This document shows, in pieces, positions 1 through 64,000 of a stretch of 64,000 nucleotides of DNA (position 1 is the stretch's first letter; every line of letters starts with the position of its first letter). A model generated the notes under the pieces. It worked only from the letters and a program-made list of their open reading frames with translations. It did no database searches and had not been told where the DNA came from. Location of the stretch: positions 20,663-84,662 of the IMG/VR virus record IMGVR_UViG_3300008954_000029. One strand, given 5' to 3'. Both the position numbers and the translations under genes were made by a program. This DNA comes from a virus.

Positions 1-398
1 CCAGTGACGTACCCGACTATCATACTGGCTAGGTTACTGGTTGGTGTCTCCTTGTCTGTATTGCTCACGTCAACGTGTAGTTCTATCTTCAAACCTGGAA
101 ACAATGTGGCGATGTCCTGAGCAATACGAATAGTTCTATCGGCTTCGGCCAAGATGCGAGTAGCGAGAACGGTCATCTCGCGAGAAGATAAAACCTCGCG
201 AGTTATAAAGTATTTTCCACCTCGCTGATTGTAGGCTCCGTGAAGCACGATAGCCGAAGACATTATACAACCGCCATTATGGGGCTGTGTGTCTGATCCG
301 ATGTATACGGTACCATCAGCAAGATGATGCTGCTCAATCGCGTCTACTATCTGGGCATAATCAACAACGCGACCGTCTCCGGCGAACCAACTATACAT
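1..398 (-). CDS. RNase H-like YkuK/DUF458 family protein (3' end truncated by window edge)
   Basis: Not in ORF track; manual translation from ATG at 398: MYSWFAGDG...TVYIGSDTQ...SAIVLH...RILAEADRT...IELHVDV, matching the YkuK-type GSDSQ / E / ExHxD pattern. Confidence 0.75.
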   Translation of the reverse strand, partial: MYSWFAGDGRVVDYAQIVDAIEQHHLADGTVYIGSDTQPHNGGCIMSSAIVLHGAYNQRGGKYFITREVLSSREMTVLATRILAEADRTIRIAQDIATLFPGLKIELHVDVSNTDKETPTSNLASMIVGYVT

Positions 399-419
399 TG
401 GCTAGCCACAAAGAGACGA

Positions 420-1472
420 TCACTTCACAAGCCACTCCCACCTTTCACTCCAATAGTTCAAAGGAGATTCTACCACATTCTCTTGAAGTTGTTCAACTTC
501 TCCGATGGGAGGTGCGCTCTTTCCACGCTGCTTTGAGGGGTTGACCGTGAAGGGAACGCTCTTGCGTTTCTTGCCTTTGGTGGTAAGGCGGTTCTTTGAG
601 TGTTTACGTTTGACTGCGCGCTGGAACTTGCCGCGGTCTTGCGGCGGCTCGGCCTGCTCCGTATACCGGTCAACATTGCCGTAAAACTGATTTCCCTCTG
701 GTGGACGTTGTTTGTCCTGGACACTCATCACAGCATCATAAGAATCAACCTTCAAGCGCATTAGGTCTTTTAGTGATTCATTGCGGCGCAACACTTTGAA
801 GACAAGGTTTTCAACCGAAAACTCGCCCTCGGGAGAGTCCAGGCCTGCTCTGCGATAGTTCTTTATTCTGTCGCTCAAGTAGCGTGTTGTCGCTAGTGCC
901 TCCTCGTAGTTGGCCTCGCTGTAAAGAAGCTTGGCGCGATCAATCTGATCCATAAAGGAGGCTGCCTTGCCTTTGACGGAATGCCAATCTACCTGGGGCT
1001 CTTGGGGTTGTGGTTCTACGACCCAGTTATTATTTAAGATAGAATAAACACCTGAGGAATGGTGCGTCTCGTCCTCGTTCTCAACATAAATCTCCACCTC
1101 AAAGCCGAAGATCTTTATGTCGTGTCGCTTGTTCCAAAGGGCCTTTTGGGCATTGAACATGTCCCGAACAATGTCCTCGTTCTCATCCACATCAGCGAAG
1201 TTGACGACGATGTGTAAATCCACGTCAGAGTAGTTGGACCAATTATAGTTGGCCAAGGACCCAGTAAATCTTATGTCTTTAATCTGGACGTTAGGAAGGT
1301 CCAAATTCTCAAAAAACTGGGAGGCAATTTTTAGGAGCCGTTGAGAAATGACGGGATCAAGCTTTTTGACGGGGGACCAGAACTTTGTGTTCAGTTCGTC
1401 GTGGAATTTGAAGCTGGACACGTCAACGTTTTCGGCGTCCATATATTCTTCAAGGGAAACAATCTTCTTCAT
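420..1472 (-). CDS. Pol-beta superfamily nucleotidyltransferase with basic C-terminal extension
   Basis: FTGSLANYNWSNYSDVDLH = hG[S]x9-13DxD motif, later EVEIYV third carboxylate. Confidence 0.8.
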   Translation of the reverse strand: MKKIVSLEEYMDAENVDVSSFKFHDELNTKFWSPVKKLDPVISQRLLKIASQFFENLDLPNVQIKDIRFTGSLANYNWSNYSDVDLHIVVNFADVDENEDIVRDMFNAQKALWNKRHDIKIFGFEVEIYVENEDETHHSSGVYSILNNNWVVEPQPQEPQVDWHSVKGKAASFMDQIDRAKLLYSEANYEEALATTRYLSDRIKNYRRAGLDSPEGEFSVENLVFKVLRRNESLKDLMRLKVDSYDAVMSVQDKQRPPEGNQFYGNVDRYTEQAEPPQDRGKFQRAVKRKHSKNRLTTKGKKRKSVPFTVNPSKQRGKSAPPIGEVEQLQENVVESPLNYWSERWEWLVK

Positions 1473-1841
1473 TTAGGCAACTCTCCGCACTCGGCCCACC
1501 ACCTTCAACACCCGGATGCCCTTAATGTTGTTCACTGCGGGACGCAGGATCTTGCTGACGTAGGAGCGAGGAGAAATGCGTACGCTTTGCATACAACAAA
1601 ACTTAACCCGGATAGTATCATAATAGTTGCTGGCGTCTTCGGTACCAGACCCCGGCAAGTATGAAACAACAGTCACCCCGGGGATGGAACGGATCTCTCC
1701 AATGGTTTCATACTTGTCGCCGCCGATGTCCTTGTTCTTCTTGATTCGGATGTGTGTCTCAAAGGATTGATACTCGTACCCTGATTTGGGGTCCTTCAAC
1801 TCAAAAAGAAACTCTTTCCATTTTTGTGTGTAATCGCTCAT
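1473..1841 (-). CDS. hypothetical protein with WKEFLFE leader (putative virion protein)
   Basis: 122 aa ORF, abuts next gene, preceded by ACTATTTA motif. Confidence 0.6.
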   Translation of the reverse strand: MSDYTQKWKEFLFELKDPKSGYEYQSFETHIRIKKNKDIGGDKYETIGEIRSIPGVTVVSYLPGSGTEDASNYYDTIRVKFCCMQSVRISPRSYVSKILRPAVNNIKGIRVLKVVGRVRRVA

Positions 1842-1869
1842 ACGTATTCCTACATTATACCAGTAGATA

Positions 1870-1877
1870 TAAATAGT
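1870..1877 (-). promoter_or_regulatory. putative late promoter ACTATTTA
   Basis: recurrent intergenic motif (see findings). Confidence 0.6.
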
Positions 1878-1899
1878 TTTAAGCCAGCGAAAGTGCTTA

Positions 1900-2595
1900 T
1901 TACTTTATTGATTCAAAGTAGGTATTGATGTGCTCTCGCAGAAACTCTATGTGCACAGAGATGGACGAGTGAGGATACCGAGAATGAACGGCCGAAATCA
2001 TTCCAACTATTTCGTGCCTCTCGTTGTACACCGGGCCTCCTGAGTTCCCTGCGTATGCGGGGATTGATGTCATAAGCACCATCTTTGGGTCTCCACTCAA
2101 ATCAAGTTCAGTTCCAAGAAAGTCGTGACCAACAACCCACCCGCTTGTCTTGGTGGGAAAGGTCCCCGATGGAGCACCTATGGTGTGCACACGATCGCCT
2201 GTACGGGGCGCATTGGGCGCCAGCGTGAGAACACTGAACGCGTCGATGGCCATAAAAACACGGACTATACAAGCATCTCCGTCCTCCGCTGTATAGACGA
2301 CTCTGCCACCAAACTCCTCTCTCACACCTTCGTGTGGAGGGATCGTGGCCACCTTCGCTGGGCGGCCGACTTTCAAACAAATGTGGTCCGCTGTCATCAC
2401 GAAGACATCATCACCGGCAGACCCTATAACAAAGCCAGCGCCAGTAGCGACACCTTCATCGTGCTCTAAATAGACTTGAGCCACTCCACGGTATACAGGG
2501 TCCGCCGGGGTCGTTGGCGCACTATATACATAAGTTGTCTCCTGATGAGCACACGAAACTAAAGTAAAAGTTAATAAAAGCGTAAACCACTTCAC
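1900..2595 (-). CDS. trypsin-like (S1) serine protease, lipoprotein
   Basis: lipobox LVSC; TADH (His), DAC (Asp), GNSGGP (Ser). Confidence 0.85.
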   Translation of the reverse strand: MKWFTLLLTFTLVSCAHQETTYVYSAPTTPADPVYRGVAQVYLEHDEGVATGAGFVIGSAGDDVFVMTADHICLKVGRPAKVATIPPHEGVREEFGGRVVYTAEDGDACIVRVFMAIDAFSVLTLAPNAPRTGDRVHTIGAPSGTFPTKTSGWVVGHDFLGTELDLSGDPKMVLMTSIPAYAGNSGGPVYNERHEIVGMISAVHSRYPHSSISVHIEFLREHINTYFESIK

Positions 2596-2607
2596 ATTTT
2601 ATTCCTC

Positions 2608-4821
2608 CTATCGGCAAACGTCGCTAAATATATCGTCTAAATATCCCCTTATTGTACCTGAACTTATCCCGCTGTATAATCCGTAACACGCTTGCGCTAT
2701 GTTGGCCGGGGCGCACCACTGCGTGTACGTCCCTTGCGGCACTATGGCATAAACTTCCAGAGTATCTGCGGCCTCGCAACTCCCAACCGTACAGGGGGTT
2801 AGTGCGGCGCGTACATCGGCAGCCATCAGGCGCGGGTCCCTCAATGATTGCGCGTGCTCGTCTGACATCACAACAACCATCGGCCACGCATCGTCCCTGA
2901 AGCTCAAACCAATACTGTTCGTGGCGATGGATTCCACGGCATCATACTGTGGCTCCTCGTTCCAGAAATCACAAGTCAAAGTATTCAAGGCATTGGCGAA
3001 GGCTAGTGAGTCAACGAAATCAATGTGTATGTCTGGTGTGATTACTGGCTGGCGACCGGGGATGTTTACCAAGGCAAAGCGATGGGGCGTGTTTGCGAAC
3101 TCCAGCACGTAGGGTCGGATCGCGTCTCGGAGAGCACGAATCTTACCGCACATTGATCCACTACGGTCAATGGCGAAAATCATGTCAACCGTGTCGTGCG
3201 CGTCCAAATCCTCATCTATGTCGCCGTCGCAGTCGTCGTCGAGATTGTTACAGGTTTCGTCCTCCGGGAGGACTTGTCCAGCACAATAGCCATCTACAAA
3301 AACACCATCCAATTCCCCACCCCAGCGTCCCATACTACACGTAGCTTGGCCGGCTGCGCACTCCCCAACATCCTCGGTACCAGGGGGCCCCGTGTAGCAG
3401 CGTGCGAGAAGGCCTTCATCTATCTCTTCGTCGCAATCATCGTCCCAAGCGTTACAGTCCTCTTCCTGAGGTGCACCACCAGTAACGTCGCACGCCGGAT
3501 CTCGCGGCTGCTCAAAGGCGCACATAGCCATACACTCGGTGAATGCTGTGCGGCTACACTCATCATCAACACAGACACACTCCATAAAACCAGAGCCGCA
3601 CGTTAACATAGGGTTATTCTGACACGGCAACAGCATCCCCAAGAACTCGGGAGGGCACGTGCACTCCAACCCCTCATCCACAGATCCGTCGCAGTCGTTG
3701 TCTTCGGAATCGCAAATCTCTTCCTGAGGCAGCGGGGCGGAGCACCCTCCCCACCAGCCGACTCGGCAGGTCTCAAAGCCTGAGCCACACTCATTCTCGC
3801 AAGGTCGTAGTAGACCCTCGTCAATGGTTCCGTCGCAGTCGTTGTCGCGACCGTCGCACTGTTCCACCTCTGGGGGTGTATCGCCAATACACATTAAGTC
3901 TTGCCCGTTACAAGAGAGAGAACCGTAAGTACAACTTCCCACATCGGTAAGTCCACATTGGGTACCAGCACCCTGTGGGTTATCATCAACTTGTCCGTCG
4001 CAATCATTATCAACGGAATCACAAACTTCCTGAGACGGTAGCACCTCGTTCATACACCCCGACCAGGCACCATCGGCGCATAGTTCAATTCCTGTTCTAC
4101 AAGGTGTGTCGGAAGTTTCCGGACTGTTAAACACAAGCCAGTCTTGTGGGGTACCATCGCGGTCTGAGGGGCCTGACCAACACATCCTCTTCAGTCCCTC
4201 GTCCGTGTGGCCATCGCAGTTGTTGTCGAGGCCATCGCACAATTCTGTGGCCGGCCCTTGTGCGCCTAGGCAAGCACCCGACACCCACTCATCGTCTTCA
4301 GTACCCCCAATACGGTCGTGACCGTCCAGCCACGATCCCCATTCAGAACCACCCCGGGGAAGTGGTCGGCAAACCTGATCGCCATAAACGCATTGTCCAA
4401 GGAGGGCGCCGGTCCGATTTGAGTGGTCCTCAATAGTTCCTAGTTCTCTACCCTCTTCATCCAGCCAGCACTTTCTTTTGCTTGTAGTAGCCCAGTCAAC
4501 CGAATACTCCTTCCCCGCGGGCCAGCACTCGCACCCCTCGTCCACGCCATCGTCCCCGTATCCGCACGGGGTACCGTCCCCATTGGAATCTTGTTCTTCG
4601 AAAGGTTTGGAAATACAATCGCAATCATTGTCGAGTCCATCACAAAGCTCAGGAATCTCGGGGTCTGCCTCTGCGCTGGTGTTTTCTAGACTACAAGTAG
4701 TGTCGGGTGGGAAGGAGTCGGTGGATGTGCCGCCGAGTAGGTTAAGATCTTCGCACGAACATCCGCTTATGATTGTTAAAGTTAGTAGTAGTGGTAGGCC
4801 CTTTAATAATCTATATAACAT
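2608..4821 (-). CDS. Cys/Asp-rich repeat lipoprotein with C-terminal vWA domain (myxobacterial type)
   Basis: signal peptide + ISGC lipobox; 7 repeats of ExC(D/N)xxDx(D/N)CD (MopE-like putative metal-binding motif); MIDAS DRSGS, later VVVMSDE. Confidence 0.85.
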   Translation of the reverse strand: MLYRLLKGLPLLLTLTIISGCSCEDLNLLGGTSTDSFPPDTTCSLENTSAEADPEIPELCDGLDNDCDCISKPFEEQDSNGDGTPCGYGDDGVDEGCECWPAGKEYSVDWATTSKRKCWLDEEGRELGTIEDHSNRTGALLGQCVYGDQVCRPLPRGGSEWGSWLDGHDRIGGTEDDEWVSGACLGAQGPATELCDGLDNNCDGHTDEGLKRMCWSGPSDRDGTPQDWLVFNSPETSDTPCRTGIELCADGAWSGCMNEVLPSQEVCDSVDNDCDGQVDDNPQGAGTQCGLTDVGSCTYGSLSCNGQDLMCIGDTPPEVEQCDGRDNDCDGTIDEGLLRPCENECGSGFETCRVGWWGGCSAPLPQEEICDSEDNDCDGSVDEGLECTCPPEFLGMLLPCQNNPMLTCGSGFMECVCVDDECSRTAFTECMAMCAFEQPRDPACDVTGGAPQEEDCNAWDDDCDEEIDEGLLARCYTGPPGTEDVGECAAGQATCSMGRWGGELDGVFVDGYCAGQVLPEDETCNNLDDDCDGDIDEDLDAHDTVDMIFAIDRSGSMCGKIRALRDAIRPYVLEFANTPHRFALVNIPGRQPVITPDIHIDFVDSLAFANALNTLTCDFWNEEPQYDAVESIATNSIGLSFRDDAWPMVVVMSDEHAQSLRDPRLMAADVRAALTPCTVGSCEAADTLEVYAIVPQGTYTQWCAPANIAQACYGLYSGISSGTIRGYLDDIFSDVCR

Positions 4822-5545
4822 CCTTATTTTTAACTAGGTCATAGTTTTTTAATAGCTCCATTGTTTCTCGCCAATTAGAGACATTGTGCCAAGAAGTATC
4901 TTGATATTTCTGCATTTCAACGATCGCCTGATAATCGTTGCCACCCTCTTCTAACCTGTCTCCAAAATAGATTATGGGCTGGGGAGTCTCGTTTTCTATG
5001 ATCCAGTTAATTGTTTGCGATTTATCGTTGCCAGAGGGATATACATCGATGCTTATCTTGCCGCCAATCGTGAAGTCTAGGTCCTCGAATTGTTCGCCTA
5101 GCTCATAAACAATCGCTTCCCTTTCGCGAGCAATCTTGTCGTGTTCGTAATAGATCTCACGCTGAGTGGCGTCAGCGTTCCTACCTACCACAGAGAAGTT
5201 CAGCATCCCAGTGCGCATCTCTATGTGATTACCCAGACGCAGTGGAAAGGGGCTAGAATTTAAAACGGCAGTGAGTGCCTCAATCAAATCCTGCGAAGGT
5301 GAAAAGTTATTTTCGTAAACTAGGCGACCATCCACATAGCATTGATTCCCCATGCAGCAAAAGATTGCTGCGGCTGGCGTAAGGAGTACGCGAGGTAACT
5401 GTTCTTCGACTTTCTTAAAATCACTCCCTGTAGTGAGGTAGTATTTCTTATCCTTTCCCCACTCTATGAAGAACTGTACGAACTCATCCGCAGCGGGCTC
5501 TCGGTGGGGAGTGAGTGTCCCGTCAATATCAAACACATAAAGCAT
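4811..5545 (-). CDS. HAD-IIB phosphomannomutase (eukaryotic PMM-type)
   Basis: FDIDGTLT, TGSD, IEMRTGMLNFSVVGR, GGKISIDVYPSGNDK, FGDRLEEGGND. Confidence 0.85.
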   Translation of the reverse strand: MLYVFDIDGTLTPHREPAADEFVQFFIEWGKDKKYYLTTGSDFKKVEEQLPRVLLTPAAAIFCCMGNQCYVDGRLVYENNFSPSQDLIEALTAVLNSSPFPLRLGNHIEMRTGMLNFSVVGRNADATQREIYYEHDKIAREREAIVYELGEQFEDLDFTIGGKISIDVYPSGNDKSQTINWIIENETPQPIIYFGDRLEEGGNDYQAIVEMQKYQDTSWHNVSNWRETMELLKNYDLVKNKDVI

Positions 5546-5547
5546 AG

Positions 5548-5892
5548 CTAAATGGCGTAGCCAGCAGCGCGCAGGCCTCGCTGAAGCTCTCCGTCCAAAA
5601 GCTCCATGGCTGCTTCAAATTCAAGATCGCTACACTCCATGCTCATGTTGAGCCTCAGTAGCCTTCTGTATTCGCCCTCCCCTGTGATGATGGTGGGGTC
5701 GTGCAGACTGTATTCATACAAGGTTGTGAGTGCGTTGAAGGCTGAGTCGAAAAGCTTATAAGCCCTGTCCTCGTCCCACTCTGCCGCCTCAATTAACGCA
5801 GTCATCGCAGACATCTGCTTGGCCGCTTCCTTGAATTGTTCGTCTGTCAAATCAAACTTCACTTTATTCTCCAAAAGTAACCTGCTCACCAT
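5548..5892 (-). CDS. hypothetical protein
   Basis: 114 aa ORF in operon packing. Confidence 0.55.
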   Translation of the reverse strand: MVSRLLLENKVKFDLTDEQFKEAAKQMSAMTALIEAAEWDEDRAYKLFDSAFNALTTLYEYSLHDPTIITGEGEYRRLLRLNMSMECSDLEFEAAMELLDGELQRGLRAAGYAI

Positions 5893-6223
5893 CCTGATAA
5901 GTGATAATTGTCTTGTTATCAGGGTGAGGCTCGATGTGGACCTTTACAAAATCGGACATGCTGTCAAACACAGCGATGCCTCCACGAGGTGGCGGGTAAA
6001 GCCAGTGGACAATGCACTGTCCCGTCGCTAGCACAACGCCCTCAATAACAATCCCTTCACCAGAGACGCCTGTCTCGTCTGCCTGGCGGCAGACCGTAAA
6101 AGCACGGATGCCTTGTGCGGCCAACTTCGGTGGCGACTTGGGGATCAAATCTTCTGCGCTCGTAGTTTCCTCTGGTGCCTCTACCTTCTCTTTCTTCTTT
6201 TTGGATGTGGTGGTTTTAGTCAT
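5864..6223 (-). CDS. phage hypothetical protein (DETGVSGEGIVIEG motif)
   Basis: 119 aa ORF; motif familiar from phage hypotheticals. Confidence 0.6.
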   Translation of the reverse strand: MTKTTTSKKKKEKVEAPEETTSAEDLIPKSPPKLAAQGIRAFTVCRQADETGVSGEGIVIEGVVLATGQCIVHWLYPPPRGGIAVFDSMSDFVKVHIEPHPDNKTIITYQDGEQVTFGE

Positions 6224-6224
6224 T

Positions 6225-6626
6225 TTATTGCTCAGACATGTCTAGGAAATACCAGTACTTCACTTCCAGACCAGTCTCCTCATCAATAGCGTGCTTTATA
6301 AAAACATACCCCAACTGGTTATTTTCATTGTTCTCGTTATGAAGCCGAAGGTATTCAAGCATCAAAATGTCGGACAACTTATCTTCAAGTTCCGGGTGCT
6401 CAACCCCCTTCCAGGCGACGGCGAACATGTCAACAACGCCTAGGCATTCAGTATACCGAAAGGCCATAAAGTTCTCGCGGAATACTTGGAGTACATAATT
6501 CTCCTTCGCCGTACACTCCTCCAAAACTGCGTCGATGGAGACATTGTACTTTGCCTTTGCCCAGCGAACCTGATTGGCGCACCCTGTGGACAGCAGCAGC
6601 GCCAATACTAATAATAATTTCTTCAT
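6225..6626 (-). CDS. putative lipoprotein
   Basis: MKKLLLVLALLLSTGC signal/lipobox. Confidence 0.65.
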   Translation of the reverse strand: MKKLLLVLALLLSTGCANQVRWAKAKYNVSIDAVLEECTAKENYVLQVFRENFMAFRYTECLGVVDMFAVAWKGVEHPELEDKLSDILMLEYLRLHNENNENNQLGYVFIKHAIDEETGLEVKYWYFLDMSEQ

Positions 6627-7108
6627 TCTTTGTTCTCCAATTCTTCCATGTTATTGAAATTACCTCTGAACTCTCGATCAAACATAGTCAAGCCATCCAG
6701 ATGATCAATTTCGTGCTGGACACATATGCATTCTAATAGACTTTCAAAATCATTTAAATCTTTTGATCCGAACTCTCTTGGGTGTGGGAGATTGTCAGCC
6801 TCAACTAAAATTTTAGACGAACGAAGCGTGCGAACAGTTTGGCCCGGGAAAGAAAGACAACCCTCATCAAACATGATCTTCCCAAAAGCTCCTATTATTT
6901 TTGGGTTAACAAGAGCAATTGGCTCACGCACGTTCACCACGCAGACCCGCTTTGCTATGCCAATCTGATTGGCTGCTAGGCCGATACCACTATCAGAAGC
7001 CGACAATGTTAGGAAGAGCTTTTCAACAACATCCTTCGACTCTCCAGGTGCGCACGGTTCACAAACATTTTTGAGAATTTGTATGTCCTCAATGATCTTG
7101 CTTGTCAT
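6623..7108 (-). CDS. def: peptide deformylase
   Basis: GIGLAANQIG, EGCLS, QHEIDHLDG motifs. Confidence 0.95.
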   Translation of the reverse strand: MTSKIIEDIQILKNVCEPCAPGESKDVVEKLFLTLSASDSGIGLAANQIGIAKRVCVVNVREPIALVNPKIIGAFGKIMFDEGCLSFPGQTVRTLRSSKILVEADNLPHPREFGSKDLNDFESLLECICVQHEIDHLDGLTMFDREFRGNFNNMEELENKE

Positions 7109-7145
7109 AATAATAAATTACCACAAATTCGCCCAGTTGTTAAAT

Positions 7146-7757
7146 CTATATCTCTCCCCTCAGAATAGCCTCAAAATACTGCTTCATCATAGAGGCCTTG
7201 GCTGACTTATCTTTCAACTCGCCGTATCCCCACCCAATCCTGCTTGCGATGCCACTCAGTTGAGACGAGGTCTTCGCAATCTGTCCCTCCACTATACCTA
7301 TGTGCCCTTCTGACGGAGGATCTATCTGAATGCCAAGCTCTATTGCGATTCTTTCTAATGCAACAAGATTCTCATCCTCATAATGTTCATAAGCCTTCTG
7401 AAACAGTGCCTTCTTCTCTTCTTGTACCTCTTTGGAGCGCAGAGCGAACTTATCGGGGTGTATTTGCTTTGCTATTTCCTTATAGATTTTCTTTAATTCT
7501 TGCCTTTGTGTTTTTGGTTCTGGCTCATTTTTGGATTCGCATCGTTTTGTAGACAGTTCTTCGTCCTTCCTCTTCTGGGCGTCGTCTACTGCCTGCTTCT
7601 GCTCATCGCTCAACAGTTTATAGAATTCCTCAAAATCCTTTTCAAACTCTTGTGCCCTAGTCCCAAACTCCTCCTCCATCTCCTCCAACTCTAACGTCAA
7701 GTATTCGTATTTATGTTTAAGCTTGCGGTATGAGGTAGAGAGCTTTTTATTCGCCAT
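7146..7757 (-). CDS. J-domain (DnaJ-like) coiled-coil protein
   Basis: LKKIYKEIAKQIHPDK with HPD motif. Confidence 0.75.
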   Translation of the reverse strand: MANKKLSTSYRKLKHKYEYLTLELEEMEEEFGTRAQEFEKDFEEFYKLLSDEQKQAVDDAQKRKDEELSTKRCESKNEPEPKTQRQELKKIYKEIAKQIHPDKFALRSKEVQEEKKALFQKAYEHYEDENLVALERIAIELGIQIDPPSEGHIGIVEGQIAKTSSQLSGIASRIGWGYGELKDKSAKASMMKQYFEAILRGEI

Positions 7758-7774
7758 AGCAAAGAATTATTGCA

Positions 7775-10183
7775 TCACCCTCCTTCACTAAAGACTTCCC
7801 TCATCAGAGCCTCAGCCTTTTCCTTATAAGTATCGTGCTGTGCCTCATAAGAGGGATTTAATAGTTTGTGGATCTCCTGAATCTGTCGCTCTTGAACATC
7901 GGCTACGCCCAACTGGTATTGTGGATCGGACAATTCTGGATAGTCAATGTTGTTGAGAGCTTTTGTGATCGTAACTTGCAGAAGTTGCTGTATCTTGTTA
8001 AAGACCTCTTGTTGATCAAGATACTTGGCGAAGTTCATAACGATTTGTGCGTCTTCCTCGGTGGCCTTGAAACCTTCTTGGTGCTCCATGTCCATAATCA
8101 GATCAATTGTTATGTACCATTTGGGCACTACATACTTCTTTCCGCCCTCTTCCTCAACGTGCGCACCTCGGAAGCCGGCTGAATCGGCGCGGGGAAGCAC
8201 TAGCACACTCACATTATCGTCGCGGCCAAACCCCAATTCCTCTGCGGCCTTTTGCCAGGTCTCTTCTTCCCGTTTCTCAGCAGCCTCCTCATCACCGCCA
8301 AAGGGAAGTTCCATCTGCCTAGTGAGGTCGTCCAAGGTTTGGCTCAAAGTATCTTCAAGAACGCCAACAACACGATCACCGATCAACTTCTTTGTATGAC
8401 CGTGGCGCTCCAAGAAGGTGAAGACGTCGCTCAGAACTGCTTGTGGATTGGGTGCGTCAAGTATCCACTGGGGGATTTCAATACGGGGACGCAGTTGGGC
8501 GGAAAAAGAGACTTCTTCGTTATCGTATTCAACTTCAAAGTTGTCTAACTCAAGATCTTCAAATACCTTTACATACTTCTGTACGTCCGGGGACCAGATC
8601 GCACCGTGCTCAACGAAAGCATTCCTCAATGCCTTTTCGTCTCGCATTATGTCTTCCAGCTTCCGATCATAGTCGGCCATCCTGTCCAGGAAGTTTTCGT
8701 AACCTTCTAGGCCTGAGGCCTCCCTGTAATCGTCGGGCCTAAACTCAATTCGCACGGCCTCGTCGTACCTATCCCACTCTGCCCCATCGACATAGATCCC
8801 TTCTTCATCGAGAATCTTCTCAATCGCCGTGACGAACTTTTCTTCGTCTAAAACACTCTCCTCTGCCACATCCGGTTCAAAGCTCCACCCACCTTCCCAG
8901 CTCGAATAGCCTTCGTCGAGGTGGTGCTGGACCCACAAATGGGCGAAATCATACTCGCGCAGCTTTCTATTAAAGTCTTCCGGGTCGGGCCCGCCGGGGT
9001 TGTCCTGGTGGTGTTGTGCCGTTAAACCTATGATGTCGCCGGATTGTTCGTCCACCAGTTCTTCGACCAGAGACGCCAACTCAGTGAGGTCGTCCAAACT
9101 TATCTCTGTTAGATCAAGCCCATAACCTTCGGCCCACAATCTCCAAAACTCGATGCCGCCTTGACCCTCACTCAGACCCTCTAATGCCTCTTGGGCGAAG
9201 TCGTATCCCGCGTCTTCGGCAAACTGCTCAGGATTTTTCTTTTTGAGCTTTTTATAAGAGTCTATACCATTCAGTCCCTTGTAAAAGACGTTAAGCCTGG
9301 CGGCATTATGGATGCCGCCGGAGCCAATCTCATCGTCAGCGCGATCCCAAACTGTGTCTGGCTCTCCATAACTGTTGGGGTCGTAGACCAGGGCCAACTT
9401 CCTATCATCAAAATCTTGCGGAATGTGTTTGAAGGTGACGAAATAAAACGCGGCGCCCTTATCCCGATAGTCGTTAAAGTGATTATAAGCTTCGGTGTAT
9501 GCGATACACCACTTCGTTCCTTGGCCGAAATAACAAGCAGCCTCTTCGCTCTCTGGGCGTAGAATTCCATAGTCATCGGTGTCCTCTATGTATTCTGTGG
9601 TGCTTCTGGCCTCTTCACGCATACGCTCCATCTGATCACGCCTGGTCTCTTCCCGTTCGGCCTCGTATACTGCGGTCTGTATTTCATAGGTATCTTCAAA
9701 TTCATCAATAGATTTCTTAATCAGGCCTCGTTCCGAGTATTTGTGGAATTTCGGAAGGGCCCGGACAAGGCGATCGCCGTGTTCTCTTATGTAGCGCCCA
9801 AGAGAAGTAGCGTCCTCTGTATCAAGCAACTCGTTGCCGGCTTCAAGCGTTGCCTGGGCTTTGGCACTTAGGCGTGGAGAGAGATGTCTGAAAGTCTCTT
9901 TTGTCCAGTCTTTAAGATACTTCGCGAACCAAGGAAGGTATTTATTTTTACCACTAGGATCAGCCTCCGACGCCGCTTTAAGCGCCGATGTGACGGCGTC
10001 GGTCACAATTTCCAACGCCTCTGGCTTAATGTGAGGCATAACGTCTCTGTCGATAATCTTCTTCCAGTTCGTAGCAGAAGCCACCGCATCAGTGTAGCGA
10101 CTCTCAATTAATAATTGTTCGTCAATAGTGATAGGGTTGGCCGAAAAAGAACGCCAACTATCAAAGACACTTTTCATTCCCAT
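7775..10183 (-). CDS. large acidic hypothetical protein, putative capsid-packaged protein
   Basis: 802 aa; leader ..SWRSF..LLIE; conserved-looking AACYFGQGTKWCI motif; preceded by ACTATTTA. Confidence 0.6.
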   Translation of the reverse strand: MGMKSVFDSWRSFSANPITIDEQLLIESRYTDAVASATNWKKIIDRDVMPHIKPEALEIVTDAVTSALKAASEADPSGKNKYLPWFAKYLKDWTKETFRHLSPRLSAKAQATLEAGNELLDTEDATSLGRYIREHGDRLVRALPKFHKYSERGLIKKSIDEFEDTYEIQTAVYEAEREETRRDQMERMREEARSTTEYIEDTDDYGILRPESEEAACYFGQGTKWCIAYTEAYNHFNDYRDKGAAFYFVTFKHIPQDFDDRKLALVYDPNSYGEPDTVWDRADDEIGSGGIHNAARLNVFYKGLNGIDSYKKLKKKNPEQFAEDAGYDFAQEALEGLSEGQGGIEFWRLWAEGYGLDLTEISLDDLTELASLVEELVDEQSGDIIGLTAQHHQDNPGGPDPEDFNRKLREYDFAHLWVQHHLDEGYSSWEGGWSFEPDVAEESVLDEEKFVTAIEKILDEEGIYVDGAEWDRYDEAVRIEFRPDDYREASGLEGYENFLDRMADYDRKLEDIMRDEKALRNAFVEHGAIWSPDVQKYVKVFEDLELDNFEVEYDNEEVSFSAQLRPRIEIPQWILDAPNPQAVLSDVFTFLERHGHTKKLIGDRVVGVLEDTLSQTLDDLTRQMELPFGGDEEAAEKREEETWQKAAEELGFGRDDNVSVLVLPRADSAGFRGAHVEEEGGKKYVVPKWYITIDLIMDMEHQEGFKATEEDAQIVMNFAKYLDQQEVFNKIQQLLQVTITKALNNIDYPELSDPQYQLGVADVQERQIQEIHKLLNPSYEAQHDTYKEKAEALMREVFSEGG

Positions 10184-10206
10184 TTTTATATTATACTCCC
10201 GTCCTA

Positions 10207-10214
10207 TAAATAGT
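10207..10214 (-). promoter_or_regulatory. putative late promoter ACTATTTA
   Basis: recurrent motif; 15-bp context identical to the copy at 37547. Confidence 0.65.
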
Positions 10215-10234
10215 TTAAAACATTACTATAACAT

Positions 10235-10263
10235 AAAAAAAGAGCCCCCCGAATGGGGGGCTC
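10235..10263 (-). terminator. rho-independent terminator after hsp20
   Basis: GAGCCCCCC-ATTC-GGGGGGCTC followed by T7. Confidence 0.9.
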
Positions 10264-10294
10264 AAAGAGGACTAATGTCTTGTTACTGTCGTTT

Positions 10295-10690
10295 TTAACT
10301 AACTGGAATGCTAGTAGTCGTGGTGTCAACCTCAGGTCGCGCAATCGTGACCATCAGAATGCCGTTCTCGTAAGTCGCCGTGATGTCATCGGGCGTCGCT
10401 CCCTCGGCAACACGCCAAGAGCGAGTGTAAGAACTCTTCGTGAAGTAAGTATCATCATCCTCAGCGGCCGCGTAGCCGATGGTGATGGTATTGTTGGACA
10501 GATCAACGTTGAAGCTGGACTGTGCTACCCCTGGTGCGGCAACACTAATCTCTGTACGATTGTCGAAATGCTCAACACGCACTTGACGATTGGTGAAGGT
10601 GGGTGTGCGTGTAATAGTGGTGGGACGGAAAAAATCTTCAAAGATTCCGAAGAGTGGGTCGGCATTGGCGTATCGAACTAGGTTATTCAT
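10295..10690 (-). CDS. small heat shock protein (Hsp20/alpha-crystallin)
   Basis: APG motif, ATYENGILMVTI, C-terminal IPV. Confidence 0.9.
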   Translation of the reverse strand: MNNLVRYANADPLFGIFEDFFRPTTITRTPTFTNRQVRVEHFDNRTEISVAAPGVAQSSFNVDLSNNTITIGYAAAEDDDTYFTKSSYTRSWRVAEGATPDDITATYENGILMVTIARPEVDTTTTSIPVS

Positions 10691-10743
10691 TTGTTTGGTT
10701 CCTCCTGTTTTACAGTTCGTTTTAGTCCTCTCGGGACACTTAT

Positions 10744-10772
10744 AATATAAGCACCGTCAAAAAGGATGTCAA
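10744..10772 (-). promoter_or_regulatory. sigma70-like promoter
   Basis: TTGACA-17-TATATT upstream of hsp20. Confidence 0.75.
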
Positions 10773-10790
10773 GAGGTTTTTTAAAAAAAG

Positions 10791-11117
10791 TCACTGTTCG
10801 ATCAAAGAGACGTTATAATCCCTTCTCAGCAGGCGTACGCCAGATGCCATTGCCCGGGTAAAAGAGGTGATAGGGTTTAGATCCTCTTTTGTAAGATACA
10901 CCTCATCGCCCGGTTCAATTCCGTACATGTACTCATCAATGACAAAATTCAAGTTTCCAGCGACAGCGTAAATCTCCATCAAATACGTGAGATAAAGATC
11001 ATCGGTTCGAAACGGAGCCTCTAGGAGCGCACAGATGCGCTCCTGGTATCGAAGAGAAGATTCTCGTATCTCCTCCAAGGAAGAGCGGGAAGGGATCGCC
11101 AGAGGCTCTCCTGTCAT
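10791..11117 (-). CDS. hypothetical protein
   Basis: 108 aa ORF, ATGA overlap. Confidence 0.55.
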   Translation of the reverse strand: MTGEPLAIPSRSSLEEIRESSLRYQERICALLEAPFRTDDLYLTYLMEIYAVAGNLNFVIDEYMYGIEPGDEVYLTKEDLNPITSFTRAMASGVRLLRRDYNVSLIEQ

Positions 11118-11560
11118 CTTTTGAGAGCAGTTCCGGAAAAAGCCTTAACCTTTCTGTTGTCCGTCAAGGCTACGATTGCCAAATACTTGCCGTCTTCATC
11201 TTCCCGGATGTGTACTCTCCCTTCTTCCGTAATCCGCTTACGGCCCTTGGGGCGCTCCCAACTGGGGATCTTACTGAAGTATAGTCGGAGATTGCCGTAG
11301 GGAGGGCTCTTCTTTCGGCGGCCGCGCTTTGGCTGTTTAATAATGTTCAGAAACTCGACACAACCCAAGGCAATCTCTTGTGGCTCTCGCTCTTGTGACA
11401 GAAGCTCTTCAAGGTTCTCTACCTCAATGCGAAGCCCCACAGGGAAAGTCTTACTTCCAATACCAGGGGCGTTATTGTACCATGTCCTCAGATAATGGCC
11501 AACCTTAGGCTTGCCATTCTTTTCCGAAAGAACTTTCAACTTACATTCAATCGGTTCCAT
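11114..11560 (-). CDS. basic hypothetical protein
   Basis: 148 aa ORF in operon. Confidence 0.55.
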   Translation of the reverse strand: MEPIECKLKVLSEKNGKPKVGHYLRTWYNNAPGIGSKTFPVGLRIEVENLEELLSQEREPQEIALGCVEFLNIIKQPKRGRRKKSPPYGNLRLYFSKIPSWERPKGRKRITEEGRVHIREDEDGKYLAIVALTDNRKVKAFSGTALKR

Positions 11561-11564
11561 AACT

Positions 11565-11900
11565 CTACCCCTTCAAAAGTCGGCTTCGGGTCTTGAAGAT
11601 CTTCTCTTCCACAACATCAGGCGAGCCCACAACTACCACGTCCAACCCGGAGTTGCCCCGGTTCATATGGATGCGTGTGAAACTCTGCCCTTGATCCAAG
11701 TCAGGCATCCTTCCCTCACGCAAATGTTGCTTCACAGCCTCGTCGGCGCGCAAACACACCACTTGGTCTGAATTTACAAAAACTTCTCTCAAAGAATAAC
11801 TTACCTCAGGCAGAGTACCAAGTGTTTGGGCCTCCTTCTTCGGCACTACCTCAATCAGTTTGACTATCATTTTCCTCTGTTGTCGTAGGGTTAATAACAT
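11565..11900 (-). CDS. hypothetical protein, FlbD-like pattern (probable start at MIVKL)
   Basis: VFVNSDQVV...TRIHM...VVVGSPDVVEEKI resembles the FlbD family layout. Confidence 0.45.
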   Translation of the reverse strand: MLLTLRQQRKMIVKLIEVVPKKEAQTLGTLPEVSYSLREVFVNSDQVVCLRADEAVKQHLREGRMPDLDQGQSFTRIHMNRGNSGLDVVVVGSPDVVEEKIFKTRSRLLKG

Positions 11901-12156
11901 TGTTGTATCCAGACAAGATCATCTGGATATCCTCCAACTTCACATCTATGTTGAAGAGTTGTTGACGCAACATAGCCACGTTCTGCTGGGCTGTGTCAAG
12001 GTTCTCTCCGGTGTCTGACGCACTGGTGACCGTTGCGGTAACAGGGTCACACAGAGTCAAACTATCAACCACCTGATTCTTGATGGTTTCCATCATCTGT
12101 TGAAGGTGAGTCGATAGTTCGGCGACGTCAATGGTTTCTGCGATTTTGATTTTCAC
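11851..12156 (-). CDS. coiled-coil hypothetical protein
   Basis: GTG start with AGGAG SD; downstream of sigma70-like promoter. Confidence 0.6.
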   Translation of the reverse strand: MKIKIAETIDVAELSTHLQQMMETIKNQVVDSLTLCDPVTATVTSASDTGENLDTAQQNVAMLRQQLFNIDVKLEDIQMILSGYNNVINPTTTEENDSQTD

Positions 12157-12179
12157 GATTTTCTCCTAAATCTAGAATC

Positions 12180-12208
12180 AGTATACCAAGAAAATGTACA
12201 CTAGTCAA
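12180..12208 (-). promoter_or_regulatory. sigma70-like promoter
   Basis: TTGACT-17-TATACT. Confidence 0.75.
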
Positions 12209-12211
12209 GTA

Positions 12212-12505
12212 TTAATTTACAATTTGTTTCTGAAAGACAGCGAATGCTAATGTGACGCAACCTACGATAATCATCCACATTATTTTAGTTGTGTTTGACC
12301 TGAACGATTCAAGTCCTTTGATGCGCGCATCCAACTCTCGGAGGCGAGCATAGAGTCCCACGTCAGGGTGGTAGACTGCCTCCTTGATTCTGGAAACATC
12401 CTCACCCAACGCAATTTGCTTCTCTTTGATGGTATCAATACCATCAATAATGTGCTGAATTTGGCCCTTAATCTCAATTAGGGTAACACTTTGATGATCA
12501 TCCAT
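12212..12505 (-). CDS. coiled coil + C-terminal TM helix protein (holin/XhlA-like)
   Basis: single C-terminal hydrophobic helix IMWMIIVGCVTLAFAVF; preceded by ACTATTTA. Confidence 0.5.
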   Translation of the reverse strand: MDDHQSVTLIEIKGQIQHIIDGIDTIKEKQIALGEDVSRIKEAVYHPDVGLYARLRELDARIKGLESFRSNTTKIMWMIIVGCVTLAFAVFQKQIVN

Positions 12506-12513
12506 AGCACTTT

Positions 12514-12521
12514 TAAATAGT
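12514..12521 (-). promoter_or_regulatory. putative late promoter ACTATTTA
   Basis: recurrent motif 8 nt upstream of ATG. Confidence 0.6.
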
Positions 12522-14090
12522 CTAATCTTCTATAATAGCATAGTTGGTTGTGATTAATGTTCCTGCTACGGAGGCGGCGTTTTGCAACGCGCACCTTGTC
12601 ACCTTTGTTGGATCAACAACGCCATGCTTAATCATGTCGGCAATCTCCCCACTCTGATAATCGTACCCTAGTGGCCCCTCTTCTGCCTCAACCAAAGAGA
12701 CAACCAAGTCAGGCGAATGGCCCGCGTTCAATGCCATCTGGCGCAGAGGAGCCTTCACAGCGTCCAGCACGATGTCTACGCCAAGGCGCTGCGATTCGGT
12801 CTCAGTCTCCACGCTAAGGTCCTTAATGGCCCGCAGGAGGGCCACCCCTCCCCCTGGTACAATACCTTCCTGCTGAGCGGATCTGACGGCCTCCAAGGCA
12901 TCCTCAATGCGGTGCCTCTTCTCAATCATTTCAATCTCCGTAGGAGCACCAACCTTGATGATAGCAACGCCACTGAGGAGGCGTGTGATGCGCTCTTGGA
13001 TTCTCTCGCATTCTTTGAGATTGTCTGTCTCTTGTAGAGCCACCTTGAGAGTCTCAATCCTCTCGTCAATCGCCTCAAAGTCTCCCTTCGCATCAACAAC
13101 GGTTGTTAAATTCTTTCCAACCTCAATTGACTTAGCTGTGCCAAGATGTTCTAGCTTCACCTCCGCAAGATCTATTCGGGATTGCTTAGTGATAAAGGTT
13201 GCTCCTGTCGCCACTGCTAAGTCAGCCAGGATGCTTCTACGCTCCTCGCCATAGCGAGGTGCCTTCACGGCAGCAACCTTCATAGTGCCTCTCACCGCAT
13301 TCATAATCAGAGCAGCGAGGGCTTGGCCCTCAACCTCTTCTGCGACGATGATGAAAGGGCGGCCCTCCCGGGCTACGATCTCCAACAGCGGGAGGATCTC
13401 TTCCACAGTTTCTATCTTGCTGTCGCACACCAAGATGAGGGGATCCTCGTATTGTACGACACCCCTGCGCTCGTTGTTGACGAAAGCACCAGCGGCATAG
13501 CCAGAGTCAAAGCGGAAACCCTCAACGATGTCCAGGGAGGTATCAACGGACTTGGCTTCCTCAATGGTGACTGAGCCGTCCTTGCCCGCTTGGTCAATGG
13601 CCATTGCGACGAGGTTGCCGATTGATGTATCACCATTAGCAGAAATGGTCGCGACGTGCTCAATGTCGTTCTTGCTGGTGATAGGCTGGGAAAGGTTCTC
13701 CAACCGAAGGGAGATCTCCTTCACGGCCTTATCAATTCCCCGCTTCAACTCAACGGGCGACGAGCCAGCCAAAAGATACTTTTGAGCGTTGATGTAGATG
13801 GCTCGGGCTAACACGGTGGCCGTAGTGGTCCCATCGCCAGCATCAATGTTCGTCTTTTCTGACGCCTGTTTAATAATCTGTGCGCCAGCATTCTCAAAGG
13901 GATCTGAAAGATCAACAAACTTTGCGACTGTTACGCCGTCCTTGGTGATTATTGGGTTCTTGCCCTTCTGATGAAGGATTACATTGCGACCCAACGGCCC
14001 AAGCGTTGACGCAACATTGTTTGTGAGCTTATTGACTCCCTCTAAAATCTTGTTCTGTAATTCTTGGTTAGAACTATACTCTCTGGACAC
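12522..14090 (-). CDS. groEL: chaperonin GroEL (no GGM tail)
   Basis: TLGPLGRNV, ITKDGVTVA, AGDGTTTATVLA, GIVPGGG. Confidence 0.97.
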   Translation of the reverse strand: MSREYSSNQELQNKILEGVNKLTNNVASTLGPLGRNVILHQKGKNPIITKDGVTVAKFVDLSDPFENAGAQIIKQASEKTNIDAGDGTTTATVLARAIYINAQKYLLAGSSPVELKRGIDKAVKEISLRLENLSQPITSKNDIEHVATISANGDTSIGNLVAMAIDQAGKDGSVTIEEAKSVDTSLDIVEGFRFDSGYAAGAFVNNERRGVVQYEDPLILVCDSKIETVEEILPLLEIVAREGRPFIIVAEEVEGQALAALIMNAVRGTMKVAAVKAPRYGEERRSILADLAVATGATFITKQSRIDLAEVKLEHLGTAKSIEVGKNLTTVVDAKGDFEAIDERIETLKVALQETDNLKECERIQERITRLLSGVAIIKVGAPTEIEMIEKRHRIEDALEAVRSAQQEGIVPGGGVALLRAIKDLSVETETESQRLGVDIVLDAVKAPLRQMALNAGHSPDLVVSLVEAEEGPLGYDYQSGEIADMIKHGVVDPTKVTRCALQNAASVAGTLITTNYAIIED

Positions 14091-14111
14091 ACTTCCTCCT
14101 GTGGTAAGTTT

Positions 14112-14140
14112 ATAGTAACACGAGTTATTAGGAATTTAAA
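14112..14140 (-). promoter_or_regulatory. sigma70-like promoter (extended -10)
   Basis: TTTAAA-17-TACTAT with TGn extension upstream of groEL. Confidence 0.5.
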
Positions 14141-14145
14141 TGGAT

Positions 14146-15738
14146 TTATATTTCTTTGACGCCCTTTTCTGGGTCGGTAATCAAATCATTCAACTCTTCG
14201 GAGGCTCGCACCGCAGTCTGCCCATAAGCAAACCGATTGCCTCCTTGCGGGGTAAGGTAGTAGCCCGTGATCCCCTGGGTGAGCGTGTCTAGGGCTGCGA
14301 AAATCGAGACAACAGTATCTTTTAATGAATCGGTGTATTCCTCAGCCAGCCTTAGGGCGTTCTCTCTATCAATCTGTAAATAACCGAGTCTCACCTTCTT
14401 ATACACATCGGGCAGAGCTTTCTTGAGGACATCGCTTGAGTTTATCTCAAACTGCGACACTTTGGATTCTGTTAGCAAATCTTCTGAGGTCGGATTAGTG
14501 GACTCCATTCTGATGCCGCGGCGGGCGGCCAACTGCCGGCCCCACTCCCGAGGATCCTCCGCATACAACTCTCTGAAGTATTCGATGTCCTGTGTGGCTG
14601 TATCACTCACCTCTGCTTCGCTCTCACCCCTGAAATCTCCCAACTCATGGTCCGCTGGGAAATCCATAGTCTTGAAGAACTTTCTCCGCCTTGCGACGAC
14701 GGCGCCCAACTCATCCAGAGACATTTCGTTCATCTGCTGGTCTGTCAGATCAAACTCCGCAGGGGCCTTGTACCCGAAATCCTGTGCTGCCTTCTTAATC
14801 ATTCGCACACCCTTCTTGGCCTCAGCGGATAGCAGCTTCGCCAACATCTTTGGACCTATGCGCTGTTGAAAGGCTATGGCCGCTTTAACAAATTCTCGGG
14901 CGGCGGCCTGCTTTTTCATGATCTTTTCTACCTTGCTTCCAGCTATGTCTCGGCGGTGCGTCAAGCGAGGATCGGCGGCTTCCGACAATTGAATCTGAAA
15001 GTCCAACTCGTTGGCCAGCCAATAATAAATGTTTTCTGGGTCGATAATGAAAGAATAAAAAGAAACCCCTTTTGTATCGTCTTTTCCGAATTTATACACA
15101 CAAAGATACTCGATGCCTTCCCGACCATCCGGACCAGAAAGGAACCCAATTAAGTTCTTGATACTGCCCTTTACAGGTGTTGTCGGTACAAGCAGTTTAA
15201 GTGAGATGGGCTTCCCCTCGGCATCCCTCAAATCGTCAATCTGAAGCTCGCCGTCAGCCTTTTCTACCTGCTGTGTTCCCCTAAGCAGTCCCGCAAGAAA
15301 CGCTTCAAACAAGAAGCCGGCGCCGGAGGGGGAGAAGTTATTAACAACTGTCGACAAGAGATCCAAAAACATCAAGTTAGAAAGGATCTCGTGTGTTTCG
15401 TACTTTTCCGGGCGAACCCTTTCAGTGAAAAGGTTGAGGTATCTCAGCTTATCCTCAATGGTCGACCCAGGGATGTTGTTCATGTAAGCTTCGAACTGTT
15501 GGCGGGCATCTGTGTCCTTTTGCCCCCAGGCTTCACTTATCTCAAACTTTGGCAGCATGTCCAAGAACGACTTAGACATGTCCTCTATTTTGGTCGACAT
15601 GGTTGACTGTGCGTGAGCGGCGTCCTCGCTCATGGCCTGCTCAACCATTTCTAGGAGCGTGGCCATGTTAAGGAGAGTCTTCTTTCTTGGCTTGAAATAT
15701 TCTTCTACAAGAAGATCGAGGTCTTTGCTACTTTCCAT
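14146..15738 (-). CDS. hypothetical protein with possible PD-(D/E)xK-like nuclease domain, putative virion cargo
   Basis: AGFLFEAFLAGL..QIDD..PISLK pattern; AMSE, QLSE, LLTE putative cleavage sites; ACTATTTA upstream. Confidence 0.45.
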   Translation of the reverse strand: MESSKDLDLLVEEYFKPRKKTLLNMATLLEMVEQAMSEDAAHAQSTMSTKIEDMSKSFLDMLPKFEISEAWGQKDTDARQQFEAYMNNIPGSTIEDKLRYLNLFTERVRPEKYETHEILSNLMFLDLLSTVVNNFSPSGAGFLFEAFLAGLLRGTQQVEKADGELQIDDLRDAEGKPISLKLLVPTTPVKGSIKNLIGFLSGPDGREGIEYLCVYKFGKDDTKGVSFYSFIIDPENIYYWLANELDFQIQLSEAADPRLTHRRDIAGSKVEKIMKKQAAAREFVKAAIAFQQRIGPKMLAKLLSAEAKKGVRMIKKAAQDFGYKAPAEFDLTDQQMNEMSLDELGAVVARRRKFFKTMDFPADHELGDFRGESEAEVSDTATQDIEYFRELYAEDPREWGRQLAARRGIRMESTNPTSEDLLTESKVSQFEINSSDVLKKALPDVYKKVRLGYLQIDRENALRLAEEYTDSLKDTVVSIFAALDTLTQGITGYYLTPQGGNRFAYGQTAVRASEELNDLITDPEKGVKEI

Positions 15739-15743
15739 GCTAC

Positions 15744-15751
15744 TAAATAGT
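15744..15751 (-). promoter_or_regulatory. putative late promoter ACTATTTA
   Basis: recurrent motif 5 nt upstream of ATG. Confidence 0.6.
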
Positions 15752-15752
15752 T

Positions 15753-16694
15753 TTATTCTTCGTTAAGTTCTTTAATAATTTCGCCGAGTTTCAGGCCTGC
15801 GCAGTCAATCTTCTTCTTGGAAAGATTGAAGTGACAAACCACTCCTTTGAAGAGGCCCTTCGCCGAATCTACGTGGTATCGCGTAATGTAGTCGCCCTTG
15901 GAATCTCGCGGACAAGCAACGGGAATGTTGTAATGCGCGCATAAAACACGCAATAACTCTTGATACGCCTCCAATTGCTTTGGGTAGTACCCTAGGTGCG
16001 GAGGGTGCTTGCGTCCGTGGGTGTAGGACTCATCAAGGATGGGTCGTCGCCCAAAGCCCTTTCTGGTATACCACTTCTGGTACTTCGCATAATAGGCGTT
16101 GCTGAAATCTATCCCAATACTGATGTTATTGGCTCCGCGGGCGTGCCACGCAATGTCGTTGGTGTCCATCATCTGGTAGATGGTGCCGTCATTATCAATC
16201 ACAAAGTGGGAAGAGATTTCTCTCTTCTTCAAAATCTTAAAACAAGAATGTGCTGATAACGCAGCATCCCAATGGGTTACAATCATCGTCGGTGTGCGGC
16301 CGGCGGGAGCCTGTTTGTAACACGCCTCGGGGAGCACAAGAGCACCCTCCTCGGTCATCGTCACAACATTACAGTTGATGGGGACTTGGACGCCATCACA
16401 AACGATGTGATCAACAGTCACCGTCTCTGGGGCAGGTGTCTCCACCACCTCAATGTCTTCTGATTCGCGCTTGGTCATAGCCCTTCTGTATGTAGTTGGG
16501 CCTACCAAACCATCCACAGCCAACTTGTGCTGATTCTGGAAAATCTTAACCTGTCGCACTAGTTCAGAGTCAAAAGTGTCGGCCCCGAACCAGGACGGAT
16601 CCCAGCCGTTCTTCTCCGCTGATTCTTGGTTATATTTAATAATATCTACGAACTTCATTTTTAAACAACTAAATAATTTCGTCCACAATCCCAT
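15753..16694 (-). CDS. N-acetylmuramoyl-L-alanine amidase with PG-binding domain (endolysin)
   Basis: FQNQHKLAVDGLVGPTT PG-binding; IVTHW, SSHFVIDNDG, AWHA, SIGID amidase_2 motifs. Confidence 0.88.
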   Translation of the reverse strand: MGLWTKLFSCLKMKFVDIIKYNQESAEKNGWDPSWFGADTFDSELVRQVKIFQNQHKLAVDGLVGPTTYRRAMTKRESEDIEVVETPAPETVTVDHIVCDGVQVPINCNVVTMTEEGALVLPEACYKQAPAGRTPTMIVTHWDAALSAHSCFKILKKREISSHFVIDNDGTIYQMMDTNDIAWHARGANNISIGIDFSNAYYAKYQKWYTRKGFGRRPILDESYTHGRKHPPHLGYYPKQLEAYQELLRVLCAHYNIPVACPRDSKGDYITRYHVDSAKGLFKGVVCHFNLSKKKIDCAGLKLGEIIKELNEE

Positions 16695-17313
16695 ACTTTA
16701 AAGCCTGCTCAGCGTCAAAATAGACGTTCATCTTCTGGTCTAGAATCTTCTTTATCTGCCTCTTCTTCAACTTGCTCTCTCTCGCCAGGGCTGCGAAGTA
16801 TCTATCCTGCATCCATTTGAACTCATCAAACTCATTCTCCAAACTATAAATGGAGCCGTGATGACCTGCTGAGACGCTGTGGAGCATCAGACGACAATTG
16901 GCGCCGATGCGCCGGCGTCCCTTAGTTCCGGAAGCCAGAAGTAGCACGCCGGCAGACATCACCTCGCCTAGGCCGAGAGTGCCGATTTCACAGTCCTCTC
17001 TGACCACGCGCATTGAGTCGTAGATCGCGAACATATCGGCCGCAGATCCACCACCTGTGCAGATGATGAATTCAATCGGTTCAATGAACTCCTCTTCGGT
17101 CTCCGGATCAATTTCTCTGCCGGTCTCTCTCATCGCAAAAAGAGAATAGACCGTCTCCATACCCTTTTCAGGACCAATGTCTCCATAGAGGCCGATAGTG
17201 CGGATCTGTGGAGGTCCCGGGGGGATGATGATAGGAGGAAGCGAAAAGTCCTCCTCTGGATCGGGCTCTGCGCAGTGATGGCAGTGGCCCGAGACACATT
17301 TTCTGGATTTCAT
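16669..17313 (-). CDS. clpP: ClpP-like protease subunit
   Basis: GGSAADMFAIYD, VMSAGVLLLASG, LMLH, AEQALKYGIVDEII. Confidence 0.9.
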   Translation of the reverse strand: MKSRKCVSGHCHHCAEPDPEEDFSLPPIIIPPGPPQIRTIGLYGDIGPEKGMETVYSLFAMRETGREIDPETEEEFIEPIEFIICTGGGSAADMFAIYDSMRVVREDCEIGTLGLGEVMSAGVLLLASGTKGRRRIGANCRLMLHSVSAGHHGSIYSLENEFDEFKWMQDRYFAALARESKLKKRQIKKILDQKMNVYFDAEQALKYGIVDEII

Positions 17314-17637
17314 TTAGTTTCCTTTCTTGATTAGACGAAAAGTGCCGTTCTTCTTCAACTGATAGAACGTATGAGGGAACTCTCTTACCCACGCATTCCA
17401 CTCTCTTTCAGAACCGAACTCCTTGCGGTAGCCGAGAATAACTCTCTTATTCTTCGGGGAGCCTCCCTCGACAAACTGCTTCCAATCCTGAAACAACTTG
17501 ATGATCTTGTTTTGTTTTCTCTTTGGGATGCCAATCAGTTCCAATTGAACCTTGTAGGCTGATTCCTCTTCTTCTCGCGAATCCTTCCAGGCGTATGCTT
17601 CAATCATTTTATCACCTATACTCTTATATAGTATCAT
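17314..17637 (-). CDS. hypothetical protein
   Basis: 107 aa ORF in operon. Confidence 0.55.
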   Translation of the reverse strand: MILYKSIGDKMIEAYAWKDSREEEESAYKVQLELIGIPKRKQNKIIKLFQDWKQFVEGGSPKNKRVILGYRKEFGSEREWNAWVREFPHTFYQLKKNGTFRLIKKGN

Positions 17638-18035
17638 TATTGCCTATTCTCCTCGTCGAACGATCCAAGCACGTATCTCTGAGCACTTGCCCAATCGCTA
17701 AACGGCAAAAGGCCGTGCATTTGTCGCGGATAGGAGGCAAAGAATTGCCGGATTACATTTTGTCGCCAGGTATGTAGCGTGCGATCATCGACCGACCTTA
17801 CGAAATCAATCTCCTTCTTGGTCATTCCAGCTTCTTCAAGATATTCATACTTCTTCTTGCAAAGAAACTCGATATCAGTGTTCATGCTATAAGCGAGCGT
17901 AATGATGCGCTTATTTAGTTCATCAAACACGATGTTCATTTGACCAAAATTAATCAGATTGTGTAGGAATTTGTAAGTGACTGCGCCCCCTACGAACCAT
18001 AGAAGGCTATGAACAAGTTGTGTGCTAATCTCCAT
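17637..18035 (-). CDS. hypothetical protein with N-terminal hydrophobic segment
   Basis: 132 aa ORF directly after promoter. Confidence 0.6.
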   Translation of the reverse strand: MEISTQLVHSLLWFVGGAVTYKFLHNLINFGQMNIVFDELNKRIITLAYSMNTDIEFLCKKKYEYLEEAGMTKKEIDFVRSVDDRTLHTWRQNVIRQFFASYPRQMHGLLPFSDWASAQRYVLGSFDEENRQ

Positions 18036-18042
18036 GTTCTAA

Positions 18043-18071
18043 AGAATAACACAGAGAGGGTGGGTCGTCAA
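18043..18071 (-). promoter_or_regulatory. sigma70-like promoter (probably leaderless transcript)
   Basis: TTGACG-17-TATTCT, ATG 7 nt after -10. Confidence 0.7.
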
Positions 18072-18089
18072 GTAAAAAATGAAATTATC

Positions 18090-18626
18090 TTACTTTTTTG
18101 CTTCGCGGACAAGACGGGCAGCGACGCGACGAGTCAGTTCCTCGACGAGATCTGCGGGGATCTGGCGACCTTCCTCTAGGTCGTCGTCCTCTTGCTTGGC
18201 GGCATAATCGCCCTCTTCCAACTCGTCGGCCCCTTCGAGAGGCTCAACATCAGAGCCAAGCTCAGCCTCAAGTTCGGCGCCGGCGTCCATTGGAACTTCC
18301 TCGGCGGGGGGCTCGCCGCCCTCAACACTGACATCTACGCCAGTCACATCACCGATAGCATCGGCAATGGCGCCGACGAGCGCCTCGACGGTCTCAGGAT
18401 CTACATCAACAGCAGGACCCTCGACTTCCAGGGGAGCAACGTCACCGGTGGCTTCGAGATCGTCGACTTCCGGGGCTTCATCAGCGAGAGCCGCTAGGGG
18501 GTCAACCTCTTCCTCTTCTTCATCCAGAGTATCAACAAAATTCTCCGTGAGGTTATCCAGGGTAGCGAGCTTCATAAAGCGTCGAACGGTGCCCTCGGAA
18601 AGTAGTGGTGATTTGCGGCTGCTCAT
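18090..18626 (-). CDS. very acidic protein, putative prohead core/scaffold-like
   Basis: LLSE leader, many LxE sites, C-terminal LVEELTRRVAARL helix; ACTACTTA upstream. Confidence 0.55.
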   Translation of the reverse strand: MSSRKSPLLSEGTVRRFMKLATLDNLTENFVDTLDEEEEEVDPLAALADEAPEVDDLEATGDVAPLEVEGPAVDVDPETVEALVGAIADAIGDVTGVDVSVEGGEPPAEEVPMDAGAELEAELGSDVEPLEGADELEEGDYAAKQEDDDLEEGRQIPADLVEELTRRVAARLVREAKK

Positions 18627-18665
18627 GTGTTATTTCTCCTTAAAACAATAGCAAGTTGTCATTTA

Positions 18666-18673
18666 TAAGTAGT
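18666..18673 (-). promoter_or_regulatory. putative late promoter ACTACTTA
   Basis: variant of recurrent motif. Confidence 0.55.
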
Positions 18674-18678
18674 CTAAG

Positions 18679-18939
18679 TTAGTCTAAACGGCCGTTATTT
18701 ATTATGCCCTGATTCTTCAATCTCTTCCTCATCTTAACCTTCAAAGAATCCTCAATCTGCTTGACGCGGACAAAACTTATGCCTAGTCTTTCCGAAACTT
18801 GTCGCAATGTCATTCGGCCGTGTTTCGCGACGGCAATGTCGGTACAATTTAAATCTTCCTCAAACTCTATCCATAAACGACACTCTTCGTTCGGACAACT
18901 AACTTCGTGCTTTACGCACGTCTTTGCGCATTCTCTCAA
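18679..18939 (-). CDS. small Cys-rich protein with sigma70 region-4-like HTH
   Basis: five N-terminal Cys then MTLRQVSERLGISFVRVKQIED, matching sigma region 4 (TLxEIGxxxGxSxERVRQIE). Confidence 0.75.
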   Translation of the reverse strand: MRECAKTCVKHEVSCPNEECRLWIEFEEDLNCTDIAVAKHGRMTLRQVSERLGISFVRVKQIEDSLKVKMRKRLKNQGIINNGRLD

Positions 18940-19265
18940 AATGTATCTTCTCCTGATTCTATTAAATCAAATATATTTTCTAATTCATCGTCGGAAAAGG
19001 CGAATTTATGAGCCTCTTCCTTTCCTTTTTCAATTAACTTTAATGTCTTCTCTCTCTTAATACGACTCTGAATCTTATTCTTCTCTTTATAATCTTTGAT
19101 GTATTGAAGAATTAAATCATTGTTCTCTAAATACCCATCGACCATCGCCTTAAAAAACTTAACCTGCGAAAGATCATCGTGCCGAAGACGGATACGAAGA
19201 TCTACGTGCTTCTTCTCTTCAATTACGAAGGTTAAATTCTTATGGTCCTCAGGGTATCTATTCAC
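18936..19265 (-). CDS. hypothetical protein, possible ribbon-helix-helix DNA binder
   Basis: N-terminal beta strand NLTFVI then two helices. Confidence 0.45.
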   Translation of the reverse strand: MNRYPEDHKNLTFVIEEKKHVDLRIRLRHDDLSQVKFFKAMVDGYLENNDLILQYIKDYKEKNKIQSRIKREKTLKLIEKGKEEAHKFAFSDDELENIFDLIESGEDTF

Positions 19266-20317
19266 CGTCTATCCAAGATGTGCGTTGAACTCTCAAACTG
19301 GCCAGCGGCCGTCTGACGGATCAGTTCCGACTTCATCCACAATTGCTGAATTGTAGCCGCCCCACTGTAAGAGAAGCCCGACAGAATGCCGGCTCGGAGA
19401 CCCTCCAAAATACCAGAAGCCGCACCTACGCACGGGACTGTTGTTGAGACACCCTCAGCAAAAGTACAACTTCCCCGCCATTCAGTCTGAGCCTCAGAGG
19501 AAGCCATCCCACGATACACCTTTTGTTGGTGCCCATTCACCCTAACATACTCGCCAGGCGCCTCCTCTGTACCAGCCAGCAGCGAACCAACCATAGCAAA
19601 GTCGGCACCAGCAGCCAAGGCCTTAACAATGTCGCCTGAGTTCTTGATCCCTCCATCGGCTATGATGGGGACATCGTATTCCAGTGCGGCACACTCAGCA
19701 ATGGCTGTGATGTTGGGAACGCCGTGCCCTGTTTGGAGGCGCGTAGAACAGATGCTACCTCCACCGATTCCGACACGAACACTATCGGCACCCCACTCAC
19801 TAAGAGCCCGATAAGCATCTACCGTGGCCACGTTGCCGGCCATCAGATGTACGTTTCCTTGAAACTCTTTCTTCAAGGACTCAATAGCGTCACGCACCAT
19901 CACGTGATGGCCGTGCGCTACATCAATACAAATGACTTCGGCTCCTGCCTCCACCAAGGCCTTGGCTCGTAGAATGTAATCCCCTGTAACACCGACCGCT
20001 GCCCCAATGTGGAAAGGGGCAGTAGCATTTTCCCTAGCATTCTTGACTAACTCTGCCTGTTCCTGTACGGTATTGTATCGGTGTATGATACCTAGGCCAC
20101 CAGCATCCGACATAGCAGTCGCCATTCTGGAACCACATACCGTATCCATCGGGCTAGCGATAATAGGCAGGCTCAGACGAATAAAGTCGTCCAAATCATT
20201 CCCAATGTTTATCTCTGTGCGACTCTTAATCTCGCTGTACTTTGGGACGAGCAAAACATCGTCATAAGTGAGTGCTGGTATGGTCATTGTTGTTCCTCCG
20301 GGCCGTGTTCGGGGCAT
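19262..20317 (-). CDS. guaB: IMP dehydrogenase / GMP reductase family, no CBS domains (probable start MTIPAL)
   Basis: [27 protein letters not shown] catalytic Cys, IIADGG, YRGMAS. Confidence 0.9.
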
Positions 20318-20520
20318 AGGAGGCGAATGTTTCCAGTCTCAAAATCACACTCCACTCTCCAACTATTAACTGTCTCGCGAGTTCGCTCAAAGGGAGCGTC
20401 ACAAACCGTACAATTGGAGGGCATGTTCTGCATGTGTTCCAACTGTTTAGACATTCTTTTAATAGCGTCCTTCTCCTGCTCTCTAGCCTTCCGGCGTCTT
20501 ATCCTTCTTCCTAAGTTCAT
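20284..20520 (-). CDS. small Zn-ribbon protein
   Basis: CTVC ... LCPEH. Confidence 0.6.
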   Translation of the reverse strand: MNLGRRIRRRKAREQEKDAIKRMSKQLEHMQNMPSNCTVCDAPFERTRETVNSWRVECDFETGNIRLLCPEHGPEEQQ

Positions 20521-20966
20521 CGTAATCCCGTTGACCCAAAGCCGCCGTCCCCTCTTTCAGTCTTCTGGTTCAAACAATCCTCCGTCACCTCTTCGATCTC
20601 GCAGGTGATGATCGGAACTAAAACAGCCTGGGCGACTTTCTGGTTTATCTCGACTCGGCGGCAGGTCGTTCCAATATTGTGCAAATTGACGAACACTTCT
20701 CCGTCATACCCGGCATCGACCACGCATGCACCAACCACAAGCTGCTGCCTAAAGGCAATGCCTGACTTGTTCTTGACCTCTAGCATGTGGTTGTCTGGCA
20801 CCTCCACTTTAATTCCTGTCGGGACTAACCTCGTCTCACCGGGGTGGATGGTGATACCACGATCCGTCTCCTTCCCATCTGGACAGTAAAACAAGTCCAT
20901 CCCCGCATCAGTCGGGTGGGCTCGGTGTGGTAGTCTTGCGTTTTCTCTAATCCTATAAACTCTCAT
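20517..20966 (-). CDS. dut: trimeric dUTPase
   Basis: DAGMDL, KSG, VVDAGYDGE, VAQ, RGDGGFGSTG. Confidence 0.96.
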   Translation of the reverse strand: MRVYRIRENARLPHRAHPTDAGMDLFYCPDGKETDRGITIHPGETRLVPTGIKVEVPDNHMLEVKNKSGIAFRQQLVVGACVVDAGYDGEVFVNLHNIGTTCRRVEINQKVAQAVLVPIITCEIEEVTEDCLNQKTERGDGGFGSTGLR

Positions 20967-21667
20967 TACAATGTTCTCCTATGAAGGTCCAAAAACAAAT
21001 CTTTTTGTTGTGTTTCTACAATCTGCGCAGCAATCTCATTTACTGCGTCCTTTCTTGCCTCGGTCGTTCCTCGGTCAGCATCCCACGGAACGTGAATGGT
21101 GTGTACCCCTTGTCCAGTTAGCACACCAACCATGTGATTAATTTCTCGATCTAACTCTCGCAAGTAATTGATGTCAATAACATTCTCACACTTGCGGCCG
21201 GTCTGCGACTCCATCCTGCGACGGATCCTCTCCGCTGCGACCTCTGGGCTCACCACGAGACGCACACATACGCTAGGTAGCAGGACGCTCGCAGTCATAG
21301 CGTGATAGATACTACGGTAAGTCTCAAACTCATTCTCACTCATCGCACCAGTCTTGACTTGTAGGCGCGCAAACGAGGTATCGCCAAAGTAACTTCGGTC
21401 AAGAACGGCGTGACCTTGTTTGTTCATCGCATACCACTGAGCCTGTAAGTGCATCATATAGCGTGCTTGAAGCAAATGAACTTGCATTGTGAACGCCCAC
21501 CTCTCCTGGTTCTGATAGAAGGAGGCGAGGTAAGGATTAGCATTGTCCTTCTCATCCGGCTCCATCAGGGTGAGGGTGTTTTCGCCAAGAGCCTCACCAA
21601 GTTCCCTCGAAAGAGAACTCTTGCCGGCCCCAATCAAACCTTCTACGATTACTACCTTGTTGTTCAT
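20966..21667 (-). CDS. deoxynucleoside kinase
   Basis: EGLIGAGKS P-loop, EP, FTMQ, DRS. Confidence 0.9.
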   Translation of the reverse strand: MNNKVVIVEGLIGAGKSSLSRELGEALGENTLTLMEPDEKDNANPYLASFYQNQERWAFTMQVHLLQARYMMHLQAQWYAMNKQGHAVLDRSYFGDTSFARLQVKTGAMSENEFETYRSIYHAMTASVLLPSVCVRLVVSPEVAAERIRRRMESQTGRKCENVIDINYLRELDREINHMVGVLTGQGVHTIHVPWDADRGTTEARKDAVNEIAAQIVETQQKDLFLDLHRRTL

Positions 21668-22656
21668 CCCAACATCCTAAATGTGTGTCTAATAGATCGC
21701 GTACTAAATCCCCATTGGTCGCTGTAATCCAGCTTAGCCATGTAGGGGTGGTTCAAAATAATCTTATCTCTCGCCAAATTGGCGTTCCAGCACTTGATAG
21801 TCTCAGCGCTACTCGTTGAATCAATAGTCTTGATAATCAAGAAGTTCTTTCCATTCCTCGTCTTCTTCTGAATCACCTCTCTCGGGATAAACCAGGCAAC
21901 CCCCAAGTTATCGTCCCACTCGCCAAGCGGAGGAACCATGTGTTCTTCCAACTTGCGGAGAATGTGTTCGTCCATCACCAACTCAAAGGGAAAAACCCCA
22001 GTCAAATCAACAAGATACTGGATCTTCTCCTCGTCTGTAAACTCTCCTTCGCTCGCATACTTCTTGATGTTTTCAGTGAGGTTCTTTTCCTTTCTTGGAC
22101 GATCAACCGCTACGGCAGTCCAAAAATGCTTCGCCCCACTAAACCTCTCGTCGATGAGAGAGGACAAGGCGCCTGCTCTCGTCAATGCGTCCAAAGCCTT
22201 CTTATTCAGTTTACTATAAACAATACCCTCATTAAAGATAAATTCTTCAACAGTGTTGAAAGGCCTATTCGCAATGATTTGATCAATTGCGGCATCACCC
22301 AAGCCCTTGATTGAAGTGAGAGGCTGAATGAGCGTCTTGTTGTCGGACGCAATCTCCCAAACTCTTCCTGAGGAATTGACGTCAAGCGGTTGTAGCTCAA
22401 ACCCGTACTTCCGCGCCAAGTTAATGGCCTTCTCCTTCCTTCCCTCAGGCTCCTTATCCAAGAAAGCCGCCATCCATTCAGCAGGATAAGAGTTAAACAA
22501 CCAAGCACACTGGAACGACAGCATTGAATAAGAAATGGCGTGACTATTGCTCGTCAGCATCCCATTCGCCAAGTAAAATTGGTGGTCTTTGTGTGCGACT
22601 TCTAGATCGCAAACATCCATTTCCCCTACTTCTTCAAAGGCAATTATCTTCGCCAT
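21664..22656 (-). CDS. dnaE: DNA polymerase III alpha, C-terminal half, preceded by 37-aa C-intein
   Basis: MAKII...GMLTSN then SHAISYS...YPAEWMAA, IKGLG HhH; own SD GGAG. Confidence 0.93.
   Translation of the reverse strand: MAKIIAFEEVGEMDVCDLEVAHKDHQFYLANGMLTSNSHAISYSMLSFQCAWLFNSYPAEWMAAFLDKEPEGRKEKAINLARKYGFELQPLDVNSSGRVWEIASDNKTLIQPLTSIKGLGDAAIDQIIANRPFNTVEEFIFNEGIVYSKLNKKALDALTRAGALSSLIDERFSGAKHFWTAVAVDRPRKEKNLTENIKKYASEGEFTDEEKIQYLVDLTGVFPFELVMDEHILRKLEEHMVPPLGEWDDNLGVAWFIPREVIQKKTRNGKNFLIIKTIDSTSSAETIKCWNANLARDKIILNHPYMAKLDYSDQWGFSTRSIRHTFRMLG
22546..22656 (-). mobile_element. split intein C-fragment (IntC)
   Basis: block F VCDLEV..DHQF, block G LTSN, +1 Ser. Confidence 0.92.
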
Positions 22657-23641
22657 AACATTCTCCCAATTTGAATACGCCAGTTTGTTTATTATCTACT
22701 ATTTCTCTAATTTTGTCAAGAACTTCCTGCCTAATTCTGCCAGTCGAATTAGCCCAGCACACGTATCCGACTCTTATCAAACACTTGTTTTTACCAACAA
22801 CAATCTGCTCAACAAGTTTATCGCGACTGCGCGTTCTTGCAATGCTTTCTTCAATCCTAATGCTGCCTACTTTTTCTTCTCTTCCCAGGTTCTCAAAATG
22901 GAAGGGTCCATCTACTTCAATGTAGATAAGGCGATCTTTGGAGCGAAAATCAATTTGTTTCCTGTCGCTGTGGCCGGCCTCTTCAAATCGAACGGAGCGC
23001 AACATCTTTCCCCACTCAAAAACACCTGAATACTCTTCTTCCAGCCATTCTAACAAGAACTTTTCCGGCTTTGTCTTCTTCCATTGTTTTGGCGCCGCCA
23101 GCATCCTTTCGGTGCATCGTTTTCGGAATTTCCCAGGGTTCTCCCTCCTCCATTTGGCCAGTTGTTCGGCGCGCTGCTCTTGTATGTCCTTTCTTGCAGA
23201 AGTCTTAATCGCTGTTCGCGATGCTCTCTCCCTAAATCCCTTGGTCTTGTTTAATTCTCCAAGCAAGCGCGCACGGCGCTGGCGCTCTTCCGGAGAAGCC
23301 ATAATGCTTGCGGAAACGGCGCGTCGCTGTCGCCTCTTGTAATTCAGAGAGCACGCCTCAATCCCCAATTCCTTTGCTCTCCGTTTGTTGATTTGGTGAA
23401 GTTTGTTTAAATGACTGTAAAGAGAAGCCGATGCATACTCGCAGTAGGGGCACTTTACAAAATCACCAATCTCCAAGGCTTTCGAGGAACATTTCTCGCA
23501 GTTTCTCCGATGGAGGTGAAAAGAGGCCATTGACGGAGGTTCATAGCCACATACTATACAATCTCTAACTCTCTCTCCAAGATCTCCTTGATCGGCAGCA
23601 TCTGACCGCACTTCGTCCTGAACTTGTGGTCCATCGTGCAT
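22634..23641 (-). CDS. free-standing homing endonuclease (Zn fingers + Vsr/DUF559-like nuclease)
   Basis: CIVC..H..C and CPYC..H..H fingers; TKPE..IDF..IYIEVDGPFH..LIRV; overlaps both intein halves. Confidence 0.85.
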   Translation of the reverse strand: MHDGPQVQDEVRSDAADQGDLGERVRDCIVCGYEPPSMASFHLHRRNCEKCSSKALEIGDFVKCPYCEYASASLYSHLNKLHQINKRRAKELGIEACSLNYKRRQRRAVSASIMASPEERQRRARLLGELNKTKGFRERASRTAIKTSARKDIQEQRAEQLAKWRRENPGKFRKRCTERMLAAPKQWKKTKPEKFLLEWLEEEYSGVFEWGKMLRSVRFEEAGHSDRKQIDFRSKDRLIYIEVDGPFHFENLGREEKVGSIRIEESIARTRSRDKLVEQIVVGKNKCLIRVGYVCWANSTGRIRQEVLDKIREIVDNKQTGVFKLGECYGEDNCL

Positions 23642-26379
23642 CTTACTTTTCTCCCATCATCAAGGGTAAATTCGAAAACCTTTTTCACTCCGTTGTGATG
23701 AACTTGCTCGACCGGAATGAAGATGTCTTCACCGGTGTCTTCGTCTCGGGAGCGGACAATGTCTCCTACTACAACGTCGCCAATTTGCTTATCAGCAACC
23801 TTTCCCTTGTCTTTATTATAAATAGTAACCTTTTCAGAAAAAGACAAACATTTGTTGAAGCCGTAGCCAGAGAAGTATTCAAACAGGTCCCAAATCTGTT
23901 GGGATGTTGCGTAATCAATCTTCTTTTGTTCGCAACCGTCAATGAACTTCTTCTTAATCTTATTCTTTTCCTTCTCCACCTCCGCAACACCCTTCTTGGT
24001 CAGCAACTTGCGAAGTTTGTTGCCCTCGTCCAAAGAAATGTTGCGACCCAACTTGTGGGCCAACTCAGCAATCTGCTCTTGGAAGATCAAGAAGCCAGCA
24101 GTGTCTTTGGTTATGTCCTTAAAGACTTGATGGGGGTATTCAACACTATCAGGGTCGCGACGGGCTTCCACATAACTCTTATCTACGCCCGCACTCAACG
24201 GCCCAGGTCGGTAGATGGAGGTGATAGCAGCCAAATCAACCAAGTTCGTCGGCATTACCCGTTGGCATAGTTTTTGCGCACCACTTTCGGTGAATTGAAA
24301 GATTCCAGCCCAACTTCCATCGTGAAAGATGTTTTCATAGACATCTTGATCGTTAAAGTCAATCACCTCCGGGTGGAGATTCTTATTATAAAACTCACGC
24401 ACATCGTCAAATGTGGGATCTGCGATGCCTTCGTGGCGCTTCAAAATGTGACGGATTGCTCCCTCCATCATACGAAGTGATGCGAGGCCAAGAATGTCAA
24501 ACTTAATAAAGCCCATTGGCTCCAAATGCCTGACGTTTTGACCCTCCGTCCAAGGAGTTTGCCTAACACCCTTGCTGTTAATGAGCGGCATACGGGTATC
24601 AAGATCCTCGCCAATCACCACCCCACCAGCGTGCCTAGAACAAGACCGAATCTGTCCGTAAAGAACATTAATGTGAGTCTTGACTTGCGGATACTTCCTG
24701 AGGAAGTCTTGAAGCGACTTACTATACAACATCACTTCTTCAAAAGTAGGCGTATAGACACCAGCCTTGATGCCGTGTGCCTTCTTGGCCTCCGGTGTTG
24801 CCTCATAGAGCATTCGGCCAGTTACGAAATTGACCTCCGTAAAGGGAATGTCGTAGAACTTTGAAATGTCCTTAATAAGGCTGCGAAGTTGAAGAGTATT
24901 CCAGTTAGAAATGGGAACAACAGTCGTGTCGCCCCACTCCTGAATCAGATCCTCCTTCAAAGACATCGGGTCGCTTACGTCGTAGTCAATATCCGGGTAT
25001 CCCGCACCTTCTTCCGTCAGGAATCGCGAAAATTGAAGCTTATACTTCAAAGGATCAACTTGCGTAATCCCCATGACATACGAAATCAGCGAACCAGCAG
25101 CGCTTCCACGCCCAGCCCCAACAAGTTGGTCCTGAACGGCCCTATCAGCAATCGCCTTCATTGTTAGGAAATACTTGGAGAACCCACGCTTCTGGATTAC
25201 CTTGATTTCGCCCTTCAAGCGATCAACATACTCCTTGTTGTCTTCCAGGCCATTGGCTTTCAGGCCATCAACACAATACTGGACAAGCGCTTGGTCAGCA
25301 CTCACGCCATCCGGCACAACAAAGTCAGGAAGGCGAACCTCCGTGTCGGGGAAGAACGATTCCACCCGATCGTGGGCGATTTGGTGTGTGCGAACAATAG
25401 AATCCATCACCAAGTCATCGTTATAAGAGACATTCAACTCGCTGGCGAACCTCTTGTAGGACTCCCACATAGCATCGCCATTCTTTGGGTAGAGTTCGTA
25501 GTCCATGTCATCAAGAGACGCGGGGAGGTCAATGTCGAGCCACTCGGGCCGACGAGCCTTCCCAATCCAACCAAGCCGACGATAAAGTTCGCGGTCCTTG
25601 AACGTGTCTTGCGACGGGAAATGGCTATCGGCCGTCGAAATGAGATCGACGCCCATTTTTTGACACGTCTTAATGATGTATTGGTTTAGTTCGTGCTGCT
25701 CGGGGATGCGATTCCATTGAATCTCGCCGTACCAACGATCGCCGAAGACCTCCTGCATTTGCTGTGTGGTCTTATACATCGCTTGCATAACGGCATCGGG
25801 GCCGTCGTCGCGATTTCTCCAATAATCTTGAGCGTATACGCCGCCAAGACAGGCACTACTCGCAATGATGCCTTCACCATACTCTTTAAGAAGGCGATAA
25901 TCCATACGCGGATAGCGATAGAAGTTACCTTCCTTGAAACTTTCCGAAACCAACTTAAAAAGATTATTAAGCCCGGTTTGGTTTTGGGCCAAGAGAATCA
26001 AGTGGCTACGACGGCGTAGCAAGTCCTTCTTCTCGCCGCGAGTTTCCTCTTCAACGAAAGTCCCGATCTCCTCGTTACGCTTCTCCTTTAGAGCCTCAAC
26101 CTCCTGCTTCCACTTTGAAATGGAGGGAAGGAAGTAGGCTTCGCAACCGAAGATCGGCTTAAAGTCCTTGCCGTCCTTCTGCATCTTCTTGGCGTGCTGG
26201 GCTTGATAGACTAGCCCGTTGGCGTTTCCGTGGTCCGTGAGTGCCAAAGCATCCTGACCGGTCTCCCAAGCATAATCCATGTGCTCACCGGGATAACCGA
26301 GGCCGTCGAAAATGCTCGCATTCGAGTGGGCATGCAGGCCCACGAACTTGACGTGTGATTTAATTCTCTTCTTGCTCAT
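23554..26379 (-). CDS. dnaE: DNA polymerase III alpha, N-terminal half (PHP + polymerase) ending in 98-aa N-intein
   Basis: LHAHS, TDHG, GRGSAAGS, PDIDYD, RHAGG, KFDILG; ends GYGFNK/CLS... Confidence 0.96.
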   Translation of the reverse strand: MSKKRIKSHVKFVGLHAHSNASIFDGLGYPGEHMDYAWETGQDALALTDHGNANGLVYQAQHAKKMQKDGKDFKPIFGCEAYFLPSISKWKQEVEALKEKRNEEIGTFVEEETRGEKKDLLRRRSHLILLAQNQTGLNNLFKLVSESFKEGNFYRYPRMDYRLLKEYGEGIIASSACLGGVYAQDYWRNRDDGPDAVMQAMYKTTQQMQEVFGDRWYGEIQWNRIPEQHELNQYIIKTCQKMGVDLISTADSHFPSQDTFKDRELYRRLGWIGKARRPEWLDIDLPASLDDMDYELYPKNGDAMWESYKRFASELNVSYNDDLVMDSIVRTHQIAHDRVESFFPDTEVRLPDFVVPDGVSADQALVQYCVDGLKANGLEDNKEYVDRLKGEIKVIQKRGFSKYFLTMKAIADRAVQDQLVGAGRGSAAGSLISYVMGITQVDPLKYKLQFSRFLTEEGAGYPDIDYDVSDPMSLKEDLIQEWGDTTVVPISNWNTLQLRSLIKDISKFYDIPFTEVNFVTGRMLYEATPEAKKAHGIKAGVYTPTFEEVMLYSKSLQDFLRKYPQVKTHINVLYGQIRSCSRHAGGVVIGEDLDTRMPLINSKGVRQTPWTEGQNVRHLEPMGFIKFDILGLASLRMMEGAIRHILKRHEGIADPTFDDVREFYNKNLHPEVIDFNDQDVYENIFHDGSWAGIFQFTESGAQKLCQRVMPTNLVDLAAITSIYRPGPLSAGVDKSYVEARRDPDSVEYPHQVFKDITKDTAGFLIFQEQIAELAHKLGRNISLDEGNKLRKLLTKKGVAEVEKEKNKIKKKFIDGCEQKKIDYATSQQIWDLFEYFSGYGFNKCLSFSEKVTIYNKDKGKVADKQIGDVVVGDIVRSRDEDTGEDIFIPVEQVHHNGVKKVFEFTLDDGRKVRCTMDHKFRTKCGQMLPIKEILERELEIV
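23557..23850 (-). mobile_element. split intein N-fragment (IntN)
   Basis: block A CLSFSE, block B CTMDHKF, ends GQMLPIKEILERELEIV-stop. Confidence 0.93.
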
Positions 26380-26387
26380 TCCAATAC

Positions 26388-26837
26388 TTACCTTTTAAGC
26401 CTTCGCGACTTAGTTACACCTTCGCGACTTAGGATGCGGCTCACCTTGGTAATGCTCCACTTCTCTCCGGGAAACATCGTTTCCATTCTCTCCACGATTT
26501 CACGCAGCTTCCAACCAGAGTTGCGATAATCCACGACGGTTGAAGCCATAAACCACTTATCCCCCTTCGCCAGCTTCCCGTTTTCAACCTTGTAGCCAAA
26601 CGGAGCACCTCCCACCCACTCTCCACGAGCCTGCTTTTGCGCCAAGGCCTGCTTTGTCAATTTCCTGATCGACGGTCCTGAACCTTTGCTATGTACCGCC
26701 CAATGGCAATCTTGACAGAGGGAGACTGTCCTTTTACCTCCTAAGCTTCGGGGCACCACATGATGATCATGCAAGTCATCGCGCGAACCGCACTCAAAGC
26801 ACGATGTGCGCGCATTTGATTTATTCTTCTTCGTCAT
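26388..26837 (-). CDS. HNH endonuclease fused to serine-recombinase-type DNA-binding domain
   Basis: CFEC..HHVVPRSLGG..LCQDCHWAVH; then ARGEWVGGAPFGY..LREI..VSRIL. Confidence 0.75.
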   Translation of the reverse strand: MTKKNKSNARTSCFECGSRDDLHDHHVVPRSLGGKRTVSLCQDCHWAVHSKGSGPSIRKLTKQALAQKQARGEWVGGAPFGYKVENGKLAKGDKWFMASTVVDYRNSGWKLREIVERMETMFPGEKWSITKVSRILSREGVTKSRRLKR

Positions 26838-27711
26838 CGATTCCTATTGGGTTAAGTTCTCTATAGTATAGCATCTTTTTAGATGGCCGCGCAAGTAAAT
26901 TCGCCTCTTCCGAGCCTAAAAAGTTGGTCAAGTTGTCCCAACTGTCTATTCGGTAATACCACGGCAATTCCACCTCTTTTGCTCCATCCATTATAACAGA
27001 TTCATAGACCTTGTCAAGAGAAAATTTTCGGGCTGAATTTCTTTCTTCTAATGGGAGCTTGTCGTAATTTTCATTATAAACATACGTCTCCGGGTCAAAC
27101 GTGCCGGTGCCACTTTTCATTGTTCTGAGGATTGTTTTGTATTCTTCCTCACGGAAAGAAAAACCAAGGTATTCTCCGTCCTTAAAAGTCTTTCCTTCAT
27201 AGGACAAGCAAAATAAGTCCTTGCCTGAAATGTCCCTGCGATGGGGGCGCAGAATCTTGGGGTCATACACGCCATAAGGGTAAGAAACATAGTATTTCTT
27301 GGGGACGGCCCACTTGCTTATACGATGAGCAACCCACCACGCCATAAGGGCGCCTTGCATCACGCTCCACCCGTAACAATCTATCTTATCACGATACTTT
27401 GGGTGGATGGGGACATAGTAAATGGGGATCGACCTTTGGTTCTCAAAAGCGTTTCTATCAAATGCCCTATAGAGCCACACAGGATCCTGGACGTAGTCAC
27501 CGATCCGATGTCGGATGAGGGGCTGCATGTCATCATTACAAACAATCCAAATTGTATCCGCTCCCGCAAAGGCACACTCCACCACAGACCTCTCAATGGC
27601 GAGATAGTTCTGCGCTATTGGTTGTAGGCAGTCGTGCCAAGGAAAACCAAAGTCCCCCTCAAAGCCAGCGACAGGAATGACGCCTACTAGATGGTCGTGT
27701 CCCTTACCCAT
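26821..27711 (-). CDS. divergent sugar-phosphate nucleotidyltransferase-fold protein
   Basis: GVIPVAG..LQPI..IERSVVECAFAGADTIWIV, lacking the GxGTR/K catalytic loop. Confidence 0.55.
   Translation of the reverse strand: MGKGHDHLVGVIPVAGFEGDFGFPWHDCLQPIAQNYLAIERSVVECAFAGADTIWIVCNDDMQPLIRHRIGDYVQDPVWLYRAFDRNAFENQRSIPIYYVPIHPKYRDKIDCYGWSVMQGALMAWWVAHRISKWAVPKKYYVSYPYGVYDPKILRPHRRDISGKDLFCLSYEGKTFKDGEYLGFSFREEEYKTILRTMKSGTGTFDPETYVYNENYDKLPLEERNSARKFSLDKVYESVIMDGAKEVELPWYYRIDSWDNLTNFLGSEEANLLARPSKKMLYYRELNPIGIDDEEE
26990..27017 (-). promoter_or_regulatory. consensus sigma70 promoter inside coding sequence
   Basis: TTGACA-16-TATAAT with TGn extension, 150 nt upstream of the HNH-dnaE block. Confidence 0.65.
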
Positions 27712-28504
27712 ACGGATTTATGATTATATCATCGTATTCATCAGGAATCAAGTCCTTTGTTTCAATAATCTCTCTTCGGTCGTATGCTAGTTTTATTGAA
27801 ATACGGTAATGTTCGCCTGTTTCCTTATTTATGCCGTTCTTGCGACCCTGAATACCAGCCTCTTTCATCATGTCCAACACCTTGTACCGGACATAGATCT
27901 CTAACGCTTCGTTTTCTTTAATTCCCTCGGGACCAAAGTAGGAAATGGCCACTAAATTACGATCTTTTAGGTACTCTTCGTCATTAATAAAATGAACTTC
28001 TCTCACAAAGTCTTCATCTGAGGTAAGTTTCTTTATATCGTGTGGAGCGCAAGACGGTATGTCATACCAGTCTAACACCTTGTAGCCCAAAGTATCTTTT
28101 TGATAGGAAGCCTGTATTCCTTCAACGTTTTGGTCATCAAAGACATACAACTTGTCGTATTGTACCCGGAACACGCGAGAGTTCTGCGTCACAACTTTAA
28201 CCAAATTATCTTCTTCAATACGAACGTTGGAAACCTTATCAGCGAACATACTGAGTCCTCGCAAGCTCAAGTCTGCTAGTAGTTTGTCTCGCAGGGCTGT
28301 GGAATTCTGGTGGCCTTCAACCAAATCAAACGGACGAGACTTCTCCAAATGGTTTAAAATAAGGGGATACTTGTTCTCGTAACTGTACCGTACAGCGTCC
28401 GTATTGCCCCCTATAACAACGCCTTCAAACTTATAAATGTGGTTATTCAATATACTTCTAGATGGCCTCTTTATTCGAACTAAAAACGACCTCCACCTCA
28501 TCAT
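27704..28504 (-). CDS. divergent Rossmann/FAD-oxidoreductase-like hypothetical protein (start probably ~28450)
   Basis: VVIGG and VQYDKLYVF resemble FAD-dependent oxidoreductase motifs; GxGxxG incomplete. Confidence 0.4.
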   Translation of the reverse strand: MMRWRSFLVRIKRPSRSILNNHIYKFEGVVIGGNTDAVRYSYENKYPLILNHLEKSRPFDLVEGHQNSTALRDKLLADLSLRGLSMFADKVSNVRIEEDNLVKVVTQNSRVFRVQYDKLYVFDDQNVEGIQASYQKDTLGYKVLDWYDIPSCAPHDIKKLTSDEDFVREVHFINDEEYLKDRNLVAISYFGPEGIKENEALEIYVRYKVLDMMKEAGIQGRKNGINKETGEHYRISIKLAYDRREIIETKDLIPDEYDDIIINPYG

Positions 28505-29450
28505 TAATGTTTTGAGTAATAAATTCCTTCATTTCGTTTGAATTATCAAAATCAAGAATTTGCTGATCTAGGATTAAGCGGTATTCACCAACCTCTTCCA
28601 GGACATCAACCTTGTTGATGATCAGGTTTGTTACTCCATTGATGTTAGAGGCCTTTTGGAGGAGATTTAAATCCATCCAATTACATTGCCTTGGACGACC
28701 GGTAGTAGCACCGTATTCTTCGCCTGCGTCACGAATAGCATTGAAAATAGCGTCCTTAGGTTGGAACTTCTTGGCCCCGACGTAGGTTTCGTACATCTTC
28801 GCTACGCCATAGACGTTTCTTAAAGAACGTGGGGGTACTCCGTTAAGAAATGCTGAAGCAGTCGTGCAGTGAGATGAAGTAACAAAAGGATAATCACCCC
28901 AATCAACGTCCAGTCCAAATCCCTGGGCGCCCTCAAAAAGTATCCGCACGTCTTCGCCACTTTCATGAAGTTCTTCGTAAAGATCGACAATAAATTCTTG
29001 AAGTACTTCAACGTTTTCGGCTCTTACTCCCTTTCTTGCGTACTTATCGCGATAGGCGGGCCCATTTCCTCGTTTCGTTGTTCCGATAGCAGTGTCCCTT
29101 CCATCTTCACGGAGGTGGTCTCGTGTGATGACATGTGTATTGCGTGCAATACGTACAAATCGTCTAGCGGGTATTCCTGCTTCTTCGAGTTCCTTGATTT
29201 CAGCGAAAAACTGATCAGGATAAACAACGCACCCAGGCCCAATAATAGACTTGACGCCGTGCAAAACTCCGCAAGGTATGTGGTGAGTGACGAGCTTTTG
29301 TCCATTATGGTAAATAGTGTGGCCAGCGTTTTGACCACCATTGTACCTTATGACATGTGTGTAGTCCCCGTTCTTACACAAATGGTTTGTTACTTTACCC
29401 TTTCCACAGTCTCCATACTGTAAATCCACCACCACATCTGCGATCATCAT
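28458..29450 (-). CDS. purA: adenylosuccinate synthetase (short form)
   Basis: QYGDCGKGK, NAGHT, EGAQG, YPFVTSS, GATTGRPR, NKVD. Confidence 0.93.
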   Translation of the reverse strand: MMIADVVVDLQYGDCGKGKVTNHLCKNGDYTHVIRYNGGQNAGHTIYHNGQKLVTHHIPCGVLHGVKSIIGPGCVVYPDQFFAEIKELEEAGIPARRFVRIARNTHVITRDHLREDGRDTAIGTTKRGNGPAYRDKYARKGVRAENVEVLQEFIVDLYEELHESGEDVRILFEGAQGFGLDVDWGDYPFVTSSHCTTASAFLNGVPPRSLRNVYGVAKMYETYVGAKKFQPKDAIFNAIRDAGEEYGATTGRPRQCNWMDLNLLQKASNINGVTNLIINKVDVLEEVGEYRLILDQQILDFDNSNEMKEFITQNINDEVEVVFSSNKEAI

Positions 29451-29460
29451 TTCTCCTTTG

Positions 29461-29934
29461 TTAATTTATTAGCTTGTGATATTCTTTAATTGACTTAATT
29501 TTATTTTCTATTCTTTTCGCCAATTTAAGGACTCTATTGGCGTACCTCTTGGAAGACTTCAATTTCTTACATCTGTATCCACCATTGTACCCGCACAAGC
29601 CCCTCTTATACCTTCCCTTACCATAATCATACACCCAAAACGCCAGCGTCTTTGCCCCCACCTCTATTGACTTCCTGGGGTCCTTCAACTGGTTACAGGT
29701 TACTTTCGGTCTTGTGTACTTGGGCAGTACCTGTGTTAGTCCACAAGCACCACTTCTACTGACTGCTTCTGGCTTCCACCTGCTCTCCTCATTTATCAGG
29801 GCCACCAAAACTCTCGACCTTACCTTGTTCTTCTGTGCCTGTTCCACAAGATAATCCATGTGTTCACACGCAACTGCCGAATTTGGAAGTTGGATGGAAA
29901 TCACAGACATACATAATAGTTGTGCCAGAGTCAT
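29461..29934 (-). CDS. lytic transglycosylase (SLT domain)
   Basis: EES, AVSRSGACGLTQV, YNGG. Confidence 0.88.
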   Translation of the reverse strand: MTLAQLLCMSVISIQLPNSAVACEHMDYLVEQAQKNKVRSRVLVALINEESRWKPEAVSRSGACGLTQVLPKYTRPKVTCNQLKDPRKSIEVGAKTLAFWVYDYGKGRYKRGLCGYNGGYRCKKLKSSKRYANRVLKLAKRIENKIKSIKEYHKLIN

Positions 29935-30644
29935 ACGTGCCCTCGCAACTCTCTATACGCAGAGACGGTCGTTGGCCACAGTTCTGTGGCGATGTCCAGG
30001 CAGGCTTGCGCAACTCTTTGAATTTCCCACTGTGCGTGAGCGTCTAAACGTAGGTCAATGAATTTGAGAAGATTAGACAAGTTGGCTGTTCCGTAATATT
30101 CCGTGTAGAGATTCTGCGGAAGGACTCCACGGGCTTGTTCGCGACACACACCGGCAGCAAGCAACTCTTCATACACAGATACAGAAGTCGCGTGATGGGC
30201 TTTTACCTTCTCGCTAGCCAAAAGATAATAATACTCGGGCAGCTCGGGATTTATCAATTCTTCCTCATTTGAAGCCTGCCTGTTAGACTTGTGTTGTGTC
30301 CTAAAAGCCTCTGGCTCGTAGAATTGAAGGTTCTCATCAGTGTACCTGCGGGAAACCTCATTGTAGGACCAAGTTCGGTGCCTATGGTGCTGACTCCTGA
30401 TGAACAACGGTACGACAAACTTGAATGTCGCCCCACAATGCTCCAGAGTGGATGTGTGGCGATTCTTAATAAGATACTTTATTAATTTCTTATCTTTTTC
30501 ATCCAACTCTTCCTTATACTTGCCGAAACTTACACGGGCAGAGTTGACCACCATCTTGTCGTCACCATAATGCTGGATTAATTGAACCTTTCCAATGTCG
30601 TCACCGTAAAGATCAACTGAAATCTCCTTTGATTCGTCATTCAT
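29931..30644 (-). CDS. thyX: FAD-dependent thymidylate synthase
   Basis: ARVS, HTSTLEH, RHRTWSYNEVSRRY, EQARGVLP, HAQWEI. Confidence 0.97.
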   Translation of the reverse strand: MNDESKEISVDLYGDDIGKVQLIQHYGDDKMVVNSARVSFGKYKEELDEKDKKLIKYLIKNRHTSTLEHCGATFKFVVPLFIRSQHHRHRTWSYNEVSRRYTDENLQFYEPEAFRTQHKSNRQASNEEELINPELPEYYYLLASEKVKAHHATSVSVYEELLAAGVCREQARGVLPQNLYTEYYGTANLSNLLKFIDLRLDAHAQWEIQRVAQACLDIATELWPTTVSAYRELRGHV

Positions 30645-30927
30645 TTACAATGCCAACAACGTGGTTCTCAAGGATCAGGTGTACTTCTTCGTCCAAGATC
30701 CTGACCTTCTCTATCATTGGTGCATTGACCGCAATTAGCGTCTTTTTAACAAAATGCTTAGCACAGTCATCAGCGACGGCCACCACCCGGCAAAGCTTGT
30801 ATTGCTCGCTTCGTGGATTATAATTCTCCGGAAGTAAAACGCTTGATTTACTCTTATCCTTCGGAAGTTGAATAAGCTCAACTTGAAGGTGTCGGTTAAC
30901 AGGCTTGAAATTCACCATTTTCTCCAA
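30637..30927 (-). CDS. groES: GroES-like co-chaperonin
   Basis: FKPVNRHLQV..SSVLLP..VVAVA..LILENHVVGIV. Confidence 0.7.
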   Translation of the reverse strand: MEKMVNFKPVNRHLQVELIQLPKDKSKSSVLLPENYNPRSEQYKLCRVVAVADDCAKHFVKKTLIAVNAPMIEKVRILDEEVHLILENHVVGIVNE

Positions 30928-30955
30928 TAATGTGATTCAAAAACGATATGGTCTA

Positions 30956-30984
30956 ATTGTAACGCCAAACGAGGTATTTGTTAA
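30956..30984 (-). promoter_or_regulatory. sigma70-like promoter
   Basis: TTAACA-17-TACAAT. Confidence 0.55.
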
Positions 30985-31009
30985 TCACGCAATTGGCAAT
31001 TATGCAATT

Positions 31010-31855
31010 TTATTCGTCCTCGCACTCATCGTCATCGGCGATATCGACGTCCTCGGGTACCTCTTCGCCACGAAGGCGCGCGCACTCTTCGAATGTCATG
31101 TTATTGTCGAAAATAAAGTGATAATCGTTGTCCCTGAGCAGGTTGTAAACCCTCTCGATGGGAATGAAGTAACCCATGTGCGTGATGGGGTCGCTGCTGA
31201 AGCCCATGGGTTGTACTGTGATCCTGGAAGGGATTCCAATGTATTCGTATTTCTTCCTCTCGTCCGAGTAACGATAGAGGGCTCCTCCGGAGTTTCCAAA
31301 AATAGTCTGGGCAGTCGACATCCAATAGCGGTAATGGCTGATCTCATCATCCATGTAACAAATGTGACCGCTTGTGGCGATTGGGGCGTGGCCTAAGGAC
31401 GCACCGACAGCATAGCAGGGATCAAAAATGTGAATGTTTTCGATGTCGCTCTCTGGGAACAGATTTGCGACATAAGGAGCACGGGTCTCCTTGTCGCGGA
31501 CACGCAGGAGGGCCCAGTCCTGGCCGCCTTCCACCTCTGAATAGGCGACGATGTCCGCCTCAATAGCAAAACTACCAATACAGTGTGAATAATTGTTGTA
31601 TTTAAAATATTCCACGTATACTGTATCAAGGATCTCGGTATCCATCTTCTTTTTCTTTACTGGATTCCATCTTTTCTCAACCTTAATACACTTTGCGACT
31701 ACGTGGTGGTTGGTAATGACATAGGTGTGAAACTCGTCTCCGTGCTTCTCTGAATAGACAACGGTACCCGAACCACCAGAGCCCTTTGCTCTAACGCGGA
31801 CGGTAGGGTAGAACATCTCTTCGTGCTTTTTAATAATTTTTGGTGATACAGGCAT
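31010..31855 (-). CDS. trypsin-like serine protease (no signal peptide)
   Basis: GSGT, TNHHV, DWALL, GNSGGA; ACTATTTA upstream. Confidence 0.88.
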   Translation of the reverse strand: MPVSPKIIKKHEEMFYPTVRVRAKGSGGSGTVVYSEKHGDEFHTYVITNHHVVAKCIKVEKRWNPVKKKKMDTEILDTVYVEYFKYNNYSHCIGSFAIEADIVAYSEVEGGQDWALLRVRDKETRAPYVANLFPESDIENIHIFDPCYAVGASLGHAPIATSGHICYMDDEISHYRYWMSTAQTIFGNSGGALYRYSDERKKYEYIGIPSRITVQPMGFSSDPITHMGYFIPIERVYNLLRDNDYHFIFDNNMTFEECARLRGEEVPEDVDIADDDECEDE

Positions 31856-31895
31856 AATCGTCTCCTAAGTTAGTGCGCTGGGCGCAGCCTTACAT

Positions 31896-31903
31896 TAAAT
31901 AGT
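31896..31903 (-). promoter_or_regulatory. putative late promoter ACTATTTA
   Basis: recurrent motif. Confidence 0.6.
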
Positions 31904-31904
31904 C

Positions 31905-34319
31905 TCATCCACACTTAGCGTACCCACAAGAAGTACAAGTTATGCACCCATCTTGATAAAGAAGCGCTTCCGCGTTACACTCTGTACAGACCCGGTCGCT
32001 GGGCTCTTCCCCGTCTTCAATGTAGTTTTTCAGGATTCTCGCGATACAACGAGCGAAACTGAACATGTCAGAGTCCTTGTCCTTTTGAAGTTGCTCCACC
32101 ATAAACTTTACTTTGGCGCCGTGACGAAGGCCAAGCGAAATCATTCGAGTAAACGCAGAATTGTTAGGATTATCAAAGACTTTGACTACATCCTTGATGT
32201 GGATAGTATCTCCATTATAGCCAAATGAAAGGTCATAACGGTTATTTTTCGTCTTGAAGCAATGCTTGGCCAACTTCCCCTTGTCGTACTTCTTGGGAAT
32301 CTCAATCAAACTCGCTTCACCACCTAGAACCTCGTATGGCTTGCCGTCCAAAAGTCCGACCAAAACAACCCACTTTTCACCCTTAATTGTGGTGTGGTGG
32401 ATGTCGCAGTCTAGTTCTTGGGGACGCTTTGGAGCGCAACTCTGGGGAAATTCCTCGGTCTGTTCCTCAGATGTCTCATTCGTCACCAGGACGCCAGTGC
32501 GCGACCCGTCAACGTAGACAGTGATGCCCTTCAAGCCCTTCTTCCATCCCTCCAAGTATAGCTCTCCTACCAAGGAGGGCAGAGTACCCTTAGGCAGATT
32601 AATCGTTGAAGAAATGGAGTGGTCAATGTGCTGCTGAATTGCGGCCTGGATCTCCACTCGCTTCGCCCAATCAATTTGGTCAGAGGTTGTGAAAAAGTTT
32701 GGAACTTTCTTCTTTCCCTGAGTATCCAAAAATTCTTGTACGTTGTGATGGAAGACTTCATACTCCATCCAGCGATCTCCAAGATCATCTACAAAATCAG
32801 CCTTAATGTGCTGCTCGTTATGCGACAACTTACGACGGCGAATGTAAGAGTTCCTAAATACAGGCTCAATACCGGTGCTCGTCTGTGAAAGAAGCGATAC
32901 AGAACCAGTAGGAGCATTCGTTAGGATAGAAATGTTCCTTCTGCCGTGAGCGCGAATCTTCGCTTGTAGAACTTGTGGGAGATCCTTGATAAAAGAATTG
33001 TCCTTCTCAACCTCCCAGTCAAACACGGGAAATGCGCCTCGCTCTTGGGCCATCTTGACGCTCTCCTCGTAAGCGCTGACCTTCATAATACGATAAATGT
33101 CGTCAACAATAGCGATGGCGACGTCGCTGTCGTAAGAGAGGTCCAGGCGAGCAATCGCGTCGGCTAGTCCGTGGGTGCCTAAGCCCGTGCGTCGGCCATT
33201 CATACAGGCGTCAATCATCTTCGTCCAAAGCGCCTTTTCGTCGTCAGTATCACAAGTTTCCTTGATCCTAAGGAGCTTCTCGTTTTCCAACTCAACAAGG
33301 TCGTCAGAAAGCCTAGTCGCAACACGAATTACATCGCTGAACTTCTTCAGATCAAAGGAAGCCTTCTTGGTAAAGGGGTTCTTGACTAAGTTTTTTAAAT
33401 TTACCGAAATTAAACGGCACGAGTCATAGGCAGAAAGAGCAATCTCAGCACAAGGATTCACACAGATAGTCTTAAATCCATCGTATTCGTTTGCGGGCAG
33501 ACGGCTCGTAATGTTGTCCCACATCAGAAGACCCGGCTCAGCAGTTTGAGTAGCAGATTCTACAATTTGAGTCCATAACTCGGTTGCTTCAATTTCACGG
33601 GTGTGCGTGGGTTCATCAGAATCAATTGGGAACTGTAAAGTGAACGTTTCCTCGTTCTCAACAGCCCTCATAAAGTCGTCGCTTATCTTGACGGAAACAT
33701 TCGCCCCTGTTACCTTCGTTAGATCGTGCTTCATCGTCACAAATTTATCAATGTCCGGATGGCGAACATCCATAGAAATCATAAGTGCGCCACGACGGCC
33801 ATTTTGGCCAATCATACGACAAACGTATGAATAAAAGTCTGCGAAACTCCAAGCACCGGTGGTGGTGCGGGCAGCATTGTTTACAGGGGCATTTTCTGGC
33901 CGTAAGTTACTAATATCCAAGCCAACACCGCAGCGGCGCTTGAATAGATTAGCCAATTCCTTGCCACTGTCAATAATTGAAGAAACATTGTCAGCAGGAG
34001 AATCAACGACAACACAATTAGAGAGAGAGACATTGACATAATCGTTTCCTATTCCATACATAGGCGAGCCCTGAGGAACGATGCTCTCAAAGCCCTTCAA
34101 AAAGTTATAAATTTCATCTTCACCAAGAGGGTTGGAAAACTTATCTTCAACACGAGCAAATTCTCTGGCCAATCTACGATGCATGTCATCGGGGGTCAAT
34201 TCCATAAAATTGCCCTCCTGATCTTTTAGGCAGTACTTGGTCATCCACACATTGGTGGCCAATTCATCACCGTCAAAGTATTTTAGAGTCGCGGCCCTAA
34301 CTTCTTGTTCGTTGTGCAT
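31905..34319 (-). CDS. nrdJ: class II (B12-dependent) ribonucleotide reductase
   Basis: SNC, NPCAE, APTGS, KGITVY, TSCPD-like region and C-terminal Cys pairs; no small subunit nearby. Confidence 0.9.
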   Translation of the reverse strand: MHNEQEVRAATLKYFDGDELATNVWMTKYCLKDQEGNFMELTPDDMHRRLAREFARVEDKFSNPLGEDEIYNFLKGFESIVPQGSPMYGIGNDYVNVSLSNCVVVDSPADNVSSIIDSGKELANLFKRRCGVGLDISNLRPENAPVNNAARTTTGAWSFADFYSYVCRMIGQNGRRGALMISMDVRHPDIDKFVTMKHDLTKVTGANVSVKISDDFMRAVENEETFTLQFPIDSDEPTHTREIEATELWTQIVESATQTAEPGLLMWDNITSRLPANEYDGFKTICVNPCAEIALSAYDSCRLISVNLKNLVKNPFTKKASFDLKKFSDVIRVATRLSDDLVELENEKLLRIKETCDTDDEKALWTKMIDACMNGRRTGLGTHGLADAIARLDLSYDSDVAIAIVDDIYRIMKVSAYEESVKMAQERGAFPVFDWEVEKDNSFIKDLPQVLQAKIRAHGRRNISILTNAPTGSVSLLSQTSTGIEPVFRNSYIRRRKLSHNEQHIKADFVDDLGDRWMEYEVFHHNVQEFLDTQGKKKVPNFFTTSDQIDWAKRVEIQAAIQQHIDHSISSTINLPKGTLPSLVGELYLEGWKKGLKGITVYVDGSRTGVLVTNETSEEQTEEFPQSCAPKRPQELDCDIHHTTIKGEKWVVLVGLLDGKPYEVLGGEASLIEIPKKYDKGKLAKHCFKTKNNRYDLSFGYNGDTIHIKDVVKVFDNPNNSAFTRMISLGLRHGAKVKFMVEQLQKDKDSDMFSFARCIARILKNYIEDGEEPSDRVCTECNAEALLYQDGCITCTSCGYAKCG

Positions 34320-35691
34320 CTTGCTTTCCTTCTTCCTTCCATGACATGTACTTCTTTTTAATGTTACTCATCTGCTTTTCAGCAGCCTTAACATTAATTT
34401 CTTCCACTGTTTCGTTAGTAGGTTCAAAGACTTTTATTTTTACGTTGCTCGTATCCATAAAAATAGGATATATCATACCATCATACCCTTGTCTGTTTTT
34501 AGCAACAAACATTCTTCCGGTATTGGCGGTTTTATCTTCAATTGTTCTAGAAACGGTGCAGATGAAGTCGGCCACAAAGCACTTGTTGAACGCCTCGCTA
34601 ATAGCCTCCATCGTAATGACTTCGGCGTTGAGTCCTGAGCGGTTTGTTTGTGAGGCAGTCCAGAAAAGGCACTTAAACTCTTGCGCAAGGCCGCGCAATT
34701 CTTCATACATTGATTCCAATTCGTGCCTCTTTTCCCTCTCTACACGCTTTGGACGCAAAAGATCGGCATAATCGACGATGACCATGTCAACGTCAATGCC
34801 TCGTGTCTTAAGCTTCTCCAGATGCGTCTTAATCGTATTCGTACTCGCCGTTTTCGACGGGTACTCTTTAATTATCAGTCTGCCACCGAAATTGGACACT
34901 TTTTCGTATACTTCTTCCTTGAAAACTGGAAGATCGTTGATTGGTACTCCAGTTAAGCAACTGTCATAACGCAGGCCGATGGACATGTCTTGTAGTTCCA
35001 GAGTATAGTGGACAACAGTCTTGCCCTCCTTGATCGCCTGGGCGCCTAAGTGGACCAGGACCATCGACTTCCCTGCGCCAGTTGGGGCGATCACAACGCC
35101 AAGCTCGCTGTTGCCTAGACCTCCATTGGTGATGTCGTCAATAAGCTTCCACCCTGTTGTGACTGGGTGTCGCATCTTTGGAACATAGCGGTCCTCAAAG
35201 TCAGCGATGTACTCATACCCAAAATTGTTATCGGATCCAAGCTTGATTGCGTTGTTGATGATTGTGCTGATTTCATCAAAAGACGAGTGATGGAGGAGGT
35301 CAACGGACTGAATCATCGCTTCCTTGAGCTTCTGCTTCTTACAGAAGTCAAGAGACACGTCCTTAATGTATTCTGCCTCCCTGATTTCCTTTGAGGAGAG
35401 GGCCCGGGCCAGGAAGTCGCGGGTTTGCTTACAAACGGCATCACTCTCATCCTCCATTTGGGAACGGAGGATTGTAGCCATAATTTCGTATGTTGGGTGC
35501 GTCTCGTACTTGTCTCTGTACTCAAAGATGCGACGCACAAACGCTTGAAGGTATTTTAATTCAAAAAAACTGGTAGAAAGGACCTCTTGCATTTGGTCAC
35601 AAAAGGCTCTCTCCTGCAGGATAAGGTGGGCCAGTTTCTCCTGGAAAGACTTACCGAACTTTGAGAAATCTGCTTTTTCGTGTTTCATCAA
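34297..35691 (-). CDS. replicative helicase (gp41/DnaB family)
   Basis: APTGAGKS, VDYAD, TASQTNR, AKNR. Confidence 0.93.
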   Translation of the reverse strand: MMKHEKADFSKFGKSFQEKLAHLILQERAFCDQMQEVLSTSFFELKYLQAFVRRIFEYRDKYETHPTYEIMATILRSQMEDESDAVCKQTRDFLARALSSKEIREAEYIKDVSLDFCKKQKLKEAMIQSVDLLHHSSFDEISTIINNAIKLGSDNNFGYEYIADFEDRYVPKMRHPVTTGWKLIDDITNGGLGNSELGVVIAPTGAGKSMVLVHLGAQAIKEGKTVVHYTLELQDMSIGLRYDSCLTGVPINDLPVFKEEVYEKVSNFGGRLIIKEYPSKTASTNTIKTHLEKLKTRGIDVDMVIVDYADLLRPKRVEREKRHELESMYEELRGLAQEFKCLFWTASQTNRSGLNAEVITMEAISEAFNKCFVADFICTVSRTIEDKTANTGRMFVAKNRQGYDGMIYPIFMDTSNVKIKVFEPTNETVEEINVKAAEKQMSNIKKKYMSWKEEGKQDAQRTRS

Positions 35692-35756
35692 CCCTCTTTG
35701 TCAATACTAGTATTGTACAGGTCTGGACTGTTTTAGTTTAGATCTTTACTTAGAAT

Positions 35757-35785
35757 AAAGTATCACAAGTTTAAAGATGTGTCAA
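35757..35785 (-). promoter_or_regulatory. sigma70-like promoter
   Basis: TTGACA-17-TACTTT upstream of helicase. Confidence 0.65.
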
Positions 35786-35797
35786 GGACAAAAAGGG

Positions 35798-35870
35798 TGG
35801 AGCCGGAGGGACTTGAACCCACGACATTCACGCTGCCAGCGTGACGCTCTCCCAACTGAGCTACGGCCCC
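35798..35870 (-). tRNA. tRNA-Ala(GGC)
   Basis: cloverleaf with G3:U70; anticodon arm TCACG-CTGGCAG-CGTGA; TTCAA T-loop. Confidence 0.93.
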
Positions 35871-35880
35871 TTTTCACCCT

Positions 35881-35888
35881 TAAATAGT
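35881..35888 (-). promoter_or_regulatory. putative late promoter ACTATTTA upstream of tRNA-Ala
   Basis: recurrent motif 10 nt before the tRNA 5' end. Confidence 0.55.
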
Positions 35889-35926
35889 CGGCCCCTTTTA
35901 AAGGTTCCTTAATTGTATGATTGCGG

Positions 35927-36014
35927 CAGAGAAGGAGGGATTCGAACCCTCGGTACGCTTTTGACGCACACACGATTTCCAGTCGTGCACCTTCGGCCTC
36001 TCGGTCACTTCTCT
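35927..36014 (-). tRNA. tRNA-Ser(GGA)
   Basis: long variable arm, anticodon arm CACGA-CTGGAAA-TCGTG, G73. Confidence 0.93.
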
Positions 36015-36042
36015 ATAAGCCAGAATTCATGTTTTTCAAAAG

Positions 36043-36116
36043 TACGCCCGGTAGGAATCGAACCTACAACCGATGGGTTAAAAGCCCAGTGCTCTGCCTG
36101 GTTGAGCTACGAGCGC
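36043..36116 (-). tRNA. tRNA-Lys(UUU)
   Basis: anticodon loop CTTTTAA, T arm GTAGG-TTCGATT-CCTAC. Confidence 0.9.
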
Positions 36117-36127
36117 TTACTCCCCAA

Positions 36128-36475
36128 CTATCTTGACGACATCGCCGTCTTCGTCTTACCTTCCCAGATACTATTCTTGACCTTAATGGTCACATGCCAT
36201 CGTTTATGAACTTCTGAAGCGATCCTCTCCTTCAGCGGCACGGCCATTGTGTGCGTCAGCCTGGTGTTGAATGGGGGCTCTTGTTGAATAATGACCAGCT
36301 TCACTTCTGCGTCGAGCTCAAGGAACTTGTATTTTACACCCTCCTTTTCAAATAGTCTAGCACTTTCCTCTCCGCAAATAACCTCTGCTAGAGCTACCTT
36401 TTGTACAAAACTCTTGTGCTTCTCTCTTGCCTTAAGATCCGCTCGTGTCGCCATAAAAAGTGTTTCCTTCTCCAT
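36128..36475 (-). CDS. hypothetical protein within tRNA cluster
   Basis: 115 aa ORF with GAGG SD. Confidence 0.55.
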   Translation of the reverse strand: MEKETLFMATRADLKAREKHKSFVQKVALAEVICGEESARLFEKEGVKYKFLELDAEVKLVIIQQEPPFNTRLTHTMAVPLKERIASEVHKRWHVTIKVKNSIWEGKTKTAMSSR

Positions 36476-36528
36476 TAACTAGACCTCACCAAGTTCTTTG
36501 CGCACCAATTAAATTTTCAACTTCCAAG

Positions 36529-36601
36529 TTGGCCCACCGGGACTTGAACCCGGAACCGCCCGCTTATAAGACGGGTGCTCTAACCCTTGAGCTATGGGCC
36601 A
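36529..36601 (-). tRNA. tRNA-Ile(UAU)
   Basis: acceptor TGGCCCA/TGGGCCA, anticodon arm CCCGT-CTTATAA-GCGGG, T arm CCGGG-TTCAAGT-CCCGG. Confidence 0.88.
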
Positions 36602-36655
36602 GTATCGGAAAACGGGGCCGACAACTGTCTCGCTCCCGACCCCGTTTATGTTACT

Positions 36656-36684
36656 AATATATCAAAGTACCTTCTCTAAGTCAA
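36656..36684 (-). promoter_or_regulatory. sigma70-like promoter for tRNA cluster
   Basis: TTGACT-17-TATATT. Confidence 0.7.
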
Positions 36685-36705
36685 GAGAAAAGTGCACTTT
36701 ACATA

Positions 36706-36831
36706 TTACTTTCCTTGACCTCGATACTTCTTCCTGTAGTGCTTGGACTGACCTTTGGGACCGGGGCGGCCCCACTTTGTGAACACACTGCAGCCCTGTC
36801 GGACCTTCTTCTTTTGTCCTCGATTCTTCAT
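36706..36831 (-). CDS. small basic protein (41 aa, ends KKYRGQGK)
   Basis: manual translation MKNRGQKKKVRQGCSVFTKWGRPGPKGQSKHYRKKYRGQGK; AAGGA SD. Confidence 0.7.
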   Translation of the reverse strand: MKNRGQKKKVRQGCSVFTKWGRPGPKGQSKHYRKKYRGQGK

Positions 36832-36843
36832 TGTTTTCCTTTT

Positions 36844-37539
36844 TTAGTCTGAATTCTTCTTTAGTTTTGTAAGAAAGGAGTTGAGTACTCCTCTGTGGTG
36901 CCAGTAATACTTCGGCGTCTTGTTTTCAACTTGTAACTTTTCTTCGCGAATGCGAATCTCCCTTACGAGAGCATCTTCTTCGTTGATGTCACCGTTGATA
37001 ACTGGCTGGTTGGACTCTTCAACGATTTCGTAATCTTCGTCGAAGAAGGGGATGATGAACTTGCGGCCAGAGGAGTGCCTCTCCTGAGAGTAGAAGTCTT
37101 CACGGTCCTGGACGTCAGAACCAACAAGAGCAACGTCCCTTTCCTGGACCACCTTGTAACCTTCAATGTACTGAAAGCGCATTGATTCATCATCCCTCTT
37201 GATCCCCCAGATTACAGACTCTTGTCCGAAGTCCTTGCCAAGGTTCATAATCTCGGACTTTGTGATGTTGGGAACAAGAAAAGAGTTTTCAAGATTGCCG
37301 AACTTTCCCTTGATCCTGATGTAGCCCAGATTCCTCTCGCGCAGACGTTCTTGGAGAAGCTTGTTACGCTCTTGATTCTCTTGTGGATTCAGTTGGTTGC
37401 CGTCAGGGTTCTCTGCGGTGATGAATCCAACTGTATGGACGTTAGGGACGGAGCCCATGAGCATGTTGGCGATGCGAGGAAACCCCGACTCTGTAATCAA
37501 GGTCTTTCGCCAACTTTCCATAATTTCTCTCATTATCAT
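36844..37539 (-). CDS. DUF3293-like protein with SWRKTLITE leader
   Basis: GFITAENP..NQERN..L..GY..G..ENSFLV pattern; ACTATTTA upstream. Confidence 0.55.
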   Translation of the reverse strand: MIMREIMESWRKTLITESGFPRIANMLMGSVPNVHTVGFITAENPDGNQLNPQENQERNKLLQERLRERNLGYIRIKGKFGNLENSFLVPNITKSEIMNLGKDFGQESVIWGIKRDDESMRFQYIEGYKVVQERDVALVGSDVQDREDFYSQERHSSGRKFIIPFFDEDYEIVEESNQPVINGDINEEDALVREIRIREEKLQVENKTPKYYWHHRGVLNSFLTKLKKNSD

Positions 37540-37546
37540 TGTCCTA

Positions 37547-37554
37547 TAAATAGT
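37547..37554 (-). promoter_or_regulatory. putative late promoter ACTATTTA
   Basis: recurrent motif. Confidence 0.65.
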
Positions 37555-37557
37555 TGC

Positions 37558-37764
37558 TTATTCTTCTTTGCTCTCGTCTTCTTCCTTGGGCAAATAGTTG
37601 AGGTTTGCGACCACAAATACTATAATACCACCGATGATTGACAAAGTCAAGAACAGATTACGAATTGTCTCAAGCAACAATTTGGTATTCTTTATCTCCG
37701 CGATACTTGACAAACCAGTCGGGGACCTTACTCTTCGGGTATCGCATATTACTCTTGTTGGCAT
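37558..37764 (-). CDS. small membrane protein (true start probably TTG near 37677)
   Basis: one TM helix, acidic tail; fills gap between genes. Confidence 0.4.
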   Translation of the reverse strand: MPTRVICDTRRVRSPTGLSSIAEIKNTKLLLETIRNLFLTLSIIGGIIVFVVANLNYLPKEEDESKEE

Positions 37765-38185
37765 AATAACGACGGTATGACTCCACGATGTTGTCGCCTT
37801 TGAAATAATCAGGCATTGCCATCTTCAACGGAGTTGAAAAGTGACAATCAAAGTTGTCGCGGTCATACAAGGAGACGACCTGATCTAGCACGGCATCGCA
37901 CTTATGTGTCTTACCGAATCTCTCGGTATACTCCTCTAGCATCGCGGCGCAGTGAACAACAAGCGCCCTAAAGTTTGCTGAAGATTCAGCGGCCCATAAA
38001 CACGATGGGTGTTTAGGATTAAAAGATTTATAGGGTGCTTGGATCCCCTGCTCGTTCAAGACCGTGGAAAGGATCTGACAAGACTCCAAAATCATCTTGA
38101 CGACGCGCAAGTTATCTAGCGACTGTGCAGACTTGACCCAATCAACGTCGCCATCGTTATTGCTTTCAATGGCGAAAATGTTCAC
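37670..38185 (-). CDS. pyrimidine-dimer DNA glycosylase (DenV)-related protein
   Basis: GTG start NIFAI..VVKMILESCQILST..HPSCLW..EY..RFGK.H..MAMPD..SYRRYY. Confidence 0.7.
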   Translation of the reverse strand: MNIFAIESNNDGDVDWVKSAQSLDNLRVVKMILESCQILSTVLNEQGIQAPYKSFNPKHPSCLWAAESSANFRALVVHCAAMLEEYTERFGKTHKCDAVLDQVVSLYDRDNFDCHFSTPLKMAMPDYFKGDNIVESYRRYYANKSNMRYPKSKVPDWFVKYRGDKEYQIVA

Positions 38186-38472
38186 AGGATCATCTTCTTT
38201 ACTTGGTCGTAAGCGTCGATAAGAGCATCCATGTCCTTCTCGTTCTTGATCATCCGATAAGCCTTGACGGCGGCCCAAATCTCATCCTTGGTGAGGTACC
38301 CCTCCTCAATGTAAGACTTGCGCATGTCGCGCTTGTGCTCCTTGAAGGGCTCCATAGCGGCCTCGGTTTCCGCTAGGTCCTTCAAATAGTTCTTGACGTG
38401 CTCCTCCTTTGAAAGGACAACACCCTCTTCCTCATCATCCTGATAAGGCTCAATGTGCACTACGTTACTCAT
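38182..38472 (-). CDS. small helical protein, DUF2312/T4 DsbA-like dsDNA binder
   Basis: coiled coil followed by KSY..GY..short helix layout. Confidence 0.45.
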   Translation of the reverse strand: MSNVVHIEPYQDDEEEGVVLSKEEHVKNYLKDLAETEAAMEPFKEHKRDMRKSYIEEGYLTKDEIWAAVKAYRMIKNEKDMDALIDAYDQVKKMIL

Positions 38473-38736
38473 TTATTCTTCTCCTTTACTAATCCAATCG
38501 TCAATGGAAATCATCGACAGTGCGAAAGCCCCACCAACAAGGTACAGGCCCAAAACGAACTTTGCTGCTGCGGCAGCGTCATCAGTGGCGACCCAAAGAC
38601 TCGTAAACGATACGAGTACCCACAACAGGTTCGCCACCACTCTTCTACTATTTTTTGTCTTAAACATACTAACCTCCTTAGTTATTTTCGTAAGCAGCCA
38701 GGAGTTCAAAAGACTCTCGTGACTGCTTTTCCTCAT
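38473..38736 (-). CDS. two-TM membrane protein (probable start MFKTK)
   Basis: two hydrophobic helices; GGAGG SD before MFKTK. Confidence 0.55.
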   Translation of the reverse strand: MRKSSHESLLNSWLLTKITKEVSMFKTKNSRRVVANLLWVLVSFTSLWVATDDAAAAAKFVLGLYLVGGAFALSMISIDDWISKGEE

Positions 38737-39154
38737 TAGCCCTAATCTTCTCTAACTCGCCCTGGTAAATTCTTTCTCTTAACTCTGTCGTTGACCAACC
38801 GTGGTCTCTACTGTTGAAGTATACCTTAATTGGTAGGTCGTGTCCAGTAAAATCTTTACCCTTATGGTCGGCGCCTATAATGCGAACTTCCGGATTGATG
38901 AACCGGAGGAGTTCGTACAATTCCTCCTCGGTGCTGTACTCAACAACCTCATCCACGTGCCTAACTGCTCGCAATTGGATGCGGCGCTCGTCTAGACTCT
39001 GAACAGGCTTGTTCTTGGCCGGCCTATCAATGGTCGGATCCGTTTGAAGTCCGACAATCAGATAGTCACAAACAGAGCGCGCCTCTTGAAGCATCAGGAC
39101 GTGGCCTGCGTGAAGCAAGTCAAAGGCGCCGCAAGTAAATCCTTTATTCATCAC
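38678..39154 (-). CDS. cytidylyltransferase (TagD-like, HxGH family)
   Basis: GAFDLLHAGH, LIVGL, NKP, STT. Confidence 0.88.
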   Translation of the reverse strand: MMNKGFTCGAFDLLHAGHVLMLQEARSVCDYLIVGLQTDPTIDRPAKNKPVQSLDERRIQLRAVRHVDEVVEYSTEEELYELLRFINPEVRIIGADHKGKDFTGHDLPIKVYFNSRDHGWSTTELRERIYQGELEKIRANEEKQSRESFELLAAYENN

Positions 39155-39377
39155 TCCCCTCTCTCAATGAGATAAGCCTGTCTATGTAAAATCGTGCTTT
39201 TTTCAAGTCTTCAAGTGGTTTGTCTTTATGCTTGTGCCTTGTAACATACTTTACTACATTACCCTCATTAAAATCTAAATCCCAAGACTCGATGAAATCA
39301 ATAACTTCAATCCCCTTGTTGTAGTGCTCTGGGTGGAACACCATCTCCCTTTTCTTCGGCACGGTGTCTTCACTCAT
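39144..39377 (-). CDS. DUF3310 / T7 gp1.7-like protein
   Basis: HPEHY..IEVID..GNVVKY..R..K..EDLKKA.FY. Confidence 0.88.
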   Translation of the reverse strand: MSEDTVPKKREMVFHPEHYNKGIEVIDFIESWDLDFNEGNVVKYVTRHKHKDKPLEDLKKARFYIDRLISLREGSDE

Positions 39378-39391
39378 CGCACACTCCTCGG

Positions 39392-39473
39392 TAGGAAAGG
39401 CGGGACTCGAACCCGCAAGCCCGAAGGGCGGGAGATTTTAAGTCTCCTGTGTATGCCGTTCCACCACTTTCCC
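39392..39473 (-). tRNA. tRNA-Leu(UAA)
   Basis: anticodon arm GGAGA-CTTAAAA-TCTCC, variable arm, T arm GCGGG-TTCGAGT-CCCGC. Confidence 0.93.
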
Positions 39474-39486
39474 GAACTGTGTGATT

Positions 39487-39515
39487 ATAATACCTCATTT
39501 AGGACATCGTGTCAA
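39487..39515 (-). promoter_or_regulatory. sigma70-like promoter for tRNA-Leu
   Basis: TTGACA-17-TATTAT. Confidence 0.75.
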
Positions 39516-39765
39516 GAGTTTTCTTCAACATACGGATCTCTTCTTCCAGTTCTGCGTAGGGCCTCTTACGCTTGCTGAAGCCTTCCCACAAAGATAGCAC
39601 GATTGCGTTAAGAACCAGCAGACTATACACAGACATTGATACGGTCGCCGCTGTGTCGCTGATTGCCATACAAATAGCAGTCATCACAAAGGTGAGTTTT
39701 GCCAAGATAAAGCTTACAGCCGCTACCTGTATGCGCAGCGATCCCTCTAAAAAGGCTTGAAACAT
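39499..39765 (-). CDS. two-TM membrane protein
   Basis: two hydrophobic helices, charged tail. Confidence 0.55.
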   Translation of the reverse strand: MFQAFLEGSLRIQVAAVSFILAKLTFVMTAICMAISDTAATVSMSVYSLLVLNAIVLSLWEGFSKRKRPYAELEEEIRMLKKTLDTMS

Positions 39766-39769
39766 TTAT

Positions 39770-40639
39770 TTAGCGGCGGCGCAAAAGAGCGGGAAGAGGG
39801 GCATCCAGCGGCAGTACTACGTTACATCCCGTCATGGTCTCGCCAGAGCCCACCATGTCAGTCTTTCCCACCTCTTCCTCACACTCTGAGGTATTGACGA
39901 GGCCGGCGGGGCCGTTCGCACAATAATCGTCCGGACTCCACTCAGATACGTCTGAAATTCCATTGCCATCCATGTCAAAGTCGCACTCGTCCCCTATTCC
40001 ATCACGATCGGAGTCAATCTGGTGGAAATTATATACGGCAATACAGTTATCGACGTGGTCGCTGACCCCGTCGCGGTCACGGTCAGTAACACATTGCATG
40101 TTTCTGGTATAGTCGCGCCTATGCAGGAGCGGACACTCATCCGTGATATCTGGAACGCTATCGTTATCATCATCGGAATCGCAGGCGTCGCCCCAACCAT
40201 CCCCGTCTGTGTCTATCTGGCTAGGATTACTAACATCGGAGCAATTATCGTCAGGATTATTTACCGAATCGTTATCCAAGTCCTCGTCACAATAATCACC
40301 CAATCCGTCAGCGTCTCTATCAAATTGATTTGGATTCCAACTGGTTCGACAAGTGTCGCAGGCATCTCCCCACCCATCTGAGTCTATGTCCATCTGATCT
40401 GGGTTCGAGGCCCATGGGCAGTTGTCCGAATCATCCTCCACTCCATCCTCGTCATAGTCATCAGCGTATTGATAAGTGTCGCCCTGGTCGGTATTGGCGA
40501 TTAGAACGCTTCCTCCGCCTCCTCCACCCCCTCCGGATTCCTCAGGGGTCCCACACAGGCCACCGGCACACTCTCCCTCCTCGTCTGCGTGAGCGGTGCT
40601 CAGCATCAGTGCGCTAATCATAATCACATTCTTCAACAT
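39770..40639 (-). CDS. secreted thrombospondin type-3 repeat protein, MtsC-like
   Basis: signal peptide; ECxGxxCGxPxExGGG lead-in; repeated DxDxDGxGDxCD / DNCP units; C-terminal GC..LLRRR. Confidence 0.8.
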   Translation of the reverse strand: MLKNVIMISALMLSTAHADEEGECAGGLCGTPEESGGGGGGGGSVLIANTDQGDTYQYADDYDEDGVEDDSDNCPWASNPDQMDIDSDGWGDACDTCRTSWNPNQFDRDADGLGDYCDEDLDNDSVNNPDDNCSDVSNPSQIDTDGDGWGDACDSDDDNDSVPDITDECPLLHRRDYTRNMQCVTDRDRDGVSDHVDNCIAVYNFHQIDSDRDGIGDECDFDMDGNGISDVSEWSPDDYCANGPAGLVNTSECEEEVGKTDMVGSGETMTGCNVVLPLDAPLPALLRRR

Positions 40640-40666
40640 TCTTGACTCCTAGTTTAGTTTTGTTTG

Positions 40667-40888
40667 TCAGACAACTTCGAAACCCTGTGGTCCCTCAGTG
40701 AGGGTCTTGACTTCATTCTGGGCGCACAGCATCTTCCAATAAGCCGGGCTTGCGATCGTAACATCGTTTTTGAAATAAGCTTTTAACCACTTGTGTCTCG
40801 CAATGCCAGAACTAACACTAAGCGGCCTGGGGACGACAATGGTACCCAGTTTGGTTACGACAAACTCGCAAGACTTGTTTTTCTGCAC
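40667..40888 (-). CDS. hypothetical protein
   Basis: 73 aa, GTG start with GAGG SD, after promoter. Confidence 0.5.
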   Translation of the reverse strand: MQKNKSCEFVVTKLGTIVVPRPLSVSSGIARHKWLKAYFKNDVTIASPAYWKMLCAQNEVKTLTEGPQGFEVV

Positions 40889-40917
40889 CGCTCGGCCTCT
40901 CCAAAGTTTGTATTACT

Positions 40918-40946
40918 ACTATACCTTAATTTTCTTGTTTAGTCAA
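40918..40946 (-). promoter_or_regulatory. sigma70-like promoter
   Basis: TTGACT-17-TATAGT. Confidence 0.7.
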
Positions 40947-41213
40947 GGTGTTTTTTTTGATCCTCACCCAAACAGCCCAAGTCAAGGGCACCATAATCCC
41001 GTGTAAGCACAAAAGCCAACTGATGGGGGTGGCAGTATGAAACCAGGGATTAACATTGTTCCCCAGCCAGTAAAAAAGAATTGGAAACCCTATGTCCTCA
41101 ATAACTTCCCAGATCAAAAAGATAACCAGGAACGCTAAGCCGTGTTCCTTGAATGTCTTTTTTAAACGTTGTGGAGAAATGTGGTTCCACTTCTTCTTTA
41201 ACCAGCGAAACAT
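40926..41213 (-). CDS. membrane protein
   Basis: two hydrophobic segments. Confidence 0.6.
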   Translation of the reverse strand: MFRWLKKKWNHISPQRLKKTFKEHGLAFLVIFLIWEVIEDIGFPILFYWLGNNVNPWFHTATPISWLLCLHGIMVPLTWAVWVRIKKNTLTKQEN

Positions 41214-41216
41214 CTT

Positions 41217-41558
41217 TCAGTCCAAAAGCCTTATTCTCATCCTCTCGTAACCCAACTGGCCCAGATCAACAACAAAATCTAGATTTCCTTCGATGTTGGG
41301 CAAATAACATTTATCATCGTAATAAACAACTTTATCCGAGTTCGTTAATTGATAACAAATTTCTCTAGAGTGACGTTCTGTTTGTGTAGTTACCCACCTG
41401 TAAGAGTAGAGGGCGCCCACTTCAAATAACGAAAACAACACAACAAAAGCGAGAATACGCTTTTTAAATTTCTTATGTTGCTCAATTAAAAGCTGGTTTA
41501 TTTCGGCAGTCCTATCTGCTTCCTTCCTATTAGGGCAAACTGGGCAACCAACTATCAC
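41217..41558 (-). CDS. single-TM hypothetical protein
   Basis: central TM helix. Confidence 0.5.
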   Translation of the reverse strand: MIVGCPVCPNRKEADRTAEINQLLIEQHKKFKKRILAFVVLFSLFEVGALYSYRWVTTQTERHSREICYQLTNSDKVVYYDDKCYLPNIEGNLDFVVDLGQLGYERMRIRLLD

Positions 41559-41580
41559 TATTATTTTTTACCTCTGAAAA

Positions 41581-41841
41581 TTAAACCCAAGTGGAAATAA
41601 AGCCTTTATTATAACTATTCCCAATCTCATAAGATAACTCGTATTCTCCAAGAACTTTGATTACAATTTCACGCATCTTTTCTGAAAAGCCAGTAACAAT
41701 GTGAATCTCTGTTTCGTCACCCCAGTGTGACTCTATGAATCGTATGCTGGCGCTTCTAACGTCTTCGTGCCTCATAGAATGTAAATCTAGTTTAGGTATG
41801 TCTTGATACGCGTTTCTTTGGAATCGCTTACGCCTTGGCAT
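41581..41841 (-). CDS. standalone Smr-domain protein
   Basis: LDLHSM..IHIVTG..NKG matches Smr LDLHG/IITG. Confidence 0.75.
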   Translation of the reverse strand: MPRRKRFQRNAYQDIPKLDLHSMRHEDVRSASIRFIESHWGDETEIHIVTGFSEKMREIVIKVLGEYELSYEIGNSYNKGFISTWV

Positions 41842-42802
41842 TGAAGTCTGAAATATTCCTCTTAAAGTTCTGGAACAGATCGTTCAAAGAAATTTCCCCG
41901 ATGCCGTCTTCAATCATCATCTTTCGCACTTGCGTCTTGTTCAGCATCGGCACAAAACTTCCAAGAACACTGTTAATGTTCTGCTTTTGTTGAATGGAGA
42001 TTGATGGTGCGTAAAGCTGCATTAACTTGTAGTTCTCACGAATAAGACTTTCGCCTTCAATAATGTTCGTGTGCGCACCCACCTTCTTTTCAACGCCCTC
42101 ACAATACTCAATCACCTCATCAATAGAATAGTCCTTCTCCTCAGCCAAAAACGAAAGACGCTTGGCTACGGTAGGGATTCCGACGCGGCCAACCCCGGGC
42201 AAGTTATCACTGGTGTCGCCGGCGATGGCGCGAGCCAAAGCAAAGTTGGTGGGGTGAATACCAAACTTCTCAACAACTCGCGTCTTGTTCAACATTTCCT
42301 TTTGGATAGGGCGATAAAGGACGGTTTCATCGTCCAGTAGTTGGATGAAATCCTTATCGGAACTGACGATGACCTTCTGCCAGCCCTTGTGCTCCGGATG
42401 GTTGACGACATAAGAAATGATGTCATCTGCCTCTACGTGATCCGAAACAAACTGAATCATCGGCATTTCATTGAGGTATTCAAACAGCCTCGTCTGTTGC
42501 CAGATCTTGTTGGCGATCTCCTCGTTCTCAGAGAGATTCCTGATGGTGCGATTGAGGCGGATGGGCTTGCGGCCTTCCTTGTAGCCCTTGTTGGTGCTCT
42601 TCCTCTTCTGAGAACCACCAGCACCGTCCCAGCAGACAACTATTTTGTCTGGCTTAATCTCCCTTACGAGACGGTTGGTAATCTTCAAAAAACCCTTCAA
42701 GCCACCAATAGGTTGTCCGTTTGAGGACAGGCTAGGGTCAACGATGTACGCCCTGATAAACTGATTCACAGCATCAAGAACGAGAAGTCTTTTCGCTTTC
42801 AT
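41828..42802 (-). CDS. 5'-3' exonuclease (T4 RNase H / FEN family)
   Basis: LVLDA, WDG, YKEGR, EADD, SSDKDFIQL, GDTSDNLPGV. Confidence 0.93.
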   Translation of the reverse strand: MKAKRLLVLDAVNQFIRAYIVDPSLSSNGQPIGGLKGFLKITNRLVREIKPDKIVVCWDGAGGSQKRKSTNKGYKEGRKPIRLNRTIRNLSENEEIANKIWQQTRLFEYLNEMPMIQFVSDHVEADDIISYVVNHPEHKGWQKVIVSSDKDFIQLLDDETVLYRPIQKEMLNKTRVVEKFGIHPTNFALARAIAGDTSDNLPGVGRVGIPTVAKRLSFLAEEKDYSIDEVIEYCEGVEKKVGAHTNIIEGESLIRENYKLMQLYAPSISIQQKQNINSVLGSFVPMLNKTQVRKMMIEDGIGEISLNDLFQNFKRNISDFNAKA

Positions 42803-42823
42803 GTTTCCTTATTATAATGTTTT

Positions 42824-43024
42824 TTATTTTTCTTGTATAGAGTTAACTAAGATTAGATCTTCTTCCTCAAGCCACCTGACCGCGGCGTTCTCAAAGAAGT
42901 AAACCACGCAAATGTAATGTCCACCCCACTGTTCAACATCGACTACAATGCCTAGGCCCTCGATAGGATCGTAAGGTACCTTCAGGAACTCCTCAGCTTT
43001 CACAAGGTCGCCGATGTTTAACAA
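42824..43024 (-). CDS. small SH3-like beta-barrel hypothetical protein
   Basis: IGDLV..GIVV..V.F..DL pattern. Confidence 0.55.
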   Translation of the reverse strand: MLNIGDLVKAEEFLKVPYDPIEGLGIVVDVEQWGGHYICVVYFFENAAVRWLEEEDLILVNSIQEK

Positions 43025-43233
43025 TCATCGTCCCTCTTCTTCCTTCGGTGTGACTTGGCTTTTTGTAAATGGTTGTCTATCTTGTTGATAAGTTTCTGCT
43101 TCCAGGGGGGTAGTTCTTCGTCACCAACGGAGGCGCGTAGCAACTCCAAAATAAGGCGCAGTTCCCTCTTTGATAGGAAGACTTTCCTTAAAAAAGCGGG
43201 AATCTTTCTGGACCCTATATCGTCGTCGCTCAT
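43018..43233 (-). CDS. hypothetical protein
   Basis: 71 aa with GAGG SD; TCTATTTA variant motif at 43255-43262. Confidence 0.5.
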   Translation of the reverse strand: MSDDDIGSRKIPAFLRKVFLSKRELRLILELLRASVGDEELPPWKQKLINKIDNHLQKAKSHRRKKRDDDC

Positions 43234-43269
43234 TCATAGAACCTCTCTTCCCCTTAAATAGAGCAGGAA

Positions 43270-43668
43270 TCACAGTTTAATCCTGGAAATCTTCTCTCCA
43301 CCCTCAGTATATACCACCTTCTTCACTCCACAAAAGCGAAGAACCTCCTCACACATAGCGCACGGCTTGGACATCCTGAACTCTCCCATACGATTTGTTC
43401 TACAAACATACATCGTCGCTCCAGTAGTTATTGAGCGATCCAGACCAAGAATGGCTCCTAGTTCGGCGTGATGAGTGGCGTGGCCACAGTCCTTCACGTT
43501 GCGAAACCTGTTCCCAAATCTCTTGTGTTGGTCCTTGTTGAAGGCTGTATTAATAACGGAGCCGCCCTTCACTAGGACGGCTCCGTGCTTAAAGGTATCG
43601 TGGGCGCTTTGTTGAGATACGCGGCGGGCCAAGTTGAGATAATTTCTAATCTTGTTCGATATCTTCAT
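43270..43668 (-). CDS. Zn-dependent cytidine/dCMP deaminase-fold protein
   Basis: HGAVL, HAE, PCAMC. Confidence 0.85.
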   Translation of the reverse strand: MKISNKIRNYLNLARRVSQQSAHDTFKHGAVLVKGGSVINTAFNKDQHKRFGNRFRNVKDCGHATHHAELGAILGLDRSITTGATMYVCRTNRMGEFRMSKPCAMCEEVLRFCGVKKVVYTEGGEKISRIKL

Positions 43669-43674
43669 ACAACA

Positions 43675-43703
43675 AGAATACCAAGAAAAGACTAAAAAGT
43701 CAA
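43675..43703 (-). promoter_or_regulatory. sigma70-like promoter (leaderless)
   Basis: TTGACT-17-TATTCT, ATG 6 nt after -10. Confidence 0.7.
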
Positions 43704-43710
43704 GAAATTT

Positions 43711-44832
43711 CTAAGCAGTTGCCTCGGTTTCAGCCTGTTCCTCTTCAAGAGCATAGAAGTCATCAGCCTTTCCAGTCTTACTCTCAAACTTGAGGATGAC
43801 TTCCTCATCCATCAATTGGAGCACACGCTTGCGGAACTTATCATCTTGAAGCTTCTCAAGCCAACCGGCCTTCTGAAACTTATCAACACTCCCATCCTCA
43901 TAGTGAAGGCTAAACCAGGCACCAGCGTTTGTCAATTGCTCGGAGGATTTGATTGCTTCAAACCACGACTCCTCGTCGCGGATTGCTACTTCCTCGCCTC
44001 CCCAGACAATCTTGAAGGTACAGACTCGACCCTGCGTCCCGAAACGAGACTTCTCAATCTTGGCTTTAACCTCCGAACCGACACGGAACCCATTCTCATC
44101 AGTAATGAAACTGGCCTTTGCCTTTCGTCCTGTGAGCCAAATACGTAATGAATACGAGTAGTTAAGAGCCTTGCCGCCGGGGGTGAAATAAGGCGTGGTC
44201 ATCGCCTCCGCAATGTTGGAGGTAATGTTTGTCTTCAACTGATTTAGAATCAAGAGCGTTGAAGAACTATTGGCGATTGGTTGCACCAACTTGGAGAGAC
44301 CCTTGGATAAGATCCTCGGCTTCACGGCCATACTGGAAAGAGGGTTAAAGTCGCCCTCAATATCGGATTTGCTCGGAGTAAAGGCGAGGCTGTCCCAAAT
44401 AAAGAGGAACTGATTACCAGTCCCAAGGAGTTCCTCAACGTATTCCAGTACGGACTCTACGCTCGTGGCTTGAACGTAAAGGACGCTATCAACGTCACAG
44501 CCTGCCTTCTCCAGGAAAGAAGAGTCTAGGGCCGACTCAGAATCAAAATAGACCACATCAATGCCCATCTTTTGAGCGTTGGCTGCGATCTGCGATGCCA
44601 TGTAGGACTTACCCGTTGATTCCAAGCCGGCGATCTCTGCGATCTTCCCCATGGGAATGCCAGCAGACTTACCTCGGCAAATAATCGAATCAAGCCAACG
44701 CGAACCAGTGGGGATCCACTCCTTCACATCTGTTGGGTTGTCTTCGTTTAGGTTATAGGCGACACTGCCGCCTGCCTTCTTGTTAAGCAACTTTCGCATT
44801 TCTGCGATGCTGACCTTCCCTGCTTTTGTCAT
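43711..44832 (-). CDS. recA: RecA/UvsX recombinase
   Basis: IPTGS, GLESTGKS, DSE, WDS, NQ, TPGGKAL. Confidence 0.93.
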   Translation of the reverse strand: MTKAGKVSIAEMRKLLNKKAGGSVAYNLNEDNPTDVKEWIPTGSRWLDSIICRGKSAGIPMGKIAEIAGLESTGKSYMASQIAANAQKMGIDVVYFDSESALDSSFLEKAGCDVDSVLYVQATSVESVLEYVEELLGTGNQFLFIWDSLAFTPSKSDIEGDFNPLSSMAVKPRILSKGLSKLVQPIANSSSTLLILNQLKTNITSNIAEAMTTPYFTPGGKALNYSYSLRIWLTGRKAKASFITDENGFRVGSEVKAKIEKSRFGTQGRVCTFKIVWGGEEVAIRDEESWFEAIKSSEQLTNAGAWFSLHYEDGSVDKFQKAGWLEKLQDDKFRKRVLQLMDEEVILKFESKTGKADDFYALEEEQAETEATA

Positions 44833-45287
44833 CCGTCAATCCTCAAAGTTCCAACGTTAGTCTTTACGTTCGTTGACCACCCGGTAAAGAGGTTATCGGG
44901 AGCCTCCATAATGTCCGCGACAGTGGCACGAATATTCGCCTCCAAAGTCAAGAACCCTCGCTTGTAGTCGTACTGTTCCACGGTCCGGTCAATGAAATCA
45001 AACTCGTAGATGTTATCACTAATAACCTCTGCGACGTACCCATCAAACCAGCCGTCACGATCATAGCCATCCAGTTCCCCACGATCACGCAGGTCTTCCA
45101 GGGCCTCGTTCCTGAAACCGGGTGTGGTAATTACACCAGCCACAGTATCAGCGAAATCAGTATTAGCCAAAACGTCATCGACATACCCATCCCGGGCGTG
45201 GATAACATCCCCACCAACAGAATAAGTTAGTGTAAGTGTCTTGTCGTCAGGCAAATTAGCCTCTCGTAGCTTGCTTTGTAAACTCAC
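44829..45287 (-). CDS. acidic hypothetical protein, in frame with ssb
   Basis: 152 aa, GTG start with AAGGAG SD. Confidence 0.65.
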   Translation of the reverse strand: MSLQSKLREANLPDDKTLTLTYSVGGDVIHARDGYVDDVLANTDFADTVAGVITTPGFRNEALEDLRDRGELDGYDRDGWFDGYVAEVISDNIYEFDFIDRTVEQYDYKRGFLTLEANIRATVADIMEAPDNLFTGWSTNVKTNVGTLRIDG

Positions 45288-45318
45288 TTTATCTCCTTGT
45301 TTTGAAAGTTTAAAGGTT

Positions 45319-45355
45319 GAGACATCTATAACCCCATGCCTCCCTGCGGGGATTA
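45319..45355 (-). ncRNA. predicted H-type RNA pseudoknot between ssb and next gene
   Basis: S1 UAAUCCC/GGGGUUA, S2 GAGGCAU/AUGUCUC, crossing stems. Confidence 0.6.
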
Positions 45356-45359
45356 CCGA

Positions 45360-46118
45360 TTACTGCCCCAACAACTCGTTGAAGGCATCGTCTACCGAAG
45401 TAGCACCACCAGAGGCCTGCGGGCCGGTGCTGTACTGTGTAGTCTCGGTCGAAGCAGCCTCAGCGGACGCGTCCGTAGAGAGGAACTCGTCCAGCATTTG
45501 GCCCACCTCAGCGGGCGTCTTACGCTCGAAGAGATCGTCAAACACCGGGATGGATTCCAACCACTCGGTGGTCTGGCCATCGCCCTCTGTAAGCGCAGAA
45601 GACTTGCGACGGGGGGTGATCTTGGTCTGCGGGAACTGAGCGCCGGCAGGCTTACCGTAGTGGATCACCAAATCGGTGCCACTCTCAGGGTCAGTGATGT
45701 CACCGTAATCCGGATTCAGGACGAGGTTCAAGAGGTTCTGATAAACCATCTTGCCGTAGCCCCAGATCTGGACACCCTTGTCCTCCTCTCCGCGAACGAT
45801 GACGGGAGAGAAGAAGCGCTGGCGCGCCATGAGGTTCTTGGCCATCTTGATGGACTCCTCGTCACCCTCGTTGAAGAGTTGGCGAACGAACGAATCCAAC
45901 GGATCATCCTCGCCGAAGTTCTTCTTCGGAGAAAGGAACCCGGGGTTCTTACCAACGTTGTAGTGGAAAAAGAACTCCTTAAAGGGGTCACCATCTGCGG
46001 TGGGTAGAATACGAATGGTGGTTTCACCATCGTCCGGGCGCCAGAAGTTGCCCTTTCCGTTGCCGCGGTTTTCAATTGCAGCCTTCTTAGCTGCCATCTT
46101 GCTCATATCAATAGCCAT
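45360..46118 (-). CDS. single-stranded DNA-binding protein (T4 gp32-like)
   Basis: FWRP..IRILP..GVQIW.YGK..DITDP..G.DL; acidic tail VDDAFNELL. Confidence 0.88.
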   Translation of the reverse strand: MAIDMSKMAAKKAAIENRGNGKGNFWRPDDGETTIRILPTADGDPFKEFFFHYNVGKNPGFLSPKKNFGEDDPLDSFVRQLFNEGDEESIKMAKNLMARQRFFSPVIVRGEEDKGVQIWGYGKMVYQNLLNLVLNPDYGDITDPESGTDLVIHYGKPAGAQFPQTKITPRRKSSALTEGDGQTTEWLESIPVFDDLFERKTPAEVGQMLDEFLSTDASAEAASTETTQYSTGPQASGGATSVDDAFNELLGQ

Positions 46119-46181
46119 GTTTTGCCTCCTTTGTGCGCTTAGCTATAGTATGGTTGGTCAATATCCCAACCATCTGAATAC

Positions 46182-46210
46182 AGTGTATCAAACAAAATCC
46201 CCACTGTCAA
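46182..46210 (-). promoter_or_regulatory. sigma70-like promoter for ssb
   Basis: TTGACA-17-TACACT followed by hairpin ATGGTTGG/CCAACCAT (46150-46173). Confidence 0.75.
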
Positions 46211-47058
46211 GGATTATTTTCATTATTTTCTAGTTGTACTTTGGATGTGTATGCCTTGCAAAAGACATAGTCGTCTTCGTAGTCTGAGGGATAGACTGCG
46301 TATGAGACGCGTGTGTGTTCGGTGATTTTTGATTTCACCTGATTCTTTATCTTCTTAATGAGAGATCCGTCCGTTTCAAGTTTGCTTCGGTTGATAGCAT
46401 AATAATAAGTCTTTTCTCGCACCAAGTCAAGGGGGTAAAACAGGTTTTCTTCGCCTGTTTCGAAGTTCAGCGCCCCGATAGTCGCGATTCTGTTGACATC
46501 AAGCGGCTTTTGCGTGGTGCTAATTATTGGCGATGAATTGTCAAAAACGTTAATCATGTGCATGGTAGAGACAATAATGTCGTTTAGTGAATCATAGTAT
46601 TTGGCAATAGAAATGTCATCCAAAAAGTTTTCAATAACTGTATTATCCACTAAATAGACCTTTTTAAACACGCCCGATCTACCATACTCTTGCAGCACGC
46701 CGCGGAGGGCGCGCTCCTGGGCCCGGGCGGCCTGTGCTAACAATTCCAAATCGGGACGTACGTATAAAACGTTAACCGGACGTCTCTTGAGGTGCTCAAG
46801 GATCCACAAAGAAGCCCCGGGCGTATCGCCCGAGCCGGCAGTAGCAAACATCACCTCATCTTTGACGTTCTTGAAATACTCTGTTAAATCCTGAGAGTTT
46901 TCTTCGTATTCCCTAAAGGTCTCTCTTGCCTTAAGTTGATAATAGTTGAGTTGACCCTCATAGTTACTACTATCGATTTTGTAAACCTTATATTCTTCGT
47001 GCTCCCCGAAGCGAGACGCCAAGCTACAACCTGCCCCACCTAGACCTACTACGTTCAT
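46207..47058 (-). CDS. divergent tubulin/FtsZ-family protein (PhuZ/TubZ-like)
   Basis: VVGLGGAGC N-terminal loop, AGSGDTPG in place of GGGTG(S/T)G, LVDN. Confidence 0.7.
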   Translation of the reverse strand: MNVVGLGGAGCSLASRFGEHEEYKVYKIDSSNYEGQLNYYQLKARETFREYEENSQDLTEYFKNVKDEVMFATAGSGDTPGASLWILEHLKRRPVNVLYVRPDLELLAQAARAQERALRGVLQEYGRSGVFKKVYLVDNTVIENFLDDISIAKYYDSLNDIIVSTMHMINVFDNSSPIISTTQKPLDVNRIATIGALNFETGEENLFYPLDLVREKTYYYAINRSKLETDGSLIKKIKNQVKSKITEHTRVSYAVYPSDYEDDYVFCKAYTSKVQLENNENNP

Positions 47059-47366
47059 TTATCAAACACTTCTTCTAGAATAATGCGGTCCTCAAACCTG
47101 CCGCGGCTATCGGCCTTAATCTGCTTGGCGGTCTCCACATCATACAAGCTGTAACCGTAGAATTGAACGATTGCATCCACAACCTCCAAAACATCGGCCG
47201 CCTCTTCCTCGCAAACATCTTTCTTGAACTCGGCGATTTCCTCGTCCAACTTGCTCCAGAGAGCCTCTTCGTACTCTTGTTCCGTTGCAACATGCATCGA
47301 GAACTTCTTTCCCGATTTACGAATAATTGTTGGAATCTTGTCTCTGACGAGCTTGTTATACTTCAT
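47055..47366 (-). CDS. MazG-like / PRA-PH nucleotide pyrophosphohydrolase
   Basis: KLVRDKIP..KLDEEIAEF..EEAADVLEV..RGRF. Confidence 0.88.
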   Translation of the reverse strand: MKYNKLVRDKIPTIIRKSGKKFSMHVATEQEYEEALWSKLDEEIAEFKKDVCEEEAADVLEVVDAIVQFYGYSLYDVETAKQIKADSRGRFEDRIILEEVFDK

Positions 47367-48543
47367 ATCTTTTCATTTCTCCGAAGTTCTTTCCAATGCT
47401 AACATTTGTTCTGTACTCGCCAAGTTCGGTCGACGCGAACACCGATACCAGTTCGTGTAACAAACCGCGATCATCCAGCGACATGTCCAAAACCAAACTG
47501 TCGTGCATTGGAAAGGAAATAAATGTTTGCACTTCTTTTAGTATTTTATCAACTTTTACCATTTGTTTAAGCAATAAATCACTTGTTGTGCTCTGAATAA
47601 TATAATTCAACGCGTGGTGTTTGTCGCACGGAATCGTCCTACCAAAGAAGGTTGTCACTTCATCGCCAGTGAAATACTTCTCCACCACCGACTCACGGTC
47701 ATAAGTGCGATCCAATAGGCAATCTTTTGCTGCTGGATTGTACAACCACGCAAAGACTCTCTTCTTCGCCTCCTCTCGGGTCCCCATGCCTCGGAAAACG
47801 TTTTGGATGTTCCAATCGTGTAAGTCTTCTTGCGGCTGTTCTATTCCCGAGAGGGCCAAGAGGGTGCGCAACTCTGCCGCATTGAAATCTAGCTCAACAA
47901 AGCAATCATTCTTCGGTTTCAGGATCTTTCTATACGTCTTATCCATCGTCATGATGGGAAAACTGTTCTTCTTGGTTGAAAGTCGGCCTGTTTTGGTCCC
48001 GAAGAGGTTAAAATCAATATAATTGTTTGTCCGTGTCAATTTATTGACGAATTGACGCACTTTAAACTCATATAGGCGATCTTTTAGGGCATCTTCATCA
48101 ATATCAAGCTCATTTTGACGGATTTGGGCCAAAATAGCGCTCACATCCCTCAAAAAGTCGTAATTTTTGGGCTTTTCGTAAGTTTTCAGCACATATTTCG
48201 TTATTTCGTTCTTGATTTCGCAAAAATCCAACAAAAATCGCTGTGGAACAAGGTCGAAGAAGCAATTGTCGCTCAAAGAGACCTTCGATTCCCTGAAGGA
48301 GACCAGGAAAGCCTTTAACTTGGCACTTTTCTCATGCCAACCGTCCAGCAGATGTTCTGGGCACGCCTGATCAAGCGTCTGGCCGTTACAATACAGCCTA
48401 GCATACTCAATTTCGCAATCTCTCAGGAAGGACGCGTAGTCCCAAGTGCGTGTAAGGTCCTCGGGCAAGCTATCAAAGTGCAACTTGCCATCGACATACA
48501 CACCCACACAGGCACCTTTATCGTCTAAGGATTGAAAAATCAT
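47356..48543 (-). CDS. compact family-A DNA polymerase domain
   Basis: TKTGRLS, LDFNAAELR (motif A), REEAKK..FAWLY (B), NYIIQSTTSD, MHDSL (C). Confidence 0.85.
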   Translation of the reverse strand: MIFQSLDDKGACVGVYVDGKLHFDSLPEDLTRTWDYASFLRDCEIEYARLYCNGQTLDQACPEHLLDGWHEKSAKLKAFLVSFRESKVSLSDNCFFDLVPQRFLLDFCEIKNEITKYVLKTYEKPKNYDFLRDVSAILAQIRQNELDIDEDALKDRLYEFKVRQFVNKLTRTNNYIDFNLFGTKTGRLSTKKNSFPIMTMDKTYRKILKPKNDCFVELDFNAAELRTLLALSGIEQPQEDLHDWNIQNVFRGMGTREEAKKRVFAWLYNPAAKDCLLDRTYDRESVVEKYFTGDEVTTFFGRTIPCDKHHALNYIIQSTTSDLLLKQMVKVDKILKEVQTFISFPMHDSLVLDMSLDDRGLLHELVSVFASTELGEYRTNVSIGKNFGEMKRYEV

Positions 48544-48559
48544 TAATACGTTCTTATAC

Positions 48560-49768
48560 TCAGGGCTCTTCCGTTAGATTCGGTTCCCAGGACCACCATC
48601 GGTTAGGGGTTAGATCTATGACCTTCTTGTTTATCCTCTTGACGACTTCTCGTTGCCCCAATGTCGGAAGTAGCTTGAGCATCTGTCTAATCATAACCTT
48701 TCTTCTAGGCTCTGTCAAGGGAATTCCTACCTCCCTGAGCCTTAGGTTGAAATAAGTTTGGACCCAATAAGAATCAGTATACTTGTTGTTGTAGTGTTGT
48801 GCGTCCAACATTTCTCTCGGTAATAATTGTGTATCGATTGTTGGACTATTTTTACAAAACTGTGTAGTCTTCCTAGTATACCTCGGATACCTGTCATAAA
48901 AGGCCTCGTAAGAAACTTTGAAGAACTTTTTCAACAAATTTATGTCACTATTATACACAAGATCGTAGTGTGTGTCAAATATATTCGAAGCAGACCCGGG
49001 CTTAAAATGAACTCCGTAGCTAGTTGCATACTTTTGCATAAAGGGGCTGGATAAGTCCGCGACGAAGCGCCATGGCGCATTCTTGTCTATCATAAAACCA
49101 TACTCTTGCGCAGTTTTGCGAATCAATTCGAAGTTCGGATCATCTATCCAAGAGCGCTTTTTGGTCTTGTCGTCAGCATGGCTTTCGATATCCACCTCTA
49201 TCATCAGACCTCCGATGTTCGGAATGGCATACTTGGATAGCACGAAAGAACTCTTGTTTATTGGCACAAAAGGAACTCTCTCATACAAGTACCTCAGGTA
49301 ATTCTTCATATACAAATCGAAGTTCATTATCTCATCCGCCCTATTCTTTGCCAAGATGTAGGTTTCAACAAAAGTCTTATCAAGGATTTCCAAATATTGA
49401 TAATAAGTATTCGTCGCACTCTCTGCGGCTCTTGTTATTTGCATGGGTGCATAGACAGAACCACGAGTATCAACATTGCCATAGGCGACACCTCTGCGTA
49501 GTGCATCACTCATAGCGACAAAAGCATCAGTTACAAAATTCACAGCAAAGTAGGTGCCGTTCAACGATGGCAATTGTGTCATCACTGACGGTTTTGGTGT
49601 TGCAGCATTCTCCACCCTGTCTATCTTGCCGTACAGGGGCTTGTCATACCACAGATCCAAACTCCTTGGGCCGGTGGTTGGAAATGCCTTATCCTTGTAC
49701 AACTTACGAAGAATGAATGTTTCTTCAGTTCCAAGGTCGTTTGTGGCGGTTGTCAAAATTTCTGCCAT
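48560..49768 (-). CDS. hypothetical protein at end of tail/baseplate cluster
   Basis: 402 aa ORF, YGFMIDKNAPWRFVAD conserved-looking motif. Confidence 0.55.
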   Translation of the reverse strand: MAEILTTATNDLGTEETFILRKLYKDKAFPTTGPRSLDLWYDKPLYGKIDRVENAATPKPSVMTQLPSLNGTYFAVNFVTDAFVAMSDALRRGVAYGNVDTRGSVYAPMQITRAAESATNTYYQYLEILDKTFVETYILAKNRADEIMNFDLYMKNYLRYLYERVPFVPINKSSFVLSKYAIPNIGGLMIEVDIESHADDKTKKRSWIDDPNFELIRKTAQEYGFMIDKNAPWRFVADLSSPFMQKYATSYGVHFKPGSASNIFDTHYDLVYNSDINLLKKFFKVSYEAFYDRYPRYTRKTTQFCKNSPTIDTQLLPREMLDAQHYNNKYTDSYWVQTYFNLRLREVGIPLTEPRRKVMIRQMLKLLPTLGQREVVKRINKKVIDLTPNRWWSWEPNLTEEP

Positions 49769-49770
49769 AA

Positions 49771-52305
49771 TTATTCACCTTCATCTTCGACAACATCTGC
49801 CATGCGGTCTCTGAACGGCCTGGCGATCCTATAATCCGTGGACATCAAGTCCTCATCGGGATCGATAGAACTCTCCAATGGCATATGCCCGACTTCAAGT
49901 GGTACTGTCATCATCCCTCCGCCGGCCGCCCTGGCCTCGCGGAAGCCCACAACAGTCGGGGAGGCCTCCTCCGACGCGTCCTCGGTCTTGCCGAAGGTCT
50001 GCCAAGCACACTTCAAAGTGGTTGTGTATCCCCTATCTACACCAAATTCTGAGGTGACTGTTATTATATCGTAATAACCTCCCAGGCCAAGCAGTCTGGC
50101 CGTGGACGTACGACTCCTAAGACTCCCAAACCCAATCAAAGTTGGGTTAAGGTAAAGTTTTTGGCCGGGGCGAAACAAGAAAGAAGAGCCAATCAAATTG
50201 ATAGTGGCGTCGTATTTGTCCCTTAACTGACCTTCTTCTGCATCTTGCGAAGTCATCCTGGCTGCCCGCAGGTGAGGAATGTCTGTTTTAGAAAAATTGA
50301 TTGACTTTAAAATACCGCGGTCCGACCCCAAATGAAAATGGTAAATACCATCTTCCATGTCTTTCCCAACGAGGGTTGGGTCTCGGGAGACGGGTATCTC
50401 AACCGAGGCAAAGACCACAACGTATGGTTTCAACCCCGTTATTTCTTTCTTTCCGTCGAGAGACCTAACTAACTTCAACCTGTCGCCAGAATCTAGATCA
50501 ATCGTCTTAGTCGTCGAGGAGAGCGGACTAGCCAAGAAAGTTTGAATTCCTACCCGATTTCTGAATTTTAGTTTTTTATCAACACCCATGAACTCCCCAA
50601 GCGCAGCGAGGACTAGCTCGGACGTTGTGGAATTCAGAAAGCTCATGAAAGAATATGAATCCAGATTCCTTTTTCTAATATTCCTCTCAAACCAAACCTC
50701 AAAAGACTTCAAAGATATCGGAACGTCCGCCAGATTAATAATCCCCGATTCATACTTATCACCAACCTTCTTCTTGTATGTGAGGGGCCCGAGAATGACC
50801 TCAAAATCATCAAGCCCCTCCCTCTGGGCTTGGCCGGTCTCTTCAAAGTTAGACTCTATAATTTCTTTTGCAACCTGCACAAGATCTCCAAAATAAACAT
50901 AGGTCATTCTTGTGTTGCCTTTAGCCAAGGGCTTCGGGTCTGCCAGATTCATCCTCCTAGCAGTGGCGCCAAACGAACTTGCAAGCCCACTAGCAGTGGC
51001 GGCGCTTGCTGCGCGCGTCGTGGGGGTGTCTGAAGTAGGCACTGTAGTGGAGATACTAAACTCCTCTCCTCTTGCAAATTTCTCAACTTGGTCAGGCGTT
51101 AAGTCAATTATACGAATTCTGCTTTCGCCGGAGCGGGGAAGATAAAGTCTGTTTATTATCTGGGCATACTTTTGGGCTCTCAGTGGCTTTTTTAATTTTT
51201 CAACCCTTTCTTTAAGTTCTGTTATTGATTTTTGGACCTTCTCCTTGGCCTCTTTATCGTCTTCATCGAGACTTTCGCCTTCTTCTGATCTTGCCTCAAC
51301 TGCCTCCTCCAGACTATTGATGCGCTCTTGAAATTTGTTTTCCTCCGTTACTTTTAAAAGGTCATACGCCCGGGTGTCAGAAAACGCTCTTTCAAGGGCG
51401 CCCTGGTAATTACACAAAAGCACACCAGTACCATCTTGATTAAAATCAATACGATGATCAAGGAGATGTAGATAAATAAATTCTTGACTTTCCCTTAAAA
51501 CATCTTTCAACTTTTTATCAACAAGCTTCCCCTCTGGAACTGCCCAGCCGACTTGTGCCATCAACCTGAAACCAAAACGATTTGTTATTCTAGAGTAGGG
51601 AATTTCATCTCCTCTACTATCGTGTGTTTTAGCCGGGTTCTTCGTTCTTCTTAAAATCAACTCTATGTAGTCATGGTGTGAGGGGTCCTCTTGTATTGAC
51701 TGGGAGGCCAGCATTTCTATATTTTGAAAGAAGATCTCCAAGTCACACTTAACCAGGGCTCCCTCAGCCGGGTTTGTCCCCTGGGTCTCCACAGAAAAAC
51801 TTCTTATTCCAACGCCATCGCCGCGGCCCAAGCGACTTTCAGAGATAGATCCGATATCAGAATTGGTCTTATCTTCAAACTTCAGCTCAACTACTTTGTC
51901 TTTTTTTGATTTGTCACTCCCAGAATAAACCAAAAATAATCTAATGGTTGGAACAAGGGCGGCAATTTGGTACGGTTTAATTTGTAAAAATTGGTCAATC
52001 TCATCCCTTGTGGAGCGCCTCAACAGTTTGTTTAATAAAACTGCCGGTTCATTGGTTTTGACTCTCTTGATACTTTCATAATCAATGCCACTATTCTCAT
52101 TCGCAAAAAACTCCAAGTTTTGGAGGAGAAAGTTTTGAACGGCGGTGCGACGGGAGAGGGAGCGCTTAGCTGCGATGTCAGCTTCGTGGCGCTTGGCGGC
52201 TTCGAGTTGTTCGTGACTGGGAGTAAAAGGCATCACCATTGGTATTACCTCATACTCCCAGCATCCCAAGCACTCTTTCGAGAGGTAATGGGATCTGTAA
52301 ACCAT
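49771..52305 (-). CDS. putative baseplate hub protein
   Basis: position after LysM wedge gene; C-terminal LIG..FRPGQ..LGLGGYY..V.S..YTTT pattern. Confidence 0.55.
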   Translation of the reverse strand: MVYRSHYLSKECLGCWEYEVIPMVMPFTPSHEQLEAAKRHEADIAAKRSLSRRTAVQNFLLQNLEFFANENSGIDYESIKRVKTNEPAVLLNKLLRRSTRDEIDQFLQIKPYQIAALVPTIRLFLVYSGSDKSKKDKVVELKFEDKTNSDIGSISESRLGRGDGVGIRSFSVETQGTNPAEGALVKCDLEIFFQNIEMLASQSIQEDPSHHDYIELILRRTKNPAKTHDSRGDEIPYSRITNRFGFRLMAQVGWAVPEGKLVDKKLKDVLRESQEFIYLHLLDHRIDFNQDGTGVLLCNYQGALERAFSDTRAYDLLKVTEENKFQERINSLEEAVEARSEEGESLDEDDKEAKEKVQKSITELKERVEKLKKPLRAQKYAQIINRLYLPRSGESRIRIIDLTPDQVEKFARGEEFSISTTVPTSDTPTTRAASAATASGLASSFGATARRMNLADPKPLAKGNTRMTYVYFGDLVQVAKEIIESNFEETGQAQREGLDDFEVILGPLTYKKKVGDKYESGIINLADVPISLKSFEVWFERNIRKRNLDSYSFMSFLNSTTSELVLAALGEFMGVDKKLKFRNRVGIQTFLASPLSSTTKTIDLDSGDRLKLVRSLDGKKEITGLKPYVVVFASVEIPVSRDPTLVGKDMEDGIYHFHLGSDRGILKSINFSKTDIPHLRAARMTSQDAEEGQLRDKYDATINLIGSSFLFRPGQKLYLNPTLIGFGSLRSRTSTARLLGLGGYYDIITVTSEFGVDRGYTTTLKCAWQTFGKTEDASEEASPTVVGFREARAAGGGMMTVPLEVGHMPLESSIDPDEDLMSTDYRIARPFRDRMADVVEDEGE

Positions 52306-52591
52306 CGCCTAACTTTAAGTGATGTTCTGTGGGCGTCTGATTGAACCAAGCAATAACCCACCAAAGCCTTGGATCACCATAGTGCTGCTGAGCTAACTTG
52401 TAAAACCTATCTCCCGTCTTCCAAACATGGCCGATCATTTCCAAGGTCATTATTTGTTCTGTGGTCGGGTGTTTTAATGTACCAGTCCTGTATTGTTTTA
52501 TGAAATTGATGTTCCTTTTTATAAAGAAATCTTCATAAAGTTCATTATCGTTTCTGGCTATCTTTCTATTATCGTATCTCGTTATTGGCAT
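52250..52591 (-). CDS. LysM-type baseplate wedge protein (gp53/gpX-like)
   Basis: GDRFYKLAQQHYGDPRLWWVIAWFN..GD.LQIP. Confidence 0.8.
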   Translation of the reverse strand: MPITRYDNRKIARNDNELYEDFFIKRNINFIKQYRTGTLKHPTTEQIMTLEMIGHVWKTGDRFYKLAQQHYGDPRLWWVIAWFNQTPTEHHLKLGDGLQIPLPLERVLGMLGV

Positions 52592-52596
52592 CTCCG

Positions 52597-53298
52597 TTAA
52601 CTACCTCCCGTCACGGCGGTCGTGAGCGCCTCGCTGACCTTTATGTTGTTGCTAACATTGGTAGGGTCGGGCTCCCCTATGTTAAGATCAGCGCCATGTG
52701 GGAAGCCCTCTGCTCGCAATTCGGCCTCGCCATCGGGTGCAGATCTCCACCCAAGATCATGAGTGTGGAAAACATGAAAAGTGGCCTGAATGGAGATTGT
52801 CTGCGGATACATCTTGCCGTCTTGAAGGTGCACGCCAGAGTCAAGATCGGGCGTGTATCTGTAACCCGCCAAGCGACCAACAAGTCCTTCTGCGGCACCT
52901 TTCGAGGCCTCCGCGCCGTGGGCGGTGGGTTGTGAAACCAGATTAGAAAACCTCATTCGAAGAATCGGAGCGCTTGTAATAGAGTTAGCGTTACCGTAGT
53001 CTCCATAAACGGGGTAAAGAAAATTAGCCAACCTGCCTGCCCTGGCGAGATTCTCTTTGGCATCCTCCAAGGAAAATGAAACAACGTCCCATTCCATCTC
53101 TATGATTCTCTTGGTGCCTTGAAAAGTCTCAATGGGATCCATCCTACCATAAACCTCCTCGCTGCTCCAATTGGATTCAAAATTGTCAGAAAAGGAATTC
53201 AACATCCCCTTAAAACGCACAGACTTGCCAGATGGAACGTGCTGAATGTAAATCCACAGATTGTTTTTGTCAGCGTATCCTGTTGTAACATCTGCCAT
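52597..53298 (-). CDS. tail tube initiator/baseplate protein
   Basis: WSSEEVYGRMDPIETFQGTKR pattern; position after tape measure. Confidence 0.6.
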   Translation of the reverse strand: MADVTTGYADKNNLWIYIQHVPSGKSVRFKGMLNSFSDNFESNWSSEEVYGRMDPIETFQGTKRIIEMEWDVVSFSLEDAKENLARAGRLANFLYPVYGDYGNANSITSAPILRMRFSNLVSQPTAHGAEASKGAAEGLVGRLAGYRYTPDLDSGVHLQDGKMYPQTISIQATFHVFHTHDLGWRSAPDGEAELRAEGFPHGADLNIGEPDPTNVSNNIKVSEALTTAVTGGS

Positions 53299-53310
53299 TA
53301 CTTATCTCCT

Positions 53311-55758
53311 TCAGCTTGCTACGAAATCTGATCTAACGTTTTTCTGACGGTCGATGGCGGCAATTGTGGTCTTCGCGAACTGCCTTTCATCAACCTTGAG
53401 GGTCACGTGCAAATCCCTATCCTGAGCGGCGAGGGCGCGGCCGGTTGCGGATCCGCCGATGGCGGCGGCTGAGGCGGCCCTTGGAACTCTTTCGATTTTG
53501 CCAGAACTGGTGGGACGGTCCGTGTCGAAGGGGCTCGGCCCGGGGCTGGCGCGCCTGGGGGACACGACTGCAGTGGGCCCACCAAGCAAATCATCATCAG
53601 GGCCTGAATTGAATACACTGTAGGCTCCGGCTCCGGCGAGGCCCAATCCCAGGCCGCCGATGGCCCAACCGACAGGACCAAGAGCGGCAAGAGCGGCCAC
53701 GATACCCATGGTTTTGGCGAGCGCTGCAACCTTTGCTATAATGCCGCCGATTGCAGTAAGGCCCGCGAAGAGGCCGAGCGCCTGAGCCGTAGCGCTGTCA
53801 AAAGATTCCCCTATCTGGTTCACGATGGCCACGCCGGCGCCTAGGCCGGCGGTGGCGATCACTACCGGGGTGAGGACCTTGGCAAACTTGGCGAGGGCGG
53901 CTGTGCTTCTTCCAATGGTTGCGGGCGCAGCAGGTGCGAGGGGCGACACTGGGGCGGTGGGCCGGGGCGAGGGGGCGGCAGTCAGCGCTGTCCAAGCGGC
54001 CTCGGCACCTGCACGGCCTCCGCCTGCTCGCGAGGCCACGGTCTGTGCCGCAGTGAGCCTTCCTAGGCTACCTGCAGTGATGTTCGCCTGAGTATTCATG
54101 GCGGCCATAGAAGTTGTGGCCGTGGCGATGTTGCGAGTCATCTCCAGTGCGGAGAGGGCGACGGCCTTGAGGGCCTTGACCTTTTTAACAGCGAACGCGC
54201 CGGAGACGGCCAGGATCGCTGGAACTAGAAGACCAAACATCGCCTCGTTCGCCCTGAAGATAAAATTAATAAAAGAATGAAACATCTCCAGTGGCACCCT
54301 CATCGATGTAGTGAACATTCTAAAGGTGTGAGACAACTTTTCAACAATAGTCTGCGTTGCTCTGATTCTTTCCTCAGTCTCTTCCTTGGTCAAGCCAGAA
54401 GCACCAAGGGCGCCTCCAAACCTATCCATGTCCCCGGTAAGCATCTTTGTTGCAGTCGCTATGTCGCTGACCCCAAGAGCGTTAGCGACTGCTAGCTTTT
54501 CGAAACGGTTCATTACATCAAACTGGCGTCCAGAGAGAGCAATTGCCTCACGCACCATCCGGAGGCGCTCTGCCTCATCAGCCATCAGCAACTCTGTACT
54601 GTTGAGTAAATCACCGCCAAGTATTGTGTTGAGTTTGCCGGCAGCTTGCGCGGCGCCTTCAAATGTATCAAACTGCCCCATTGTTTGAAGCAATTGTCCA
54701 ACCTCGACACCTAAGGAGCGGGAAGCGACTTGAACTTTCTTAAAGATGTCAGGAGCATCTTTCCCAAACTTGGCCAAGACTGGCATTGCGGCGTTGAAAT
54801 TTTCCGTGACCTGCTCAATTGGTAAGCTCATTTGGATGGCCATATCAGCAAGGGAACTCGTCAATCCCATTGACTGCTCTTCGGTCATCCCCAAGACCAG
54901 CATGGCATTTTCCATGGTCTGCGCAGTCAATTGAACCGAAACACCCAGCTCTTGCATTCGAGCAGCAGTGTTGGCCAATCTCGTCTGCAAGCTAGGAGCA
55001 GCGTCTCGAAACGTTGTCACGTTTGTGAGGAGTGCTCCGAATGCTGCGCCGGCCTCTTGTGTGCTGATACCAAGCCCAATGTGATCTCTTTCAATGCCAA
55101 CCAACTGTTCACTGTATTCGCCCATTGTCGAAGTTGCTTTGTTGAATGATGCAATTGCCTCATCCTGCTCGCGGGCTAGTAGGACCATGGACTGCCCAAC
55201 CTTCTGGAGCATTGAGCCAAAGATGTTCATGGAGTTGGTTGCGTCCGATAACGCACCCGTGAATTGCCTCATTCTGTCTGTGGCGCCGTCAGCACTTATT
55301 CCAGCCACGGTAAAGCCACCGACGAGCGTCTCCTTCCACTGGTCACCGACGCCAGTTAAGGCTTTGACCATGTTTCTAGTCTGGGCGCCTGCAGCCTCGA
55401 CTGCACGGACAGCTTCTTTTTGTAGTTTTAGACCTTTCTCAAGCTTGACTAGTTCCTTGATCCCCAGCTTATCGCCTTCAGCTTGAGTTTGGACTTTCTT
55501 TCTTTCAATGTCGAGGAGCTTTTCCCCGAGTTCGACCTCTAGTCGCCTCTGTTCATTAGATAAAAAAGACGCTCTTAACTTCTCGTTAGCACCCTCCGCC
55601 GCTTCCTTCTCGACCTTCAAGCCTTCGATTTTTATCTTTAGCTCTTTTGCTCTCTCTTCTGTTGTCTTTTTCGCTAATTCGAGGATGTCTTTGAGGGCTG
55701 CGGCGGACTCTGGGTCGAGCGTGCCGGGATCGTTATTGTTGTTATCGCCATCAGCCAT
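53311..55758 (-). CDS. tape measure protein
   Basis: 815 aa Ala/Gly-rich helical, hydrophobic segments, between tube/chaperone and baseplate genes. Confidence 0.8.
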   Translation of the reverse strand: MADGDNNNNDPGTLDPESAAALKDILELAKKTTEERAKELKIKIEGLKVEKEAAEGANEKLRASFLSNEQRRLEVELGEKLLDIERKKVQTQAEGDKLGIKELVKLEKGLKLQKEAVRAVEAAGAQTRNMVKALTGVGDQWKETLVGGFTVAGISADGATDRMRQFTGALSDATNSMNIFGSMLQKVGQSMVLLAREQDEAIASFNKATSTMGEYSEQLVGIERDHIGLGISTQEAGAAFGALLTNVTTFRDAAPSLQTRLANTAARMQELGVSVQLTAQTMENAMLVLGMTEEQSMGLTSSLADMAIQMSLPIEQVTENFNAAMPVLAKFGKDAPDIFKKVQVASRSLGVEVGQLLQTMGQFDTFEGAAQAAGKLNTILGGDLLNSTELLMADEAERLRMVREAIALSGRQFDVMNRFEKLAVANALGVSDIATATKMLTGDMDRFGGALGASGLTKEETEERIRATQTIVEKLSHTFRMFTTSMRVPLEMFHSFINFIFRANEAMFGLLVPAILAVSGAFAVKKVKALKAVALSALEMTRNIATATTSMAAMNTQANITAGSLGRLTAAQTVASRAGGGRAGAEAAWTALTAAPSPRPTAPVSPLAPAAPATIGRSTAALAKFAKVLTPVVIATAGLGAGVAIVNQIGESFDSATAQALGLFAGLTAIGGIIAKVAALAKTMGIVAALAALGPVGWAIGGLGLGLAGAGAYSVFNSGPDDDLLGGPTAVVSPRRASPGPSPFDTDRPTSSGKIERVPRAASAAAIGGSATGRALAAQDRDLHVTLKVDERQFAKTTIAAIDRQKNVRSDFVAS

Positions 55759-55769
55759 AAGCTAGTTTC

Positions 55770-56126
55770 CTATTTAAAGGGCCACTTCAAGCCTGTGGAT
55801 CTTTCAAAATCTCTCACGGCCCTATCTAACTTGTACTTGCTAGCATAAGTTGATTCGTGATTGAGGCCATGCCGGTTAAAGTCGGACATGTATTTCTTTT
55901 CTCCACTGAGTGCTCTGACAAACTTTCTGACATCGGTATCTCTACCGCGAACACTAACTGGAACCTCATACCCTTGAGTTATCGCCTTAAGCAACATACC
56001 GACTGCTGCTCCGAACTGACCCAGGTAATCTTCATTAATCTCGCCTTTCTTGGCGACACTTAGGTCAATTTCGATTGGTGCCAAATCCTTGTTAGTATCG
56101 TCCATAAGTACAGGTCTCCAAAACAC
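55770..56126 (-). CDS. hypothetical protein (probable start MDDTN)
   Basis: ends FERSTGLKWPFK; ACTAATTA motif at 56148-56155. Confidence 0.6.
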   Translation of the reverse strand: MFWRPVLMDDTNKDLAPIEIDLSVAKKGEINEDYLGQFGAAVGMLLKAITQGYEVPVSVRGRDTDVRKFVRALSGEKKYMSDFNRHGLNHESTYASKYKLDRAVRDFERSTGLKWPFK

Positions 56127-56201
56127 CTTATATACAAAGCTTCGAAATAATTAGTATTTATAAAAATAAATGTAGAAGAAGCGCATGCGCAAGAGGCAGA
56201 A

Positions 56202-56462
56202 TTATCTGCGGCCGCTCGCTTTCTTGATTGCTTCCTTTTCTTGTTCGTTTTCGTCCTGGATTTGTTGTCGCAACCTTTCCAGAAACCACCTACGAATAAC
56301 AACAGGGAGGTTGTATGCTTCAGTGAAATCCCAATTACCGTGATACTTTAGAAGAAAGAACTCTTCGTAAACACCCCTGATATAATCGTCACTTAACCCA
56401 AAAGAAGTCCGCTGTGAACGGAACCTCCATTTTTTGTTCCAGTTCACAATTGGAGCATTCAA
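56202..56462 (-). CDS. gp51-like/tail-chaperone extension ORF, probably reached by frameshift
   Basis: YNLPVVIRRWF motif; no start codon at the junction with the upstream gene. Confidence 0.6.
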   Translation of the reverse strand: MNAPIVNWNKKWRFRSQRTSFGLSDDYIRGVYEEFFLLKYHGNWDFTEAYNLPVVIRRWFLERLRQQIQDENEQEKEAIKKASGRR

Positions 56463-57243
56463 AGTTTTGTGTCAAATCGACGTTTGGGACAACTGCCTGG
56501 TAGTGGTGCCGCAGAAAGCGGGAATCATAAGCGGGCATGTTCTCAATGAAAGAGTTAATAATGTCCCTGCCAGTTTCCCCATTCACTGAAACAATGAATT
56601 GTCTAAACTGGTCGGTAAGCAGCGAGTCTTCTAGCTTATTCTTCTTCTTGGAAGAAGCTAGCTTAGACATGTTCATCTCGTCGCGCCCTGTTAAGAGTCT
56701 CGCCTCAACATCCAGGCCCATCTTAGGAATGCGAATAACAAACGTGCCATCACCTGTTCTAGTGATGTCGCTAGATTCCTGGTCGGCAGGATGGTTAACC
56801 TCGGCCTGGTCTAGATCGAAAGTGTACTCAACAAACTGTCCACAAGATGGGCAGTTTATGTTGGTTGTATACTCTGAGCCATAACCAGTAGCTCTGGCTG
56901 CGACCAAGATTGCGTTTCTATCCCCAATAAGCAAGTCGGCCGGCTTGATCGTCTTGTTAACGATGATGTTTTGCAGTAACCTTTCGATTGCCAAGCCTTT
57001 CTTCAGCAATGTTCGAGAAGTCAGAATGTCTTCATCCTTCGCCGTCATAAAGCGAATCTCAACCGTGTCTTGCATGTGCAATGGGTGACCTTGTGGGTAA
57101 AACTCCCCTTTCGAAGGAAGATCAACAAACTCTGTTGGTGTTACGAACGAAAGAGGGTCTGTTGCCGGAGCTTGCGGCACAGGTGTGGAAGCCGGCTCAG
57201 CATCTCCAGAAGAGACGCGGGCTTCATTATTGCGTGGACTCAT
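56389..57243 (-). CDS. baseplate hub/tail assembly chaperone (T4 gp26-like)
   Basis: LPSKG, MTAKDEDIL, CPSC..CSNC, ends FFW. Confidence 0.8.
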   Translation of the reverse strand: MSPRNNEARVSSGDAEPASTPVPQAPATDPLSFVTPTEFVDLPSKGEFYPQGHPLHMQDTVEIRFMTAKDEDILTSRTLLKKGLAIERLLQNIIVNKTIKPADLLIGDRNAILVAARATGYGSEYTTNINCPSCGQFVEYTFDLDQAEVNHPADQESSDITRTGDGTFVIRIPKMGLDVEARLLTGRDEMNMSKLASSKKKNKLEDSLLTDQFRQFIVSVNGETGRDIINSFIENMPAYDSRFLRHHYQAVVPNVDLTQNFECSNCELEQKMEVPFTADFFWVK

Positions 57244-57267
57244 TATTAACCTCGGGTGTTATTAATA

Positions 57268-57296
57268 ATTATAATAAAAGGAGTAAAGTATGTTAA
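57268..57296 (-). promoter_or_regulatory. sigma70-like promoter inside structural block
   Basis: TTAACA-17-TATAAT. Confidence 0.55.
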
Positions 57297-57321
57297 GTAC
57301 TTTGTTAGGCGTCGGCCTTAG

Positions 57322-57939
57322 TTACGGCTTTTTTGCCCCGCTCTTAACTACGCGGCCGCGGAGGGCTGCCGCGCGGCCGCCGTCCACCTGTGTGTACTGG
57401 GCCCAGTCATACCTGACAGTCACCTCGGCATTGACGAACTCCTCAGACTCATAGCTTAGCTCACTGTGAGTCACAGACTTCACCCAGCCATTGCTTAACT
57501 TCCAAGATCCCAACTTGGTACCGGCCGCGGCGTGGTTGATGTCGTCGGACGAGGCATCGGACTCTCCATACAATTCCAAAGTTATGACCCCTAAGGCATT
57601 CCTTGCGCGGGCTTTCGAAGGAGTGTCAGTGTTCCGGTCGAGAACACCATCGTTCGGGAAAGCATATCCGGATTTTGACAAGAGCTGCTGGAATTCTAAC
57701 GCAGCGTCAGGCGACACGGGATCGACAAGAGTGAAGCTCACATCCGACCAAGTAACTCGGCCTGGGTAATAGAACTTGTGATTAATGAACTGGTGCTCAT
57801 GCTCGGAAACCTCAAAGCTCGGTTGAGACACCTTTGTCACAACCCATGAAGGCATCCCGGTGGTTCCGACCGTCAATAGCCACCTAAACGACCTCTTTGG
57901 ATCTACGTTAGGTTGGGCCCAAATGTTACCTGTTGCCAT
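57322..57939 (-). CDS. tail tube protein (gp19-like)
   Basis: PKR.FRW..PSF..YYPGRVTW..TLVD..W.L...W..LSY..TVRYDWA. Confidence 0.88.
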   Translation of the reverse strand: MATGNIWAQPNVDPKRSFRWLLTVGTTGMPSWVVTKVSQPSFEVSEHEHQFINHKFYYPGRVTWSDVSFTLVDPVSPDAALEFQQLLSKSGYAFPNDGVLDRNTDTPSKARARNALGVITLELYGESDASSDDINHAAAGTKLGSWKLSNGWVKSVTHSELSYESEEFVNAEVTVRYDWAQYTQVDGGRAAALRGRVVKSGAKKP

Positions 57940-57968
57940 TTATAATCTCTCCTCTTGTCGATTCTTAT

Positions 57969-57976
57969 TAACTAGT
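57969..57976 (-). promoter_or_regulatory. putative late promoter ACTAGTTA
   Basis: variant motif upstream of tube gene. Confidence 0.55.
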
Positions 57977-57997
57977 CTTAGCATTCCTTTTTCTATT

Positions 57998-60964
57998 TTA
58001 ATCATCAAAAGAAGCCCCACTTCTCGTTATAATGAAGTCGAGAGCGATGAATTCAATAGCACGGGCAGGCTTCAAGAAAACCTTGGCGTACAGAGTGTTT
58101 CTATCAACCAAATCTGGTGTGGTCGTGGTTTCGTCCAAAACCACCTTGTAGTCAGTCAAACCGCCGCCAATCTTAACACCCTCAAGAAGCTGGTTAGCAC
58201 TGTCGGAGAACTTAGTCCAAGTCGCGCTAACATTCTGCTCGAACAAGATGCCAGAAGCGATCTTGCTGATCTCTCTCTTGAGGAAAATAAGCAACCTTCT
58301 GACGTTAATTCTATCTAGAGCAGAAGCCTTGATTTGTAGAGTCTTCTGTCCGAAGATCACGATGCCCTCAGCGGGGAACTTCGCAATCGGGTTAACATTA
58401 ACCTCGTAGAGGTTATCGCGGTCTCTTGCGGTGAGGTGGCCATCAGTGTTGATAACCGTCAGACCAGAAGAGCCCTGCGTTAGGCCACCTCTGTTAAAGC
58501 CGGCGGGAGCGAACCACAGAGCCGACTCTGTCTCAGAGCTAGCAAATGTGCCAAGTGCCGCAATCGAAGGCGGAATCCATAAGACAGCCTCAGAGTTGCT
58601 GTCGAGGATCTGTACCCAGGGGTAGTAAGCGCAACCATAACTTGAGTTGAGCTTGCGGCTCCTCATCTCGTCAATAACTGTTCTCACATTACCGATTCGG
58701 TCGGAGCGAGAATCCTTAGACTCTGCACGGGGTGTGTACCCACCGACCAAGTCAATGACGGCCAAGGCGTCGCCGCGGCCTTCGCAGACATCAATCATGT
58801 GCTTCGTAAGGCTGTTTGTGTCGACGCCGGGGGCTGTCAGGAGATTCATCTCCAAGCTCTCGGGATCTGCGACGCTGTCGATGGCCCGTCGGATCGAGTT
58901 ATACTCGTAAGAAACTGTCTCCGAAGCGCCGATCGAAGCATTGTTGAAGGGGTCCATCTCGGCAACATCCACACCGTCAGTGCCTCCGAACAGGGGCATT
59001 GTAAACTTGTTGATGCCCATGTCCAAAACAGTCTTCCAGTTATCAGCGCTAGCCGACACAGCCGACATGGAAGTTCCGGCGGCTCTGGAGCCGTCAATCC
59101 AAACGGCGTCGGTCAACTTGTCGTATGTACCATCCCAAGCGGGGGATAGCTGTGCGCGGACATTGTCCAAGCTGAAGACGAACGAAGCCTCAGTGTTGCC
59201 TCCAGCAGTGAACGAATCAATGCCGGTCGGCTTTTGGCGAACCAAGTCAACATAACCATTATCATACCCAAGGGTTGCGCCGGGCTCAGCGTCGGTGCCA
59301 CCATTCGTCTGAAGTCCAAAATAGGAGTTCCTAATGTCGTTGGGGCTGGCCAGGGTTTCGCCGGCTGCATTGGTGCCAAATCCGGCAGATGCGCTAACCC
59401 TCACCCAGTCGACCAAGCTTGGGAACACGGTAGGCAGCTTAAGCTGCGAGAGGCTTCCCGTCTGCGATAGGAACGCCCCTGGCGCACCGATGTTGGCCGG
59501 AGCAAGCGGAATGCTCGCACTGCCGGCCGTGATAAACGTAAGACCGGCGGGGTCGTCGCCGGCGGCGTTCGAATTCGCAGTCAATGTTGCGCTCTTAAAC
59601 CTCGGTGGACCGAAGAACCCGAAAGGAAGCAGCATTGGGTCAGCGTCTCCGTCATCAACATCCGGGTGCATCTCTACTGTAATGTAACGAGAGCGGTTCG
59701 GATAATTGCCAACCTCTGTGAACCTTCTCTTATCGTAATCCCAAACAATGTCCTTGTCTCCAATCATTCTACCAACGTAGTTGAGAGAGTTTGGATTTAG
59801 GTCTAGGTTGCCAAAGGATTCCAGCACCTCCACCTCTTGGTCGTTGTCGGATACGCGGCGGACTTCCACGGTGAACGAGCCGTACGGCTCTAGCTCAGTA
59901 TCGAGGTTGTACTTGATGTTCTTAATAGAAATCTTAATACTTGCCTGATCCCACTCGCCTCCGGAAGGGCGGCTCTTAATCTTGAAGAGCTTTTGCATGT
60001 TGCCGGGCTCGTAGGCGGCTGTATCATCACTGGTATCCTGTGAAATAACCCAGCCACTCTCTGCTTGAGTAACCTCATTCTGGAAAACCGACCCATCGCC
60101 CGTACCGTCCTTGAGGGCCAGCACAGCACCAATCAAGGTGCCATTTGACTGTGACAGGGTGGTAGACCGAAGAATGTTGGACTCGAAAGTCTCGCCAAGC
60201 CAGTAGGACTTTGTTGTCGTTGTCAAAGTGGTGTTTGTCGTGACCGGGTTTGTATTAAAGACGGAACGGATGAATGAGCCGTTCTGCTTATTAAATCCAA
60301 AAGATTTGGTTTCTGTTACAGTGCCAGCGGCGTTACGAATATCCACCTTCCATTGGCCGCCAGTTGTCTGATTGCCAGTTGAAACAATTAAGTCGCCGGC
60401 AGAAGACGTCGCGACGCCGGCGGCCGAGGCGCTGATGGTCGATGTGGTACCACTTAGCGTTATCGCGCCCGACTCCAAGTACCACACAGCAGCGAGAGTG
60501 CCTGTACTAACCGTATCGTTAGCATTTGCACTACCAGAATTCCAAATGAACAGACCGTAGGCGCCGCCGTTATCTGCAAGAGTGGTCGAGGCGGAGCCGG
60601 CTGTCTTCCAGCCAGCTTTGCCGGCGTCCGTGGCGCTAGGATTTTGTGCGCCCGCAAGGCGAATAACAGTGCAAGGAGAGTTGTTCGTTAGCCACGCTTG
60701 TGCGGCAAAAGAAGCATAAGTCGGAGCCGTGCCGGCTTCGGCCGAACGCCAAACGTCGCCGTTGGTCTCAATACCAGCGACGGGCGTACCAAAGACCTCA
60801 ACAAACTCCGAATAAGACCTAACCTTTGTAGGTATGAAAGAGGGTCCCTTTCGCGTCCTTCCGATGATTACAGGGCCAACGGCGCCGGGCTCGTCGGGCA
60901 GAACGGATTCGTCTACTTCACGGAGAAAAATTCCAGGGGATATAAACTTAAACTTTCTTGCCAT
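57998..60964 (-). CDS. contractile tail sheath protein (gp18-like)
   Basis: SPGIFLREVD, YYPWV, WFAPAGFNRG, FGQKTL, LDRINVRRL, FEQN. Confidence 0.96.
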   Translation of the reverse strand: MARKFKFISPGIFLREVDESVLPDEPGAVGPVIIGRTRKGPSFIPTKVRSYSEFVEVFGTPVAGIETNGDVWRSAEAGTAPTYASFAAQAWLTNNSPCTVIRLAGAQNPSATDAGKAGWKTAGSASTTLADNGGAYGLFIWNSGSANANDTVSTGTLAAVWYLESGAITLSGTTSTISASAAGVATSSAGDLIVSTGNQTTGGQWKVDIRNAAGTVTETKSFGFNKQNGSFIRSVFNTNPVTTNTTLTTTTKSYWLGETFESNILRSTTLSQSNGTLIGAVLALKDGTGDGSVFQNEVTQAESGWVISQDTSDDTAAYEPGNMQKLFKIKSRPSGGEWDQASIKISIKNIKYNLDTELEPYGSFTVEVRRVSDNDQEVEVLESFGNLDLNPNSLNYVGRMIGDKDIVWDYDKRRFTEVGNYPNRSRYITVEMHPDVDDGDADPMLLPFGFFGPPRFKSATLTANSNAAGDDPAGLTFITAGSASIPLAPANIGAPGAFLSQTGSLSQLKLPTVFPSLVDWVRVSASAGFGTNAAGETLASPNDIRNSYFGLQTNGGTDAEPGATLGYDNGYVDLVRQKPTGIDSFTAGGNTEASFVFSLDNVRAQLSPAWDGTYDKLTDAVWIDGSRAAGTSMSAVSASADNWKTVLDMGINKFTMPLFGGTDGVDVAEMDPFNNASIGASETVSYEYNSIRRAIDSVADPESLEMNLLTAPGVDTNSLTKHMIDVCEGRGDALAVIDLVGGYTPRAESKDSRSDRIGNVRTVIDEMRSRKLNSSYGCAYYPWVQILDSNSEAVLWIPPSIAALGTFASSETESALWFAPAGFNRGGLTQGSSGLTVINTDGHLTARDRDNLYEVNVNPIAKFPAEGIVIFGQKTLQIKASALDRINVRRLLIFLKREISKIASGILFEQNVSATWTKFSDSANQLLEGVKIGGGLTDYKVVLDETTTTPDLVDRNTLYAKVFLKPARAIEFIALDFIITRSGASFDD

Positions 60965-61005
60965 GCTAATAAATTCTCCTTACATAAGTGTATTTATTTC
61001 TTCTA

Positions 61006-61013
61006 TAAATAGT
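61006..61013 (-). promoter_or_regulatory. putative late promoter ACTATTTA
   Basis: motif upstream of sheath gene. Confidence 0.65.
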
Positions 61014-61039
61014 GCGGGTTACTGTGAAAAGAAGAAAAA

Positions 61040-61978
61040 TTAATCCCGATAAAACCCCCTCTTATCAATATGATCGGGGATGTCACCAACGATTACCCTC
61101 TCGCGAGGGATCTTGACTTCAACAGCGTTTTGGCGCCTTACTATCCTTGGTTGTTCTTGGTTGGTGTCAGCACCAATAACATACCCCAGAACCTTGATGG
61201 TTATCTTGGTCTGGTATTGTCTCTCTTCCTCATCCAGCGAAGAAACGTTGTTTTCCTGAGCATAGTCTTCTTGTATGAATGCTTCAAAGCCGTGACCTTC
61301 GTTGTAAATGTGGAAGTAGCTTAGACTACCCGTCTTAACGAGAAATGGGGCTATAATTTCGTTCATTTGCTGTTGGTATTCAGTCCTAACGTAGATGTCG
61401 TATTGGATGTCCAAATAAACCGGGACCGGAATTGTAATGGTTTCGTAAACAACTTTCTTATTTTTACGAGGAAAATTCCTTTGATTGATGCCCGAATCAG
61501 GACTCTCTGGCGTGCCCCGCTTCTTGTATGCATCAGCGTTTGCAAAATTAGAAGTCTTATCTTGATTAATTTGTCTTGCAATTGTTATAGATCCGCCGCG
61601 AACATCGTTGACGGCAAAAGAATTGAAGATTGCCCCTTTCTTACTAAGACTCTTTACAACACTCGTCCTTTCAACAGTTATCAAGGGGAAAATAAGAGTA
61701 CCATCCTGGTCTCTCAATCCCTTATCTTTCTTAATCTGGTAAGCTCTTTCGGCAGAAACCCATAATACTGGAACTTTCTTAAACCCTGTGTTGCCTCTTG
61801 CGGAAACATTCATCTCCTCGTCTATCCACCGGAACATCGCTGTATCGATCGTTTCTAGGGTGGATTCCTGAAATGGTATCACCTCTTTAATAATGGAAGT
61901 ATCTTCCACATCAGTGTAAGAATAATCTTTCTGCGTCTTGTTCCTCGTAGAGAAATACCGGGGCTTCTTACTTGGCAT
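61040..61978 (-). CDS. tail terminator/sheath stabiliser (gp15-like)
   Basis: position; VPV..PLI..PV...Y......QMNEI pattern. Confidence 0.6.
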   Translation of the reverse strand: MPSKKPRYFSTRNKTQKDYSYTDVEDTSIIKEVIPFQESTLETIDTAMFRWIDEEMNVSARGNTGFKKVPVLWVSAERAYQIKKDKGLRDQDGTLIFPLITVERTSVVKSLSKKGAIFNSFAVNDVRGGSITIARQINQDKTSNFANADAYKKRGTPESPDSGINQRNFPRKNKKVVYETITIPVPVYLDIQYDIYVRTEYQQQMNEIIAPFLVKTGSLSYFHIYNEGHGFEAFIQEDYAQENNVSSLDEEERQYQTKITIKVLGYVIGADTNQEQPRIVRRQNAVEVKIPRERVIVGDIPDHIDKRGFYRD

Positions 61979-62453
61979 TGAACACCTCCTCTCTGGCTCT
62001 TATGCATTTTGCGCTTATTTCAAGCTTGTGGTTCTCTTGCCCAAACAAGAGTCGTGGCTCGTTGAGGGTAGCAATCTCATAGTAAAGTTTATCGAACTGA
62101 ATAAAATCGCCCTCTCTCACAAAAAGATCTTGATCCTCAGTCAGTCTTCTTTTATGGAAATGCACAGTCAAAGAGGATCTCTTGTCAACGCCATAGCGGC
62201 CCGTTTGAGTTGTCTGCCCTTCCCAATCAACGAGGGCGTATACACGGATAGGGGGCAAAAAGGTCTTCCTTATTGCCTCCCCATACAGTGAATGGAAGTT
62301 TGTGCGAGATAAGTCAATTGGAAAATAAAGTATGGGCTGCCCGATGACTCTCTCAATAAGTTCGTCATTAACTTGCTTTACTAGGTCTCTTTCCTTCTTT
62401 CCTAAAAAAAGAGGAGGAGGGGGGTTACCAGGCTGTGACCATTCGTTTGCCAT
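61968..62453 (-). CDS. neck protein (gp14-like)
   Basis: ELIE..GQ..Y..LYGE..EGDFI..YEI. Confidence 0.7.
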   Translation of the reverse strand: MANEWSQPGNPPPPLFLGKKERDLVKQVNDELIERVIGQPILYFPIDLSRTNFHSLYGEAIRKTFLPPIRVYALVDWEGQTTQTGRYGVDKRSSLTVHFHKRRLTEDQDLFVREGDFIQFDKLYYEIATLNEPRLLFGQENHKLEISAKCIRAREEVFNAK

Positions 62454-62459
62454 ACTCTG

Positions 62460-63746
62460 TTACCCCGCGTATATTGAAAGAACTGGAATGTCTTTGTTAA
62501 CAATGATCGTATTCTCGGAAATTGCCGCAGTATCTTCCACGAGTTGTTTATAGGTCATTTCATCCAACGTTGCCTTCAGCTCATCTCTCAGAGCCGTTTG
62601 CTCTTCCTTTGCCTGGGTTATTAGTGCGTCAGCATTCAGAGTGACTGACTCACCTGGAATGGGTATGGTCGTAAACTTGCCGCGGATCTGTCCCAAGGTC
62701 TCCTTTGACAAGGCGAGGGCGAATCTGCGAATCCACTGCTTGCCAATGCTGTTAATGTTGTTATACGGAACATTCTCAAAGGGCAGAGTATTCATGTTGT
62801 TGATGCCTTCAGTTCCATCATCAACTCCGGAATCGGATTCCCATGCATCTTGTGGAATTACAAAGTCTATCCACATCGTATCGAACCCAGGGTCTGATTC
62901 TGGTGGAGGTGGGTAAAGCCTTATCTTGTTGTTTGAAATCTCGTACGAATAATGAGAGATTCTGGTATAAATTGCATCCTCGTACGCCATTGCCTGTTGT
63001 TTATTTTGCCAAACAGGAACAACCTGAAACGTAGAATCATCAGCGTACTGGCCATAAGTGGTGAGATTCCCTAAAACGTTGATACCACCATAATAACCAA
63101 AGAACCTCCACATGGCGCGCGCTGTTTTGTAATAAACTCTTTTAATTAAAATCTTTTTATCTCCGACCAAGCCAGCAAATTTAACTGTATTGCCCGTTCC
63201 GTTATCCTCGTTTGTGTTGGAGCTTCCTGAGATAATCGCCTGCAAATCATAATCCTGATTTCCACTGGAAATATCAAAAGAAGCCGAATATAGCGTGTCA
63301 TTTGGGCCTAGGCCAACTTGGGCGATTGAGGAATCGGAAACTCTTTGAGCATATCCGAACTTAAACTTGGGATACCTGAGGGCCAAGTTTGAGCCAGAAA
63401 GTGCATGGCCAGCTTCCAACTGCCCGTCCTGATCGAAAGACCCGGTGGGCGCTCCAAGCAAACTACCAATGGAGTTCTTGGCCTGATGGATGTTAACAAT
63501 ATAGGAATATTCTAAAACTGCCTCTTCGTAGGCAGCGTATACTTGGGAAGTCTTTAATTCAATGTCTAATACTTCACCACCAAGCTTGTTGTAGGTGTAT
63601 GCCACCTGATCAACGGCGCCAGATACAAAGGCGTTGGACGTGTATATTCCAAAGGGTAGGCTCCCGACCACGTCTGCGTGGGAGCCAGTAGACGTTAAAA
63701 TTGACTTGCTTACTTGACTACTTGGTCTTAATGTTGGTATCGCCAT
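62460..63746 (-). CDS. neck protein (gp13-like)
   Basis: LGGEVLDIEL..QWIRRFALALSKETLGQIRGKF..VTLN. Confidence 0.8.
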   Translation of the reverse strand: MAIPTLRPSSQVSKSILTSTGSHADVVGSLPFGIYTSNAFVSGAVDQVAYTYNKLGGEVLDIELKTSQVYAAYEEAVLEYSYIVNIHQAKNSIGSLLGAPTGSFDQDGQLEAGHALSGSNLALRYPKFKFGYAQRVSDSSIAQVGLGPNDTLYSASFDISSGNQDYDLQAIISGSSNTNEDNGTGNTVKFAGLVGDKKILIKRVYYKTARAMWRFFGYYGGINVLGNLTTYGQYADDSTFQVVPVWQNKQQAMAYEDAIYTRISHYSYEISNNKIRLYPPPPESDPGFDTMWIDFVIPQDAWESDSGVDDGTEGINNMNTLPFENVPYNNINSIGKQWIRRFALALSKETLGQIRGKFTTIPIPGESVTLNADALITQAKEEQTALRDELKATLDEMTYKQLVEDTAAISENTIIVNKDIPVLSIYAG

Positions 63747-63772
63747 GCATTAAAAACTCCTATGACTAATGG

Positions 63773-63780
63773 TAAGTAGT
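63773..63780 (-). promoter_or_regulatory. putative late promoter ACTACTTA
   Basis: variant motif just after the capsid terminator, upstream of neck gene. Confidence 0.6.
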
Positions 63781-63808
63781 TTCCAATGGTCATAATCTCA
63801 TTTTTAAT

Positions 63809-63845
63809 AAAAAAAGCCCCGCCCTCAGCTAAGAGAACGGGGCTT
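63809..63845 (-). terminator. rho-independent terminator after major capsid gene
   Basis: AAGCCCCG..CGGGGCTT stem followed by T-tract. Confidence 0.85.
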
Positions 63846-63869
63846 CGGTTTTGCTTTTTAAGCTATGGC

Positions 63870-64000
63870 TTAAGCGCCATCCTCACCAAGCAGACCACGA
63901 ACGACAACCAGACCGTACATATCGGGTCGGACCATCTTCTTGGCGTAGCGGGTCATCACGCCCTTACGGGGCACGAAGTCCTCAACACCGAAGATCGTGG
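63870..64000 (-). CDS. major capsid protein (gp23-like), C-terminal end
   Basis: manual translation TIFGVEDFVPRKGVMTRYAKKMVRPDMYGLVVVRGLLGEDGA-stop. Confidence 0.88.
   Translation of the reverse strand, partial: TIFGVEDFVPRKGVMTRYAKKMVRPDMYGLVVVRGLLGEDGA

Follow-up and report, generated by a model that had tools for sequence, protein, structure and literature searches.

The window analysed here, a stretch of 64,000 nucleotides, spans positions 20,663 to 84,662 of the IMG/VR record IMGVR_UViG_3300008954_000029, the source of which is an uncultured marine phage. On its minus strand lie two halves of dnaE, the gene for the alpha subunit of DNA polymerase III (Pol III), with a gene for an endonuclease between them. 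The three open reading frames (ORFs) overlap, share one strand and are all intact. The features, in positions of the window, are these:

23554..26379, minus strand: ORF of the dnaE N-half, 941 aa
23851..26379, minus strand: dnaE N-extein, 843 aa with the C-terminus ..FSGYGFNK, comprising PHP, Pol III alpha core and fingers
23557..23850, minus strand: N-terminal intein half (IntN), 98 aa, CLSF...LEIV, with the C-terminus ..ERELEIV
23554-23556, minus strand: TAG stop directly after IntN
22634..23641, minus strand: longest ORF of the endonuclease, 335 aa, with its ATG at 23641
22634..23611, minus strand: endonuclease gene as publicly called, 325 aa, GTG start
22691..22719, minus strand: promoter-like TTGACA-17-GATAAT (11/12), within the 3' end of the endonuclease gene
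22661..22667, minus strand: Shine-Dalgarno-like GGGAGAA, read from the sequence, 4 nt upstream of the C-half ATG
21664..22656, minus strand: ORF of the dnaE C-half, 330 aa
22546..22656, minus strand: C-terminal intein half (IntC), 37 aa, MAKIIAFEEVGEMDVCDLEVAHKDHQFYLANGMLTSN, with terminal Asn and penultimate Ser
21664..22545, minus strand: dnaE C-extein, 293 aa and stop, beginning with Ser+1 (SHAISY..) and containing an HHH_6 domain

Within the N-half, Pfam identifies the PHP, DNA_pol3_alpha and finger domains (PF02811, PF07733 and PF17657). The endonuclease ORF overlaps both the 3' end of IntN and the 5' end of IntC, and the GTG of the public gene call sits within IntN codons K80-C81. When compared with phrog_405, the N-extein covers positions 37-793 and the C-extein positions 793-1041, i.e. 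the exteins meet at 793; this single shared position, together with metagenome contigs that read FNK-SHA, indicates that the host protein is continuous once the element is removed. The initial annotation had described an N-half ending in ..GYGFNK and followed by a 98-aa IntN and a stop, as well as a C-half with its own Shine-Dalgarno sequence, a 37-aa IntC ending in ..GMLTSN and then SHAISY, and each of these parts can be read in the sequence, down to the TAG and the GGGAGAA. Its central claim, that a fractured phage dnaE carries a natural split intein, agrees with the anatomy, the homology to PDB entries, the phrog_405 fit and the contigs. The locus is thus very probably a fractured phage dnaE, in which a class-1 mini-intein located between Lys and Ser of GFNK/SHA (the slash marks the insertion site) was split by a Vsr-like/EDxHD homing-endonuclease gene and whose products would be joined by trans-splicing. 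We infer the chemistry of splicing, as well as the activity and the target of the endonuclease, from sequence.

Halves of a replication gene that lie adjacent on one strand with an endonuclease gene between them constitute the fractured-gene layout of Dassa et al. 2009 (PMC2677866), and the layout had rightly been called known. That paper describes three fractured DnaE loci (DnaE-1, DnaE-2 and DnaE-3) with split inteins at non-cyanobacterial sites, the DnaE loci being outside its five complete loci, and it gives them, as in the window, a phage-like dnaE, a split intein and a free-standing endonuclease between the halves. The window locus is likely identical with one of the three.

Metagenome contigs document both the element and its absence. 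A Logan contig of 1368 nt, which is independent and may derive from the source sample, covers both junctions and the endonuclease gene with 0 differences, which speaks against an artefact of assembly. Other contigs carry an intein-less joint, in which 23852 is joined to 22543 with 3 other letters; they read FNK-SHA, with 1305 nt removed exactly, and have just 30-32 letters on the short side. Such contigs occur in three of the four runs examined (two studies), and in X4 the depth of the joint is 26.3, compared with 0-2.9 for the endonuclease region. This exact intein-less FNK-SHA allele confirms the borders of the element and shows the element to be polymorphic. No RNA dataset was found among the sequencing runs listed for the locus. 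An error of assembly, or an inactivated pseudogene, might be suspected behind the split, as the sequence comes from a metagenome contig whose record is only approximately 47 % complete, but the zero-difference contig across the whole element, the same layout in 30 other IMG/VR loci and the intactness of all three ORFs make such an origin extremely unlikely.

The family to which the locus belongs is large and almost wholly uncultured. In IMG/VR, 53 full-length related loci were found, and the family holds 124 cluster representatives, making it far more diverse than the cyanobacterial inteins. For the analysis of layout, 48 loci were used, i.e. 54 (L002-L055) minus L006 (contig shared with L002), the contiguous L031 and L054, and the three loci that lack an IntC (L004, L009 and L016); a set of 44 loci for IntC also leaves out the near-duplicates L027, L037, L053 and L055. 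Of the 48 loci, 30 have a member of the window's endonuclease family between their halves. Additional states of the family include contiguous inteins (P0004, with ..LEIV-MAKIIAF.., as well as L031 and L054), an in-frame IntN-endonuclease fusion, a locus without endonuclease that retains a 3' remnant of its gene (L003), and relatives with uncoupled halves, 2 to 11 kb apart. Among 50,697 records of cultured phages, the 69 that matched included 0 full-length relatives of IntN, and no match to the endonuclease was found; a megablast search with the locus likewise found no match in cultured phages. A scan of GTDB genomes with an IntN pattern, which is narrow, gave only three full-length matches, all on contigs of metagenome-assembled genomes (MAGs).

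The residues of a class-1 intein are present in both halves. IntN begins with Cys, the class-1 nucleophile, and its block B reads T72-M-D-H75, in accordance with T-x-x-H; across an alignment of 18 rows, the His is invariant and the Thr is found in at least 90 % of rows. IntC ends in ..TSN/S, with Asn followed by Ser+1, as a class-1 intein requires, and its penultimate residue is Ser, the lack of a penultimate His having been noted at the outset. Scored on each half alone, the Pfam Intein_splicing model stays under its gathering score (16.8 and 19.6 bits vs 35.8). At the end of IntC and the start of the extein, SN/SH occurs in 44 of 44 related loci, the relatives being 36-76 % divergent, and the first residue of IntN in 91 family representatives is C in 42, S in 38, T in 10 and L in one. 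The intein halves might no longer splice but instead hold the polymerase chains together non-covalently, as a 'clasp'. This is unlikely, given that none of Cys1, T-x-x-H, the terminal Asn and Ser+1 is missing, that SN/SH is kept despite the divergence of the loci, and that naturally contiguous inteins at this site have to splice, since the polymerase could not work otherwise.

In the favoured, trans-splicing reading, the intein would sit between Lys and Ser of GFNK/SHA, a conserved motif of the polymerase fingers, and a free-standing endonuclease gene would have split it at the usual point of endonuclease insertion. The N-half (843-aa extein and 98-aa IntN) and the C-half (37-aa IntC and 293-aa extein) would be made separately, and the acidic IntC would pair with the C-terminal half of IntN, which is slightly basic. 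Cys1, Thr72/His75, Asn37 and Ser+1 would then perform trans-splicing, yielding a Pol III alpha of 1136 aa with an FNK-SHA junction, while the endonuclease would cut alleles that are without the element, by which the element would stay mobile.

The charge counts of the two halves are as initially reported, IntN having 17 K or R and 19 D or E and IntC 2 and 7; the Npu-type IntN has 9 and 20. Residues 1-20 of IntC contain 1 K or R and 6 D or E, and residues 52-98 of IntN contain 10 and 8, compared with 6 and 14 in the Npu type. The acidic IntC had been singled out as distinctive, and the interface charge of the window intein is indeed opposite to that of the Npu type; however, acidity is a trait of the whole family rather than of the window alone, with the net charge of IntC ranging from -8 to +2 across the 44 loci.

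Among solved structures, IntN is closest to the DnaE inteins (4lx3/4qfq/4kl5/2keq; phmmer E 6.4e-15 vs PDB), and its identity to the Npu-type IntN is 43/98 (44 %) overall and 30/53 (57 %) over residues 46-98, in line with the resemblance to Npu/Ssp DnaE-N that the initial annotation had pointed out. For IntC, the PDB search gave Npu IntC at E 0.02 and gp41-1 at E 0.08 (0.078), and the gp41-1 IntN matched the window IntN at E 5.8e-5. Like the window intein, gp41-1 (PDB 6qaz) is a fractured-gene split intein of phage-like source, and it has Cys1 and Ser+1, but its similarity in sequence is much weaker and its host protein is different. The cyanobacterial split DnaE inteins (Npu, Ssp; PolIII-alpha insertion point a) share with the window the host protein, the motif and the split point, are near in length (102+36 vs 98+37), and are also without a penultimate His. 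However, their site is Y/C with Cys+1, whereas that of the window is K/S with Ser+1 and lies 4 residues downstream, as had been proposed: when ..FSGY/GFNK of the window is aligned with ..KFAEY of Nostoc, 4 residues overhang, and the cyanobacterial C-extein presumably begins CFNK. Also unlike the cyanobacterial case, the window carries the halves next to each other, separated by an endonuclease gene, in the genome of a phage. According to Novikova 2016 (PMC4760082), insertion points a-d and g fall within a 75-residue stretch of the fingers.

The relation between the two groups was assessed with two trees, from which nine fragments (P0074, P0075, P0094, P0114, P0144, P0146, P0155, P0157 and P0177) were removed and in which P0168 and P0170 were relabelled as cyanobacterial-type; the second (aLRT) tree used a random 45 K/S sequences with no more than 6 gaps. 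In both, cyanobacterial-site sequences form their own clade beside the phage clade and not inside it (FastTree 0.987; aLRT 92.9), and the window, which groups with P0003, P0004, P0005 and P0059, falls outside the cyanobacterial clade, this being the outcome of the phylogenetic check suggested earlier. With moderate support, the cyanobacterial inteins thus appear to be the sister clade of the phage family. P0195, a fragment of 138 aa with a cyanobacterial-type Y/C site, has no close relative in IMG/VR (best 34 % over part), and this analysis therefore includes no viral sequence with an intein at the cyanobacterial site. No paper was found in the literature that covers the K/S-site family or describes the cyanobacterial inteins as its sister group. 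If the cyanobacterial DnaE split intein itself had recently moved into a phage, the window intein would be a member of that family. Such a transfer could account for the Npu/Ssp-type inteins being the best PDB matches and for the 57 % identity over the latter part of IntN. It is nonetheless very unlikely, in view of the overall identity of just 44 %, the site 4 residues downstream, Ser in place of Cys at +1, the adjacency of the halves, the position of the cyanobacterial clade beside the phage clade in both trees, and the far greater diversity of the phage family.

A tentative reading, possible although doubtful, is that the phage K/S and cyanobacterial Y/C inteins share one ancestor, a DnaE intein that was already split, in which case the cyanobacterial split dnaE would go back to a fractured gene of the phage type, with a later shift by 4 codons and loss of the endonuclease. 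The steps of that putative path would all be preserved in the family of the window, namely the empty site, the contiguous mini-intein, the split intein with endonuclease, the in-frame IntN-endonuclease fusion, the split intein with a remnant, and the halves 2 to 11 kb apart. The locus had been offered as a model for the origin of the cyanobacterial split dnaE; the intein is indeed related, but the route is not new, as fractured genes were already proposed as such a route by Dassa et al. 2009 (PMC2677866). With every step preserved in the family, that model would become directly testable.

The endonuclease, which was compared within a set made up of P0024 and 34 homologues, combines a Ros/MucR-like C2H2 zinc finger with a nuclease domain C-terminal to it that contains D221, E232, D234, H238 and D264. 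The last four of these are invariant in 24 sequences and fit the composite EDxHD motif. Weak matches were found to DUF559 in seven of 24 members (best E 0.0052) and to RAP in three of 24 (best 1.1e-6). A phmmer search of PDB with the endonuclease gave no match, and the family profile reached zinc-finger chains only, neither Vsr nor 3r3p among them; the Pfam models of Vsr and DUF559 did not match the record of the window itself up to E 10. In an hhalign comparison of the family with Escherichia coli Vsr, D221 aligns with D51 and D264 with D97, but this alignment is not counted as support because its probability is 0.09 % and its E 0.59. Motifs and weak matches suggest a Vsr-like nuclease. One homologue bears the JGI name 'very-short-patch-repair endonuclease'. 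Of 42 IMG/VR loci with a relative of the endonuclease, 36 have the same DnaE intein. According to Taylor et al. 2011 (PMC3239194), the EDxHD family was defined from fractured-gene endonucleases and includes I-Bth0305I, which, like the window protein, combines an N-terminal DNA-binding part with a C-terminal nuclease part; the DNA-binding part is NUMOD in I-Bth0305I and the Ros/MucR-like C2H2 zinc finger in the window. Dassa et al. 2009 (PMC2677866) report a Vsr-like endonuclease in DnaE-2, with a nuclease domain modelled at residues 196-315, and the nuclease motifs of the window at 221-283 fit that domain. The same source records, for 15 of its 16 loci, a hairpin 5' of the endonuclease start codon; unlike these, the window has no hairpin at the endonuclease start, the fold of 23560-23680 (minus strand) being not above shuffles (z -0.06).

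The -10 hexamer of the promoter-like site ends 34 nt upstream of the C-half ATG. Such sites show no excess in the region (seven vs 5.2 +/- 2.1 in shuffles). L005 and the endonuclease remnant of L003 have identical hexamers at the corresponding position, and the hexamers are not conserved in distant loci. A score of at least 9 upstream of IntC occurs in 10 of 29 endonuclease-bearing loci, compared with 128 of 1160 background windows, and conservation is thus modest.

As a layout, the locus has been known since 2009 and is common, and no new principle is involved. The annotation of the window is nevertheless corrected, in that the replicative polymerase of this phage is two genes and, by the predicted splicing, one enzyme. 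Among those sampled, the family appears to be the closest relative of the natural split inteins in widest use. Because of that kinship with Npu-type inteins and of a presence/absence polymorphism that exists in the sea today, it should be a good natural system for studying the evolution of inteins, homing endonucleases and gene fission. It may also be a source of candidate orthogonal split inteins, some without catalytic cysteines. Its natural split inteins that begin with Ser or Thr and have Ser+1 and an interface charge opposite to that of Npu number in the dozens.

The dnaE locus lies on an IMG/VR virus record of 84.7 kb, with an estimated completeness of 47 %, and consists of three minus-strand genes that overlap one another.

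23554..26379, minus strand: dnaE N-half with IntN, the N-terminal intein half, 941 aa
22634..23641, minus strand: middle ORF (endonuclease), at most 335 aa
21664..22656, minus strand: IntC, the C-terminal intein half, with the dnaE C-half, 330 aa

Residues 1–843 of the 941-aa N-half represent the N-terminal part of Pol III alpha (PHP, core and finger domains), ending ..FSGYGFNK, and are followed by a 98-aa IntN (CLSF...ERELEIV) and a TAG stop. The C-half begins with a 37-aa IntC ending TSN, passes into SHAISY and continues through the remaining Pol III alpha, including the HHH domain; its ATG is preceded at 4 nt by GGGAGAA. In the public gene calls, the middle gene starts at a GTG at 23611, giving a 325-aa protein (P0024), and both this GTG and the AGGA before it fall within the IntN codons F-R-T-K-C. 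Since the phrog_405 matches of the N-extein (positions 37–793) and the C-extein (793–1041) meet at 793, the exteins abut with zero residues missing. The observation made in the initial annotation, a dnaE fractured by a split intein, is confirmed, and its reading is supported by this anatomy, the abutting exteins and an intein-less allele. A TTGACA-17-GATAAT element (22691–22719, minus strand) lies within the last endonuclease codons (those for LDK and VDN), its -10 hexamer ending 34 nt 5' of the C-half ATG; the hexamers recur in locus L005 and in what is left of the endonuclease gene in locus L003 (6400–6590), and are not conserved in distant loci. Directly upstream of dnaE is a 149-aa HNH endonuclease gene (26388–26837, minus strand; Pfam HNH, E 1.9e-4; HNH_5, E 6.6e-5), which is possibly another mobile nuclease of this locus.

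The intein-less allele came from Logan contigs of metagenome runs, aligned at ≥88 % likeness. The dnaE stretch is present at a share of 0.98 in the marine runs X1 and X2, which are possibly its source, and parts of it occur in estuary runs X4 and X5 from another study. One X1 contig (record 4; 1368 nt, 0 differences) covers 22514–23881, and thereby both intein–extein junctions and the entire endonuclease gene. Other contigs, in X1 (depth 2.3), X4 (26.3) and X5 (8.98), connect 23852 with 22543 across three other letters, a joint seen in contigs rather than reads, with a short side of only 30–32 letters, and in the case of X1 in what is maybe the source sample. On the coding strand the joint reads F-N-K-S-H, with synonymous changes in the Lys and Ser codons, and IntN, endonuclease and IntC (1305 nt) are exactly absent; the element is therefore bounded precisely by the predicted splice junctions. 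In each of the four runs, loose contig ends at 23852 continue as K-S-H-A-(V/I)-(S/C)-Y-S. Depth in X4 and X5 is 0–2.9 over the endonuclease region vs 13–31 over the exteins, and both runs contain pieces of the endonuclease gene with 0–1 differences. Relatives with and without the intein element coexist. Across 21600–26450, the intein-less allele of close relatives far exceeds the endonuclease-bearing allele in contig depth in these estuary metagenomes.

The window intein has Cys1, T72-x-x-H75, a terminal Asn and Ser+1. In a search of IntN against all PDB chains, the top matches were the DnaE intein chains 4lx3, 4qfq, 4kl5 and 2keq (E 6e-15 to 1e-14), which we take to be the Npu DnaE intein, followed by Synechocystis-type chains (1zd7, E 6.5e-8) and gp41-1 (6qaz, E 5.8e-5); the order was the same for IntC, but the matches were weak (Npu chains, E 0.016–0.05; gp41-1, E 0.078). 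With the C-terminal 102 residues of P0168, which agree with the PDB chain segments, as the Npu-type reference, IntN identity is 43/98 overall, 13/45 over residues 1–45 and 30/53 over residues 46–98. P0168 itself is a 483-aa public 'protein' carrying an exact Npu-type DnaE IntN at the C terminus of an unrelated beta-helix-like protein, and looks like an engineered fusion that got into a sequence collection. Whereas the exteins of Nostoc DnaE-N end ..KFAEY, the window N-extein extends four residues beyond (GFNK), and so the insertion site is displaced by four residues from the cyanobacterial one, as had been proposed. The charge counts behind the earlier claim of an acidic IntC and a near-neutral IntN are likewise correct, and the interface charge is reversed relative to the Npu type: IntC residues 1–20 hold 1 K/R and 6 D/E, and IntN residues 52–98 hold 10 K/R and 8 D/E, where the Npu type has 6 K/R and 14 D/E.

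A library-wide IntN search returned 531 cluster representatives at E ≤1e-3 (93 at ≤1e-10), and the best 150 of the 531, plus 21 proteins from an earlier search, formed the family set. Among the matches listed, 159 (counting the window's own IntN) were usable: 124 at the Pol III alpha ..FN(K/x)| site, eight at the cyanobacterial ..AEY|C site and 27 at other sites or in fragments. Of the 91 near-full-length sequences listed for the K|S site (GFNK|SHA), 42 have Cys at intein position 1, 38 have Ser, 10 have Thr and one has Leu; Thr1 is unusual among class-1 inteins. The Ser1 and Thr1 relatives represent natural split inteins that lack catalytic cysteines. Ser+1 occurs throughout these 91 representatives, including those with Ser1 or Thr1. 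More than 100 residues follow IntN in 14 of the 91, most of which run straight into IntC; P0082 has IntN in frame with the window's endonuclease family and P0108 with an apparent GIY-YIG domain (judged by eye), and these two may represent a stage between the free-standing and the in-frame state of the endonuclease. Conservation of IntC is far above that of IntN, with the SN|SH end in 44/44 loci examined and a net charge of -8 to +2 across them. Many relatives (P0004, P0006, P0007, P0010, P0011, P0014, P0096 and P0136) have at their start the IntC of another split intein, located at a GRG|S site or before CIFQEQ/CYQEQ, and their phage DnaE genes are therefore in at least three pieces; a large endonuclease-bearing intein also lies upstream in P0009 and P0206. 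Cultured phages yielded no full-length IntN relative (80 % coverage in 0/69 matching records) and zero endonuclease matches, and the 185,579 GTDB species genomes yielded three full-length IntN matches, every one on MAG contigs.

Thirty-five proteins, mostly of 323–325 aa, resemble the middle gene product at E ≤1e-3, one of them named 'very-short-patch-repair endonuclease' by JGI. Invariant in a 24-member alignment are D221, E232, D234, H238 and D264, which are compatible with the composite EDxHD motif defined for Vsr-like endonucleases of fractured genes in the sections consulted of Taylor et al. 2011 (PMC3239194). Pfam ROS_MUCR is matched by 8/24 members (best E 2.4e-6), DUF559 by 7/24 (best E 0.0052) and RAP by 3/24 (best E 1.1e-6), and the family profile matches the Ros zinc finger 2jsp (E 0.0027). 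Because direct comparisons of the endonuclease with Vsr were negative or non-significant, we call it a putative EDxHD-type homing endonuclease on the strength of its motif and context rather than its fold. Among IMG/VR loci encoding a relative, 36/42 are flanked by DnaE with window-type IntN and/or IntC, the remaining six being weak matches to the nuclease part only; the endonuclease lineage is tied to the DnaE K|S intein site.

The sections consulted of Dassa et al. 2009 (PMC2677866) describe 26–27 fractured loci in ocean metagenomes, among them a DnaE-2 locus with a Vsr-like endonuclease modelled over residues 196–315, and a stepwise model in which an endonuclease gene invades an intein, the endonuclease is lost and the halves are uncoupled as in cyanobacteria. 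Searching IMG/VR with an IntN alignment gave 64 loci; the 53 that were full-length or nearly so make up, together with L002, the 54 analysed.

Arrangements at the 54 IMG/VR loci
30/54: A1 endonuclease family (that of the window) between IntN and IntC; gene in two ORFs in 2 of 30
9/54: ORF-less gap of 38–272 nt
1/54: 434-nt gap with a 139-aa ORF
3/54: different single ORF between the halves
3/54: several genes in a 3.5–4.7 kb gap
2/54: IntN extending to overlap IntC
2/54: contiguous
3/54: no IntC inside the locus
1/54: duplicate

The single ORF of L043 has a weak Pfam Vsr match (E 7.8e-4, under the cut-off). The spaces between halves are enlarged in L024/L027 (6409–11087) and L038 (6424–9953), and the genes within the L024 gap encode a TnpB-like product with a Cas12f1-like TNB domain (E 1.5e-19), together with a DNA methylase and a Tad-like protein. 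L003 is without the endonuclease but retains the 3'-terminal ~90 nt of the endonuclease gene, in which the promoter-like hexamers and SD lie, and so the endonuclease was lost there rather than originally absent. In the record of L004 (G001, which also contains L119), the window's nearest IMG/VR relative, the C-half with IntC lies ~11 kb downstream of IntN and endonuclease, on the same strand and with unrelated genes ahead of it, making this a phage example of an uncoupled split dnaE.

In Novikova et al. 2016 (PMC4760082), in the parts consulted, the cyanobacterial insertion point is 'a', and points a–d and g lie inside 75 finger residues. FastTree on 150 IntN sequences (124 K|S, 10 Y|C, 16 other) recovered the Y|C sequences as a single clade (0.987) next to one comprising 123 K|S sequences and one other, with a joining node of 0.68, and IQ-TREE in fast mode on 72 sequences gave aLRT values of 92.9 for the Y|C clade, 94.3 for the K|S clade (two 'other' inside) and 83.9 for both together. 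The trees draw on only 98 alignment columns, with an arbitrary root and, as outgroups, only query-similar sequences among the matches listed; on these sequences the K|S phage and Y|C cyanobacterial inteins are the closest sampled relatives and probably sister groups, and the trees indicate no direction of transfer between them.

The five complete loci in the consulted sections of Dassa et al. 2009 (PMC2677866) include none of its DnaE loci, and the window locus, from its sequence, is a complete, apparently functional example of the published kind. New here are the size of the family and its range of states, the tie of an endonuclease lineage to the K|S site, and a natural empty-site dnaE allele. 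The locus belongs to a large uncultured-phage family, which among those sampled is the closest relative of the cyanobacterial split DnaE inteins.
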